Virus record (IMG/VR): IMGVR_UViG_3300022862_000009
Coordinates: 1 to 43,603 of that record
DNA length: 43,603 nucleotides
Strand: one strand, 5' to 3'
DNA from: a virus
Taxonomy: Duplodnaviria; Caudoviricetes
The notes beneath the pieces are model-generated. The model saw only the letters and a program-made list of their open reading frames with translations. It was not told the DNA's origin and searched no databases. Both the position numbers and the translations under genes were made by a program. Below, piece after piece: positions 1 through 43,603 of the stretch (within the stretch, counting starts at the first letter, position 1; each line of letters begins with the position of its first letter).

Positions 1-1106
1 GGGATTTCGCTGATATTTAGGTCTGGAACAGCCTCAGACCAGATGATTTCCTCGTGGTCTCGCTGGTAGTTCTTGGTCATGCCCTCGCTCGCATGACCTG
101 CGATCTTCTGCCCATCCTTTCCTGCTTTCTTGTACAAGTGCAGCGACAGCGCCCGCACTTCATGGAAGCCTGGCATCTCCTCCTCCTTCCATCCCGCGTA
201 GCAGTTGGCCGACTCTCTGGCCTCCTTGAATGCGCGCGTCAAATACCGCTCCTCAACCTTCGTCCAGTGGTCCTTTGTCTGTGCCTGCTTCTGTTTCAGT
301 CGATCCGGCTTGCGGTGCACTAGGTACGGCGACACGACATCATCGCGGCACCGGCTGATTACCGTCTGCAACTCGGGCGTGACTCTGAATCGAATCCAGG
401 CTGCATCTGTGGCCTTGGCCGTCTTCTTCTGCACGACATAGAGGAAACCTTCCCTAACCCCATCAAAGCGCATGTCCAGGATGTCCGTGCGGCGCTGGGC
501 GGTGATCAGTGCCAGGTCGATTGCATTCTGTAGCCAGGCCGGCGACTTCTCCCTGATAGCCTTCAGGCCCTCAACGGTGTGTCGCTTGCGCTGTTTCTTC
601 TCGATCCGGTTGATGGTGCTGGCCGCTGGGTTGTCCGGGCACAGGCCTTTGGCTGCGGCGTGGTTGAAAATGTCGATCAAGAGCGCTCGGCATTGGTTGG
701 CCGTGCGCGGCGTAAGCGAATCCAGTTCGGTGGCGATCATGCGAATCGTGATTTGATCTACAGTCTTTCCCTCAAACCACTTCCTGAATCTCCGAAAGTG
801 AACGGCGTAAAGCCCGAGCGTGCCTTTCGCAAGCTCCCTAGGCGGCAGTACCTCAGCCTCATACTTGTCGAGGAAGCCCTCGAAGCTGTCAGACGGATTG
901 GGCATCACGGCGCCGACCAGGTCAGCGCCGCGCATGAATTCGAGGTTCAGCTGTTTGGCCGCATCGATGGCCTTCAGGCGATCGGAGCCGAACGGGAAAA
1001 ACTTCCCGTCCGTAGGGCGCCGGTAGCGATATGTCCCGCGCCGCGCGTCGAAGTACAGGTTCTGCGGAAGGCTCTTGTTCGCAGTATTGCGCGGCCGTGG
1101 GGGCAT
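1..1106 (-). CDS. int: Phage integrase (tyrosine recombinase, lambda-like); the last codons are cut by the window edge; alternative ATG at 1109
   Basis: Not in the ORF track because there is no stop in the window. Manual translation gives MPPRPRNTANKSLPQNLY...TAQRRTDIL...FHEVRALS...AGHASEGMTKNY, containing the catalytic R, HxxR, H and Y; start overlaps the xis stop. Confidence 0.95.
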   Translation of the reverse strand, partial: MPPRPRNTANKSLPQNLYFDARRGTYRYRRPTDGKFFPFGSDRLKAIDAAKQLNLEFMRGADLVGAVMPNPSDSFEGFLDKYEAEVLPPRELAKGTLGLYAVHFRRFRKWFEGKTVDQITIRMIATELDSLTPRTANQCRALLIDIFNHAAAKGLCPDNPAASTINRIEKKQRKRHTVEGLKAIREKSPAWLQNAIDLALITAQRRTDILDMRFDGVREGFLYVVQKKTAKATDAAWIRFRVTPELQTVISRCRDDVVSPYLVHRKPDRLKQKQAQTKDHWTKVEERYLTRAFKEARESANCYAGWKEEEMPGFHEVRALSLHLYKKAGKDGQKIAGHASEGMTKNYQRDHEEIIWSEAVPDLNISEI

Positions 1107-1318
1107 CATGCAGCTCCTTTCATTACCATTGCGACAAGGTCGTTGCCATTGGATGAGTTGAACGCTGTCCAATCAACGTACCAGAGTTTCCCGATTTGCT
1201 CGCCCGGCACCATACCGTTGCGGATGTGATTGCGAATTGCCTGGGGGCAGGGTGGTGTGCCGTTTTCCCCCCAGCGTCGACGCTGGAATTCGCTGATTTT
1301 GATGAGTTCCTTTCGCAT
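1106..1318 (-). CDS. xis: Excisionase / recombination directionality factor
   Basis: 70-aa basic winged-helix-like protein (IRNHIRNGMVPGEQIGKLWYVD) coupled directly upstream of int. Confidence 0.8.
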   Translation of the reverse strand: MRKELIKISEFQRRRWGENGTPPCPQAIRNHIRNGMVPGEQIGKLWYVDWTAFNSSNGNDLVAMVMKGAA

Positions 1319-1320
1319 AG

Positions 1321-1539
1321 CTACCTCCCGCCGGCCGTGGGCCGAGCTTTATTGATGATGTGGATTGCCAGGCCGAAGCTGATCAGCAGCCAGGCGCATG
1401 TGCCGGCGAAGGCGTAAAGCAGTGCCTCGGTGGTGCCGGTGCCCACAAGGTCAGGCCCGGCCCAGAAGAACCAGCCGAGTGTTCCTACCAGGTACAGCAA
1501 AGCGCCCAGCAGGATCAGGGTGAGTTTTATTGCGAACAT
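1321..1539 (-). CDS. Small two-TM membrane protein, hypothetical
   Basis: Two hydrophobic segments; AAGGA SD preceded by a hairpin. Confidence 0.75.
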   Translation of the reverse strand: MFAIKLTLILLGALLYLVGTLGWFFWAGPDLVGTGTTEALLYAFAGTCAWLLISFGLAIHIINKARPTAGGR

Positions 1540-1581
1540 GAGGTGTCCTTGCCGCGCTGGGCGGCAGAAGGTGGTTTAGGA

Positions 1582-1941
1582 TTACGCCGCTTTTCGGGCT
1601 TCTGATGCAGCAATGCGCCGCCGCGTGATATGCAGCTGCAAGCGGTACGCTTTGAAGCGTCGGCCGTCCCCGGCACGAATCTCTGGCGCCAGGTACGAGA
1701 GGTCTTCTTCCAGCTGGCCGAAGTAGTAGAGGTGCTCACCATCCCCACCCCATTCAGGCTGGGCGGTTGCCCAGGAGCGTGCGGCTACGCAGGACGAGCA
1801 AGTTTTGAAGGTGGCCATGTCGCCCTCCCAGCATCCGCTGATGAGCTGGTACTGCTGGCCAGGTTGGATCGGGCCGTAGCATTCGCAGCATTGGTGCTGC
1901 TTGCGCGCTACGGGCATGGTTTCCGTTTGAAAGTCGGACAT
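1582..1941 (-). CDS. Hypothetical phage protein with Cys motifs (probable Zn-binding)
   Basis: ARKQHQCCEC...FKTCSSC; ATG at 1941 preceded by GAGG. Confidence 0.75.
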   Translation of the reverse strand: MSDFQTETMPVARKQHQCCECYGPIQPGQQYQLISGCWEGDMATFKTCSSCVAARSWATAQPEWGGDGEHLYYFGQLEEDLSYLAPEIRAGDGRRFKAYRLQLHITRRRIAASEARKAA

Positions 1942-2143
1942 ACGAATACCTCGCCCGCCGCTCACCGGCAGGAATCTATGGTGTAATGAGAAAGATTCTT
2001 AAAGGAGTGCGAGAAGGATAGTGCGTGGGGGACTGCCTCGTTAACGCGGATGTTTTCGAGCAACCTCAATCGTAATGCTGGACTCGCGATGTCCCTTTCT
2101 TAAGCCTTGATTCTCGGATGGAAACGCCAAAGGAAATGCGTTC

Positions 2144-2557
2144 ATGAAGTACAGCTGGATTGTGATTGCTTTACTGCTTTGTGCCTGCGTTAGCGGCCCA
2201 AGCCCTCAACAACTTGCAGAGCAACGTTTATGGGAATATCAGTTGCTTATCCATATCTCTAGGTTCAAGCACTACCCAGAACAAGCTCGCCTCAATGGGC
2301 TGGAGGGCACAGTTGCAGTCGAGTTCATCGTCGATGCTCGAGGCAACCTGTCGCACCAGAAAGTCATCAGCTACTCAGGGTCAGAATTTTTTGTTCCGGA
2401 GGCAAAGGAATTGATTTCGGCTGCATCCCCTGCGCCCGCGCCTCCACCTTCAATCCTTAAGAATGGTGGTGTTCATGTAGTTGCCCCCTTTGTGTATTGC
2501 CTCGCACAGGGTATGTGCCCAAAGGATCTGGTTACCCATCAATATCGCGGAGAATAG
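2144..2557 (+). CDS. Predicted lipoprotein consisting of a TonB C-terminal domain (cargo/moron)
   Basis: Signal peptide with lipobox LCAC; YPEQARLNGLEGTVAVEFIVDARG is a TonB_C signature; AAGGA SD; opposite strand to its neighbours. Confidence 0.85.
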   Translation: MKYSWIVIALLLCACVSGPSPQQLAEQRLWEYQLLIHISRFKHYPEQARLNGLEGTVAVEFIVDARGNLSHQKVISYSGSEFFVPEAKELISAASPAPAPPPSILKNGGVHVVAPFVYCLAQGMCPKDLVTHQYRGE

Positions 2558-2651
2558 CCCTAAGGCGATTGCGCACCATGTCGACGCTGGCGTCTGGTGA
2601 CTGCTTCATGACCTCCAAGCAGTCGCCGAGGTAGATCTGGTACTCACTCAT
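2532..2651 (-). pseudogene. 5' remnant of an N4/N6 DNA methyltransferase
   Basis: MSEYQIYLGDCLEVMKQSPDASVDMV, then loses similarity before the DPPY-type motif and stops after 39 codons inside the TonB gene 3' end. Confidence 0.75.
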
Positions 2652-2704
2652 GGCCTCGGCCCCTTGTAGATGAAGACGTAGGCGAACCAGAGGGTGGCGA
2701 TCAT
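2648..2704 (-). CDS. 18-aa hydrophobic mini-protein MIATLWFAYVFIYKGPRP
   Basis: ATGA overlaps at both ends (upstream stop 2701-2703; downstream ATG 2649-2651). Confidence 0.5.
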   Translation of the reverse strand: MIATLWFAYVFIYKGPRP

Positions 2705-2904
2705 TGCGTCACCCGCTCGGCAGTAGCCGGGATGCGTTCACGGAAGCGCGAAGGGCTCCAATCGCAAGACTCGTCAGCAGGGATATGGCCGAACATTGCC
2801 GTGCAACGTTTGCAATGCACGCAGTCGGCGCAGGTCTTGCCCGCGGGCAGGTTCATCTGGACATCATTGTCAGCGGACCGTGGATATGGCGCTCGTTCGC
2901 TCAT
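2701..2904 (-). CDS. Small Cys-rich hypothetical protein
   Basis: MSERAPYP...CADCVHCKRC...CDW; ATGA overlap with the upstream gene. Confidence 0.75.
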   Translation of the reverse strand: MSERAPYPRSADNDVQMNLPAGKTCADCVHCKRCTAMFGHIPADESCDWSPSRFRERIPATAERVTQ

Positions 2905-3284
2905 GGATCCACCCGACCTTCGAAATCCTCCGGGGTGAGCTTGTATTCGACGACGTTGCGCACCCGATAGAACGTTGCGATGCAGTGCTTGCTGATCCAT
3001 TCTGACAGCAGTGAGTCGAGCTCTTGGCGGGCCTCATCAGGAACATCCGGCCAGTCTTCCGCGAATTCACCCACATCGTCATAGGCGCGCTCGCCAAGCA
3101 TCTCAATGACGTCGCCCGCATCAACATAGCCAGCGGTTTTTATCGGGATTTTCTCTCCCTTCCAAACGGTAGCTCCGACTTCAAGGTCGTCGTTCTCGTC
3201 AAGCAGCTCACCAAGGCTGTCGCAATTGAACAGCTCTTCATTGGCTGACCATGTTTCGTCAGGGATTCTCTTTTCTTCAGGCAT
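2901..3284 (-). CDS. Acidic hypothetical phage protein
   Basis: 127-aa ORF with AAGGA SD, in operon context. Confidence 0.8.
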   Translation of the reverse strand: MPEEKRIPDETWSANEELFNCDSLGELLDENDDLEVGATVWKGEKIPIKTAGYVDAGDVIEMLGERAYDDVGEFAEDWPDVPDEARQELDSLLSEWISKHCIATFYRVRNVVEYKLTPEDFEGRVDP

Positions 3285-3381
3285 GACTTCGTCCTTGCCG
3301 CTATAGCGGCTGACTTTGAAGGGGGAGGGGTTACAGGTTTTGCGGGTGGAGTACGGATGTACTCCTATCGAGGTTCGACGT

Positions 3382-3882
3382 TCAAGTGGCTGGATGCGTT
3401 GCGTTCCATTGCTCGAAAGCTTCTTGAGTGTTGGCCGCCGTGATCTTCTCGTCGCAGGTGTAGCAGTGCGCTACGCCGCCAGCGGCACCGACATCTCGAT
3501 GACCGTTCTTGCATGGGTTCATGCGCCATTCAGTGTCCTTAGGGCTCAGGAACTCGCGCATCTCAGTCAGCACCTGGTCATGCTCCAAGTCGTTCGGCTC
3601 AACGTCTTCGTGGAACTCAATCTTGGTATCGAAGTTGGCAACTATGCGCTGGATCAGCGAAGTTGCCATGTCCGCCCGCTCATCCGCTGCGGTCAGGCGC
3701 TGTTGCAATTCCTTCTCCCGTCGCTCCGAGGCAACACAGCGCTCGGCAGCATCCAAGAACAGCTGGGTGGCCTCATCAAAGGCGGAAGCCATCACAACTT
3801 CAGGGCCGTGCGGATCGTAGCCAATGGTCGCGCCTGCTGCCGAAAGCATCGTTACGACTTGGTATCGATGAACCTCAGTCAT
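3382..3882 (-). CDS. Mosaic hypothetical protein: coiled coil plus a Lar-like C-terminal Zn motif
   Basis: LQQRLTAADER coiled coil; C-terminus PCKNGH...CYTC...TQEAFEQWN. Confidence 0.75.
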   Translation of the reverse strand: MTEVHRYQVVTMLSAAGATIGYDPHGPEVVMASAFDEATQLFLDAAERCVASERREKELQQRLTAADERADMATSLIQRIVANFDTKIEFHEDVEPNDLEHDQVLTEMREFLSPKDTEWRMNPCKNGHRDVGAAGGVAHCYTCDEKITAANTQEAFEQWNATHPAT

Positions 3883-4418
3883 ACAGCCTCCCTCGTTACC
3901 AGATCATGGGCATCCACAACGGTCATGCCGAGCTTCTCGGCGATCAGCACTTCCAGGCGGGCGCCTTGCGACTTCTCCCAGCCCGGCAGCAGGGCGATCA
4001 CACCGCACAGCCCCAGGCGTGTCAGGTCGTAGGCCATGTAGTCGGACCACTGGGCACCCTCGACGATGCCGTGGTCTGCTGGGTTCTCGACTTCGTAGCC
4101 CTGGGCGCGCAGCTGGCCGGCCACGGCGTTGAAGGCGGGGTAGTTGAAGTCGGCGATACCCGTCATGGGCCCTGCCACGTAGACGCGGTTGGCGCGGCTT
4201 GCCTGGAGCGTTACGAATGGCTCGCCTGGCTGACTTTTACCGCTGAATGCCCATGCGGTAGGTCCCTGGCACATCTCGCAAGTGAGGTTGCGCGTGATTT
4301 CGTCGATCGCTTCGCGATCAAGCTTCTTGCCGTAGTGGTTGACGAGCTCGTTGGCGATCGTAAATACCATAGTGCCGAGTCGTGTGGATTGCGGATCTTG
4401 GTTCTCTTTAGTGCGCAT
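3879..4418 (-). CDS. DUF4406-like (nucleoside deoxyribosyltransferase-fold) domain protein
   Basis: VYVAGPMTG..FNYPAF..NPA..LPGWEKSQGARLE motif; ATG 4418 with AAGGA SD. Confidence 0.85.
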   Translation of the reverse strand: MRTKENQDPQSTRLGTMVFTIANELVNHYGKKLDREAIDEITRNLTCEMCQGPTAWAFSGKSQPGEPFVTLQASRANRVYVAGPMTGIADFNYPAFNAVAGQLRAQGYEVENPADHGIVEGAQWSDYMAYDLTRLGLCGVIALLPGWEKSQGARLEVLIAEKLGMTVVDAHDLVTREAV

Positions 4419-4464
4419 GGGGAGTCCTTGCCGGGCCATGCCCGGACGGTTAAGGGTGGGGAGT

Positions 4465-5244
4465 TCAGGCGCTTGCGGATAGGGCGAGGGTTTCGTCGCC
4501 GCCGCGCGCGAGGCCGGTGTGCAACTCCACCTTTTGACCGGCGAGCATCCCGGCGATCTGGGCGTTCATATCCAGCTCGACGCTTTTGCTTTTCCGGGAC
4601 TCTCTGATGTCTTGGGTGGCAAGGTATTCACTGATCAGCGCCTTGTCCTGCGCCTGAACCGCGATGAGGTCTTGGCCGGTGCCAAGCTGGCCGAGTGGAT
4701 CATCATCTGCTTGAGGCACAAGCGCTTTCAGCTTCGACTGAACTTCCCAGACCCACGCCAACGCGAAATGATCACCTGCGGTCTCTGCCGAATATTGACT
4801 GCGATGGATGCCAGATCTGACTCCTGAACAGTAGGCCTTGCGGGCTTGCGTGAGCTTGGTGTGCAGAGCCTCATACGCGTACAGGGCGATGTTCTGGGCT
4901 GGGGAAACGCCAACGAATGTCGCACACTCAATGACTTGGCCCTTCGCGGAACACCACGTTCTGCGCCGCAGAGTGGTGCAGCTGAATGCGTCTGCTACAG
5001 CAATGCTCAGTTGCTGATCCCATGCTGGTCGACGCTTGGTGCGGAACAGGGACGATTCAGCTTCACCGACGTCGCTCAACTTCACATCGATTTCGGTCAG
5101 GCGATACTCGCGCATCAATGCCTGGGCCTGCCGAAGCGCCGTTGCAGCTTCGTTTTCGTTAGCGCTCTGCGCCAGGGCCAGGCAGTGCTTGATCTTGCGG
5201 ATCGCCCGCTCGAGTTTCTTTTCGTCGATCTGTTGTGCGGACAT
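4465..5244 (-). CDS. DUF2786-domain protein
   Basis: N-terminal KIKHCLALAQSANENEAATALRQAQALMREY signature. Confidence 0.85.
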   Translation of the reverse strand: MSAQQIDEKKLERAIRKIKHCLALAQSANENEAATALRQAQALMREYRLTEIDVKLSDVGEAESSLFRTKRRPAWDQQLSIAVADAFSCTTLRRRTWCSAKGQVIECATFVGVSPAQNIALYAYEALHTKLTQARKAYCSGVRSGIHRSQYSAETAGDHFALAWVWEVQSKLKALVPQADDDPLGQLGTGQDLIAVQAQDKALISEYLATQDIRESRKSKSVELDMNAQIAGMLAGQKVELHTGLARGGDETLALSASA

Positions 5245-5279
5245 AGGGGATCCTCGCTGGCTGGCGTGATTCGTTGATA

Positions 5280-5316
5280 TGGGGTATTACGGGTGACCGG
5301 CATGGAGCCGGATCAA
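5280..5316 (+). repeat. Repeat A copy 1 (37 bp): -10-like TATTAC plus leader hairpin, followed by SD
   Basis: TGGGGTATTACGGGTGACCGGCATGGAGCCGGATCAA, identical at 6367-6403. Confidence 0.95.
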
Positions 5317-5328
5317 AGGAGAATTGAT

Positions 5329-5571
5329 ATGGCTTATTGGGACTCTTACGGCTATCCAGAGAATGAACCGAAAGTCTGGATCACGTTCGGCACGCAGAAG
5401 GACGGTCCGCCACAAGTAGCATTCCTCGGGCCGATTCGTCAGCCGGAGGGCGATAGCACGAAGGCTGTTGAGTACTACCAGGAAGTTGCAGGCCGCTGGA
5501 CTGATGAGCGTGCCGCACATGTCGATCTAAATAAAATCGCTAAAGATCTCATCGAGCATAAGCGTCTTTAG
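5329..5571 (+). CDS. Hypothetical cargo protein (80 aa)
   Basis: AAGGAG SD directly after repeat A; MAYWDSYGYPENEP... Confidence 0.75.
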   Translation: MAYWDSYGYPENEPKVWITFGTQKDGPPQVAFLGPIRQPEGDSTKAVEYYQEVAGRWTDERAAHVDLNKIAKDLIEHKRL

Positions 5572-5589
5572 CGGAAGCTTCCTATAGGA

Positions 5590-6307
5590 TCAGGCGTCGG
5601 CGCTGGCGGCTTCTTTGATCGCCATAATGGCGTTTGCGGCGTGGCGCACATAATAAAGGCGAGCCATCAGATTTGGGCACGGCTTGCTGATCGTCGATTC
5701 CCAAAGGTTGCTTCCACCAATCAGTTCTTCGTGCTCACGCAGGAAGTCGTAGGCCAGCACCACCTCGCTGTCGCGGCCATCGGCGAAGGTCTCAACCTCC
5801 TCAATTACGTCAGCCAGTTCGGCGAAAGGAAGGCGCTCGTCTTCTGTCTCATCGCGCTCGCGCAGCCATTCAGCGAGTTGTTCAGCCTGCTCCAGGGTGG
5901 CGCCCTTGTTCGGGATGTCCGCGATCCATTCCGGGACCTCATCATCCGGCAATTCGTAATCGATCCTTCCGGCGATGCATTCGCACACCGTGTCACGGAT
6001 AGTGCCGAAGTCGATCACCACCCGCTTGATGTCGCCTTCCAACTTTTCATGTACATACCCATCGCTCTGATGGCGCAAGAAGTTGATGCCGTAGCTGGAG
6101 CCGACGTGGAACACGAGAGGACCGATATCACCCATCATGCTCATGCCGAAGCGCGTAACACAGATGTCGAACCCATAGCAGCTGCTGCCTGGCCGTGCGC
6201 AACGCCACAACTCGACGCCGTTTTCGTTCACCAGCTGCGTGTATTGGTGTTGGTGCCAGTTCTTCTGCGACTCGGGCGGTGAGCGCCGCGCGTTCTTGCT
6301 CTCTCAT
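5590..6307 (-). pseudogene. Hypothetical phage protein with an apparent 1-nt frameshift near the 5' end
   Basis: The SD-backed ATG at 6307 (GGAGATAATCC-ATG) is out of frame with the long 5590-6303 reading frame. Confidence 0.6.
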
Positions 6308-6403
6308 GGATTATCTCCAGTCAGCCGCCGCCCTCCGGTGGCCGGTGGTGGCAATTTGGTTTGGGTTGGGGTATTACGGGTGACCGGCATGGAGCCGGAT
6401 CAA
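6303..6403. repeat. Hybrid junction: repeat B copy 1 (6303-6376) overlapping repeat A copy 2 (6367-6403)
   Basis: Direct comparison with 7164-7236 and 5280-5316. Confidence 0.95.
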
Positions 6404-6415
6404 GGAGAGAAGCAG

Positions 6416-6607
6416 ATGGGTATCGAAGAAATGCAGCACGACGAATTCAAGCCAACCTGCCCAAAGTGCGGGGGTATCGAATTCGCAGCCGTTTATAACC
6501 GCTATGTGGCCCGAACCTCCCAACCGATCAGCATGATTATCTGCGCTGATTTGAAGTGTCAGGCCGTTGCAGGTGTGCTGCCTACTGCTGAAGTTTTTCC
6601 CGAGTAA
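6416..6607 (+). CDS. Small Zn-ribbon cargo protein (63 aa)
   Basis: CPKCGG...CADLKC; AAGGAG SD after repeat A. Confidence 0.8.
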   Translation: MGIEEMQHDEFKPTCPKCGGIEFAAVYNRYVARTSQPISMIICADLKCQAVAGVLPTAEVFPE

Positions 6608-7168
6608 CTACGCCGCCTTGAGCTGTCCCAGGACTGTCTGGCGTGCCGCTTCAAATTCGCTGCCGAGGATCTCGGCGGCGCCTTCGATCTTCTCGTTTCC
6701 ATCCTCAAGGCGGATGCCGAGATTCAGGTACACGACGCCATCAAGCTCGAAGAACACACCACCGCACATCCACAGGGCGCCTGGGTTCAGGCCGATCGCC
6801 TCCCAGGCTTCGTCCATATCGATGCTGGCAGGGCAATGTTCCTTCCAGAGAGCCGACAGGCGCTCATGCTCGGCGACCTGGGAGGCCCGCGCTTCCTTTG
6901 ACGTTCCTTTCGCAGGCTTGGCGCTGGAGCGTAGCGCTCGGTAACCGTACTGGTCCGGACGGCACCAGTGCACATCCAGATCACGGCTTGCGCTGAGCTT
7001 CACGCCGCCAACGTAGCTGCGGCTGCCGGAGCGCATTGGCGAAGTCTGGCCGCCGAACACCTGGCCCAGCTTGGCGCGCTGCGCGTTCCAGGCGGCTCGC
7101 TTGGTGTCCCAGGCTTTCACCGCAGCAACCACGGCAGGGGCGGTGGTCTTGTACATATAGTTGCTCAT
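6608..7168 (-). CDS. Hypothetical phage protein (186 aa)
   Basis: GGAG SD inside repeat B; stop codon abuts the stop of the convergent gene. Confidence 0.85.
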   Translation of the reverse strand: MSNYMYKTTAPAVVAAVKAWDTKRAAWNAQRAKLGQVFGGQTSPMRSGSRSYVGGVKLSASRDLDVHWCRPDQYGYRALRSSAKPAKGTSKEARASQVAEHERLSALWKEHCPASIDMDEAWEAIGLNPGALWMCGGVFFELDGVVYLNLGIRLEDGNEKIEGAAEILGSEFEAARQTVLGQLKAA

Positions 7169-7236
7169 GGATTATCTCCAGTCAGGGGCCGCCCTCCGTG
7201 GTCGGTGGTGGCAATTTGGTTTTTTTTGGCGTATTA
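7164..7236. repeat. Repeat B copy 2 (about 73 bp, imperfect)
   Basis: CTCATGGATTATCTCCAGTCAG..GCCGCCCTCCG..CGGTGGTGGCAATTTGGTT..GTATTA shared with 6303-6376. Confidence 0.93.
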
Positions 7237-7273
7237 AAGATGTTCGGAATTCCTCCGAATTATGGAGAGTGCT

Positions 7274-7624
7274 ATGCCTCCCTTGGTTTTTGGAAACAAT
7301 ATCTATGGCGCAAAGGTTGGGGTGCAGGCTCCAGCGAACGCTGATGTAGACATTATCAATAACAACTTTCACGGCGTAGAAGTGGCTGTTAACTTTAAAG
7401 AGCCGATCACTCTAGAGATGCTTGGCATTCCAATAGGTGCTCCCTCCGACCAGGTATCAGAATTAGTTAGGGAGTTCAGAAAAACACCAGATGCTTCGGT
7501 TGAGCAGGCTACTGCAATTGTTAACGCCTCAAGGCTGGGGCAATGGTTAGGAAACGCCGAAAAAGTTGCCAAGGTTGCTAACAGCCTTGTCGCCTTGGTC
7601 AAAGCTGGGCAAGATTTATTCTAG
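7274..7624 (+). CDS. Hypothetical cargo protein, AT-richer than its flanks
   Basis: GGAG SD preceded by the hairpin TTCGGAATTCCTCCGAA; MPPLVFGNNIYG... Confidence 0.8.
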   Translation: MPPLVFGNNIYGAKVGVQAPANADVDIINNNFHGVEVAVNFKEPITLEMLGIPIGAPSDQVSELVREFRKTPDASVEQATAIVNASRLGQWLGNAEKVAKVANSLVALVKAGQDLF

Positions 7625-7659
7625 TGTCCTATGGTCTATGGGGGATTAATCAGGACTGC

Positions 7660-8025
7660 TTACTCGGGCCTCTCGATTTCGTCGTCAGGCTCTGTCAGTT
7701 CGTCATCGAGCGACTTGAGGCACGCTGCCCATATGAGTCGCGACACTTTTTCGGTGACAATAAAAGGTGTCGTGACACACTTGAGCATCTGCGCCGCGGT
7801 GTCGAAGTCGGCGGCGATCACGTTGAGTAGCAGGTTCTGGAACACTTCCTGCTGGTTGTTGAAGCCGTGCTGCTTCATCAGGCGCTTGAGGTCGGCCTTG
7901 AACACGCCGGCCACCTCAACCGTAAACTTCTCGACGCCCAATGCAGCGTTCTTTTCGTTCGCCTTTTCGCGCTTGCGGCGTTGCTTCAGGGCTTCCGCCG
8001 TTGGCTCCTGCTGTTCCTCGGCCAT
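7660..8025 (-). CDS. Hypothetical protein, possibly ribbon-helix-helix DNA-binding
   Basis: KQRRKREK basic tract, then a beta-alpha-alpha pattern; GAGGT SD. Confidence 0.8.
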   Translation of the reverse strand: MAEEQQEPTAEALKQRRKREKANEKNAALGVEKFTVEVAGVFKADLKRLMKQHGFNNQQEVFQNLLLNVIAADFDTAAQMLKCVTTPFIVTEKVSRLIWAACLKSLDDELTEPDDEIERPE

Positions 8026-8110
8026 GGCCTACCTCTTCGATTTCGTGTGCTGGCAAATCAAGCCATGCCTGCCGCCGGCGCTGTCGCAACTGGTTGTTGA
8101 TGCGCTTCAT
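7916..8110 (-). CDS. Small basic hypothetical protein (MKRINNQLRQRRRQAW...)
   Basis: ATGA overlap with the upstream stop at 8107; the 3' part overlaps the next gene. Confidence 0.4.
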   Translation of the reverse strand: MKRINNQLRQRRRQAWLDLPAHEIEEVGHGRGTAGANGGSPEATPQARKGERKERCIGRREVYG

Positions 8111-8421
8111 TGGGTGTCGGCGAACTTGAAGCCGTTCTCCTGGGCGATCAGCGTCACGCGCTTGACGTGCATGCCCAGGTTCTTTGCGGCCACGCTGGCT
8201 ACGACGCCCTTTGCGGCTTCGGCGCGCACGGCCGGTGCCAGCTTGTCGCGTTCTTTGCGAAGGCGTTCGTGGTGGGCGGTGGTGCCGTTGAAAGGCCCGT
8301 CTACTCCGACGCCGCTCGGGATGACCTGTACTGACTTGCCGGCGCCGAAGTAAGCGTCCAGCTGCTGGTTCAGGTTGTCGATGATCGAGTGGCGCGGGTT
8401 GGGCATAGGCACGCCGATCAT
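8107..8421 (-). CDS. Hypothetical protein with a C-terminal HTH-like segment
   Basis: ASVAAKNLGMHVKRVTLIAQENGF; ATGA coupling at 8418-8421. Confidence 0.8.
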   Translation of the reverse strand: MIGVPMPNPRHSIIDNLNQQLDAYFGAGKSVQVIPSGVGVDGPFNGTTAHHERLRKERDKLAPAVRAEAAKGVVASVAAKNLGMHVKRVTLIAQENGFKFADTQ

Positions 8422-8699
8422 TGCGCACCGCCCGACAGCGTTACCTTCACGCCGTCCGCACGGCATTCCAGGGCCTGGGCGAAGTTGCTGGCTTCCTTCC
8501 AGGTCCAGCGGAAGCCCTTCACCTTGCCGGTGGCGAGCTCCACGATGTGGTAAGCATTGCCGGCGTTCTTGATCTGGAATCGAATCTTTTGCACGGGCTG
8601 CTCCTTGCCGATCAGGGCGTAGAAGTCGGCAGTGGCGATGCGGGAGCGAACGTGCAGGGCCGCAACCCCGTCGACGCGCTGTTTGATTGATGGGTGCAT
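8418..8699 (-). CDS. Hypothetical phage protein
   Basis: 93-aa ORF with GAGGT SD. Confidence 0.8.
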   Translation of the reverse strand: MHPSIKQRVDGVAALHVRSRIATADFYALIGKEQPVQKIRFQIKNAGNAYHIVELATGKVKGFRWTWKEASNFAQALECRADGVKVTLSGGAQ

Positions 8700-8801
8700 G
8701 GTGGATACCTCTGTGGAGTTGCGTTTATTCGTCAGCAGCCTGACCGCCTGGTGGGTGCCGGTGGGCCCAGGGGAGGGTGCTGACGAATAAAGGCGAGCCG
8801 T

Positions 8802-8829
8802 AAAAAAGCCCAGAAGGGACTGGGCTTTT
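8802..8829. terminator. Intrinsic terminator, probably bidirectional
   Basis: AAAAAAGCCCAG-AAGGGA-CTGGGCTTTT. Confidence 0.8.
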
Positions 8830-9035
8830 CGTTGCGTTACATAGACCTCCCTATGTCACGCAGGGGGGGGCGGTCGAGCGCCTTGGTTTGAAGTTCACAT
8901 GGCTGCCAATCCTCCGCGTTGAATGATCTGAAAAGACGTTGGCCAGCGGCCGGCTCACCACTGCCCAGGTGACGGGCTTTGCGCTAGGCTGAGTGCTCTC
9001 ACACAACACAGCCTGCAAAGGAGGGCGAACTTGCC

Positions 9036-9266
9036 ATGCGCAAATTCAAATTGCTGTACCTGTACGACGCTGATGACTCATGCCCCAAGTACTACGAAAG
9101 TGATGACCCAATAAAAGTTGGTGACGCAATTCGCGTGGGGAACGGTTTTTGGCACGGTGTTACGGACATTCGAATTCTGAAGACAGATATTCGGCTAACT
9201 CTTTCGAAATCGTCTCAATCTGCGGAGGAGGCAAAGCTTGTAATGAAGCAGCTATCGTCCGGCTGA
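9036..9266 (+). CDS. Hypothetical cargo protein (76 aa)
   Basis: AAGGAGGG SD; plausible small beta-rich protein. Confidence 0.65.
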   Translation: MRKFKLLYLYDADDSCPKYYESDDPIKVGDAIRVGNGFWHGVTDIRILKTDIRLTLSKSSQSAEEAKLVMKQLSSG

Positions 9267-9447
9267 GAACAATCGTTGCAAACTTCAAACAGCTTTGTTT
9301 GGCGATATCTTGGCTTGGGTGCATCAGTCTAAGTTTTGTCCGTAGCCCTGGATCGCCCTGGCAAGCCAGCGTCATGAGTGCCGCCTCTATGCGGGCTTGC
9401 AGTGAAGGCTCTTCTACTTTCGGTAGATCTTCAGCGACGCTTTTCAT
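9160..9447 (-). CDS. Hypothetical protein; 3' end overlaps the convergent gene
   Basis: GAGGATAGGA SD before ATG 9447, directly downstream of a conserved 35-nt hairpin. Confidence 0.45.
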   Translation of the reverse strand: MKSVAEDLPKVEEPSLQARIEAALMTLACQGDPGLRTKLRLMHPSQDIAKQSCLKFATIVLSRTIAASLQALPPPQIETISKELAEYLSSEFECP

Positions 9448-9510
9448 ATTCCTATCCTCTCTGTCATCCCAAAGCACTCTCGCGAGAAGGTGCTTCAGTG
9501 ATGCCGTGGT

Positions 9511-9894
9511 TTAGGCGGTGAGGCTTGGCCGTTCCGCCTGGCGCAGCACTCGCACCTGGGCCGTACGACGTTCCGGCACCCGGCGGTCACGGCGCATGGC
9601 GTCATCGCCGATCATGGCGTGCATGGCGATCAACGCCGCCAGGGCGAAGCACATAGGCGAGATGATCTGTCGGCGCATCGCTTCGGCCACCGCGGCGGTC
9701 TGGCGCGTCACGCCGAGCTTGAACATGGCGCAGGACAGGCGTTTGGCTACCGTGCAGGCCGCCACGTCGAACTGGCGGGCAATCTCTTTGGCCGTCATGC
9801 CCTGGGCAGTGCCGAGCAGGTACTGCACTTCTTTTGGCGCAAGGCCGCGTCCGAGATGACCCTTCCATGTGCCGCTGACGATTGTCGCTTCCAT
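9511..9894 (-). CDS. LuxR-type C-terminal HTH regulator, first gene of the PL operon
   Basis: LAPKEVQYLLGTAQGMTAKEIARQFDVAACTVAKRLSCAMFKLGV; GGGAG SD. Confidence 0.88.
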   Translation of the reverse strand: MEATIVSGTWKGHLGRGLAPKEVQYLLGTAQGMTAKEIARQFDVAACTVAKRLSCAMFKLGVTRQTAAVAEAMRRQIISPMCFALAALIAMHAMIGDDAMRRDRRVPERRTAQVRVLRQAERPSLTA

Positions 9895-10159
9895 CAATGT
9901 GACTCCCGGTTGGTTTCCCAATGCACCCGGCCAACCAGGTGCATCAGTGAAAATTCCCACTGATCCTTCGGCGCTACTGGCGCGGTACAGATCGATTCAA
10001 GTTGTTCTTCCAGCCGCGGGCCTTTCGGCTTGTTCTCCCGCTGGATAACTGTCTTGGCGCTTTACGCTGCACGCCCGGGTCAGTTGCCAACCCTCTGAAC
10101 CGTTGAGGCCGGTTCATCGCTGCCTTCCATCTGGCCGGTTGTTATCCGGCGATAGAGCA

Positions 10160-10203
10160 AATATGTACCAATGGTTCATATTGGTCAAGTACCAAAAGTA
10201 CAT
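10160..10203 (-). promoter_or_regulatory. PL promoter with two 17-bp operators (OL 10163-10179 and 10187-10203)
   Basis: Minus strand TTGACC-17 bp-CATATT; operators ATGTACCAATGGTTCAT and AAGTACCAAAAGTACAT. Confidence 0.85.
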
Positions 10204-10221
10204 AAAAGTTCGGTGGGCAAT

Positions 10222-10249
10222 AAAAAGCCCGCTCAGTGGCGGGCTGTTT
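10222..10249. terminator. Intrinsic terminator closing the immunity-region transcripts
   Basis: AAAAAGCCCGC-TCAGTG-GCGGGCTGTTT. Confidence 0.8.
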
Positions 10250-10264
10250 GAAGGTTGCGATGTG

Positions 10265-10480
10265 TCAGTCCTGATCTTGGGCTTTCAACCTGGCCATCGC
10301 CTGCTTGATGTGTCCGGCGTTCTCGCCGATCGTCTCCAACGCACCTCGCACGTTGCCGCCTGTCTCGGCATTACCTTGGCTTTCGGCGAGCAACGTCAAC
10401 TCCATTAACGCAGCCTCAAGGGCGAGCTGGTTCTCGTAGATTCGTTCAAGCATATCGGGGAGGGAGTAGGGCGCGGGCAT
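10265..10480 (-). CDS. Small helical hypothetical protein
   Basis: GGAG SD; amphipathic helices; flanked by terminators. Confidence 0.8.
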   Translation of the reverse strand: MPAPYSLPDMLERIYENQLALEAALMELTLLAESQGNAETGGNVRGALETIGENAGHIKQAMARLKAQDQD

Positions 10481-10531
10481 TGAGCGGCTCCAAGAATGGG
10501 AGCAGGAAAGGATAGCAGCTAGGGCAGAAAC

Positions 10532-10558
10532 AAGAAGCCCGGCGCTGGGCCGGGCTTA
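10532..10558 (-). terminator. Intrinsic terminator after the cI-downstream gene pair
   Basis: AAGAAGCCCGGC-GCTGG-GCCGGGCTT. Confidence 0.75.
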
Positions 10559-10573
10559 ATTAACTCATATCAA

Positions 10574-10894
10574 TTATGCGCCTATCGATTTCAGGATCGG
10601 CGCCAAGTACTGCTGAACCATCCACCATATGCCGCCGATCATCGAGCCGCCTACAGCCAGCAGCCCGAAGAGCGCCCACGAAGCGAGCTGGCCTTTAGTG
10701 ACCATATTCTTTTCGATGTGATCAAGGCGAGTCTCAATCTTTCCAAGCGAAACCTTTACGTCGGTCATTCCGCTTTCAAGTGCTCGCAACCTACCGTCCA
10801 TGTCACCTCCGCCACCACTACTATCACCTTTCCATGATGGATGACCGGAGATAACTCTGCCAGAAGAATCTTCGATGAGCGGGGCGTTATTCAC
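10574..10894 (-). CDS. Coiled-coil plus C-terminal TM protein (rex-position accessory gene); alternative ATG at 10801
   Basis: GTG 10894 with GGAGAAGG SD, overlapping the upstream stop; GGGGDMDGRLRALE coiled coil; hydrophobic C-terminus. Confidence 0.75.
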   Translation of the reverse strand: MNNAPLIEDSSGRVISGHPSWKGDSSGGGGDMDGRLRALESGMTDVKVSLGKIETRLDHIEKNMVTKGQLASWALFGLLAVGGSMIGGIWWMVQQYLAPILKSIGA

Positions 10895-11225
10895 TTTTCC
10901 TTCTCCGCTCTTCCGCATGCGAAATCATACGGCCAAGTGTATCGAGAAGATCCTTGGCTACGTTCAGCGGCATTGCAATCGATGCGACATCCAGCCTGAA
11001 TGCCTCGACCTGGCCAGGCTCTGTGTTGGGTACACCGTTTTCGATTACAAAATTGGTGCTTTTCAGATTTATAGAGTTGCGGCCGAATGTAACGTGGATT
11101 GCTTCCTCGCCGTTCCAAGACATAGCGAAGGCGCTGAACTGGTCGACTTGCTCATCAACAAAAGATGTCGACCTGACGTGCTGCAGCGATGATGTGGTGA
11201 CTTTCTCGCTCACTTCTTTCTCCAT
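10887..11225 (-). CDS. Hypothetical soluble protein directly downstream of cI (rex-position accessory gene)
   Basis: Starts 19 bp after the cI stop; beta-rich, ending in VASIAMPLNVAKDLLDTL helix (DUF3467-like pattern). Confidence 0.75.
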   Translation of the reverse strand: MEKEVSEKVTTSSLQHVRSTSFVDEQVDQFSAFAMSWNGEEAIHVTFGRNSINLKSTNFVIENGVPNTEPGQVEAFRLDVASIAMPLNVAKDLLDTLGRMISHAEERRRKSE

Positions 11226-11244
11226 TTTTTGTGAACTATCGTTG

Positions 11245-11979
11245 CTACAGCATTCCGCCGCGCCAAACCACGCGCCCGATGATGCGAACTTCGTTTATCT
11301 CCCCATCACGCAGCGTCTCGTCGCCGTAGCGCGCTTTGTCCGGGTTGTCGCTTCGAATGATCCAGCCGTCGAAGTCGGACTTCACCAGGCGCTTCACGAT
11401 CGTGCCTTTCGATTCGCTCTGCAGCGCAAATATCTGGCCGTCCTTCGGTTCGATTTTCGATTCATCGATCAGCAGCACGTCACCATCGTTGATGGTCGGT
11501 TCCATGCTGTGGCCGTTGGCGTAAATCACGTCGAGGTTCCGCTGATTTAGGAGATTGGCTCGCAACCACTCCGACTTAAATGCCATGACGCCACGGATCT
11601 CGACATGCGAGTTGTCTTCGCCATCTCCGGTTGATCCGCGAGCGGTCAGCTGCAACACGCCGGTGTAGCTCTTGTCTTCGGCAAGATCAAAGCTTCTAGG
11701 TGGGACGCGCTCATCAGCAGTAGTGACTGCTGTCTCGCGCATCTCGCCCCGCCCGTATTCAAGCCATTCGACGCGGACTGATAGCGCATTTGCAAGCGCA
11801 AGCATCTTTGCTCCGCCGGGCATCGACTCACCGTTGAGCCACTTGCTGCAAGCTTTCGGTGTGACCTTCGCTATTTTCGCGAGACGAACACCGGCCCCCC
11901 ACTCAGGTATGCCCGCTTCCGCCAAGGCTTTCTTGAGTCGAGCGATAAAAGCGAACCGAATTTCGTCTATTTGAACCAT
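11245..11979 (-). CDS. cI: CI-like repressor (HTH plus S24 autocleavage peptidase)
   Basis: N-terminal HTH (ACSKWLNGESMP); GHSMEPTINDGD, IVKRL and IIGRVVWRG S24 motifs; divergent from cro. Confidence 0.95.
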   Translation of the reverse strand: MVQIDEIRFAFIARLKKALAEAGIPEWGAGVRLAKIAKVTPKACSKWLNGESMPGGAKMLALANALSVRVEWLEYGRGEMRETAVTTADERVPPRSFDLAEDKSYTGVLQLTARGSTGDGEDNSHVEIRGVMAFKSEWLRANLLNQRNLDVIYANGHSMEPTINDGDVLLIDESKIEPKDGQIFALQSESKGTIVKRLVKSDFDGWIIRSDNPDKARYGDETLRDGEINEVRIIGRVVWRGGML

Positions 11980-12044
11980 GGGTTCATATTCTCATGAGCT
12001 TGCATGTACTTTCAGTTCCGACTTAAGATGTACCGTAAGTTCAT
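11971..12044. promoter_or_regulatory. OR region: three 17-bp operators (11971-11987, 12004-12020, 12028-12044) and PR
   Basis: TTGAACCATGGGTTCAT, ATGTACTTTCAGTTCCG and ATGTACCGTAAGTTCAT match the OL sites; TTGCAT(12000)-18 bp-TAAGAT(12024). Confidence 0.85.
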
Positions 12045-12062
12045 ATTTGAATCGGAGGCCAC

Positions 12063-12311
12063 ATGCGGCCGCTCAAGAAAACGATCGACGACGCTGGCGG
12101 TGTTCCGACGGTTGCTCAGGCCTGCGGGAAGACTCCGCGGGCTATTTACAAGTGGCTTGCAGCCGATGCGTTGCCGCGCACTGAGTACACCGGCGAGACG
12201 AAGTACGCCAAGAAGATTTGCGAGCTGGCCACCGCAAGAGGGAAGCCGTTCGACACGGCTTGGCTGCTTTCCGAAGCGCACCCGAACAAGCCGGTTGTTG
12301 GCGCCTTGTGA
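12063..12311 (+). CDS. cro: Cro-like repressor
   Basis: AGGVPTVAQACGKTPRAIYKW HTH; GGAGG SD; divergent from cI. Confidence 0.92.
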   Translation: MRPLKKTIDDAGGVPTVAQACGKTPRAIYKWLAADALPRTEYTGETKYAKKICELATARGKPFDTAWLLSEAHPNKPVVGAL

Positions 12312-12360
12312 GTTTTGATTTTCCGCTCAATACGAGTTGGTAAAAAGTGATTTGGATTAG

Positions 12361-12376
12361 CTGTTAATTCATCCAG
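12361..12376. promoter_or_regulatory. Candidate LexA (SOS) box downstream of cro
   Basis: CTGTTAATTCATCCAG fits CTG-N10-CAG with an AT-rich core. Confidence 0.55.
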
Positions 12377-12394
12377 TACCAAAATCGCAGACAT

Positions 12395-12442
12395 AAAAAA
12401 ACCGCCTGGCAGGGCGGTCCTTTAAACAGCAATAAAACTTGT
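12395..12442 (-). ncRNA. Candidate antisense small RNA of about 48 nt (OOP/Sar-like)
   Basis: Minus-strand promoter TTGCCA(12477-12472)-17 bp-CATAAT(12454-12449) and terminator ACCGCC-N6-GGCGG followed by 7 U. Confidence 0.6.
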
Positions 12443-12451
12443 GGGGCCATT

Positions 12452-12577
12452 ATGAACATGACAGCAACCCCTGGCAATACCCCTGGTGTCGAGACACTTT
12501 TTAGCAACTCCGGAAGGGTGTCGCGACCACTATTTAAGAAAGCAGAGACTCATCAGTTCAGCGGGAGGGCTCTCTAA
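12452..12577 (+). CDS. 41-aa ORF coupled to the replication gene; possibly a remnant of an antirepressor/Rha-type gene
   Basis: MNMTATPGNTPGVETLFSNSGRVSRP...; TAATG overlap with the initiator start. Confidence 0.4.
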   Translation: MNMTATPGNTPGVETLFSNSGRVSRPLFKKAETHQFSGRAL

Positions 12578-13527
12578 TGGCCCGAGCGCGCAATATCAAG
12601 CCAGGTCTTTTCAGCAACGAATTGCTGGTTGAGCTTCCTGCGTTTGACCGCCTTGCCTTCATTGGTCTTTGGTGCTTGGCGGATCGGGAAGGGCGCCTCG
12701 AAGATCGCGTGAAGCGAATCAAGATCGAACTGTTCCCGTGCGACGACTACGACGTCGAAGCTGGGTTGGCTCGCCTGGCTGCTGCTGGCTTCATTTCTCG
12801 CTACCAGGTGGCAGGATTCTCGGTCATTGAGATCATCAACTTCCAGAAGCACCAAAGCCCGCACGGCTCGGAAAAGGACAGCACACTACCTGACATTAAC
12901 GGTTACCTCACTGTTCACGAACGGAAAAAGAACGTTGTAGTCGCAGGCTCCCAACGAAAGGTTCTTGTGAGCGAACTGTCTTTTAACGTTAAAGAACCGT
13001 TAGAGCCTGTTATCCCACCGTTAGATAACGCCCTGATTCCTGATTGTGGAATCCTGATTCCTGATTCCGGATTCACTGATTCTCCGAATCAAGATCAACA
13101 CCACTCTCTCAACGCGGGCGAAGAAACTCCGGCGGCCGGCAGCGACATGGGCAGTGCCGGAGAAGACTTGCCGCCGGAAGAACCTGGGCCTGCTTTTGAC
13201 CCAAAGTCCCCGGTCGAGATGACGCTGGATTGGATGCCAGACGCTGATTTGCTCAAAGCCTACTGCGTTCACTTCGGAGTCACCACGGACCTGTTCACCA
13301 AGGAGGCGGTCGCCCCGTTCACTGCTCACCACGAAATAACCGGCCTGCTGCAACCCCAGGCCAAATGGGTTTCGCTACTGGTGCGGTGGGTTAAGGACGA
13401 CAAGAACCGTGACAGCAACGTACGTCCGTTCGTGAAGAAAGATGCGCCATCGCGGCACACGGGTTTCGCTGCCCGCGACTACACCGACGGCTTAGTCCAG
13501 CGAGAGGACGGTTCCTATGCGCTCTGA
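12577..13527 (+). CDS. Phage replication initiator (O-like) with a DnaT-like C-terminal DNA-binding domain
   Basis: MARARNIKPGLFSNE...IGLWCLADREGRL; internal iteron-like repeats; MTLDWMPD domain; followed by a DnaC-like gene. Confidence 0.9.
   Translation: MARARNIKPGLFSNELLVELPAFDRLAFIGLWCLADREGRLEDRVKRIKIELFPCDDYDVEAGLARLAAAGFISRYQVAGFSVIEIINFQKHQSPHGSEKDSTLPDINGYLTVHERKKNVVVAGSQRKVLVSELSFNVKEPLEPVIPPLDNALIPDCGILIPDSGFTDSPNQDQHHSLNAGEETPAAGSDMGSAGEDLPPEEPGPAFDPKSPVEMTLDWMPDADLLKAYCVHFGVTTDLFTKEAVAPFTAHHEITGLLQPQAKWVSLLVRWVKDDKNRDSNVRPFVKKDAPSRHTGFAARDYTDGLVQREDGSYAL
12897..13090. repeat. Putative replication origin iterons inside the initiator gene
   Basis: Clustered TAACG/CCGTTA motifs (12897-13030) and tandem CCTGATT repeats (about 13032-13081). 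Confidence 0.65.
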
Positions 13528-14323
13528 GAAGGTCGTATCGATTTCTGAAGGCGTGCTGCCTATCCGAACTCAGCCCGCCGAATGTGAGAAACACGGCAAA
13601 TTCGACCAGAAGGTTACCGTGATCCTTGGGCGAGAGCTTAAAGGGGGGTGCCCTGAGTGCCTGCGCGCGATCGCGACAGATCGAGAAGCGAGCGCCAAGG
13701 CGGAGGAGTCGTATCAACTGCGGCTTTCCCTGGCTCGAAAGCTGGGCGATGCCCTGATCCCAAAGCGTTTTCTGAGTCGCACCCTTGATAACTACCAGGA
13801 AGAGCATGACGGGCAGCGTCGGGCGCTGAAGTTTTGCCGCCACTACGTCGCGACCTTCGACCAGATTCGCGAAGTTGGACGCTGCATGGTGCTAATCGGG
13901 AAGCCGGGAACAGGCAAGACTCATCTGGGTGTGGCGATGGCCAACGAGCTTCTGCACAAGTCCTCTCGGACGGCCGTATACCGGACGTTTGGGTCGGTTC
14001 TTCAAGCGATCCGCTGCACCTATGACAAGAGCAGCGATAGGACCGAAGGCAGCATCCTGGCGAGCTTGATAAGTCCCGACCTGTTGGTGCTGGATGAAAT
14101 CGGCGTGAGCAAGGAGCAGCCCAGCGACTTCGAGCTGACCACGTTGTTTGCAATCATCAACGGCCGTTACGAGCGAGAGGCCCCCACGGTGATTATCTCG
14201 AACCTCAAAGCTGATGAGCTGGGGCGCGCCATGGGGGACAGGTGCGTTGACCGGTTGCGCGAGGGCGGGCTCATCGTTGTCCCGTTTGACTGGGAGTCGC
14301 AACGTGGAAAGGAAGGTTTTTGA
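13517..14323 (+). CDS. DnaC/IstB-like ATPase (helicase loader)
   Basis: Walker A GKPGTGKTH, Walker B LLVLDEIG, PTVIISN, DRLRE. Confidence 0.93.
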   Translation: MRSEKVVSISEGVLPIRTQPAECEKHGKFDQKVTVILGRELKGGCPECLRAIATDREASAKAEESYQLRLSLARKLGDALIPKRFLSRTLDNYQEEHDGQRRALKFCRHYVATFDQIREVGRCMVLIGKPGTGKTHLGVAMANELLHKSSRTAVYRTFGSVLQAIRCTYDKSSDRTEGSILASLISPDLLVLDEIGVSKEQPSDFELTTLFAIINGRYEREAPTVIISNLKADELGRAMGDRCVDRLREGGLIVVPFDWESQRGKEGF

Positions 14324-14532
14324 TGAGTAATGCTCGTTTGGCCCCTACCGATCCGTCTGCATATCGATATGCGGTGCACTGCTGCGGCTACAAGTGGGAG
14401 CTCACAGATAAGCCAGACCGGGCTGTCGCGCTATTCGAGCACCCGTCGGCAGCGCTGAAATTTGGGTCTGCGATGTGGCCCTCCACTTTCGAAGTGATTG
14501 ATGTCGTTACGGGTGAGCGGGTATGCGCATGA
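14323..14532 (+). CDS. Hypothetical phage protein
   Basis: Overlapping stop/start coupling on both sides. Confidence 0.75.
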   Translation: MSNARLAPTDPSAYRYAVHCCGYKWELTDKPDRAVALFEHPSAALKFGSAMWPSTFEVIDVVTGERVCA

Positions 14533-14969
14533 AGTCAATGAATCCGTCTGCCGTGAAGCCTTTCACCCCTAAGCCGGCGCGGGCCAAGTCGATCGATCGT
14601 GAGGGCCTGGAGCAGGCAGCCTTGATCAAAGAAATCAGCCTGCGCTATCCGGCGGCAGCCAAGCTGATCTACCACGTCCCGAACGGTGGGCACCGGCACA
14701 AGCTGGTGGCGATCAAGCTGAAAGAGCAGGGCGTGAAGGCTGGCGTTCCTGACCTGGTCCTGCCAATGGCGCGCGGCGGCTACTTCGGGCTGTACATCGA
14801 ATTCAAGGCTCGGGCGCCGTATGACGCCGCCGTCTCACCGGCCCAGGACGCATACCTGCAGGCGCTGACCGATCAGGGTTACCTGGCCATCGTTTGCCGT
14901 GGGCACGTCGACGCCATTGAGGCCATCAGGGCCTACCTACTTCAACCACAGACGAGGGCTGCTGCATGA
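14529..14969 (+). CDS. VRR-NUC domain nuclease (putative resolvase)
   Basis: HVPNGG...GVKAGVPDL...LYIEFK...SPAQ PD-(D/E)xK motif. Confidence 0.92.
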   Translation: MKSMNPSAVKPFTPKPARAKSIDREGLEQAALIKEISLRYPAAAKLIYHVPNGGHRHKLVAIKLKEQGVKAGVPDLVLPMARGGYFGLYIEFKARAPYDAAVSPAQDAYLQALTDQGYLAIVCRGHVDAIEAIRAYLLQPQTRAAA

Positions 14970-16246
14970 CGACTGCTGCCGTGAAGATCACCGATGCCGA
15001 AATCAAGCGCCAGGCCTACAGTGATGCGCTCGTTCTGCGCGACACGGACAACCGTGGCCTTTACCTGCGCTTCACCAAGGCCCGTGACCGAGCCTCCTGG
15101 TATTTGGTCACCAAGAGGAAATGGAATCTGATCGGCAGTTACCCCGACCTAAACGCCAAGCAGGTGGTCGCAGCGCTCCCGGCGATTCGCCTGCGTCTGG
15201 AGGCGGGCGAGGGCACCAGCCTGTCGAAGTGGGCCACCGTCGGCGAGCTGCTGTCCTGGTACGCAGAGCGCATGGCCCGCGACCGCAATCTGTCGAGCAA
15301 GCGCAAGAAGACCGGCGCCTCGGCGATCAAGTGCCACCTGATCCCGCGCCTGGGCGAGTTGCCGTTGACCAGCGTCGACAAAGCCACGCTCGACAGCCAG
15401 CTGATGTGGCCACTCCAGGAGACGCTGTCCATCGACTACGTGCGCCTGGTGTTCCAGCTGCTGGCACTGGCGTTTCGCCAAGCATTCAAGCTTGGGTTGA
15501 TCGCTTCCAACCCGATGACCAGCATCAAATTCAGCGACTTCTCCAAGGCCAAGGTCGGGATCAAGCCTTCCAGGCTGCGCGGCGTCCAGTTGCCTGAGCT
15601 GCTTGAACAGTTGCTGACCGTCGTCATGTTCTATCCGGCGGAGGGCATGCTGGCCCTGATGATGCTCTGCCATGGCACCCGCATCGGTGAGACGCGGCAA
15701 GCGCGCTGGTCCCACGTCAGCCTGGCAGAGCGCGAGTGGTTCATTCCGGCCGAGAACACCAAGACCGGCGTCGAGCATCACCTCCCACTCACCGACCAAG
15801 TGCGCAAGCTGTTGATCCGTTACCGCGAGGTCCAGCAGGCTCGTGGGTACGAAGGTCAGTTCCTGTTCCCGTCCCGCAATGGCACCGCGTTGAGTGAGGG
15901 GCAGGCCAGTGCCGTATTCGCCAAGCTTGGGGGTGGTGAGTGGACCAGCCACGACCTGCGCAAGGTGGCTCGCACAGGCTGGGCAGATATCGGCATCGAC
16001 CACCTGATCGGTGAGCTGCTGATCAACCACGCCATGGGTCACAACGTGAAGGTGTACATCCAGTCCGACGTGATGGCCCGCAAGCGTGAAGCCCTAGAGA
16101 AGTGGCACTCGCATCTAGACCAGCGTGGCTTTGCCCTGATTCACGGGTTGACCGGCGTTAGATTCGGAGATTCCGGTAATCCGCTGGAGGCCACGGAATA
16201 TAAGGGCTGCAAGGCCATTCAAGAAACAACCATAGGCGAGGTTTAA
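14966..16246 (+). CDS. Second tyrosine recombinase with an N-terminal arm-binding-like domain
   Basis: GTRIGETR, ENTKTG, HDLRK, INHAMG and KVY give a full catalytic set. Confidence 0.93.
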   Translation: MTTAAVKITDAEIKRQAYSDALVLRDTDNRGLYLRFTKARDRASWYLVTKRKWNLIGSYPDLNAKQVVAALPAIRLRLEAGEGTSLSKWATVGELLSWYAERMARDRNLSSKRKKTGASAIKCHLIPRLGELPLTSVDKATLDSQLMWPLQETLSIDYVRLVFQLLALAFRQAFKLGLIASNPMTSIKFSDFSKAKVGIKPSRLRGVQLPELLEQLLTVVMFYPAEGMLALMMLCHGTRIGETRQARWSHVSLAEREWFIPAENTKTGVEHHLPLTDQVRKLLIRYREVQQARGYEGQFLFPSRNGTALSEGQASAVFAKLGGGEWTSHDLRKVARTGWADIGIDHLIGELLINHAMGHNVKVYIQSDVMARKREALEKWHSHLDQRGFALIHGLTGVRFGDSGNPLEATEYKGCKAIQETTIGEV

Positions 16247-16248
16247 AA

Positions 16249-16530
16249 ATGGACAATCAAGCGCAAATTCCCGACCTGGCCCGCCTGCACCAGTTGGCCG
16301 AAGCTGCGACATCTGGTGCTTGGGAGCGCACCGACGGCTGTGAATGCATCGTCTCGGATTCGGGTGATGAGGCTTTCTGGTCCTGGGAGCAGGCCGGCCC
16401 CGCGCAGGTTCATGGATCAGGCGATCAGCCCGTGGCAGACGCGGACTTCATCTCGGCCGCAAGTCCTGGCGTCGTCCTTACCCTTATCTCCGAGATCATC
16501 GCTCTCCGTGCCCAGCTGGAGGCTAAATGA
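16249..16530 (+). CDS. Ead/Ea22-like protein
   Basis: LAEAATSGAW...ADADFISAASPGVVLTLISEI pattern. Confidence 0.75.
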   Translation: MDNQAQIPDLARLHQLAEAATSGAWERTDGCECIVSDSGDEAFWSWEQAGPAQVHGSGDQPVADADFISAASPGVVLTLISEIIALRAQLEAK

Positions 16531-16844
16531 AGAAGTCCCACGGCCCAGCATTCCGCGCCGCTCAACTCGACCTGGCCAAGTGCCCGGCATGCCGCGGCAA
16601 GGCGGTGATTAGAGGCGTCTTCCATGAGCTGGCCTGCGTGCAGTGCAATGCCTCGGGCTGGGTTACTGCCGAAACCGGTGAGGCACTGCCGCTGGAGGTG
16701 CTGGTTACCCAGCTAAGCATCCGGCTCCATGCCGCCGAGCAACAGATCGCACAACACAACTGCTTCAAGCCTGCCGGTGCTGAAGCGCAATACAACGGGA
16801 ACAACCGCCGTGGCCCAGGTGCCACCAACTTCACAGGGGATTGA
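16527..16844 (+). CDS. Zn-finger hypothetical protein
   Basis: CPACRGK...CVQCNASG. Confidence 0.8.
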   Translation: MKKSHGPAFRAAQLDLAKCPACRGKAVIRGVFHELACVQCNASGWVTAETGEALPLEVLVTQLSIRLHAAEQQIAQHNCFKPAGAEAQYNGNNRRGPGATNFTGD

Positions 16845-16847
16845 GCC

Positions 16848-17201
16848 ATGGCCTTCACACCAAGCTTTAAAGAACGCACCGCCGAGGATCTGCTGGAGCA
16901 TTGGGGTCGCTGGGTTGTGCTGGGCTCTGGCGTGTCGTGCTGCGCGTCACGCGAGAACACCATACTGTCGCCGATGATCACTGACGACGACGCACTAATG
17001 ATCGATGGGTTGATGGGCCGGCTGCTCAAGCGATACCCCGAATGCGGTCAGGTACTGATGAAGTACTACACCACCCGCGACAGTTCGCTGATGGAGGTTG
17101 GCAAGAAGATGGGCTTCGGCGAAGAGAAGGCGCGTGGGCTCTGGAAGGCGGGTATTGCGTGGATTGACGGAGCTTTAGACATTCGCCGTCAGGCCGCTTG
17201 A
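16848..17201 (+). CDS. Q: Antiterminator Q family protein
   Basis: LLEHWGRW...IDG...YY...AGIAWIDG; immediately followed by a pR'-like promoter and terminators. Confidence 0.88.
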   Translation: MAFTPSFKERTAEDLLEHWGRWVVLGSGVSCCASRENTILSPMITDDDALMIDGLMGRLLKRYPECGQVLMKYYTTRDSSLMEVGKKMGFGEEKARGLWKAGIAWIDGALDIRRQAA

Positions 17202-17226
17202 CAGCCCCGGTCCCTGCATATAGATT
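17198..17226 (+). promoter_or_regulatory. Late promoter pR'
   Basis: TTGACA(17198-17203)-17 bp-TAGATT(17221-17226) overlapping the Q stop. Confidence 0.88.
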
Positions 17227-17254
17227 TCAGTTACTTTGCGGTTTTTCCGCGAGC

Positions 17255-17327
17255 AAAGCCCGACCCTAGAGTTGGGCTTTTTGCTTTCCACACCTACTTG
17301 AGCCTCGGCATTTGCCGGGGCTTTTTC
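17255..17327 (+). terminator. Two tandem intrinsic terminators (tR'-like)
   Basis: AAAGCCCGAC..GTTGGGCTTTTT and AGCCTCGGC..GCCGGGGCTTTTT. Confidence 0.85.
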
Positions 17328-17414
17328 GTTTTCGGCTCCACCACACCCATTGCTCCGAGCTGGGAGTGCTGCTGGAGCCGGATCTATTCACTCCCCGAAA
17401 GGGAGGAACCTGAG

Positions 17415-17744
17415 ATGCCGAACATGCCAGATAAGCCAGACACCTGGGCATTGATGCTTGCGTGGCTGAGCCAGCATGCGCCGATCCTTTACCCGGCCGG
17501 GCTGTCCTTCGCCATGGCCGTGTTGCGCATCACCTATGGTGGTGGTTCGCGCCGCCAGATGCTGGTGGAAGGTGTGCTATGTGGAGGGCTGACCCTGACC
17601 ATCATCAGCGGTCTGGAGTTCTTCGGTCTGCCGCAGAGCATGGCCACGTTCGTAGGTGGCTGGGTAGGCTTCTTGGGTGTGGAAAAGATCCGGTCGATTG
17701 CTGATCGGGTCACAGACTTCAAGCTGCCAACCAGGACGCCCTGA
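17415..17744 (+). CDS. Lambda-family holin; possible dual start (Met1-Pro-Asn-Met4)
   Basis: MPNMPDKPDTW..., three TM segments, GGWVGFLGVEKIR; GGGAGG SD. Confidence 0.9.
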   Translation: MPNMPDKPDTWALMLAWLSQHAPILYPAGLSFAMAVLRITYGGGSRRQMLVEGVLCGGLTLTIISGLEFFGLPQSMATFVGGWVGFLGVEKIRSIADRVTDFKLPTRTP

Positions 17745-18061
17745 TGGCCAGGATACCCAGCCTCAAGTCCAGGCTCACGCCAGTGGACAGCCGCAAGGTC
17801 TCATCGCTTGCTGATGCTTCGAGTGTTGAGTCGTGGGGCTCAGGCCGAGGCGGTCGCCCATGGCGCCGCAAACGTGAGGCGATTTTGATCCGCGATAATT
17901 ACACCTGTCGGGTATGCGGACTCACAACCAAAGACCTTGAGGTTGACCACATCATCAACGTCGCCCAGGGCGGCACCGATGATGACGGTAACCTCCAGGC
18001 AATCTGCGTCCCATGCCACAAAGCTAAGACGGCTCGCGAGTCAGCAGCCCATCGAGGCTGA
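17744..18061 (+). CDS. HNH endonuclease (terminase-associated)
   Basis: RDNYTCRVCG...VDHI...GG...NLQAICVPCH..KT. Confidence 0.93.
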   Translation: MARIPSLKSRLTPVDSRKVSSLADASSVESWGSGRGGRPWRRKREAILIRDNYTCRVCGLTTKDLEVDHIINVAQGGTDDDGNLQAICVPCHKAKTARESAAHRG

Positions 18062-18064
18062 GGC

Positions 18065-18208
18065 GATTCTTAAAGATCTATAAGAATCTTATTTTTCTAA
18101 GAGATTTTCGACGGAGAGGGCCCTAGCCGAGGGGAGGGGTGGGGTAAGAGTTCAGGCCCTTTTGTGTCGGACACCACTCCCCCTCTCACGCGCAGATTTT
18201 CTCCCCCT
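18065..18208. other. Putative cos/packaging region
   Basis: Intergenic between HNH and terS, as in HK97/D3; inverted repeat GATTCTTA-N8-TAAGAATC, G-rich tract, then ACTCCCCCT at 18176-18184. Confidence 0.5.
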
Positions 18209-18229
18209 TTTGAAAAAGGAATTCAGCAA

Positions 18230-18637
18230 ATGGCAGGCGTTAAAGGCAAGAGCGGGGGCGCTCGCCCTAACTCTGGCGGCGCTCGGCCGGGTGCTGGCAG
18301 GAAAAAGAAGGTCGAGCCGGAATCAGCAAATTCCTCGGCAGTCTCTGTGGAGTTCGAGGCGCAGCCGCACGGCGGCGCATTGAAGCGAGAGAGGGCGGTG
18401 CCGGTGCCTGCACCTGAGATGGATATGTTGGCCCTGCTGACCAAGATCGCGCTCGGTCAACTCGCCGCGAGCCCCATCCAGGTCAGAGCGGCGATCGCAG
18501 CAGTTCAGTACACGCACGTCAAAAAGGCGGATGGCGGTAAGAAGGATGGGAAGCAAAAAGCTGCCGAGGACGCCGCCGGGAAATTCAACCGGCAGGCTCC
18601 GCCCAAATTAGTCGCAGCGAACGGTAAGCAGGTTTAA
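18230..18637 (+). CDS. terS: Terminase small subunit
   Basis: MAGVKGKSGGARPNSGGARPGAGRK; position upstream of terL; AAGGA SD. Confidence 0.85.
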   Translation: MAGVKGKSGGARPNSGGARPGAGRKKKVEPESANSSAVSVEFEAQPHGGALKRERAVPVPAPEMDMLALLTKIALGQLAASPIQVRAAIAAVQYTHVKKADGGKKDGKQKAAEDAAGKFNRQAPPKLVAANGKQV

Positions 18638-18639
18638 CT

Positions 18640-20331
18640 ATGCAGTGGTCGACCGCATGCCCCGACTGGGAGCAACGCCTGATAGACCATGAGTCGATCA
18701 TCCCGCCGCCGATTTTTGTAGAGGAAGCGGAGCGCGCGCTCCAGATATTCAAGGAGCTCCGCGTTCCAGATCTGCCAGGCAAGCCAAGGATGGCCGATTG
18801 TTGCGATGAGTGGGTTTTCGACTACGTCCGCTGCATCTTCGGAGCCTACGATGCGGATACTGGCAAGCAACTGATCCGCGAGTTCGGTTTGCTGATCAGC
18901 AAGAAGAACACGAAGAGCACCATTGCAGCCGGCATCATGCTCACCGCTCTGATTCTCTGCTGGCGAGAAGAAGAGGAACATCTGATCCTGGCGCCGACCA
19001 AGGAGGTGGCGGATAACGCGTTCAAGCCTGCTGCGGGTATGGTTCGTGCTGATGAAGAACTGTCAGCGATGTTTCACATCCAGGAACACACCAGGACGAT
19101 CACGGACCGGACCACCCTTAATTCATTGAAGGTCGTTGCGGCTGACACTGACACCGTTTCCGGCAAGAAGTCGGGCAAGGTGCTGGTCGATGAGCTTTGG
19201 GTGTTTGGCAAGAGAGCAAATGCCGAGTCAATGTTCATGGAGGCACTTGGCGGACAGATCTCCCGCGAAGAGGGATGGGTCATCTACCTCACCACTCAAA
19301 GTGATGAGCCGCCGGCAGGGGTTTTCAAAGAGCGCTTGAGTTACTGGCGCGATGTTCGTGATGGAAAGGTGGTTGACTGCAAGACGCTGGGGGTTCTTTA
19401 CGAGTTCCCAGTCCGGATGGTCGCTAACAAGCAATACCTGAATCCGGAAAACTTCTACATCACCAACCCAAACATCGGTCGGTCAGTAAGCGCCGAGTGG
19501 CTAGAAGACCAGTTGAAGAAGCGTCTGGGAACCTCGGACGGCTCTTTGCAGAAGTTCCTGGCCAAACACCTGAATATCGAAATCGGCCTCAACCTGCGAA
19601 CTGATCGCTGGGCCGGCGCCGATCATTGGGAGGCTGCCGGCGACAACTCGCTGACCTTTGACGAATTGCTGCTGCGCTCTGAGGTGATCGTGGTGGGGAT
19701 CGATGGCGGCGGGCTGGACGACCTGCTGGGGCTCAGCTTAATTGGTCGCGAGCGTGAAACCCGACGCTGGCTGCACTGGGCGCACGCCTGGGCTCACAAG
19801 ATCGCTTTGGAGCGCCGTAAGGATATCGTTTCAAACCTGCGTGACTTCGAGGCCGATGGTGATCTGACGATTGTTGATCGGCCCGGTGATGACGTGCTGC
19901 AGGTGGCCGACATCATTTGCGAGGTTCGTGACGCCGGTCTTTTGCCGGACAAGCAGGCAATTGGTGTCGACTCAGCTGGCATCGGCGACATCATTGACGA
20001 GCTGACCACGGAAGAGCGCGGCATCACCATGGAGCAGATTGTTTCGATCTCCCAGGGCTGGCGGCTCAACGGCGCCATCAAGACCACTGAGCGCAAGGTG
20101 GCCGGCGGTGAGTTTGTTCACGGCGGTACGCGACTGATGGCCTGGTGCGTTGGCAACGCCCGGACGGTGGCGGTAGGTAACGCGATCGCGATCAACAAGC
20201 AGGTGAGCGGGTCGGCAAAGATTGACCCGTTGATGGCAACTTTCGACGCAACGACGCTTATAGCGCTGAACCCGGTGGGTTGTGGTGATCTACAGGGCTT
20301 TTTCGACAATCCAATTATGGTGGGGCTTTGA
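18640..20331 (+). CDS. terL: Terminase large subunit
   Basis: ISKKNTKST Walker A, VLVDELW Walker B, GIDGGGLDDL nuclease motif, KIDP. Confidence 0.96.
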   Translation: MQWSTACPDWEQRLIDHESIIPPPIFVEEAERALQIFKELRVPDLPGKPRMADCCDEWVFDYVRCIFGAYDADTGKQLIREFGLLISKKNTKSTIAAGIMLTALILCWREEEEHLILAPTKEVADNAFKPAAGMVRADEELSAMFHIQEHTRTITDRTTLNSLKVVAADTDTVSGKKSGKVLVDELWVFGKRANAESMFMEALGGQISREEGWVIYLTTQSDEPPAGVFKERLSYWRDVRDGKVVDCKTLGVLYEFPVRMVANKQYLNPENFYITNPNIGRSVSAEWLEDQLKKRLGTSDGSLQKFLAKHLNIEIGLNLRTDRWAGADHWEAAGDNSLTFDELLLRSEVIVVGIDGGGLDDLLGLSLIGRERETRRWLHWAHAWAHKIALERRKDIVSNLRDFEADGDLTIVDRPGDDVLQVADIICEVRDAGLLPDKQAIGVDSAGIGDIIDELTTEERGITMEQIVSISQGWRLNGAIKTTERKVAGGEFVHGGTRLMAWCVGNARTVAVGNAIAINKQVSGSAKIDPLMATFDATTLIALNPVGCGDLQGFFDNPIMVGL

Positions 20332-21731
20332 TGGCGCGCGAAAAGAAACCCGGGCGACTCAAGGCCACTCTTCAAAATTGGCTTGGTGTGCCCATCGGAT
20401 TAAAGGATGGTTCGTTCTGGCAGGAGTGGTTCGGTAGTTCGGTCAGTGGTCAGCACGTATCGGTTGATAAAGCCATGCAGCTGTCCACGGTATGGGCATG
20501 CGTCCGCTTGCTTTCGGAGTCGGTATCGACGTTGCCGCTGAAGCTGTACCGGCGCCTGCCGGATGGCTCGAGGGCTCCGGCAACGGACCACCCGCTGTAC
20601 CGGCTGCTGTGTCGGGTGCCGAACTCAGAAATGACCCCGCAGCGCTTCATGCTGCTGGTGGTGGCCAGCATCTGCCTTCGCGGCAATGCTTTCGTCGAGA
20701 AGAAGATGCTTGCGGGCCGGATCATTGCGCTGGTGCCGCTTCTGCCGCAGTGCATGCGGGTCAAGCGACAGGACAATGGTCGGCTCAAGTACACCTACAC
20801 CGAGAACGGTGTTGAGCGTGACATTCCCGAAAAGACCCTGATGCACATCCGCGGCTTTGGCCTGGATGGCGTATGCGGGATGCTGCCCGTAACGACCGGC
20901 AAGGAGATCTTCGGATCAGCCATGGCGGTTGAAGAGGCGGCCGCCAAGGTCTTTGCCCAGGGTATGCAGGCCTCCGGGATTCTATCCAGCGACAAGGTGC
21001 TGACCCCGGCACAGCGCGAGCAGCTGCGCACTAGCCTGGGTTCGTTCATGGGCTCCAAGAACGCCGGCAAGATCATGGTTGCTGAGGCGGGCCTCAAGTA
21101 CCAGGGGATCACCATGAACCCCGAAGCCTCGCAAATGCTGGAGTCACGCTCGTTCAGCATTGAAGAGATGTGCCGGTGGTTCCGGGTGCCGCCCTTCATG
21201 GTCGGTCACATGGATAAGCAGTCCAGCTGGGCCAGTTCGGTGGAAGCTCAGAACCTGCACTTCCTGACCAACAGTTTGCGCCCGCTACTGGTGAACATTG
21301 AGCAGGAAATCACCCGATGCCTGATCGGTGAGGCTGACGCTGACGAGTTCTTCGCTGAGTTCGCTGTTGAAGGGTTGCTGCGAGCTGACAGCGCCGGTCG
21401 TGGAGCCTGGTACAACACCGCTCTGCAAAACGGCTGGATGTGCCGCAACGAGGTACGGCGTCTGGAAAACATGGCTCCAATCCCTGGAGGCGATACCTTC
21501 ACTGTTCAGTCGGCGCTTGTGCCGCTTGACCAGCTCGGCAAACAGTCGGCCGGCATGTCGCCGGCGGCTACCGCCTTCATGTTGCGCATCACTGCGGCAA
21601 ATCAGAGCGGGGACAAGGAGGCAATCAAGGAGGCCTTCGACCTGGCAACCAAGGCGCTCAATGCCGGAAACCCCGATGGGCCAATGATGGCCCATGCACT
21701 GATATCTCTACCTCGGCTTCTCGCCGCTTGA
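20331..21731 (+). CDS. HK97-family portal protein
   Basis: STVWACVRLLSESVSTLPL, GNAF, HIRGF, FRVPP..G, NEVRRLEN. Confidence 0.96.
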   Translation: MAREKKPGRLKATLQNWLGVPIGLKDGSFWQEWFGSSVSGQHVSVDKAMQLSTVWACVRLLSESVSTLPLKLYRRLPDGSRAPATDHPLYRLLCRVPNSEMTPQRFMLLVVASICLRGNAFVEKKMLAGRIIALVPLLPQCMRVKRQDNGRLKYTYTENGVERDIPEKTLMHIRGFGLDGVCGMLPVTTGKEIFGSAMAVEEAAAKVFAQGMQASGILSSDKVLTPAQREQLRTSLGSFMGSKNAGKIMVAEAGLKYQGITMNPEASQMLESRSFSIEEMCRWFRVPPFMVGHMDKQSSWASSVEAQNLHFLTNSLRPLLVNIEQEITRCLIGEADADEFFAEFAVEGLLRADSAGRGAWYNTALQNGWMCRNEVRRLENMAPIPGGDTFTVQSALVPLDQLGKQSAGMSPAATAFMLRITAANQSGDKEAIKEAFDLATKALNAGNPDGPMMAHALISLPRLLAA

Positions 21732-21745
21732 TCCTGGAGTAACCA

Positions 21746-22633
21746 ATGACCCTAAAGACCATTCCGGCGGCGCCGGCGGCTCGGCCGCGCGCGCAGGTTC
21801 ACTGCGACCTGACGCCGAAGGCCTTGGAGCGGTGGAACCCATCGATCAAGGCGGCCAGCACCGATGACAATTCAATCACCATTTACGACCCAATCGGGTT
21901 TGATTGGTGGACTGGGGAGGGTGTTACGGCAAAAAGAATCAGCGCCGCGCTGCGCTCTATTGGTGACAGCGATGTGACCGTGAAGATCAACAGCCCCGGT
22001 GGCGACGTGTTTGAGGGCCTGGCCATTTACAACTTGCTGCGCGAGCACAAGGGGAAGGTTACGGTGCAGATCCTCGGACTCGCCGCTTCGGCCGCGTCGT
22101 TCATCGCCATGGCGGCGGATGAAATTCAGATCGCGCGGGCAGGCTTCCTGATGATCCACAACAGCTGGACCATGGCAGCCGGTGACCGCAACGACATTCG
22201 TGAAGTCGCCGATTTCCTCGAGCAGATCGACGGCACCCTGGCCGATATCTACGCCGTGCGAACCGGCGACCCAATCGAAGCCATGCGCAAGTTGATGGAT
22301 GTTGAGACCTGGATGGGGGGGGCGGCTGCTATCGATGCAGGGTTTGCCGACAGCCTGCTTTCGTCTGATGCCGCTGTCGAGGATGCCAGCGCATCGGCGC
22401 CTCACCAGGTCGCCGCCCGCCGTATGGATCTGATCCTGGCAAAACAGGGCATGCCGCGCTCCGAGCGCCGCGCCCTTATTCAAGAACTCAAGGCTGGTAC
22501 GCCTGGCGCTACCACCTCCGGCAAGCAGAACGCTGCCGCAACCCCGGCCGACCTGGCCGACCCCATTGCCGAACTACAGGCCGCGCTTTCGCGGTTCTCG
22601 GCAGCAGCTATTCAAACCGGAGAAAAACCATGA
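21746..22633 (+). CDS. ClpP-type head maturation protease
   Basis: INSPGGDVFEG, GLAASAASFIAMA, LMIHN, ETW...GFAD. Confidence 0.95.
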   Translation: MTLKTIPAAPAARPRAQVHCDLTPKALERWNPSIKAASTDDNSITIYDPIGFDWWTGEGVTAKRISAALRSIGDSDVTVKINSPGGDVFEGLAIYNLLREHKGKVTVQILGLAASAASFIAMAADEIQIARAGFLMIHNSWTMAAGDRNDIREVADFLEQIDGTLADIYAVRTGDPIEAMRKLMDVETWMGGAAAIDAGFADSLLSSDAAVEDASASAPHQVAARRMDLILAKQGMPRSERRALIQELKAGTPGATTSGKQNAAATPADLADPIAELQAALSRFSAAAIQTGEKP

Positions 22634-23844
22634 GCGACACTACTGCCGAGCTGTTGAAGAACGTCTCCAACGAGCTCAAGAAGGCCACTGACGAATTCAG
22701 CAAACAGGCTGAAAACGCATTGACCGAAGCCAAGAAAGCCGGCTCCTTGTCGGCGGAAACCAAAAACGCCGTCGATGAACTGGCCACCAAGTTCAACAGC
22801 TTGACCGAAGCTGAAAAACAGTTGAAAGCGCAGCTCGGCGAGCTGGAGCAGGAGTTTGCACGCATCCCTGCCAGCACCGCCGCTGCATCCCGCGATACAG
22901 TGGGCGGCGTCGTCATCAAAAGCGAGGCGCTGAAACAGTTCTCCGCACACATCGAAGGCAACCGTCGAATCAGCATTCCGGTGCATGCTGCCTTGCTGAG
23001 CGGCAACGTGCCGGCCGGCGTCGTAGAGCCGCAGCGGCTTCCTGGCATCGATACTGCTCCGAAACAGCGTCTGTTTATCCGCGACCTCATCGCACCAGGC
23101 CGAACCACGTCGCCCGCGATCTTTTGGGTTCAGCAAACCGGATTCACCAACGCTGCAAGGGTTGTTGCCGAGGGCACTCAGAAGCCGTACAGCGACATCC
23201 AGTTCGCGACCAAAATCACGCCGGTCAGCACCATCGCGCATATGTTCAAGGCGTCTAAGCAGATCCTCGATGACTTCGCGCAACTGCAATCCACTATCGA
23301 CACCGAAATGCGCTACGGCCTGAAATACGCCGAAGAGCAAGAGATTCTGTTCGGTGATGGTACCGGTGTGCACCTGCACGGTATCGTGCCGCAGGCATCG
23401 GCCTTCGATCCTGCGTTCCAGGTTCAAGACCAAACCGGGATCGATGATTTGCGCCTCGCCATGTTGCAGGCTCAGCTGGCACGACTGCCGGCGTCTGGCC
23501 ATGTTCTGCACTTCATCGATTGGGCAAAGATCGAACTCACCAAAGATTCGCTGGGTCGCTACATCCTGGCTAACCCGCTGGGCCTGTCCGGTCCGTTGCT
23601 GTGGGGTCTGCCGGTGGTAGCCACTGAAATCGCGGCTTTCCAGGGCAAGTTCCTGACCGGCGCGTTCCAGACCGGCGCGCAGCTGTTCGATCGCGAGGAC
23701 GCCAACGTGGTGATTTCCACCGAGAACGCCGACGACTTCGAGAAGAACATGATCTCGATCCGTTGCGAAGAGCGCGCTGCGCTGGCAGTGAAACGCCCCG
23801 AGGCATTCATCTACGGCTCGTTCACCCCGCCTAAAGCCCCTTAA
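22630..23844 (+). CDS. HK97-fold major capsid protein
   Basis: N-terminal coiled-coil delta domain; EQEILFGDG, KDSLGRY, LWGLPVV, IRCEER. Confidence 0.96.
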   Translation: MSDTTAELLKNVSNELKKATDEFSKQAENALTEAKKAGSLSAETKNAVDELATKFNSLTEAEKQLKAQLGELEQEFARIPASTAAASRDTVGGVVIKSEALKQFSAHIEGNRRISIPVHAALLSGNVPAGVVEPQRLPGIDTAPKQRLFIRDLIAPGRTTSPAIFWVQQTGFTNAARVVAEGTQKPYSDIQFATKITPVSTIAHMFKASKQILDDFAQLQSTIDTEMRYGLKYAEEQEILFGDGTGVHLHGIVPQASAFDPAFQVQDQTGIDDLRLAMLQAQLARLPASGHVLHFIDWAKIELTKDSLGRYILANPLGLSGPLLWGLPVVATEIAAFQGKFLTGAFQTGAQLFDREDANVVISTENADDFEKNMISIRCEERAALAVKRPEAFIYGSFTPPKAP

Positions 23845-23888
23845 TTCATTGATGGGGCCGCCGTTTTGGCGGCCCAACGGAGTGCGCC

Positions 23889-24122
23889 ATGAAGATGAAA
23901 ACGACCAAGCCGCTTTATCTTGGCGGCAAAACGCTGTCCGAAGGTTCGGTGTTTGTCACTGACGAGCAGCACGGACGCCAGCTTTTGCAGAAGGGTTACG
24001 CCGTGGAGTGCGACGACGACGGCGAGCCTCTGGTGGATTTGACTGAGCAGGAAAAGTCGCCTGACCCACTGTCCAGCGAAAAGGTGGCAGGGAAGCCAGG
24101 CGGCAAGAAGAAAGGTTCCTGA
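23889..24122 (+). CDS. Small head-region protein
   Basis: Located between capsid and connector; GGAG SD. Confidence 0.75.
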   Translation: MKMKTTKPLYLGGKTLSEGSVFVTDEQHGRQLLQKGYAVECDDDGEPLVDLTEQEKSPDPLSSEKVAGKPGGKKKGS

Positions 24123-24123
24123 C

Positions 24124-24465
24124 ATGACGGTTATCCCGATCGATGTGGCCATGCAGCACCTGCGAGCCGAAAGCGAAGATCAGAGCTATGTCGAGCTGGT
24201 GCTGGAGGCTGCTGAAGACAGTGCGGCGCAGTTTTTGAATCGCCGTTTCTACGTTGACGCTGACTCGCTTGCATCCGCCGTGCTGGCTGGAGACGCCGGT
24301 TCCGATCCGATCCTGATCAATCCGTCTATCCGTGCTGCCTGCCTGTTGATTGCTGGCAACCTCTACGGCAATCGTGAGGATGTTGTGGTGGGCACGATCT
24401 CTTCCGAGTTACCGATGGGGTCTAGGTCTATGTTGATGCCTTACCGCGTCGAGCTGGGTGTGTAA
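24124..24465 (+). CDS. Head-tail connector (HK97 gp6-like)
   Basis: HLR...AACLLIAGNLYGNRE...LPMG...PYR. Confidence 0.92.
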   Translation: MTVIPIDVAMQHLRAESEDQSYVELVLEAAEDSAAQFLNRRFYVDADSLASAVLAGDAGSDPILINPSIRAACLLIAGNLYGNREDVVVGTISSELPMGSRSMLMPYRVELGV

Positions 24466-24785
24466 TGAGGGCCGGTCCGCTTCGACACTCCTGCATGCGC
24501 CGCGGCTACATCGACGGCAAGGATGACCTCGGTCAGCCCTCGAAGGTCTGGGGCGACCTCGGAAAGCTTTGGGCGGAGATCAATATTCCTTCCGGCCGCA
24601 TGTACGAGGCAGCGTCCCAGATGCAGGTCACGGTCACCGCCGAGATCAACATTCGTTACCGCAAGGACGTGGTGGCGGGTCAGCACCTGGTGCATGACGG
24701 GATCACTTACGAAATCATCGCGCCGCTGGCTACCAACCAGCGGGACATGCTGAAACTCATGTGCAAAACGGTGAAGCCAAAATGA
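24465..24785 (+). CDS. Head closure protein (SPP1 gp16-like)
   Basis: MRAGPLRH...WAEI...IRYR. Confidence 0.9.
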   Translation: MRAGPLRHSCMRRGYIDGKDDLGQPSKVWGDLGKLWAEINIPSGRMYEAASQMQVTVTAEINIRYRKDVVAGQHLVHDGITYEIIAPLATNQRDMLKLMCKTVKPK

Positions 24786-25252
24786 GCAACGGTTCGCTGA
24801 CTGTCGTCGGCCTTGGTGAACTTCAGGCCGACTTCGAGCGCTTGGCCAAGTCCGTAGGTAACAAGATTGCCAAGGATGCCGCCATGGCTGGAGCGAGGGT
24901 GGCTAGGGATAAGGCCCGGAGCACGGCGCCAGTTCGAACGGGCAAGCTGAAGAAGAACATCGTTGCCGTCAGCGTGAAACAGGCTGATACGCCTGGCGGT
25001 GCGACTGCCGGCATCCGCGTGAAGAAGCCAACTGGCAAGCAAACCAAGGCGCTGAAGCGCCCCGGCAAAAAAGGGCGCACGTCGAAAACCGATTACGACT
25101 CGCCGTTCTACTGGAAGTTTCTGGAACTAGGCACATCGAAGATGCAGGCCCATCCATTCATTCGACCAGCCTGGGACGGCAGCTTGCCTCAAATCGAAAA
25201 GGCCGTTGCTGACAAGTTGGCCGAAGGCATCGACAACGCCATCACCCGGTAA
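24782..25252 (+). CDS. HK97 gp10-like tail component
   Basis: APVRTGKLKKNI, FYWKFLELGTSKMQAHPFIRPA. Confidence 0.92.
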   Translation: MSNGSLTVVGLGELQADFERLAKSVGNKIAKDAAMAGARVARDKARSTAPVRTGKLKKNIVAVSVKQADTPGGATAGIRVKKPTGKQTKALKRPGKKGRTSKTDYDSPFYWKFLELGTSKMQAHPFIRPAWDGSLPQIEKAVADKLAEGIDNAITR

Positions 25253-25257
25253 ACCCA

Positions 25258-25605
25258 ATGATCGAGAAATCACTCATCGACAGGCTTTCGCCTCTGGTCG
25301 ACGGGCGAGTGTACTTCGGCGTTGCGCCGGAGGACGCCGCACAGCCGCGCCTGGTGATTCAAACGGTAAGCGGCACCACCGGTTTCACTCTCGCCGGCTG
25401 GGACGGCTCAAGCGACCTGACTATCCAGCTTGACGCATGGGGCGAAAGCTTCCTGCAGGCGCTCACTCTTGCTGGCAAGGCCTTCACCGCGATGACCACG
25501 GATGGCGCCGACTTCACCACCGGCGGCGCAGACCGCCTGGCGGATGTTTTCGAAAACGACACCAAACTTTTCAGCGTGAGCTGGGAATACACCCTGCAAC
25601 CATAG
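25258..25605 (+). CDS. Tail terminator (DUF3168-like)
   Basis: GRVYFGVAP...IQLDAW; position before the tail tube. Confidence 0.85.
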   Translation: MIEKSLIDRLSPLVDGRVYFGVAPEDAAQPRLVIQTVSGTTGFTLAGWDGSSDLTIQLDAWGESFLQALTLAGKAFTAMTTDGADFTTGGADRLADVFENDTKLFSVSWEYTLQP

Positions 25606-25613
25606 GAGGCCAC

Positions 25614-26081
25614 ATGGCCGTTCAAACTCCAACGAAAGCGAAGTTCGTCAAGACGCAGGGCACGGCTCTCAGCGTTTCTAAAGAAACCACGCTCGACCCC
25701 AAGGCAGTCGGCATTGAGTGGGCCGATCTGTCCGTCACGATCAAGCAGCCCCAGTTCCAGGGCGGTCAGTCCGATGAAATCGAAGTGACCGTCCTTGCCA
25801 GTGAGGCCAAAGAGTTCACCGTGGGCCTGGCCGACAACGGCACCTTCAGCATGTCCGGGAACTGGAAGGCTGACGACGAAGCCCAAACGGTGTTGCGCAC
25901 AGCCCGCGATGACGGTGAACCGCGCGCATTCAAATCGCTGTTCAAGGACGGTTCGTCCTCGAGCTTCCTCGGCCTGGTCACCCAGTTCACCTGGGACGCC
26001 GCGCCAAACGGTACCGTTAACGGCACGTTCAACGTGCGTATCACCGGCGCCGTATCCTTCGACCTGCCGGTGGTGCCGTAA
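25614..26081 (+). CDS. Major tail tube protein
   Basis: AGGAGG SD; IEVTVL..KEF..GLADNG motif. Confidence 0.92.
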   Translation: MAVQTPTKAKFVKTQGTALSVSKETTLDPKAVGIEWADLSVTIKQPQFQGGQSDEIEVTVLASEAKEFTVGLADNGTFSMSGNWKADDEAQTVLRTARDDGEPRAFKSLFKDGSSSSFLGLVTQFTWDAAPNGTVNGTFNVRITGAVSFDLPVVP

Positions 26082-26554
26082 TGTCTCGGGTAAAAATCGG
26101 CGCCGCGGTTGATCTGCGCTCCATGGCGCTGGATCCGATGCGCAATTTCAAGCATGAGGGCCTGACCATTGATGAATGGGAGGGCGCCAAAGTCGTTGTC
26201 AGGGCATTGAGCGCTGGCGATTGGGTCGAGTACCGACGCCGCGCCGCGCAAGCGGTCGCAGAGGCCCGGCAGGAAGCTGGCCTACCGGCACAGAAGCAAG
26301 AGCCAGAGGAAGACGAAGGCGCACCGTCTGAGCCCATGGTTGAAATCCAGTCGTCGCCGCTGTACGCATTCGTCCTGGTACGTGCGTTGCTCGATGAGAA
26401 CAACGTGCGGGTGTTTCAGGATGAAGATGTGCCTGCTGTAGCTGAAGCCTTCAGCCCGGTGCACGACCGCCTTGTCGGCAAAGTTTTCGAACTGAGCGGT
26501 GTTGCGGCCGGCGCCGGCGGCGAAGATCCGGTGGATGCAGCGGGAAACGACTGA
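26081..26554 (+). CDS. Tail assembly chaperone (gpG-like)
   Basis: Position after the tube gene; ends with slippery site G GGA AAC. Confidence 0.9.
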   Translation: MSRVKIGAAVDLRSMALDPMRNFKHEGLTIDEWEGAKVVVRALSAGDWVEYRRRAAQAVAEARQEAGLPAQKQEPEEDEGAPSEPMVEIQSSPLYAFVLVRALLDENNVRVFQDEDVPAVAEAFSPVHDRLVGKVFELSGVAAGAGGEDPVDAAGND

Positions 26555-26883
26555 CGGAGGAGCCGGAGTTGGCGTTTATGCTGACTCTTGCCCTCCGGCT
26601 TGGCATGACGCTCCAGGATCTGCGTTCACGGATGAGCGCGGAGGAGCTGTTCCTCTGGATGGCTTATAACCAGGAATCCCCGCTGAGTGATACCCGTGGC
26701 GATATCCAGGCCTCGATCATTGCAGCGTCCGTGTTCCAGGCCCAGGGCGCGAAAGTATCGGCCGTCGACCTGATGCCCAAGTGGAAAGAAGAAGCGGCGG
26801 TGGTGGTTGATGAGGCTGCGCAGGCTGAGGAAGGAGAGCAGTTGTTCAAGGCGTTTCTGATGGTCAAATCTTCAGAACCCTGA
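26542..26883 (+). CDS. gpT-like extension reached by programmed -1 frameshift at GGGAAAC (26542-26548)
   Basis: X XXY YYZ heptamer in the correct phase; the -1 frame is open through FMLTLALRLGMTL...SAEEL..W. Confidence 0.88.
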   Translation, partial: GKRLTEEPELAFMLTLALRLGMTLQDLRSRMSAEELFLWMAYNQESPLSDTRGDIQASIIAASVFQAQGAKVSAVDLMPKWKEEAAVVVDEAAQAEEGEQLFKAFLMVKSSEP

Positions 26884-26947
26884 AAATCTGCCTGCCTCGC
26901 TGGCTCTATCCTCATGTTAGATTCTCTGTTTTACAAGGAAGATTCTA

Positions 26948-27304
26948 ATGAGAAAGTGCGCGGTTTTAGTTGCTATTTTTATCGCAGGTTGCGGAAATTC
27001 TGAAAGGCCGGATTCGGAAGTTTCGATTGATCAGGCTGCTCTATCACTTTATTCAAAAGAGCATTATCCCAAGACGTACCAGAGGTGGGGCGATGCCGGT
27101 GTCGAACGAATAAAAGCGGCTGAGCGAAATGCGCTGTTAAAGGCAGCAAAGCAATTGAAGTGCGACAAAGTTGAGTACGTTGGGCTTTCTGAGCAGATGA
27201 GTAGCCCACCTTCAACGATAGTTATTTTTGCCGACTGCTTGAATCGATGGCGTTTCTATATCGATCAGAATTCTGAAATTCTCAGTAGCGAGAGAACCAA
27301 ATAA
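26948..27304 (+). CDS. Lipoprotein moron between the tail chaperone and tape measure genes
   Basis: MRKCAVLVAIFIAGC lipobox; AT-richer; own SD and downstream terminator. Confidence 0.85.
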   Translation: MRKCAVLVAIFIAGCGNSERPDSEVSIDQAALSLYSKEHYPKTYQRWGDAGVERIKAAERNALLKAAKQLKCDKVEYVGLSEQMSSPPSTIVIFADCLNRWRFYIDQNSEILSSERTK

Positions 27305-27324
27305 CCCGCCAAGGCGGGTTTTTT
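27303..27324 (+). terminator. Moron terminator
   Basis: AACCCGCC-AA-GGCGGGTTTTTT. Confidence 0.85.
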
Positions 27325-27341
27325 AATGCCTGGAGAAAAGC

Positions 27342-30300
27342 ATGTCAGGGCAAACCCTACGCTCCCTTATCGTCAGCGTTTCAGCCGAGACAAGCGCATA
27401 CCAGCGCGAGATGGCAAGGGCTGGCCGTATGGGGCAAAGCTATCTCCGAACTATAACGTCGGGAAACCGTGACGCGACTACTTCATGGCGATCCCAAGAG
27501 GCAGCAGTTCGAGCTCAAGGCTCAGCAATGCAGGCGCTCACCTCAACTGTTGGCGGGTATGCAAAGGCCATGGCCGGTGCTCTTGCTGTGGGAAACGTCA
27601 TTCACCAAGCAGATAGCTGGAATCAGGTTAATGCCCGACTGAAGCAGGCATCCTCAAGCACTGAGGATTTTGCTGTAAGCCAAAAATCGCTTTTTGAAGT
27701 AAGCCAGCGCACTGGTACAGCATTTTCCGACAACGCCAATCTATTCAGTCGTTCGTCCGCATCCATGCGCGAGTTTGGATTTTCATCGAGCGATGTTTTA
27801 GGTGTGACCGAGGCGCTGGCGCTAGGGCTTCAGCTTTCCGGCGCTGGCGCAGCTGAAGCTTCATCAGTGATTACACAATTTTCCCAAGCTCTGGGCCAGG
27901 GGGTGCTGCGCGGGGAGGAATTCAACTCGGTCAACGAAAACGGTGACCGCGTAATCCGAGCGCTTGCCACCGGCATGGGGGTTGCTCGTAAAGACTTAAA
28001 AGCCATGGCCGACCAAGGTCTGCTTACCATCGACAAAGTGGTGCCCGCGCTGATTAGCCAGCTTGGGAACCTTCAGGGAGAATTCAAGGATTTGCCCGGC
28101 TCTGTTAGTCGAGCCACCACAACCGTCAGCAATTCATTTCAAGCTTGGGTGGGCGGAATTGACGGCGCGACCGGGAGTACTAAAGTGCTCGCCCGAGCAG
28201 TTACGTTTGTCGCCGAAAATATGGACGTGCTGGCGGCTTCAGCGCTCACTGTTGGTGCCGCCTATGGTGGCCTGAAAGCGGGAGATCTGATCAAGAGTTT
28301 GTGGGCACAGGTCAGTGCTGTTCGGGAGGCGAACTCGGCTGAAATCGGTCGCACTAGGGCTCAGCTTGATTCCGCCAACATGGTGGTTAGACGAGCAGCG
28401 GCCGAGACGATGGCTGCGAATGCTCAGGTTACTGCGACAAGATTTACCGATGGGCATGTAGCCGCTCTTAGCCGCTTGCGTATCGCCAGGCTCGCTGATG
28501 CGCAGGCGGCCGCTGCGCAAGCTGCAGCTCAGTCCGCACAATCAGCAGCGACTTCGCTGGCTGGACGTGCAGGTGCAGCTCTTCTTGGTGTGATGGGCGG
28601 CCCTGCTGGACTTGCACTGACCGTCGGCGCCGTGGCTGCCAGCTATCTTCTTTTCACTGATAACAGCGAAAAGGCAAGAAAGGCCACCGTCGACTTGAAG
28701 CGACCTGTCGAAGAGCTGCGCAAAGAGTTTGCCGAGCTTGGTAAGGAGCAGGCGCGGTACAAGCTCGACGGCGTTATCCAGCAGCAGGCGGACGCACAGG
28801 TCGCTGCACAGAAGGCTCTGCGCGAGATCCGCGCCGCAGCCCAAGGCAATGACAAGTGGGGCGATACCTACTCGGCCAACCCGTTCCAGCGCGATCGGGC
28901 GGTGACAGACTTCAACCGCCGGATAGCAGGCGGTCAGGATATTGATTCCGCCAGTCAGCAGTTGGTCGAGGCGATCGGCCCTAACAAGGAAATGACCAAC
29001 GCCATCAACGCCTCATCTGCAGCGTACGGCGAGGCCATCAAGGCGTCCGGCGACTACGGCGATGTCGCCAACATGCTGACCGCACGGTTGAACGATGTCG
29101 CTGACGCGGCCGGCCAGGCCGGTGCAGGCCTGAAGAAGATAGAAGGCCCGGATCAGAAAACCATTGACGGCTGGACGAGCTACTCCAAAACGCTGGTGGA
29201 GCGGTTGAACTCAGTCCGGGATGGCGGAGACCTGGTCGGGGAGGTGAATCGACGCATTGAGCGGGAGGGCGTCGATCCAGCAACAGCGGAAGGCTGGCGC
29301 ATTCTTGCCGGCGCGATCAAAGGTTCCGAGGCTGCGGCCAAGGCATCGGAGGAAGCCCAGCAGAAGGCGAAGAAAGCGACGGAGGATATCCACCGCCAGG
29401 CCGAACAGCTCAACAACGCTTACAAGCAGACCCTGGCCAACCTCACACAACAGGTAGCGCTATACGGTGAAACTACCGAGATAGGGCGCCTTCGTTACGA
29501 ACTCACCACCGGCGAGCTTTCAAAGCTATCAGCGAAGAACAAGGTAATGCTCGAGGGCAAGGCCATTGAGCTCGACGCGCTCAATGCCAGAAAGGCCTAT
29601 GACGGCTTGATGTCTGGCCTTCAAACCAAAGAGCAGGCCCTGCTTGCAACCACAAAAGAGCGGATGCAGGTCCTGGAAACAGCCAATCGCACCGGGAAAC
29701 TTTCGTCAGACGACTATCGCGCCGGCGCTGATGCCATCTCTAAAGCCACCGTTACCGAGGCACCAGAGTTTGGTGGCATAGACTCTTCGGTGGGCGGGCC
29801 CTCCGGTGAGCTGGTCAAGATTGCAGAGGCCGAGGCTGCCCTGAAAAAGTGGCACGACAAGCAGATGTCAATGCAGGCTGATCTACGCGATCAGATCCTG
29901 GCCGACCAACAAAGCACCAACGAACAGAAGCTCGCCGCCGAGCAGCAGTACTTGGACCGCGTGGTGGAAATCAACCAGACGAACCAGGCGCGGCTCTCTG
30001 ACATTCAGGGCGCTTACAAAGTGGCCGTGATTGGCACCTTCAGCGAGCTGTCGGGCCAGGCCGCCGACATGGTTGGCAAGATCGCTGGCGAGCAGTCCGG
30101 CGCGTACAAGGCGTTGTTTGTCGCGCAAAAGGCGTTCGCGGTGGCGTCGATCATCATGAACGCCCAGATAGCTGCGGCGAAGGCACCGGCGGAACTGACC
30201 ATCCTGGGCGGTATCCCGGTGGGCGCGGCGCTGTTGGCTGCGGGTTACGCCAATGCGGGCATGGTCGCCGGCATGGCGTTGGCCGGCTTCTCTGAGGGTG

Positions 30301-30719
30301 GTTTTACAGGGCCGGGTGGCAAGTTTGAGCCGAAGGGGGTGGTTCACGGCGGCGAGGTGGTCATCCGCAAGGAGGTGGTCGATCAGCCTGGAATGAAGGA
30401 TTACCTCATCGGCCTGAACCGTAGCGGTAAGCCAGGCTATGCGAGCGGCGGATTCGTCGGAAGCCCAGGCATCACGCCAGCCTTCACCGTTCCATCTGTC
30501 GCAGCGGGCGCCGGGTCAGGCTCGGCTCCGGAGATTCACCTGCATATCAATGGGGACGGATCCGGCGGCTCTGTGAACTCGCCGGAAGGCTACGAGCAGA
30601 TGGGACTGGCGCTGTTGGCCACCGCTCGCTCGGAGATGCCCAAGATCGCCCGACAGGTGATCCAGCAGGAGAAGGGCCAGAACGGCCTGCTTGATCCAAA
30701 CAATCGGAGAAACAGCTGA
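27342..30719 (+). CDS. Tape measure protein
   Basis: 1125 aa, Ala-rich and helical; QFSQALGQGVLRGEEFNSV; C-terminal GFSEGGFTGPGGKFEPKGVVHGGE. Confidence 0.96.
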   Translation: MSGQTLRSLIVSVSAETSAYQREMARAGRMGQSYLRTITSGNRDATTSWRSQEAAVRAQGSAMQALTSTVGGYAKAMAGALAVGNVIHQADSWNQVNARLKQASSSTEDFAVSQKSLFEVSQRTGTAFSDNANLFSRSSASMREFGFSSSDVLGVTEALALGLQLSGAGAAEASSVITQFSQALGQGVLRGEEFNSVNENGDRVIRALATGMGVARKDLKAMADQGLLTIDKVVPALISQLGNLQGEFKDLPGSVSRATTTVSNSFQAWVGGIDGATGSTKVLARAVTFVAENMDVLAASALTVGAAYGGLKAGDLIKSLWAQVSAVREANSAEIGRTRAQLDSANMVVRRAAAETMAANAQVTATRFTDGHVAALSRLRIARLADAQAAAAQAAAQSAQSAATSLAGRAGAALLGVMGGPAGLALTVGAVAASYLLFTDNSEKARKATVDLKRPVEELRKEFAELGKEQARYKLDGVIQQQADAQVAAQKALREIRAAAQGNDKWGDTYSANPFQRDRAVTDFNRRIAGGQDIDSASQQLVEAIGPNKEMTNAINASSAAYGEAIKASGDYGDVANMLTARLNDVADAAGQAGAGLKKIEGPDQKTIDGWTSYSKTLVERLNSVRDGGDLVGEVNRRIEREGVDPATAEGWRILAGAIKGSEAAAKASEEAQQKAKKATEDIHRQAEQLNNAYKQTLANLTQQVALYGETTEIGRLRYELTTGELSKLSAKNKVMLEGKAIELDALNARKAYDGLMSGLQTKEQALLATTKERMQVLETANRTGKLSSDDYRAGADAISKATVTEAPEFGGIDSSVGGPSGELVKIAEAEAALKKWHDKQMSMQADLRDQILADQQSTNEQKLAAEQQYLDRVVEINQTNQARLSDIQGAYKVAVIGTFSELSGQAADMVGKIAGEQSGAYKALFVAQKAFAVASIIMNAQIAAAKAPAELTILGGIPVGAALLAAGYANAGMVAGMALAGFSEGGFTGPGGKFEPKGVVHGGEVVIRKEVVDQPGMKDYLIGLNRSGKPGYASGGFVGSPGITPAFTVPSVAAGAGSGSAPEIHLHINGDGSGGSVNSPEGYEQMGLALLATARSEMPKIARQVIQQEKGQNGLLDPNNRRNS

Positions 30720-31057
30720 TGGCAGAGGTATTCACCTGGTCGCCACGGGTTGGCTCATCTGGCGATGACCAGACAGATACGCTGGAGTCGAAGTTTGGCA
30801 ACGGCTACAGCCAGCGTCTGTCGGTCGGCATCAACAATGTGAGCGGCACTTATGCGGTGTCGTTCACTGGGAGCGAGGCCTACATCGCGGCGATCAGGGA
30901 TTTCTTCAAGCGGCACAAGGGCGCAAATCACTTCTTGTGGACGCCGCCACTGGAAACTCAGGGCGCCTTTATCACCACCGGTGGCTGGCAATTACAAACC
31001 CACGGCAAGAAGAAATACACCCTCAGCACCACCTTTCAGCAGGTATTCAACCCATGA
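30719..31057 (+). CDS. Minor tail protein M (distal tail)
   Basis: KFGNGYSQR..GIN, FLWTPP, TFQQVF. Confidence 0.92.
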   Translation: MAEVFTWSPRVGSSGDDQTDTLESKFGNGYSQRLSVGINNVSGTYAVSFTGSEAYIAAIRDFFKRHKGANHFLWTPPLETQGAFITTGGWQLQTHGKKKYTLSTTFQQVFNP

Positions 31058-31740
31058 TCACATTGGACGACCAGAAGCTTGAACCCGGTGATCTGATCCA
31101 ACTGATCGAGTTGGACGGCGAGGCGCGCGGAATGGGCATTTTGCGGTACCACGCTCACCAGCAGTCCGCGCCGATCATCTGGAAGGGCGATGTGTATTCG
31201 CCAAGGCCATACGAAACCGGTGGCTTCGGGCGAAGTGTCGAGGGCAATAATTCCACGCCTATGCTCAAGATCAGCAACATCGACGGAACGATCACGGCGC
31301 TATGCCGCCGCTTCCAGGGAATGAGTGGGGTCAAGCTGACAGTGCGCCAGACCTACGCCAAGTACCTGGACGCTGCGAACTTCCCCGAGGGGAATCCCGC
31401 GGCCAGCACCATGGAACGGCTAGACATCTCCTATATCAACCAGGTGACCAGCCTGGGGCGTGAGGAGGTGATTTTCTCTTTGGCACCCCCAACGGCGGTG
31501 AAGGGACAGATGCTGCCCGGCGGACTGATCATGAACCGCTGTGAGTGGTGCCTGTGGGGGGAGTACCGCGGGCCTGACTGCAACTACACCGGCATCAAGA
31601 TGTTCGACCTCGATGGCAACCCTGTCGATGACCCTGCGCTTGATCGCTGCGGCGGTCGGCCGAGCGACTGCGAGATTCGCCACGGTCGCGGTAATCCGCT
31701 GCCATTCGGCGGGGCTCCAGGTGCTGCGCTTATTGGATAG
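31054..31740 (+). CDS. Minor tail protein L
   Basis: YLDAANFPEGNP, CEW...YRGPDCNY...C...C...LPFGG Fe-S cysteine motif. Confidence 0.94.
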   Translation: MITLDDQKLEPGDLIQLIELDGEARGMGILRYHAHQQSAPIIWKGDVYSPRPYETGGFGRSVEGNNSTPMLKISNIDGTITALCRRFQGMSGVKLTVRQTYAKYLDAANFPEGNPAASTMERLDISYINQVTSLGREEVIFSLAPPTAVKGQMLPGGLIMNRCEWCLWGEYRGPDCNYTGIKMFDLDGNPVDDPALDRCGGRPSDCEIRHGRGNPLPFGGAPGAALIG

Positions 31741-31747
31741 GTAACCC

Positions 31748-32500
31748 ATGAACAAGACGATGTTGAAACAGATCCAGGCCCACGCCGCCGCTGAGTTCCC
31801 TAAGGAAAGCTGTGGTGTCGTGATCCGCGAAGCCGGGCGCCTGAAGTACGTTCCTTGCCGCAACGACGCCAAGACCCCAAGCGAGCACTTCATCATCAAC
31901 CCGGAAGACAAGTGCGATGCCGAGGATCGGGGCGAGGTTACGCTGATCATTCACTCCCACCCGGACGTGCCGCCGGCGCCCAGCATGACTGATCGCGTCA
32001 GTTGCGAGCTGCATGAAAAGCCGTGGGGCATTGTCAGCTGGCCGTCCGGCGAATACTTCGAGTTCAAGCCGTGCGGCTATCAGGCACCGCTCATCGGTCG
32101 TGAGTTCGGTCATGGGCTGCTGGACTGCTACGCGCTGTGCCGCGACTACTACGAGCGCGAGTATGGGATTGAGCTGCCGAACTACCCGCGCCGGGATGGC
32201 TGGTGGAACGACGGTGAAAGCCTCTACGAGAAGTATTACGAGGAGGCTGGCTTCTATCCGGTGTCGATGCCGCGTAAGGGCGACATGATCGTCATGCAAA
32301 TCAATGCTGGCGCACCGAACCACGCCGGCATTTACCTGGGCGACGGGCTGTTGGCCAGCGTGCCAGATCTTCACCCTGCGCCGGGCACGTTCCTGCATCA
32401 CCGCTACAACAAGAAATCCACCCGCGATGTGTACGGCGGTATGTGGGCTGACTACACCGTGCTGATTCTTCGGCACCAACGAGTGCCGGAGGTTGACTGA
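31748..32500 (+). CDS. Tail assembly protein K (JAB plus NlpC/P60)
   Basis: PKESCG, HSHP, DCY, PNHAGIYLG. Confidence 0.94.
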   Translation: MNKTMLKQIQAHAAAEFPKESCGVVIREAGRLKYVPCRNDAKTPSEHFIINPEDKCDAEDRGEVTLIIHSHPDVPPAPSMTDRVSCELHEKPWGIVSWPSGEYFEFKPCGYQAPLIGREFGHGLLDCYALCRDYYEREYGIELPNYPRRDGWWNDGESLYEKYYEEAGFYPVSMPRKGDMIVMQINAGAPNHAGIYLGDGLLASVPDLHPAPGTFLHHRYNKKSTRDVYGGMWADYTVLILRHQRVPEVD

Positions 32501-33096
32501 TGGCCATGATCACAGCGGTTCGCCCGCAGCCCTTGGTGGTGCTGGTGATGCTGTACGGCGTGCTTGGTTCCCGCTTTGGGCGTGTGCACCACTTGGCGGT
32601 TGCTTCGCCATCTGAGGCGATCCACGCCCTTTGCGTGAAAATCCCTGGATTCAGGCGCTTCCTCCGGATGTCCGAGGAGCGCGGCCTGACCTATGCGGTG
32701 TTCCGAGGCAAGACCAATCTAAGCGAAAGCGAGATTGAGATGCGGCAGGACACCGTTGAGCCGATTCGCATCGCACCGATCGTGATCGGCAGTAAAGGCG
32801 GAGGCCTGTTCGCCACTATCGCGGGCCTGGCCCTGGTGGTGATCGGCGCCATCACTCAGCAGTACTACCTGGTGGCTGCAGGTGCCGGCCTGATGATTGG
32901 TGGTATCGCCATGAGTATGTCCCCGTCTCCGGTGGGCGTGCTCGATAAGGAGGGCGACGGCAACAGGCCGTCCTATGCGTTCGGCGGGGCTGTCACCACC
33001 ATGGCCCAGGGCCGCTGCAAACCATTGCTCTATGGCGAGCGCGATATCGGCGGCGCCCTCATTTCAGCTGGCGTCTTCTCGGAAGATCAGCAGTAA
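32500..33096 (+). CDS. Tail assembly protein I
   Basis: LYGVLGSRFGR, SYAFGGAV...QG...PLLYG...GGALISAG. Confidence 0.94.
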   Translation: MAMITAVRPQPLVVLVMLYGVLGSRFGRVHHLAVASPSEAIHALCVKIPGFRRFLRMSEERGLTYAVFRGKTNLSESEIEMRQDTVEPIRIAPIVIGSKGGGLFATIAGLALVVIGAITQQYYLVAAGAGLMIGGIAMSMSPSPVGVLDKEGDGNRPSYAFGGAVTTMAQGRCKPLLYGERDIGGALISAGVFSEDQQ

Positions 33097-33105
33097 GGAA
33101 AACCC

Positions 33106-36100
33106 ATGTCCAAGACCGCAACAGCGCCTGCTGCAAAGCACCGGCGCCGGACTGCTGCTGCCCGAGTTTTGGGTTCCAAAGGTGGCGAGTCTAAGCCCTA
33201 CACTCCATACAAAGCCCCCGATAGTGCGCTGTCAGTCGCTACAGTAAAGCTGCTCTATGCGTTGAGTGAGGGGCCAATTGTCGGCCCGGTTGATGGCCTG
33301 CGGTCGATCAAGCTGAACGGCACGCCGCTGATCTCCCCGGACGGAAGTGAAAACTTTCCTGGCACCATCTGGGATTTCCGGTCTGGCACCGTTGACCAGG
33401 AGCATATTGCCGGCTTTCCGGCCATCGAAAATGAGGCGTCCCAAGGCCTGCCGGTTGAGTTGAAGTCGGACAACGCCTGGACGCACGCGATCACCGACCA
33501 GCAGTTGTCTGCCGTGCGAATCCGCTTGTCGTGGCCGCAAATCTGGCAGGTGAAAACTAACGGCGACCAAATCGGTTACCGCATCGACTACGCCATTGAC
33601 CTGTCGGTTGACGGCGGCAGCTATCAGACTGTTCTGTCGGCCACCCTGAATGACAAAGGCACCACCGAGTACGAGCGAACCCACCGGATTGATTTGCCAG
33701 AGGGCTTCACTAGCGCGCTAGTGCGCGTGCGTCGTCTGACCCCAAACCGCAACGACTCCAACTTCGCGGACCTGATGCGTATCAAGGGCCTGACGGAAGT
33801 CATCGACAAAAAGCTGCGCTACCCGAACCTTGCGCTGGGCGGCCTGCGGTTCGACGCCAAGCAGTTCCAGGACACGCCGAAGTTTGCCGGCCTGATGCGC
33901 GGCCGCATCGTGCAGGTGCCGACTAACTACGACCCACAGACACGCACCTACACCGGCGATTGGAACGGCACCTTCAAGCTGGCCTACACCAACAACCCGG
34001 TTTGGATCTGGCGTGACCTGCTGCTGCACCGCCGTTACGGTCTTGGCCGCCGCATCACCGCTGACATGGTTGATCACTGGACGTTGTACGAGATTGGCCG
34101 CTACTGCGATGTGATGGTGCCGGACGGGAAGGGCGGCCTGCAGCCCCGCATGACGACCAACGTCTACATCCAGGATTCGATCGAGGGCTACGCGCTCCTT
34201 TCAGACCTAGCCAGCGTTTTCCGTGGTAGCAGCTGCTGGAACGGCTCGCAGGTCACAATGGTGGCAGACATCCCCGGCAACGAGGACGGTTACGTCTTCA
34301 CAAGATCGAACATTATCGGGGAGTTTGAATACGTCGCCGCCGCGTTTCCTGATCGGCACACCCGCGCCAAGGTGGCCTGGGACAACCCCGAAAACGAGTT
34401 CAAGACCCAGCCTGCGCCGGTTACCAATGACGACCTAATCGGCGTGCTCGGCCACCGCATGCTCGATATCTCGCGGTTCGGCTGCACCGTTGAGGGCGAG
34501 GCAATCCGCCATGGTATATGGGCTCTGAAGTCCGAGCAGTACGAAGAGTGGTCCGTCAGCTTCACCACTGGCATGGAGGGTCGAAACGTAGAGCCAGGGC
34601 AGATCATCTGCGTGGCTGACGAACTGTTCTCTGGCCGCGCGAATGGCGGGCGCATCAGCGCTGCGACCAAGCGCGTGATCACTTTGGACATTGATGCCGA
34701 GGTGCATGAGGAGGATCGATTGATCCTCAATTTGCCGAGCGGTAAGTCTGAGGGCCGCATCGTAAAATCGGTATCGGGCCGCTTGGTCACCGTGATGGCC
34801 GACTATTCGGAGTTGCCTGAGCCTGAGTGCAGTTGGTCCGTGGAAAGCGCTGACCTGGCTGTGATGCGCTTCCGAGTCCAGACTATCGAGCCGCAAGGCT
34901 TGCACCAGTTCAAGATTGCTGCAACGCAGCATGAACCCATGAAGTACCAGGCGATCGACACCGGCGCTCGGATTGACCCTCAACCTACGAGCGTCATCCC
35001 GCCAGGGGTTATGTCTCCGCCGGAAAACATCACGCTTGAGTCGCGCAGCGTTGTTTCGCAAGGGATTGCGGTTACTGGGATGCGGATCACTTGGGATTCC
35101 GTGCCGGGCGCTATCGCTTACAACGTGGAATGGCGCAAGGACAGTGGCAACTGGGTGCGGTTGCCGCGTACCGGGAATCTTGGGGCAGACGTGGAGGGTA
35201 TCTACAGCGGGCGCTATGTCGCTCGCGTCAGTTCTGTCAATGCAATGGACGTGGCCTCGATCTGGGGAGCCAGTCCTGAGGTCGCGCTTACCGGTAAGGT
35301 AGGGCTGCCGCCGGCGGTAGCCTTCCTGACCACCACCAGTGAGCTGTTCGGCATCGGCATCAAGTGGGGCTTCCCTGCTGGCGCCGAGGATACCCAGCGC
35401 ACCGAGCTGTGGTATGGCCCAGCGAACGACCTGGGATCGGCGACCAAGCTGGCCGACCTGGCTTACCCGCAGGCCGACTACCGGATGCAGTCGCTTCTGG
35501 CGGGCGCAACCTTGTTCTTCTGGGCGCGCCTGGTGGACCGGACCGGCAACATCGGGCCGTTCTATCCGGTGGTAGGCGGGGTGATGGGCCAGGCCAGCTC
35601 GGACGCCGGGCCGATCCTTGGCATGCTTGCCGGTAAGATCAGTAAAACCGAGCTCGGCCAAGACCTCCTCAGTGAGCTGGATGGGCTGCAGGACCAGATC
35701 GACGACTTGGATGCACTCGGCGGCTACGTGCCTACCCAGGTTTACCTGAAAGGCCAGATGGTGGTGGAGGCGGACCGCATCTACCAAGCCAAAGTGAATG
35801 TCCCGGTCAGCAACCCACCGCCGAACACCACTTACTGGCTGGACGTTGGTCAATCGGTCGAGACGGCCAATGGACTGGCGCAGCAGGTGGCGACTAACAC
35901 CGCGGACATCACAGAGCTCGATGGCGTTGTCACGGCCCAGGCCAGCACTACCAATGCGCTGCGTGCGTCCGCACGCGACGACAGCGGCAGCGGGGCAAAG
36001 GCTGATGCTCTTAAGGGGTGGGCCAGCACCGCTGCGATCGTCGAAGAGAGCAAAGTCCGAGCTACCGCCATTGAAGCGGAGGCTAGCAAGACCACGCAAC

Positions 36101-36609
36101 TGCAAGCCACGGTCGGTCAGAACACCTCGGCAATTCAAGAGACCTCTTCGGCTCTGGCCAACACCAACGGGCAACTGCAGACGCTGTGGTCGGTGAAAAT
36201 GGAAACCACGGCTGGCGGCCAGAAGTACGCCGCATCGTTCGGCCTGGGCCTGCAGGTTGACCCGTCCGGTGTTTCTTCGCAGTTCGTCGTAAGGGCTGAC
36301 ACGTTCATGCTGCTGAACCTGGCAAACGGTACGCCTGTGTCGCCGTTTTCTGTTACTGGGGGGCAGACCTTTATCAGGTCGGCCTTCTTGGAGGATGGCT
36401 CAATCACCAACGCCAAGATCGGCAACTACATCCAGTCGAACAACTACGTGGCAGGCATTAGCGGCTGGAAGCTCTTCTTCGATGGGACCTTTGAAATCAA
36501 TAGCGCTTTGGGTGCTGGGCAGGCACGGCAGGTAATCAACAACGCCGGCGGCAAGGTATTCGACGAAAACGGCTATAAGCGTTACCAGTGGGGGGATCTG
36601 TCCGCATGA
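33106..36609 (+). CDS. Central tail tip / host specificity protein J
   Basis: LSEGPIVG, KLRYPN, YTNNPVW, FN3-like repeats, C-terminal FIRSAFLEDGSITNAKIG. Confidence 0.96.
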   Translation: MSKTATAPAAKHRRRTAAARVLGSKGGESKPYTPYKAPDSALSVATVKLLYALSEGPIVGPVDGLRSIKLNGTPLISPDGSENFPGTIWDFRSGTVDQEHIAGFPAIENEASQGLPVELKSDNAWTHAITDQQLSAVRIRLSWPQIWQVKTNGDQIGYRIDYAIDLSVDGGSYQTVLSATLNDKGTTEYERTHRIDLPEGFTSALVRVRRLTPNRNDSNFADLMRIKGLTEVIDKKLRYPNLALGGLRFDAKQFQDTPKFAGLMRGRIVQVPTNYDPQTRTYTGDWNGTFKLAYTNNPVWIWRDLLLHRRYGLGRRITADMVDHWTLYEIGRYCDVMVPDGKGGLQPRMTTNVYIQDSIEGYALLSDLASVFRGSSCWNGSQVTMVADIPGNEDGYVFTRSNIIGEFEYVAAAFPDRHTRAKVAWDNPENEFKTQPAPVTNDDLIGVLGHRMLDISRFGCTVEGEAIRHGIWALKSEQYEEWSVSFTTGMEGRNVEPGQIICVADELFSGRANGGRISAATKRVITLDIDAEVHEEDRLILNLPSGKSEGRIVKSVSGRLVTVMADYSELPEPECSWSVESADLAVMRFRVQTIEPQGLHQFKIAATQHEPMKYQAIDTGARIDPQPTSVIPPGVMSPPENITLESRSVVSQGIAVTGMRITWDSVPGAIAYNVEWRKDSGNWVRLPRTGNLGADVEGIYSGRYVARVSSVNAMDVASIWGASPEVALTGKVGLPPAVAFLTTTSELFGIGIKWGFPAGAEDTQRTELWYGPANDLGSATKLADLAYPQADYRMQSLLAGATLFFWARLVDRTGNIGPFYPVVGGVMGQASSDAGPILGMLAGKISKTELGQDLLSELDGLQDQIDDLDALGGYVPTQVYLKGQMVVEADRIYQAKVNVPVSNPPPNTTYWLDVGQSVETANGLAQQVATNTADITELDGVVTAQASTTNALRASARDDSGSGAKADALKGWASTAAIVEESKVRATAIEAEASKTTQLQATVGQNTSAIQETSSALANTNGQLQTLWSVKMETTAGGQKYAASFGLGLQVDPSGVSSQFVVRADTFMLLNLANGTPVSPFSVTGGQTFIRSAFLEDGSITNAKIGNYIQSNNYVAGISGWKLFFDGTFEINSALGAGQARQVINNAGGKVFDENGYKRYQWGDLSA

Positions 36610-36953
36610 GCTATGGAGCGAGAGTTTGGGGGCCGACCGGCCTCCTGGAACTTGATGAGAACTCGTTTAGTGTCAGGGTTATTTACTCGGCGTTGGTAAC
36701 AAGGCCCGCAGGGACCAACTACATCGACATAGCGGTGCCCGGATGTAGTCCAAGCACGTGTAACGCTGTATCAGTTCCTGTATCCCCATACCCCGCCGAC
36801 CCAAGCGCCCAGGATCTGTATGCAATACAACAAGAGCCAGAGGTTCTAAATGGTGCTGTTCGGGTCTGGTTTATAAATCGGATGATTCAAGGCAGCGCTT
36901 CCCCAGCACCTGCACTTGCCACGCAGCGAGTGATGGTGATGAGGTATAAGTAA
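36606..36953 (+). CDS. Tail tip accessory protein
   Basis: ATGA coupling with J; MSYGARVWG beta-rich protein. Confidence 0.8.
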   Translation: MSYGARVWGPTGLLELDENSFSVRVIYSALVTRPAGTNYIDIAVPGCSPSTCNAVSVPVSPYPADPSAQDLYAIQQEPEVLNGAVRVWFINRMIQGSASPAPALATQRVMVMRYK

Positions 36954-37582
36954 TGGCTTACGGGATGCAATTCACAAATAACAATGACACTGTCGTTTTG
37001 GATTCTGAGTTGTCCCGGCTTGTAGTAATACATAAAGGTGACTATTCCGGGGCAGTCAATTTCCCGACTCCAATTACGACCCAGGAACCGCCGTTAGTCT
37101 TCATAAGGCCGAATAGCTCTTTCACACTTAGCTATGCCAGGATTAACGGTAGCGCCGGTAATTGGACTGGTTTCTCATTCTCTGGCGGAGGTGCAGGGAA
37201 GTATTTTGCTGCGGCCTTCCAATCAACGCCAACGGCTAAGTATGGCTTTCGACTGTGGGATGGCTCCGGGAAACTGCTATTTGATAGCGGCACGCCCTGT
37301 GCCCAATTCACCAGAACAATTTCATCATGGACTTTTATAGGCTCAAACCAAACTGGCCAGGGAACCACACAGGTCAACTTTACGGCTGCGTCCCCTCTGA
37401 ATTCCGGTGACTACATGATGATTAATAACATAGGCATGGATGTCAGTGCGGCGAGCACCAGATCTGCAAAGCTTTACTGTACATGGGACTACGCGAATAA
37501 CAGAATCGTCATGTTTACTGTTGGAGTTACGAACTACACGTACTTTTTTGTGCCTGTTGTTTTCGCCAAGCCAATAATTTAG
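36953..37582 (+). CDS. Tail tip accessory protein
   Basis: MAYGMQFTN...YGFRLWDGSGKLLFDS pattern typical of genes following J. Confidence 0.8.
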   Translation: MAYGMQFTNNNDTVVLDSELSRLVVIHKGDYSGAVNFPTPITTQEPPLVFIRPNSSFTLSYARINGSAGNWTGFSFSGGGAGKYFAAAFQSTPTAKYGFRLWDGSGKLLFDSGTPCAQFTRTISSWTFIGSNQTGQGTTQVNFTAASPLNSGDYMMINNIGMDVSAASTRSAKLYCTWDYANNRIVMFTVGVTNYTYFFVPVVFAKPII

Positions 37583-37627
37583 CAGTGATGCACCCAGTAA
37601 ATATCGTCAGCCGAATTGGAGAACACT

Positions 37628-38368
37628 ATGGTTTGGCAAAGATCAGGAACAGTTGCTGTACAGAACGGCAGCAGCACAGTCATTGGCACGAACGTGGATT
37701 TCGCTGCGAGCAGCAGGATTGGGGATTCGTTCATTGGTCCTGACGGAGTGAACTATGAGTTGGCCAACGTCGCCAGCTCCACGGTGATCTCCATCCTGCC
37801 AGCATATAAAGGTGCCACAGCAAGCGGCGCTGCCTACGCCATTATGCCTGTGCAGGGATACGACAAAATGTTGTCGGATGCCTTCAACAACCTCAACAAC
37901 CAATTTGGTCCTAAGCTCGCTGCGCTTGGAACAACCGGGAATTACGACATTCTGCCAGTGCTTAAGGGCGGCACTGGCAACACAGTCAGTTTGAAGACTG
38001 GTGCTTACGCGGACCTGGTGGGCTCCGCAAGCTCAGGTGCAATATTTGAAACTGGAACTAACGCGAACGGTAGCTATGTTCGGTTTGCGGACGGAACGCA
38101 AATATGTTTTGGCGTTGTATCCAGATCCTGTGCCGCGACCAATGCATTAGGATCACTGTTTTATGGGTATGCAAATAGCATCACGTTCCCTGCTGGGTTT
38201 GCTGGAGTGCCAGCGTTCAGCTGTCAGTCTTTTAGCGCTGGGGTTATTACATGGGATGGCAGCGGCGGATCAACGGCATCTATCGGAGTTCCACTAATAA
38301 TATCCACCGCGTCCCTTGCTGCCCGAACTTACACCTGTAACTATATAGCCTTGGGTAAATGGAAATGA
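37628..38368 (+). CDS. Short tail fibre / receptor-binding protein
   Basis: N-terminal W.RSGTVAV.NGS..V.GT anchor, LPVLKGGTG motif, C-terminal GTNANGSYVRFADGTQIC...IALGKWK domain. Confidence 0.88.
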   Translation: MVWQRSGTVAVQNGSSTVIGTNVDFAASSRIGDSFIGPDGVNYELANVASSTVISILPAYKGATASGAAYAIMPVQGYDKMLSDAFNNLNNQFGPKLAALGTTGNYDILPVLKGGTGNTVSLKTGAYADLVGSASSGAIFETGTNANGSYVRFADGTQICFGVVSRSCAATNALGSLFYGYANSITFPAGFAGVPAFSCQSFSAGVITWDGSGGSTASIGVPLIISTASLAARTYTCNYIALGKWK

Positions 38369-38691
38369 TCATTAAGCTAGTTTCTACTCGATCAGATGAG
38401 ACTCTTGAAATAATTAAAGCAGGCGATGCACTGACGATTAATGGGCTTTTCCTCGACTTTGGCCCCTTGCCAGATGGAGCAACGCTTCCAGCTCAAGCTG
38501 TAGCGTGCGAATGGATAAACGATCCCGTTGAACGAGTGGATGGTCGTTTGGTGGTCACTATCACGATGCCTGTAGGCCCCGACGCGGGGAGGAACTCTTG
38601 GTATCCAGTTGATATTGTCAACCCTCCGGATGGCCGAGTAGTACTGCCTACTGACTTTGATCCAAAACCTGATAAGGAGATTGTCGAGTGA
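38359..38691 (+). CDS. Tail fibre assembly-associated protein
   Basis: GDALTING..DFGPLPDGATLP..PVERVDG..PPDGRV; coupled to the fibre gene. Confidence 0.8.
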   Translation: MEMIIKLVSTRSDETLEIIKAGDALTINGLFLDFGPLPDGATLPAQAVACEWINDPVERVDGRLVVTITMPVGPDAGRNSWYPVDIVNPPDGRVVLPTDFDPKPDKEIVE

Positions 38692-38921
38692 TTGATTTCA
38701 CCCAGGCGGTTACTGCCGAAAAGAAACGAACGGACGAATACCTTGCAGCGCTGGAAAACGCCCGTGCACAGCGGCGCGCCGCTTATCAGATCGAGTCGGA
38801 CGGACTCCGTCTTGAAATCGCGTACGACGCGCTGCTCAAAGGAAATCAGCCCGACTTTGGTCCGTGGGTAAAGTCAGTAACCGCAATCAAAGAGCGATTC
38901 CCGCTGCCCTTCGCCCCGTAG
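38688..38921 (+). CDS. Small tail fibre assembly-associated protein
   Basis: RRAAYQIESD...W...V.AIKERFPLP. Confidence 0.78.
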   Translation: MIDFTQAVTAEKKRTDEYLAALENARAQRRAAYQIESDGLRLEIAYDALLKGNQPDFGPWVKSVTAIKERFPLPFAP

Positions 38922-38984
38922 TAAAGCGCAATAAGCAGAGCCGAATCCCGCCATGAGCGGGTATTTTTTTGCCTGGAGAAAGCC

Positions 38985-39518
38985 ATGCCGATCACCGAGC
39001 AGCAGTTGCTGCAGATCCTTCCGAACGCCGGCCACCAAGCCGGCGTTTTTGTTCCTGCCCTGAACACGGCCATGAACCGCTATGGCATCGTGGGCATCGC
39101 GCTCGCCGCTGCATTTATCGCCCAGGTTGGGCACGAATCCGGCCAACTGCGCTACGTGCGCGAGATTTGGGGGCCCACTGCGCAGCAACTCACTTACGAA
39201 GGCCGTGCCGATCTGGGAAACAACGTCAAGGGTGACGGCTCGAAGTACCGTGGGCGCGGACTGATCCAGATCACCGGGCGGGCGAATTACGCTGCCTGCG
39301 GCGAGGCACTGGGCCTGGACCTCATCAGCAACCCGGAATTGCTCGAGCTGCCCCGGCACGCGGCGATGTCTGCGGCCTGGTTCTGGTCCACCAAGGGGCT
39401 GAACACGCTGGCGGATCAGGGGGAGTTCACGAAGATCACCCGCCGCATTAATGGTGGTCTCAACGGCCTGGAAGATCGCTTGCAGTTGTGGGAGCGCGCG
39501 AAAAAGGTGCTGGCATGA
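38985..39518 (+). CDS. Endolysin, glycoside hydrolase family 19
   Basis: AAFIAQVGHESG, YRGRGLIQITGRANY, SAAWFW, TRRINGG. Confidence 0.96.
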   Translation: MPITEQQLLQILPNAGHQAGVFVPALNTAMNRYGIVGIALAAAFIAQVGHESGQLRYVREIWGPTAQQLTYEGRADLGNNVKGDGSKYRGRGLIQITGRANYAACGEALGLDLISNPELLELPRHAAMSAAWFWSTKGLNTLADQGEFTKITRRINGGLNGLEDRLQLWERAKKVLA

Positions 39519-40033
39519 CGCCGGTACAAAAGCTGGCCGGTTTGGTGGTGCTGATCCTGGTGCTGATGGCGACCGCCGCCGGCGTCACCTGGCAGGTGCA
39601 GGACTGGCGGATGGGCGAGAAGCTTTCCGAGCAGGCCGGCCTGCACAAGGACGACCTGGCGGCGATCAGCAGTGCCGCCGCCGCCCAGACCAGAACTGAG
39701 CAGGACAAGCGCCTGGCCGCAGAACAGAGAGCGGCCGCCGCAGACCAACAACACTCCCTGGAGCTTTCCAATGAACAACGCAAGCAAGCTGCTCTGCGCG
39801 ATCGCCTCGCCACTGCTGATGTACGGCTGTCAGTCCTTCTCGACGCCACGGATTCAGCCAGTGACTGCAACGTGCCTACCACCCCCGGCGCCGTCGGCGT
39901 GGTTCATGCAGCCCGTCGAGCCCAACTTGACCCAGCGCATGCTCAACGAATTATCGCCATCACCGACGCCGGCGACCAAGGACTGATCGCGTTGAGGGCT
40001 TGCCAGTCGTACGTCAGAACCATTAGGCCCTGA
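39515..40033 (+). CDS. Rz: i-spanin (Rz-like)
   Basis: N-terminal TM, coiled coil, C-terminal GDQGLIALRACQSY. Confidence 0.9.
   Translation: MTPVQKLAGLVVLILVLMATAAGVTWQVQDWRMGEKLSEQAGLHKDDLAAISSAAAAQTRTEQDKRLAAEQRAAAADQQHSLELSNEQRKQAALRDRLATADVRLSVLLDATDSASDCNVPTTPGAVGVVHAARRAQLDPAHAQRIIAITDAGDQGLIALRACQSYVRTIRP
39771..39986 (+). CDS. Rz1: o-spanin lipoprotein (Rz1-like) embedded in Rz in the +1 frame
   Basis: GGAG SD; MNNASKLLCAIASPLLMYGC lipobox; Pro-rich CLPPPAPSAWFM. Confidence 0.85.
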   Translation: MNNASKLLCAIASPLLMYGCQSFSTPRIQPVTATCLPPPAPSAWFMQPVEPNLTQRMLNELSPSPTPATKD

Positions 40034-40100
40034 TCAACACTCCAGATCGCAAAATTAACACGACCCAAAATGAATACTCACCTTGCAAAGGATTGCAAAA

Positions 40101-40895
40101 ATGACAAACCCAATCGTTCCATGGATGGGTGGCAAGCGCCGCCTGGCCGACCGTCTGATTCCTCTATTCCCTCCGCATGAATGCTATGTTGAGGTTTTCG
40201 CTGGCGGCGCGGCGCTCTACTTCATGCGGCCCCAGGCTGCACCAGTTGAAGTCCTCAACGATATCAATGGCGACCTGGTGACGTTGTATCGGGTGGTGCA
40301 AAACCACCTGGAGGAATTCGTGCGCCAGTTCAAATGGGCGCTCAGTTCCAGGCAGGTATTTGAGTGGCAGAAGATGACTCGGCCGGAAACTCTTACCGAT
40401 ATTCAGCGGGCAGCGCGATTTTTCTACCTGCAGCACCATGCCTTTGCCGGGAAGGTCAGCGGCCAGACTTTCGGCACAGCCACAACGGGGCCGGCTATCA
40501 ATCTGTTGCGGATTGAAGAGAACCTTTCCGCAGCCTGGCAGCGCCTTTCTGGAACCTATGTCGAAAACTTGGGATGGCTTGAATGCGCTGAGCGCTACGA
40601 CCGCCCCCACACTTTCCACTATATGGACCCTCCGTACTGGCAGACCGCGGGCTACGGGGTGGACTTTCCGTTCGAAAACTATGAGCGGATGGCCGACTTC
40701 ATGCGCCGCTGCAAAGGCAAGGTCATGGTGAGTATCAACGACCACCCTGATATCCGGCGGGTATTTGAGGGGTTTCACTTTGAAACGCTGGACATCCGCT
40801 ACAGCACCACCAATCAGCGCCAGGGAAAAGCCGAGATCAGCGGCGAGCTTGTGATCATGAATTGGAAACCCTCTGACCTCGGTGGGCTGTTTTAG
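40101..40895 (+). CDS. DNA adenine methyltransferase (D12/Dam class), orphan
   Basis: WMGGK, YVEVFAGG, NDING, YMDPPY. Confidence 0.95.
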   Translation: MTNPIVPWMGGKRRLADRLIPLFPPHECYVEVFAGGAALYFMRPQAAPVEVLNDINGDLVTLYRVVQNHLEEFVRQFKWALSSRQVFEWQKMTRPETLTDIQRAARFFYLQHHAFAGKVSGQTFGTATTGPAINLLRIEENLSAAWQRLSGTYVENLGWLECAERYDRPHTFHYMDPPYWQTAGYGVDFPFENYERMADFMRRCKGKVMVSINDHPDIRRVFEGFHFETLDIRYSTTNQRQGKAEISGELVIMNWKPSDLGGLF

Positions 40896-41572
40896 GGTAC
40901 AGGCTGTATCAGGTGGGGCCCCTTGTTCCGGACGTTACCCACGGCCGTATCGACCTTGAACCATTCGAAGGCCTCGGCTGGCTCGCCCTGGTGCAGCACC
41001 ATCTGCTCGGCGCGCTCCTTGGGCGTGGTCGGGTCCAACCATTCCAGGGCTAGATCGGGTGTAAGCACCACGGGCCGCCGATCGTGGATGTCCACCATGC
41101 CGCCGGCGCTGTCGGCGGTAATGATGACGAAGCCGTCATGCTCACCTGGGCCTTCATCAGCATCCGGTAGCTGACCGATTGCGGCACAGAATATAGGTTC
41201 ACCATCCCGCCGGCGGATCAGGTAGGGCTGCTTCTTTGCCCCGCCTTCATCCACCCATTCAAACCAATTATCGATTGGCGTGATCGCCCGGTGCGGCCAG
41301 ATAGCCCGGAAGAACGGGCCGTGGGCGACTTTCTCCACGCGTGCATTGATTGGTGCCGCACGATCTTTCGCCCAGTGCGGTCGCCAACCCCAGCGAACGG
41401 GATCCGCATGGAGCATGTCCCCCTGCATGTGCAGCAGCGCAACTGCGGTTGTCGGTGCAACGTTGTAGCGCTCAATTGGCTGATCTCCCACGGAGTTAGC
41501 CAGGGCATTGGGCATGCTCAAAGCCGCAACAAAATCGTGGATTCCTCGATACTGTGAAAGCCTTCCACACAT
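40892..41572 (-). CDS. SRAP/YedK SOS response-associated peptidase (abasic-site protection)
   Basis: N-terminal MCGR, YNVAPT, INARVE, FEW, HDRRPV. Confidence 0.95.
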   Translation of the reverse strand: MCGRLSQYRGIHDFVAALSMPNALANSVGDQPIERYNVAPTTAVALLHMQGDMLHADPVRWGWRPHWAKDRAAPINARVEKVAHGPFFRAIWPHRAITPIDNWFEWVDEGGAKKQPYLIRRRDGEPIFCAAIGQLPDADEGPGEHDGFVIITADSAGGMVDIHDRRPVVLTPDLALEWLDPTTPKERAEQMVLHQGEPAEAFEWFKVDTAVGNVRNKGPHLIQPVP

Positions 41573-41599
41573 GATCTTCCCTCCCGCCGTCATTTCAGC

Positions 41600-41959
41600 C
41601 TAGCTTGCGCTGGAGGATTGAGCTTGACGAATCTCGCCCAGCAATCGTTGATTTTCCCTGAGCAGGTGGTCTCGCTGGCTGGTAATGAGATCGATGGGGC
41701 GAAAGCTTCCGTTGTCAGAAGGCTCATTGCTCATCGCCGCAATTTGATCAAGGGCCCTTCTTAGCGCAGCCTCCGCCGAAGCCTTGCCAGTGGCGAGCAG
41801 GTCATTCATCTGCACCAAGCCGGCCACATTGGCCCGGGCCTTTCGCAGCATCGCCTCGGTTTGGATGAGCTCGTCCTCGAGCAGGGCGCACTGGTGTTGG
41901 TACATTTCCAGAGGCGTAGGGCAGCCAAGCCACGCCGAGGTGTCTTCGTCAATGTTCAT
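41600..41959 (-). CDS. Coiled-coil hypothetical protein, first gene of the SOS-controlled operon
   Basis: MNIDEDTSAWLGCPTPLEMY...; lies between the LexA box and SRAP. Confidence 0.75.
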   Translation of the reverse strand: MNIDEDTSAWLGCPTPLEMYQHQCALLEDELIQTEAMLRKARANVAGLVQMNDLLATGKASAEAALRRALDQIAAMSNEPSDNGSFRPIDLITSQRDHLLRENQRLLGEIRQAQSSSAS

Positions 41960-41977
41960 GATGGGTAAGCTCAAATG

Positions 41978-41993
41978 CTGTATGCGCATACAG
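41978..41993. promoter_or_regulatory. LexA (SOS) box
   Basis: Perfect palindrome CTGTATGCGCATACAG upstream of the SRAP operon. Confidence 0.9.
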
Positions 41994-42073
41994 TAAGCGA
42001 GGCTCTAAAGATTTGGGAGTGGTGTTCGTCGGCAGGACGCCGGGGAGGGAAGCACTGTAGGAATATCCAACGC

Positions 42074-42187
42074 TAAGTTATTGATTCTTATAGAGCCTTT
42101 TGCCTGTTTTGGAAGCACAGAAAAGAGGTGTGTTTTTCTTATACATCAGATACTTGCATCAGTTTCGTGGTCACCTTGACATGGTGG
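42074..42187 (+). other. Relic attachment site: IHF site plus a tRNA-Val(GAC) anticodon-arm fragment
   Basis: TAAGTTATTGATT (reverse complement matches WATCAANNNNTTR) at 42074-42086; CACCTTGACATGGTGG at 42172-42187. Confidence 0.7.
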
Positions 42188-42219
42188 TGCGCAAAGGCGG
42201 GTATGTAACCTCCGAAATC

Positions 42220-42711
42220 CTAAGAGGTCACTAGGTTAGGCGTTACAAAGACCCATGCCGCATAAGTGAAGAAACACATGCCAGTGCAGAAGCAAGCAAA
42301 TCCAATCAGGCCGGTTCCCCACATCCAAACATCCCACCAGCCAGATGTTTCAGATGACTGTTGGCCTGAGTCTATCTGTCGGCTGTTGAGCTGGCCGAAC
42401 CTATAGTCTCTACCCAGCATCAATAGAAGGGTGAATCCAATCAGCACCATGGCCGCAGTCAAACTCACCCATGCTCCCCTGACTGGATAGATGACCTCGG
42501 CGGGCAGCGCGACTCCTGCCGAAAAAAATCCTGCACAGACCGCCAACGCGCCACCACTGACCAGGAAAAACATTTTGACAATGTCCTGGGCTCGCTCCGT
42601 GATTTTCTCTTGAGACGCATTGTGCTCTTCGACCAGCAGATTATGTTGATCGACATCCATTTCGGGCTTTGACACCTTGTCATCCTTTGCACTGATGGGG
42701 GGAGTGTACAA
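42220..42711 (-). CDS. Three-TM membrane protein, terminal cargo gene (start uncertain)
   Basis: Three hydrophobic segments after an N-terminal helix; lies between the two att-like sites. Confidence 0.75.
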   Translation of the reverse strand: MYTPPISAKDDKVSKPEMDVDQHNLLVEEHNASQEKITERAQDIVKMFFLVSGGALAVCAGFFSAGVALPAEVIYPVRGAWVSLTAAMVLIGFTLLLMLGRDYRFGQLNSRQIDSGQQSSETSGWWDVWMWGTGLIGFACFCTGMCFFTYAAWVFVTPNLVTS

Positions 42712-42905
42712 GCGTTCTTTTCGGGAAGCCCTTGGCCTGTTTGGAGTTTAGCTTTTTATAGGAGCATAAAATATCCAGGGCGCGCAAAACCTACGCTGCG
42801 AGCCCCGGTTTTAGGTTTGCATAAGCACAAAAAAGCGGATTATTTGCTTCATCAGGAATACCATTTTATCCTTTTAAAACAGGTGCTTAGGTTTCTACTG
42901 TTACA

Positions 42906-42953
42906 AGCATGGGGTGCTAGGGGTCGAGTGTTCGAATCACTCCGTCCCGACCA
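42906..42953 (+). repeat. att core: 3' half of tRNA-Pro(GGG), not an intact tRNA
   Basis: AGCATGGGGTGCTAGGGGTCGAGTGTTCGAATCACTCCGTCCCGACCA has anticodon arm, T-arm and CCA but no D-arm or 5' acceptor strand. Confidence 0.92.
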
Positions 42954-42980
42954 TTATTCCTGAGTAAAATCAGACAGTTA

Positions 42981-43006
42981 AGCCGATCAGATAGATCGGC
43001 TTTTTT
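42981..43006 (+). terminator. Intrinsic terminator downstream of the tRNA fragment
   Basis: AGCCGATC-AGATA-GATCGGCTTTTTT. Confidence 0.85.
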
Positions 43007-43196
43007 GTGCCTGCGCGAAGCTGCCTGGGATGTCGCTGGTATTCGGCTCAAGGGCTGTGTTCTGGCCAGTCGGGTTGCCACCTTCAGCTCTGGCAATTGC
43101 TCTGAAAATTTCCAACCGATTCATGTCTTTTTGTCGTCGGCCAGCGGGGCAGTCGGTTGGGCTTTCTCTTCGAATCAGCCTTGGCCCTTCAAGCCC

Positions 43197-43603
43197 TCAG
43201 GCGTTGGACAACTGAAACCGATAGCCCACGCCGTACAATGACTCGATGGGTGTTTCCCCTGGGCACGCCTGCTCCAGCTTGCGCCGTAGGTTGCGGATAT
43301 GACTGTCTACCGTACGGTCGGTGACCACGCGGTGGTCGGAGTAGAGCTTGTCGAGCAGTTGGTCGCGGGAAAATACCCGGCCGGCGGAGCGTGCAAAAGT
43401 GCTCAGAAGTCGCAACTCCAGAGGCGTGAGGTCCAAAGCGACGCCGTCGAGTGAAGCGCGGTACTGGGCTTCGTCGATCAGCAGTCGCGGTGGGGTGTTG
43501 CTCAGCAATTGGGGGCCACGGCGCAGGATGGCCTTGACCCTGGCAACCACCTCGCGGGGGCTGAAGGGCTTGCAGATGTAGTCGTCGGCGCCCAGGTCCA
43601 GGC
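43197..43603 (-). CDS. baeR: Host OmpR-family response regulator (BaeR-like); 5' part lies outside the window
   Basis: [28 protein letters not shown]...[17 protein letters not shown]...YGVGY. Confidence 0.85.

Follow-up and report, generated by a model that had tools for sequence, protein, structure and literature searches.

In integrons, a resident promoter expresses promoterless, ORF-sized gene cassettes, sometimes in tandem, and the locus reported here would resemble them in this respect. Other described systems share further parts of its organization. In the PeSL cassettes of the T4-type phages RB49 and phi1, as presented in the relevant sections of two reports (PMC2839356; PMC4122927), a repeated promoter/stem-loop/ribosome-site element precedes unrelated ORFans and supplies the homology by which these are inserted, deleted and replaced, and relatives are either filled or carry a single element. 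Lambdoid morons, in the part of the first report that concerns them (PMC2839356), are single low-GC genes lying against the operon sense, probably acquired by illegitimate recombination and likely expressed in the lysogen. Noncontiguous operons, according to the passages on Tha/Ith of S. aureus prophages (PMC11087260), place an antisense gene, driven by a promoter of its own, inside a life-cycle operon, giving an alternation of lysogenic and lytic expression; an own-promoter antisense gene within a life-cycle operon is likewise described for Tab/anti-Tab of the Pseudomonas phage JBD26 (PMC10884400, section on this pair). P2/P4 antiviral hotspots, as outlined in PMC9122126, are small, high-turnover loci between conserved phage genes, with abortive-infection, TIR and HEPN-type genes among their contents.

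We analysed a stretch of 43,603 nucleotides (the window) from a Caudoviricetes virus (IMG/VR record IMGVR_UViG_3300022862_000009), whose layout is that of a temperate phage, with an integrase-like ORF at the left end and cI/cro-like and replication genes. Between 4465 and 8025, antisense genes are nested within an operon: three small plus-strand genes (guests 1 to 3) converge on minus-strand early-left genes (their partners), and each guest follows a divergent junction, here called the linker. PeSL elements have a consensus sigma-70 promoter and a terminator stem-loop, belong to virulent phages and were shown to form mini-circles (same sections of PMC2839356 and PMC4122927), whereas the linker occurs in a temperate phage, its guests oppose the host operon, the same bases form a minus-strand leader, the −10 box is non-canonical and most guests lack a terminator. 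Morons bring a promoter and a terminator and are independent of their conserved flanks (PMC2839356, same part); in contrast, 128 guest families use one resident leader that is present in empty sites too. Tha/Ith and Tab/anti-Tab are fixed cognate pairs controlled mainly by an inhibitor protein (passages cited above of PMC11087260 and PMC10884400), while here the partner is non-cognate and the promoter is the shared, repeated and shuffled part. The P2/P4 hotspots hold systems of 1–5 kb at one site, tested with their native promoters (PMC9122126, as outlined there), compared with single small genes in up to three sockets per locus, most without a defence match. No attC-like site, fixed crossover base or linked integrase of the integron kind accompanies the linker. 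By analogy, the mode of action of the linker would unite the PeSL shuffling of T4 with that of morons and of noncontiguous operons. A search of openly accessible literature, to the extent of the text it covers, returned no description of the linker, and a term look-up in the main texts of PMC4936722, PMC10305613 and PMC13182921, on similar Pseudomonas prophages, did not find it.

The initial annotation had described the three junctions as combinations of repeated modules, and its repeats, boxes and stops were recovered at the same positions (Table 1). The copies of repeat A are identical over 37 bp and form the longest exact direct repeat of the window; the longest repeats in 10 shuffles of the window measured 14–18 bp. 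Aligned over 74 columns, the copies of repeat B agree in 66, and their two longest identical stretches measure 22 and 20 bp. All three junctions present TGGCRW, 17 nt and TATTAM, followed by a hairpin (−11.4, −11.4 and −7.6 kcal/mol at junctions 1, 2 and 3) and GGAG, and a box-profile scan of the window returned these three sites only (34–45 bits; next best 10.7). Of the three hairpins, that of junction 3 alone has a terminator-like score, for the minus strand, and an Rfam scan of the window found no family at the gathering score. Two halves had been called unique. The left half of junction 1 (type C) proved to be a second common left half, present in 108 IMG/VR stretches; the right half of junction 3 was indeed without an exact match in IMG/VR, and it still provides a hairpin and GGAG. 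The convergent stops lie close together, as annotated (5571/5590, 6607/6608 and 7624/7660), and no plus-strand terminator-like site was found between them in the three pairs. Guest 3 had been given a start at 7262; SD spacing and an Atlas record that starts at residue 5 make 7274 the most likely start.

Table 1. Junction elements and genes of the early-left region, in window coordinates.
Feature	Coordinates	Strand	Details
Early-left gene, DUF2786 + DUF7168, phrog_421	4465–5244	−	Adjoins junction 1 on the left
Type C left half of junction 1	5245–5279		Minus-strand ribosome site and leader; plus-strand TGGC box at 5262
Repeat A, copy 1	5280–5316	+	TATT box at 5285; hairpin 5294–5315; AGGAG next, 5317–5321
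Guest gene 1, 80 aa, no known family	5329–5571	+	dN/dS 0.14 versus L045
Early-left gene, convergent partner of guest 1, frameshifted	5590–6307	−	
Repeat B, copy 1	6303–6376		Minus gene's start and ribosome site; TGGC at 6349; TATT at 6372
Repeat A, copy 2	6367–6403	+	Left edge of block common to L364, L390, L391 and L317
Guest gene 2, 63 aa, four cysteines (CxxC + Cx4C), no known family	6416–6607	+	dN/dS 0.03 versus L364
Early-left gene, phrog_2314, convergent partner of guest 2	6608–7168	−	Occurs with 5 guest families and empty
Repeat B, copy 2	7164–7236		TGGC box at 7209; TATT box at 7232
Non-A right half of junction 3	7237–7273	+	Hairpin 7243–7259; GGAG 7264–7267
Guest gene 3 (most likely start), 116 aa, 47% GC, no known family	7274–7624	+	
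Early-left gene, predicted ribbon-helix-helix dimer	7660–8025	−	Commonest convergent partner

These repeats are copies of a linker that is common in Pseudomonas fluorescens-group prophages. IMG/VR holds repeat A in about 130 stretches and the core of B in about 140, next to the 108 with type C; 38 of the 39 linker loci in GTDB are titled Pseudomonas, and 20 of 401 genomes of the family contain the linker, the reversed control giving 0. In the minus-strand direction the linker connects successive early-left genes; on the plus strand it reads TGGC-17-TATT, hairpin and ribosome site. Among 287 distinct junctions, 246 are filled by a backward-facing guest gene, 36 are empty and 5 are unclear, these states and the families being automatic assignments that include some mis-calls. 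The upstream gene's stop codon lies at the hairpin base in empty sites, at +28 in 31 of the 36.

The guests behind the linker fall into 128 families, the diverse cargo behind a constant leader that the initial annotation had expected. An SD followed by an ORF of at least 50 aa starting 30–50 nt past the box was seen at 220 of 287 junctions and at 133 of 4436 random points, and all 31 guest families tested show purifying selection (pN < pS); because of this excess and this selection, we take the guests to be real genes. Their median length is 94 aa and their GC content 49% compared to 58%, being lower in 99 of 103, and a terminator-like site follows 11 of the 128. Pfam gave no match for 115 of the 128 families, the matched ones being mostly of abortive-infection, HEPN, TIR and alarmone-synthase types, and about 10 of 128 are defence-like. 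The PADLOC rate did not show defence enrichment (9 of 128 guests versus 18 of 70 minus-strand proteins, the latter comprising 11 methyltransferases, 4 SspD/BrxP-like proteins and 3 others); only the kinds differ. The suggestion that the window's own guests are defence or toxin genes found no backing: the three had zero matches in Pfam, PHROGs, PADLOC and NCBIfam, toxin and defence families included, and no named Atlas cluster. With the window's copy counted, protein searches returned 4 proteins for guest 2 and 3 for guest 3, and one locus matched guest 3 weakly and in part.

Each convergent pair could instead be a cognate toxin/antitoxin or defence/counter-defence couple, like Tab/anti-Tab or Tha/Ith, and the initial annotation had treated guest and partner as a unit. 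Guest pairs of at least 70% identity have the right partner in common in 49 of 67 cases, some guests are defence-like, and the predicted ribbon-helix-helix fold of the commonest partner is shared with many antitoxins, all of which fit such a couple; searching the sequences of solved structures with an alignment of this partner yielded no significant match. However, this partner family adjoins 119 of the 246 filled junctions, with 73 guest families, and also 5 empty sites. Near-identical guests adjoin different partners (L372/L377 and L052/L012), and guest 1 is intact although its partner is frameshifted by a single additional base near 6254 relative to three intact 238-aa homologues, which are also seen beside an empty site. 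Given the empty sites and the 73 guest families that face a single partner family, guest and partner form no fixed cognate pair, and we give the idea of cognate couples very little credence.

Gain, loss and exchange of units at repeat boundaries, as had been predicted, are visible among relatives of the window. Its guest-plus-partner blocks recur in five other phages, with the left edge exactly at repeat A (6367 or 5281) and the right edge within B, and L156 is a one-unit relative. The guest pairs of at least 70% identity mentioned above also speak for exchange, for they keep the right partner in 49 of 67 cases but the left neighbour in only 1 of 28. Exact excision products or circles of 1087 or 861 bp were not seen; the RNA contigs contain no such joints, and contigs are no test for circles. 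At the left end, the spacers of 53 guest families measure 5–8 nt after AAGGAG and are nearly all different; at the right end, the joints of 29 family pairs lie anywhere between −11 and +10 relative to the stop. An integron-like or hairpin-targeted enzyme, either the tyrosine recombinase of 14966–16246 that the initial annotation had brought in or some other factor, might insert guests at the hairpin base. The clustering of right joints round that base, the ORF size of the guests with a median of 9 nt to the partner's stop, and the GGATCA that flanks guest 1 on both sides would agree with such an enzyme, but the joints spread over about 20 nt, no right-end motif common to the guests was seen at the junctions, and only 8 of 204 right ends keep at least 3 bases of A (3.2 expected). 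The same count led us to reject an att site or target-site duplication as a general feature. The phages phiAH14a, UFJF_PfDIW6 and PseuP_222 and the phiPSA1 group match the linker, yet are absent from the 7 Pseudomonas records with the 14966–16246 recombinase, which was therefore rejected as a requirement. Insertion by a dedicated enzyme is, in our judgement, very unlikely.

The promoter reading of the box received mixed support. In 150 A-type junctions TGGC is conserved at 93–97% with a fixed spacing of 17 nt; on the other side, the last −10 base is T in only 8% of 75 non-A leaders, a non-canonical −10, and a sigma-70 consensus scan returned no promoter at any junction. Readings as sigma-54 or sigma-32 boxes, compared by eye with the consensus of each, fail on spacing. 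Few compensatory changes occur in the A hairpin, and a folding z-score below −1.5 is reached by only 19 of 72 non-A leaders. Loss of TAT from empty sites was not seen (kept in 25 of 27 empty versus 211 of 222 filled sites; p = 0.64), and the box may therefore serve another role. This retention speaks for an alternative in which the linker is conserved for its minus-strand role, as leader or for RNA processing or termination between early-left genes, its guests using a weak or accidental promoter or being ordinary morons at a tolerated spot, with the shared leader hitch-hiking. The non-canonical −10, the terminator-like minus-strand hairpin of junction 3 and the many unrelated early-left genes that stop at the same hairpin base point the same way. 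Against it, truncated left halves drop the minus-strand leader and keep TGG at −23 (22 of 28 end 21–33 nt left of TATT, and 23 of 28 retain TGG), and in L348 and L054 box-guest units follow one another in tandem without an intervening minus gene. Moreover, a guest family located by its protein alone had the leader at 12 of 12 loci, 8 of them non-seed, with 5 distinct leaders. We consider this alternative rather unlikely.

Soil RNA bears on the claim that these are lysogen-expressed promoters: the contigs have a lysogen-like profile, the deepest in one run covering the cI operon, and the guest regions are covered, all in unstranded data. Contigs over guest 3 begin at 7261, 7261, 7267 and 7267 in the four runs (4 of 4), and two unstranded ones (7261–8030 and 7261–8047) run across guest 3 and its partner, no induced sample being among the runs. 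Edges at junction 2 disagree (6313, 6360 and 6417), and those at junction 1 (5293 and 5297) could be assembly branches. These data are contigs that carry no strand, start, level or silent-stretch control, from runs that may be one campaign; no gene was ranked by gaps in RNA cover within 4400–12400 or by differences in contig depth.

Taken together, we favour as likely an early-left linker that offers, on its plus strand, a promoter-hairpin-ribosome-site socket for expression in the lysogen, and that it provides homology for block swaps is likely as well. Transcription of the plus strand would start about 7 nt past TATTAM, and the RNA would thus open with the hairpin. New guests would be captured rarely and by no dedicated recombinase, with the left joint at or just past the ribosome site (probably at the shared AGGAG) or just past TATT, and the right joint no more than about 10 nt from the stop codon of the partner. 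Homologous recombination at A, B or C may subsequently spread the captured guests. Upon induction, convergent transcription would dampen any guest, because most guests have no terminator and are opposed to the early-left transcript. We also entertain, much more tentatively, a stronger form of the socket: recombinase-free capture would attach a bare foreign ORF, through the ribosome site that it brings, to a resident promoter, with immediate expression in the lysogen, and its silencing on induction, by position or by the ribbon-helix-helix protein, could give self-immunity with no matching inhibitor, so that the more than 100 unnamed families might constitute a library of small anti-phage and host-modifying proteins.

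The acquisition and wiring of morons have yet to be explained: under the moron model the mechanism is not specified, and each gene is assumed to have its own signals. Here, one element of 60 bases is found in hundreds of natural alleles that are empty, filled, tandem or shuffled, and capture, spread and control therefore become separately testable. With the linker, shuffling of the PeSL type would apply to temperate phages too, and to guests in antisense orientation; the motif may also serve as a search tag for guest genes, among them a few that look like anti-phage defences.

The window is organised like a temperate phage of the lambda kind, and its linker array, three copies of a conserved DNA (junctions 1-3) between minus-strand genes, sits in the minus-strand early-left region. 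Repeat A, the right half of the linker, is 37 bp long, identical in both copies and longer than any other exact repeat in the window (14-18 bp in shuffles), while the two copies of the left half, repeat B, match in 66 of 74 columns. Each junction carries TGGCRW, 17 nt and TATTAM (the box, a putative -35/-10 pair), then a hairpin and GGAG; these features and the convergent stops of the gene pairs are as the initial annotation described them. The minus-strand gene of the first pair has one extra base near 6254 compared to three intact 238-aa homologues, which had been overlooked, and is a pseudogene or an assembly error. The same region holds two plus-strand genes without a box, one TonB_C lipoprotein-like (2144-2557) and one of 76 aa and no named family (9036-9266), and a structured intergenic stretch (8700-8830) that contains a terminator-like site as well as inverted repeats and had no Rfam match at gathering score.

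Positions of the linker array and of landmark features in the window
Feature	Position	Remark
Integrase-like ORF	running off left end of window	judged by eye
Repeat A	5280-5316, 6367-6403
Repeat B	6303-6376, 7164-7236
Junction 1	~5245-5316
Guest 1	5329-5571	plus strand
Partner 1	5590-6307	minus strand
Junction 2	6303-6403
Guest 2	6416-6607	plus strand
Partner 2	6608-7168	minus strand
Junction 3	7164-7273
Guest 3	7274-7624	plus strand
Partner 3	7660-8025	minus strand
cI-type repressor	11245-11979
Cro-like gene	12063
Replication genes	in window
Tyrosine recombinase	14966-16246

We scanned IMG/VR for A (120 of about 130 matches listed), for the B core (120 of about 140 matches listed) and for C (108), the left half of junction 1, which had been called unique but is actually common, and GTDB for A (39). 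Of the 507 raw matches, those flanked by 300 nt or more upstream and 900 nt or more downstream gave 287 distinct junctions, the window's three counted in, and automatic calls placed 246 as filled with a plus-strand gene (guest), 36 as empty and 5 as unclear. Pseudomonas accounts for 38 of the 39 GTDB loci, the single Streptomyces-titled locus being probably contamination, and for 18 of the 21 phage records matching the repeats; a relaxed linker motif matched 20 of 401 host-family genomes, and the reversed control none. The stop of the minus-strand gene is exactly the TCA closing the hairpin of A at 31 of the 36 empty sites; the named phage phiAH14a exemplifies this empty state. At three empty loci (L026, L028, L059), one partner family has AAGGAG, or something close to it, in its last codons directly behind A, a possible origin of the ribosome site in the filled leader.

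Diverse genes behind a constant linker had been anticipated, and the guests of the filled sites fall into 128 protein families (78 singletons; median guest protein 94 aa), with the guest starting 41-44 nt past TATT in 171 of 246 cases. A stricter gene test was positive at 220 of 287 junctions compared to 133 of 4436 random points. All 31 guest families that could be tested, window guests 1 and 2 among them, had pN lower than pS, and mean GC was 49% in guests and 58% in the convergent partners. Pfam named 13 and PADLOC 9 (one marginal) of the 128 families, including putAbiC/AbiP, HEPN_AbiU2, DUF4145, RelA_SpoT, TIR-TM (E 3e-58), PD-T7-5 (E 2e-116), a TIR-system effector and two DUF2971/PDC-S31; guests 1-3 of the window gained no name in family, defence or protein-cluster searches. 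Minus-strand proteins matched PADLOC more often (18/70; methyltransferases and SspD/BrxP-like enzymes), so the data do not establish a defence enrichment of guests, and the difference is one of kind.

The 7660-8025 family is the most frequent partner: it lies opposite a guest in 119 of the 246 filled junctions and faces 73 guest families. In its predicted model (pLDDT 73, pTM 0.38), residues 29-75 match ribbon-helix-helix domains, led by NikR (Z 4.3, rmsd 2.5, 43 aligned) with PutA, ParG, AmrZ and Arc lower, all at Z <5. The predicted homodimer scored 0.48 against 0.00 for the best control, with 96% of contacts agreeing between runs and pLDDT of at least 67. Among 30 solved pairs 20 attained this mark, as did one of 23 single chains; the score may stem from resemblance to dimers with this fold whose structures are known.

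Several features of the junctions bear on whether the box is a promoter. Across 150 A-type junctions whose left halves vary, TGGC is conserved to 93-97% at a constant spacing from TGGGGTATT, shortened left halves end 21-33 nt left of TATT in 22 of 28 cases and keep TGG in 23 of 28, and replaced right halves, as in junction 3, mostly retain the TATT bases. Among 222 filled B/C junctions, 56 retain at most six bases of A and 105 the whole of A with AGGAG. A protein-only search with the largest guest family gave 12 loci, all with the leader; four are seeds, and the other eight represent five distinct leaders. Against a promoter, T is rare at the sixth -10 base, a sigma-70 consensus scan finds nothing at the window's junctions, and TAT is kept in empty sites as well as in filled ones. 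One leader variant (L393) has CTATAC at the -10 position, which we take to be close to the RpoS consensus and a lead on the sigma factor.

Ten runs recorded as RNA contain part of the region, and contigs from four soil metatranscriptomes, compared with the window, cover the cI operon (10258-11964; deepest contig in run X1) and all three guest regions. At junction 3 they start at 7261, 7261, 7267 and 7267, just beyond the hairpin, two extending to 8030 and 8047; other starts are 5293 and 5297 (junction 1) and 6313, 6360 and 6417 (junction 2), and at loose contig ends in the same libraries the A of other phages runs on into different sequences. Being assembled contigs without strand, start or level, from runs that may belong to one campaign, and with DNA carry-over possible, they are a weak hint that fits guest expression in the lysogen. 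The 10258-11964 contig joins cI to two downstream genes without known function (10574-10918, 10887-11225), possible lysogen-expressed accessory genes. At 6407-6409, RNA contigs of other phages pass from A and GGAG into other sequence; one resembles a guest 1 relative, and one continuation reads like what we take to be a type IV pilin N-terminus.

Among guest pairs of at least 70% identity, 49 of 67 had the same right-hand partner (background 0.36) and 1 of 28 had the same left neighbour (background 0.04); the discordant right-partner cases include some mis-calls and two real relocations. The block of A, guest 2, partner and B recurs at four loci (L364, L390, L391, L317) with 89-92% identity, always starting at 6367, and a block from 5281 recurs at L045. 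The 5590 gene is present beside an empty site at L024 and L139, and at L156 a single unit links the 4465 and 7660 genes. Recurrent blocks with shared edges in the linker, together with this one-unit locus, thus uphold the earlier proposal that two-gene blocks move by crossovers within it. We infer exchange by homologous recombination, for which A provides 37 identical bases and B no more than 20-22. At L348 and L054, box-guest units follow one another in tandem, without an intervening minus-strand gene, and the end of the first guest merges with the B left half over a shared six-base stretch. At L095 and L317, compared with window 5230-5260, an unrelated longer gene has the MSAQQ first codons of the 4465-5244 gene, which suggests that minus-strand genes may also be fused at the C leader.

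Compared to empty alleles (29 partner-guest family pairs), right joints fall from 11 nt before to 10 nt into the partner's end, often replacing its last codons, and right ends showed no shared site and no general duplication (8/204). In 53 families with an intact AAGGAG, the following spacers are 5-8 nt long and nearly all different. Read most simply, guests would be captured by joining without homology, selection then sorting the products. The left joint would lie at the ribosome site, probably on shared AGGAG. The 14966-16246 recombinase matched seven Pseudomonas phages; the 18 Pseudomonas records that matched the linker include none of them, and one unannotated record has both. This gene is a second tyrosine recombinase, within the early-right operon, and 147 of its 165 phage matches are Vibrio phages.

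The linker, its filled and empty states, the guest genes and the exchange of blocks are established by these comparisons. In the mechanism we propose, a plus-strand promoter in the linker would be active in the lysogen and give a 5' hairpin, guest capture would be rare and recombinase-free, captured guests would spread through homology, and on induction the opposing early-left transcript would dampen the guest. Dampening is invoked because a terminator-like site follows only 11 of 128 guests; it is the weakest step, since antisense transcription is minor beside an inhibitor protein in a staphylococcal case (PMC11087260).

PeSLs, the promoter/stem-loop elements of T4-type phages (PMC2839356; PMC4122927), shuffle similarly, but the linker falls outside them in promoter type and phage type; noncontiguous operons and Tab/anti-Tab (PMC10884400) have the same layout, but cognate pairing is absent at the linker; P2/P4 hotspots (PMC9122126) are alike in turnover; and a looser parallel is a moron site with small RNAs that converge (PMC4104026). 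Guests resemble morons but are without a private promoter and terminator. The literature searched, including passages of PMC4936722, PMC10305613 and PMC13182921, contained no account of the linker. The linker is a real, widespread element combining known kinds; the bolder reading, that it may be a self-silencing capture socket, we regard as rather unlikely.
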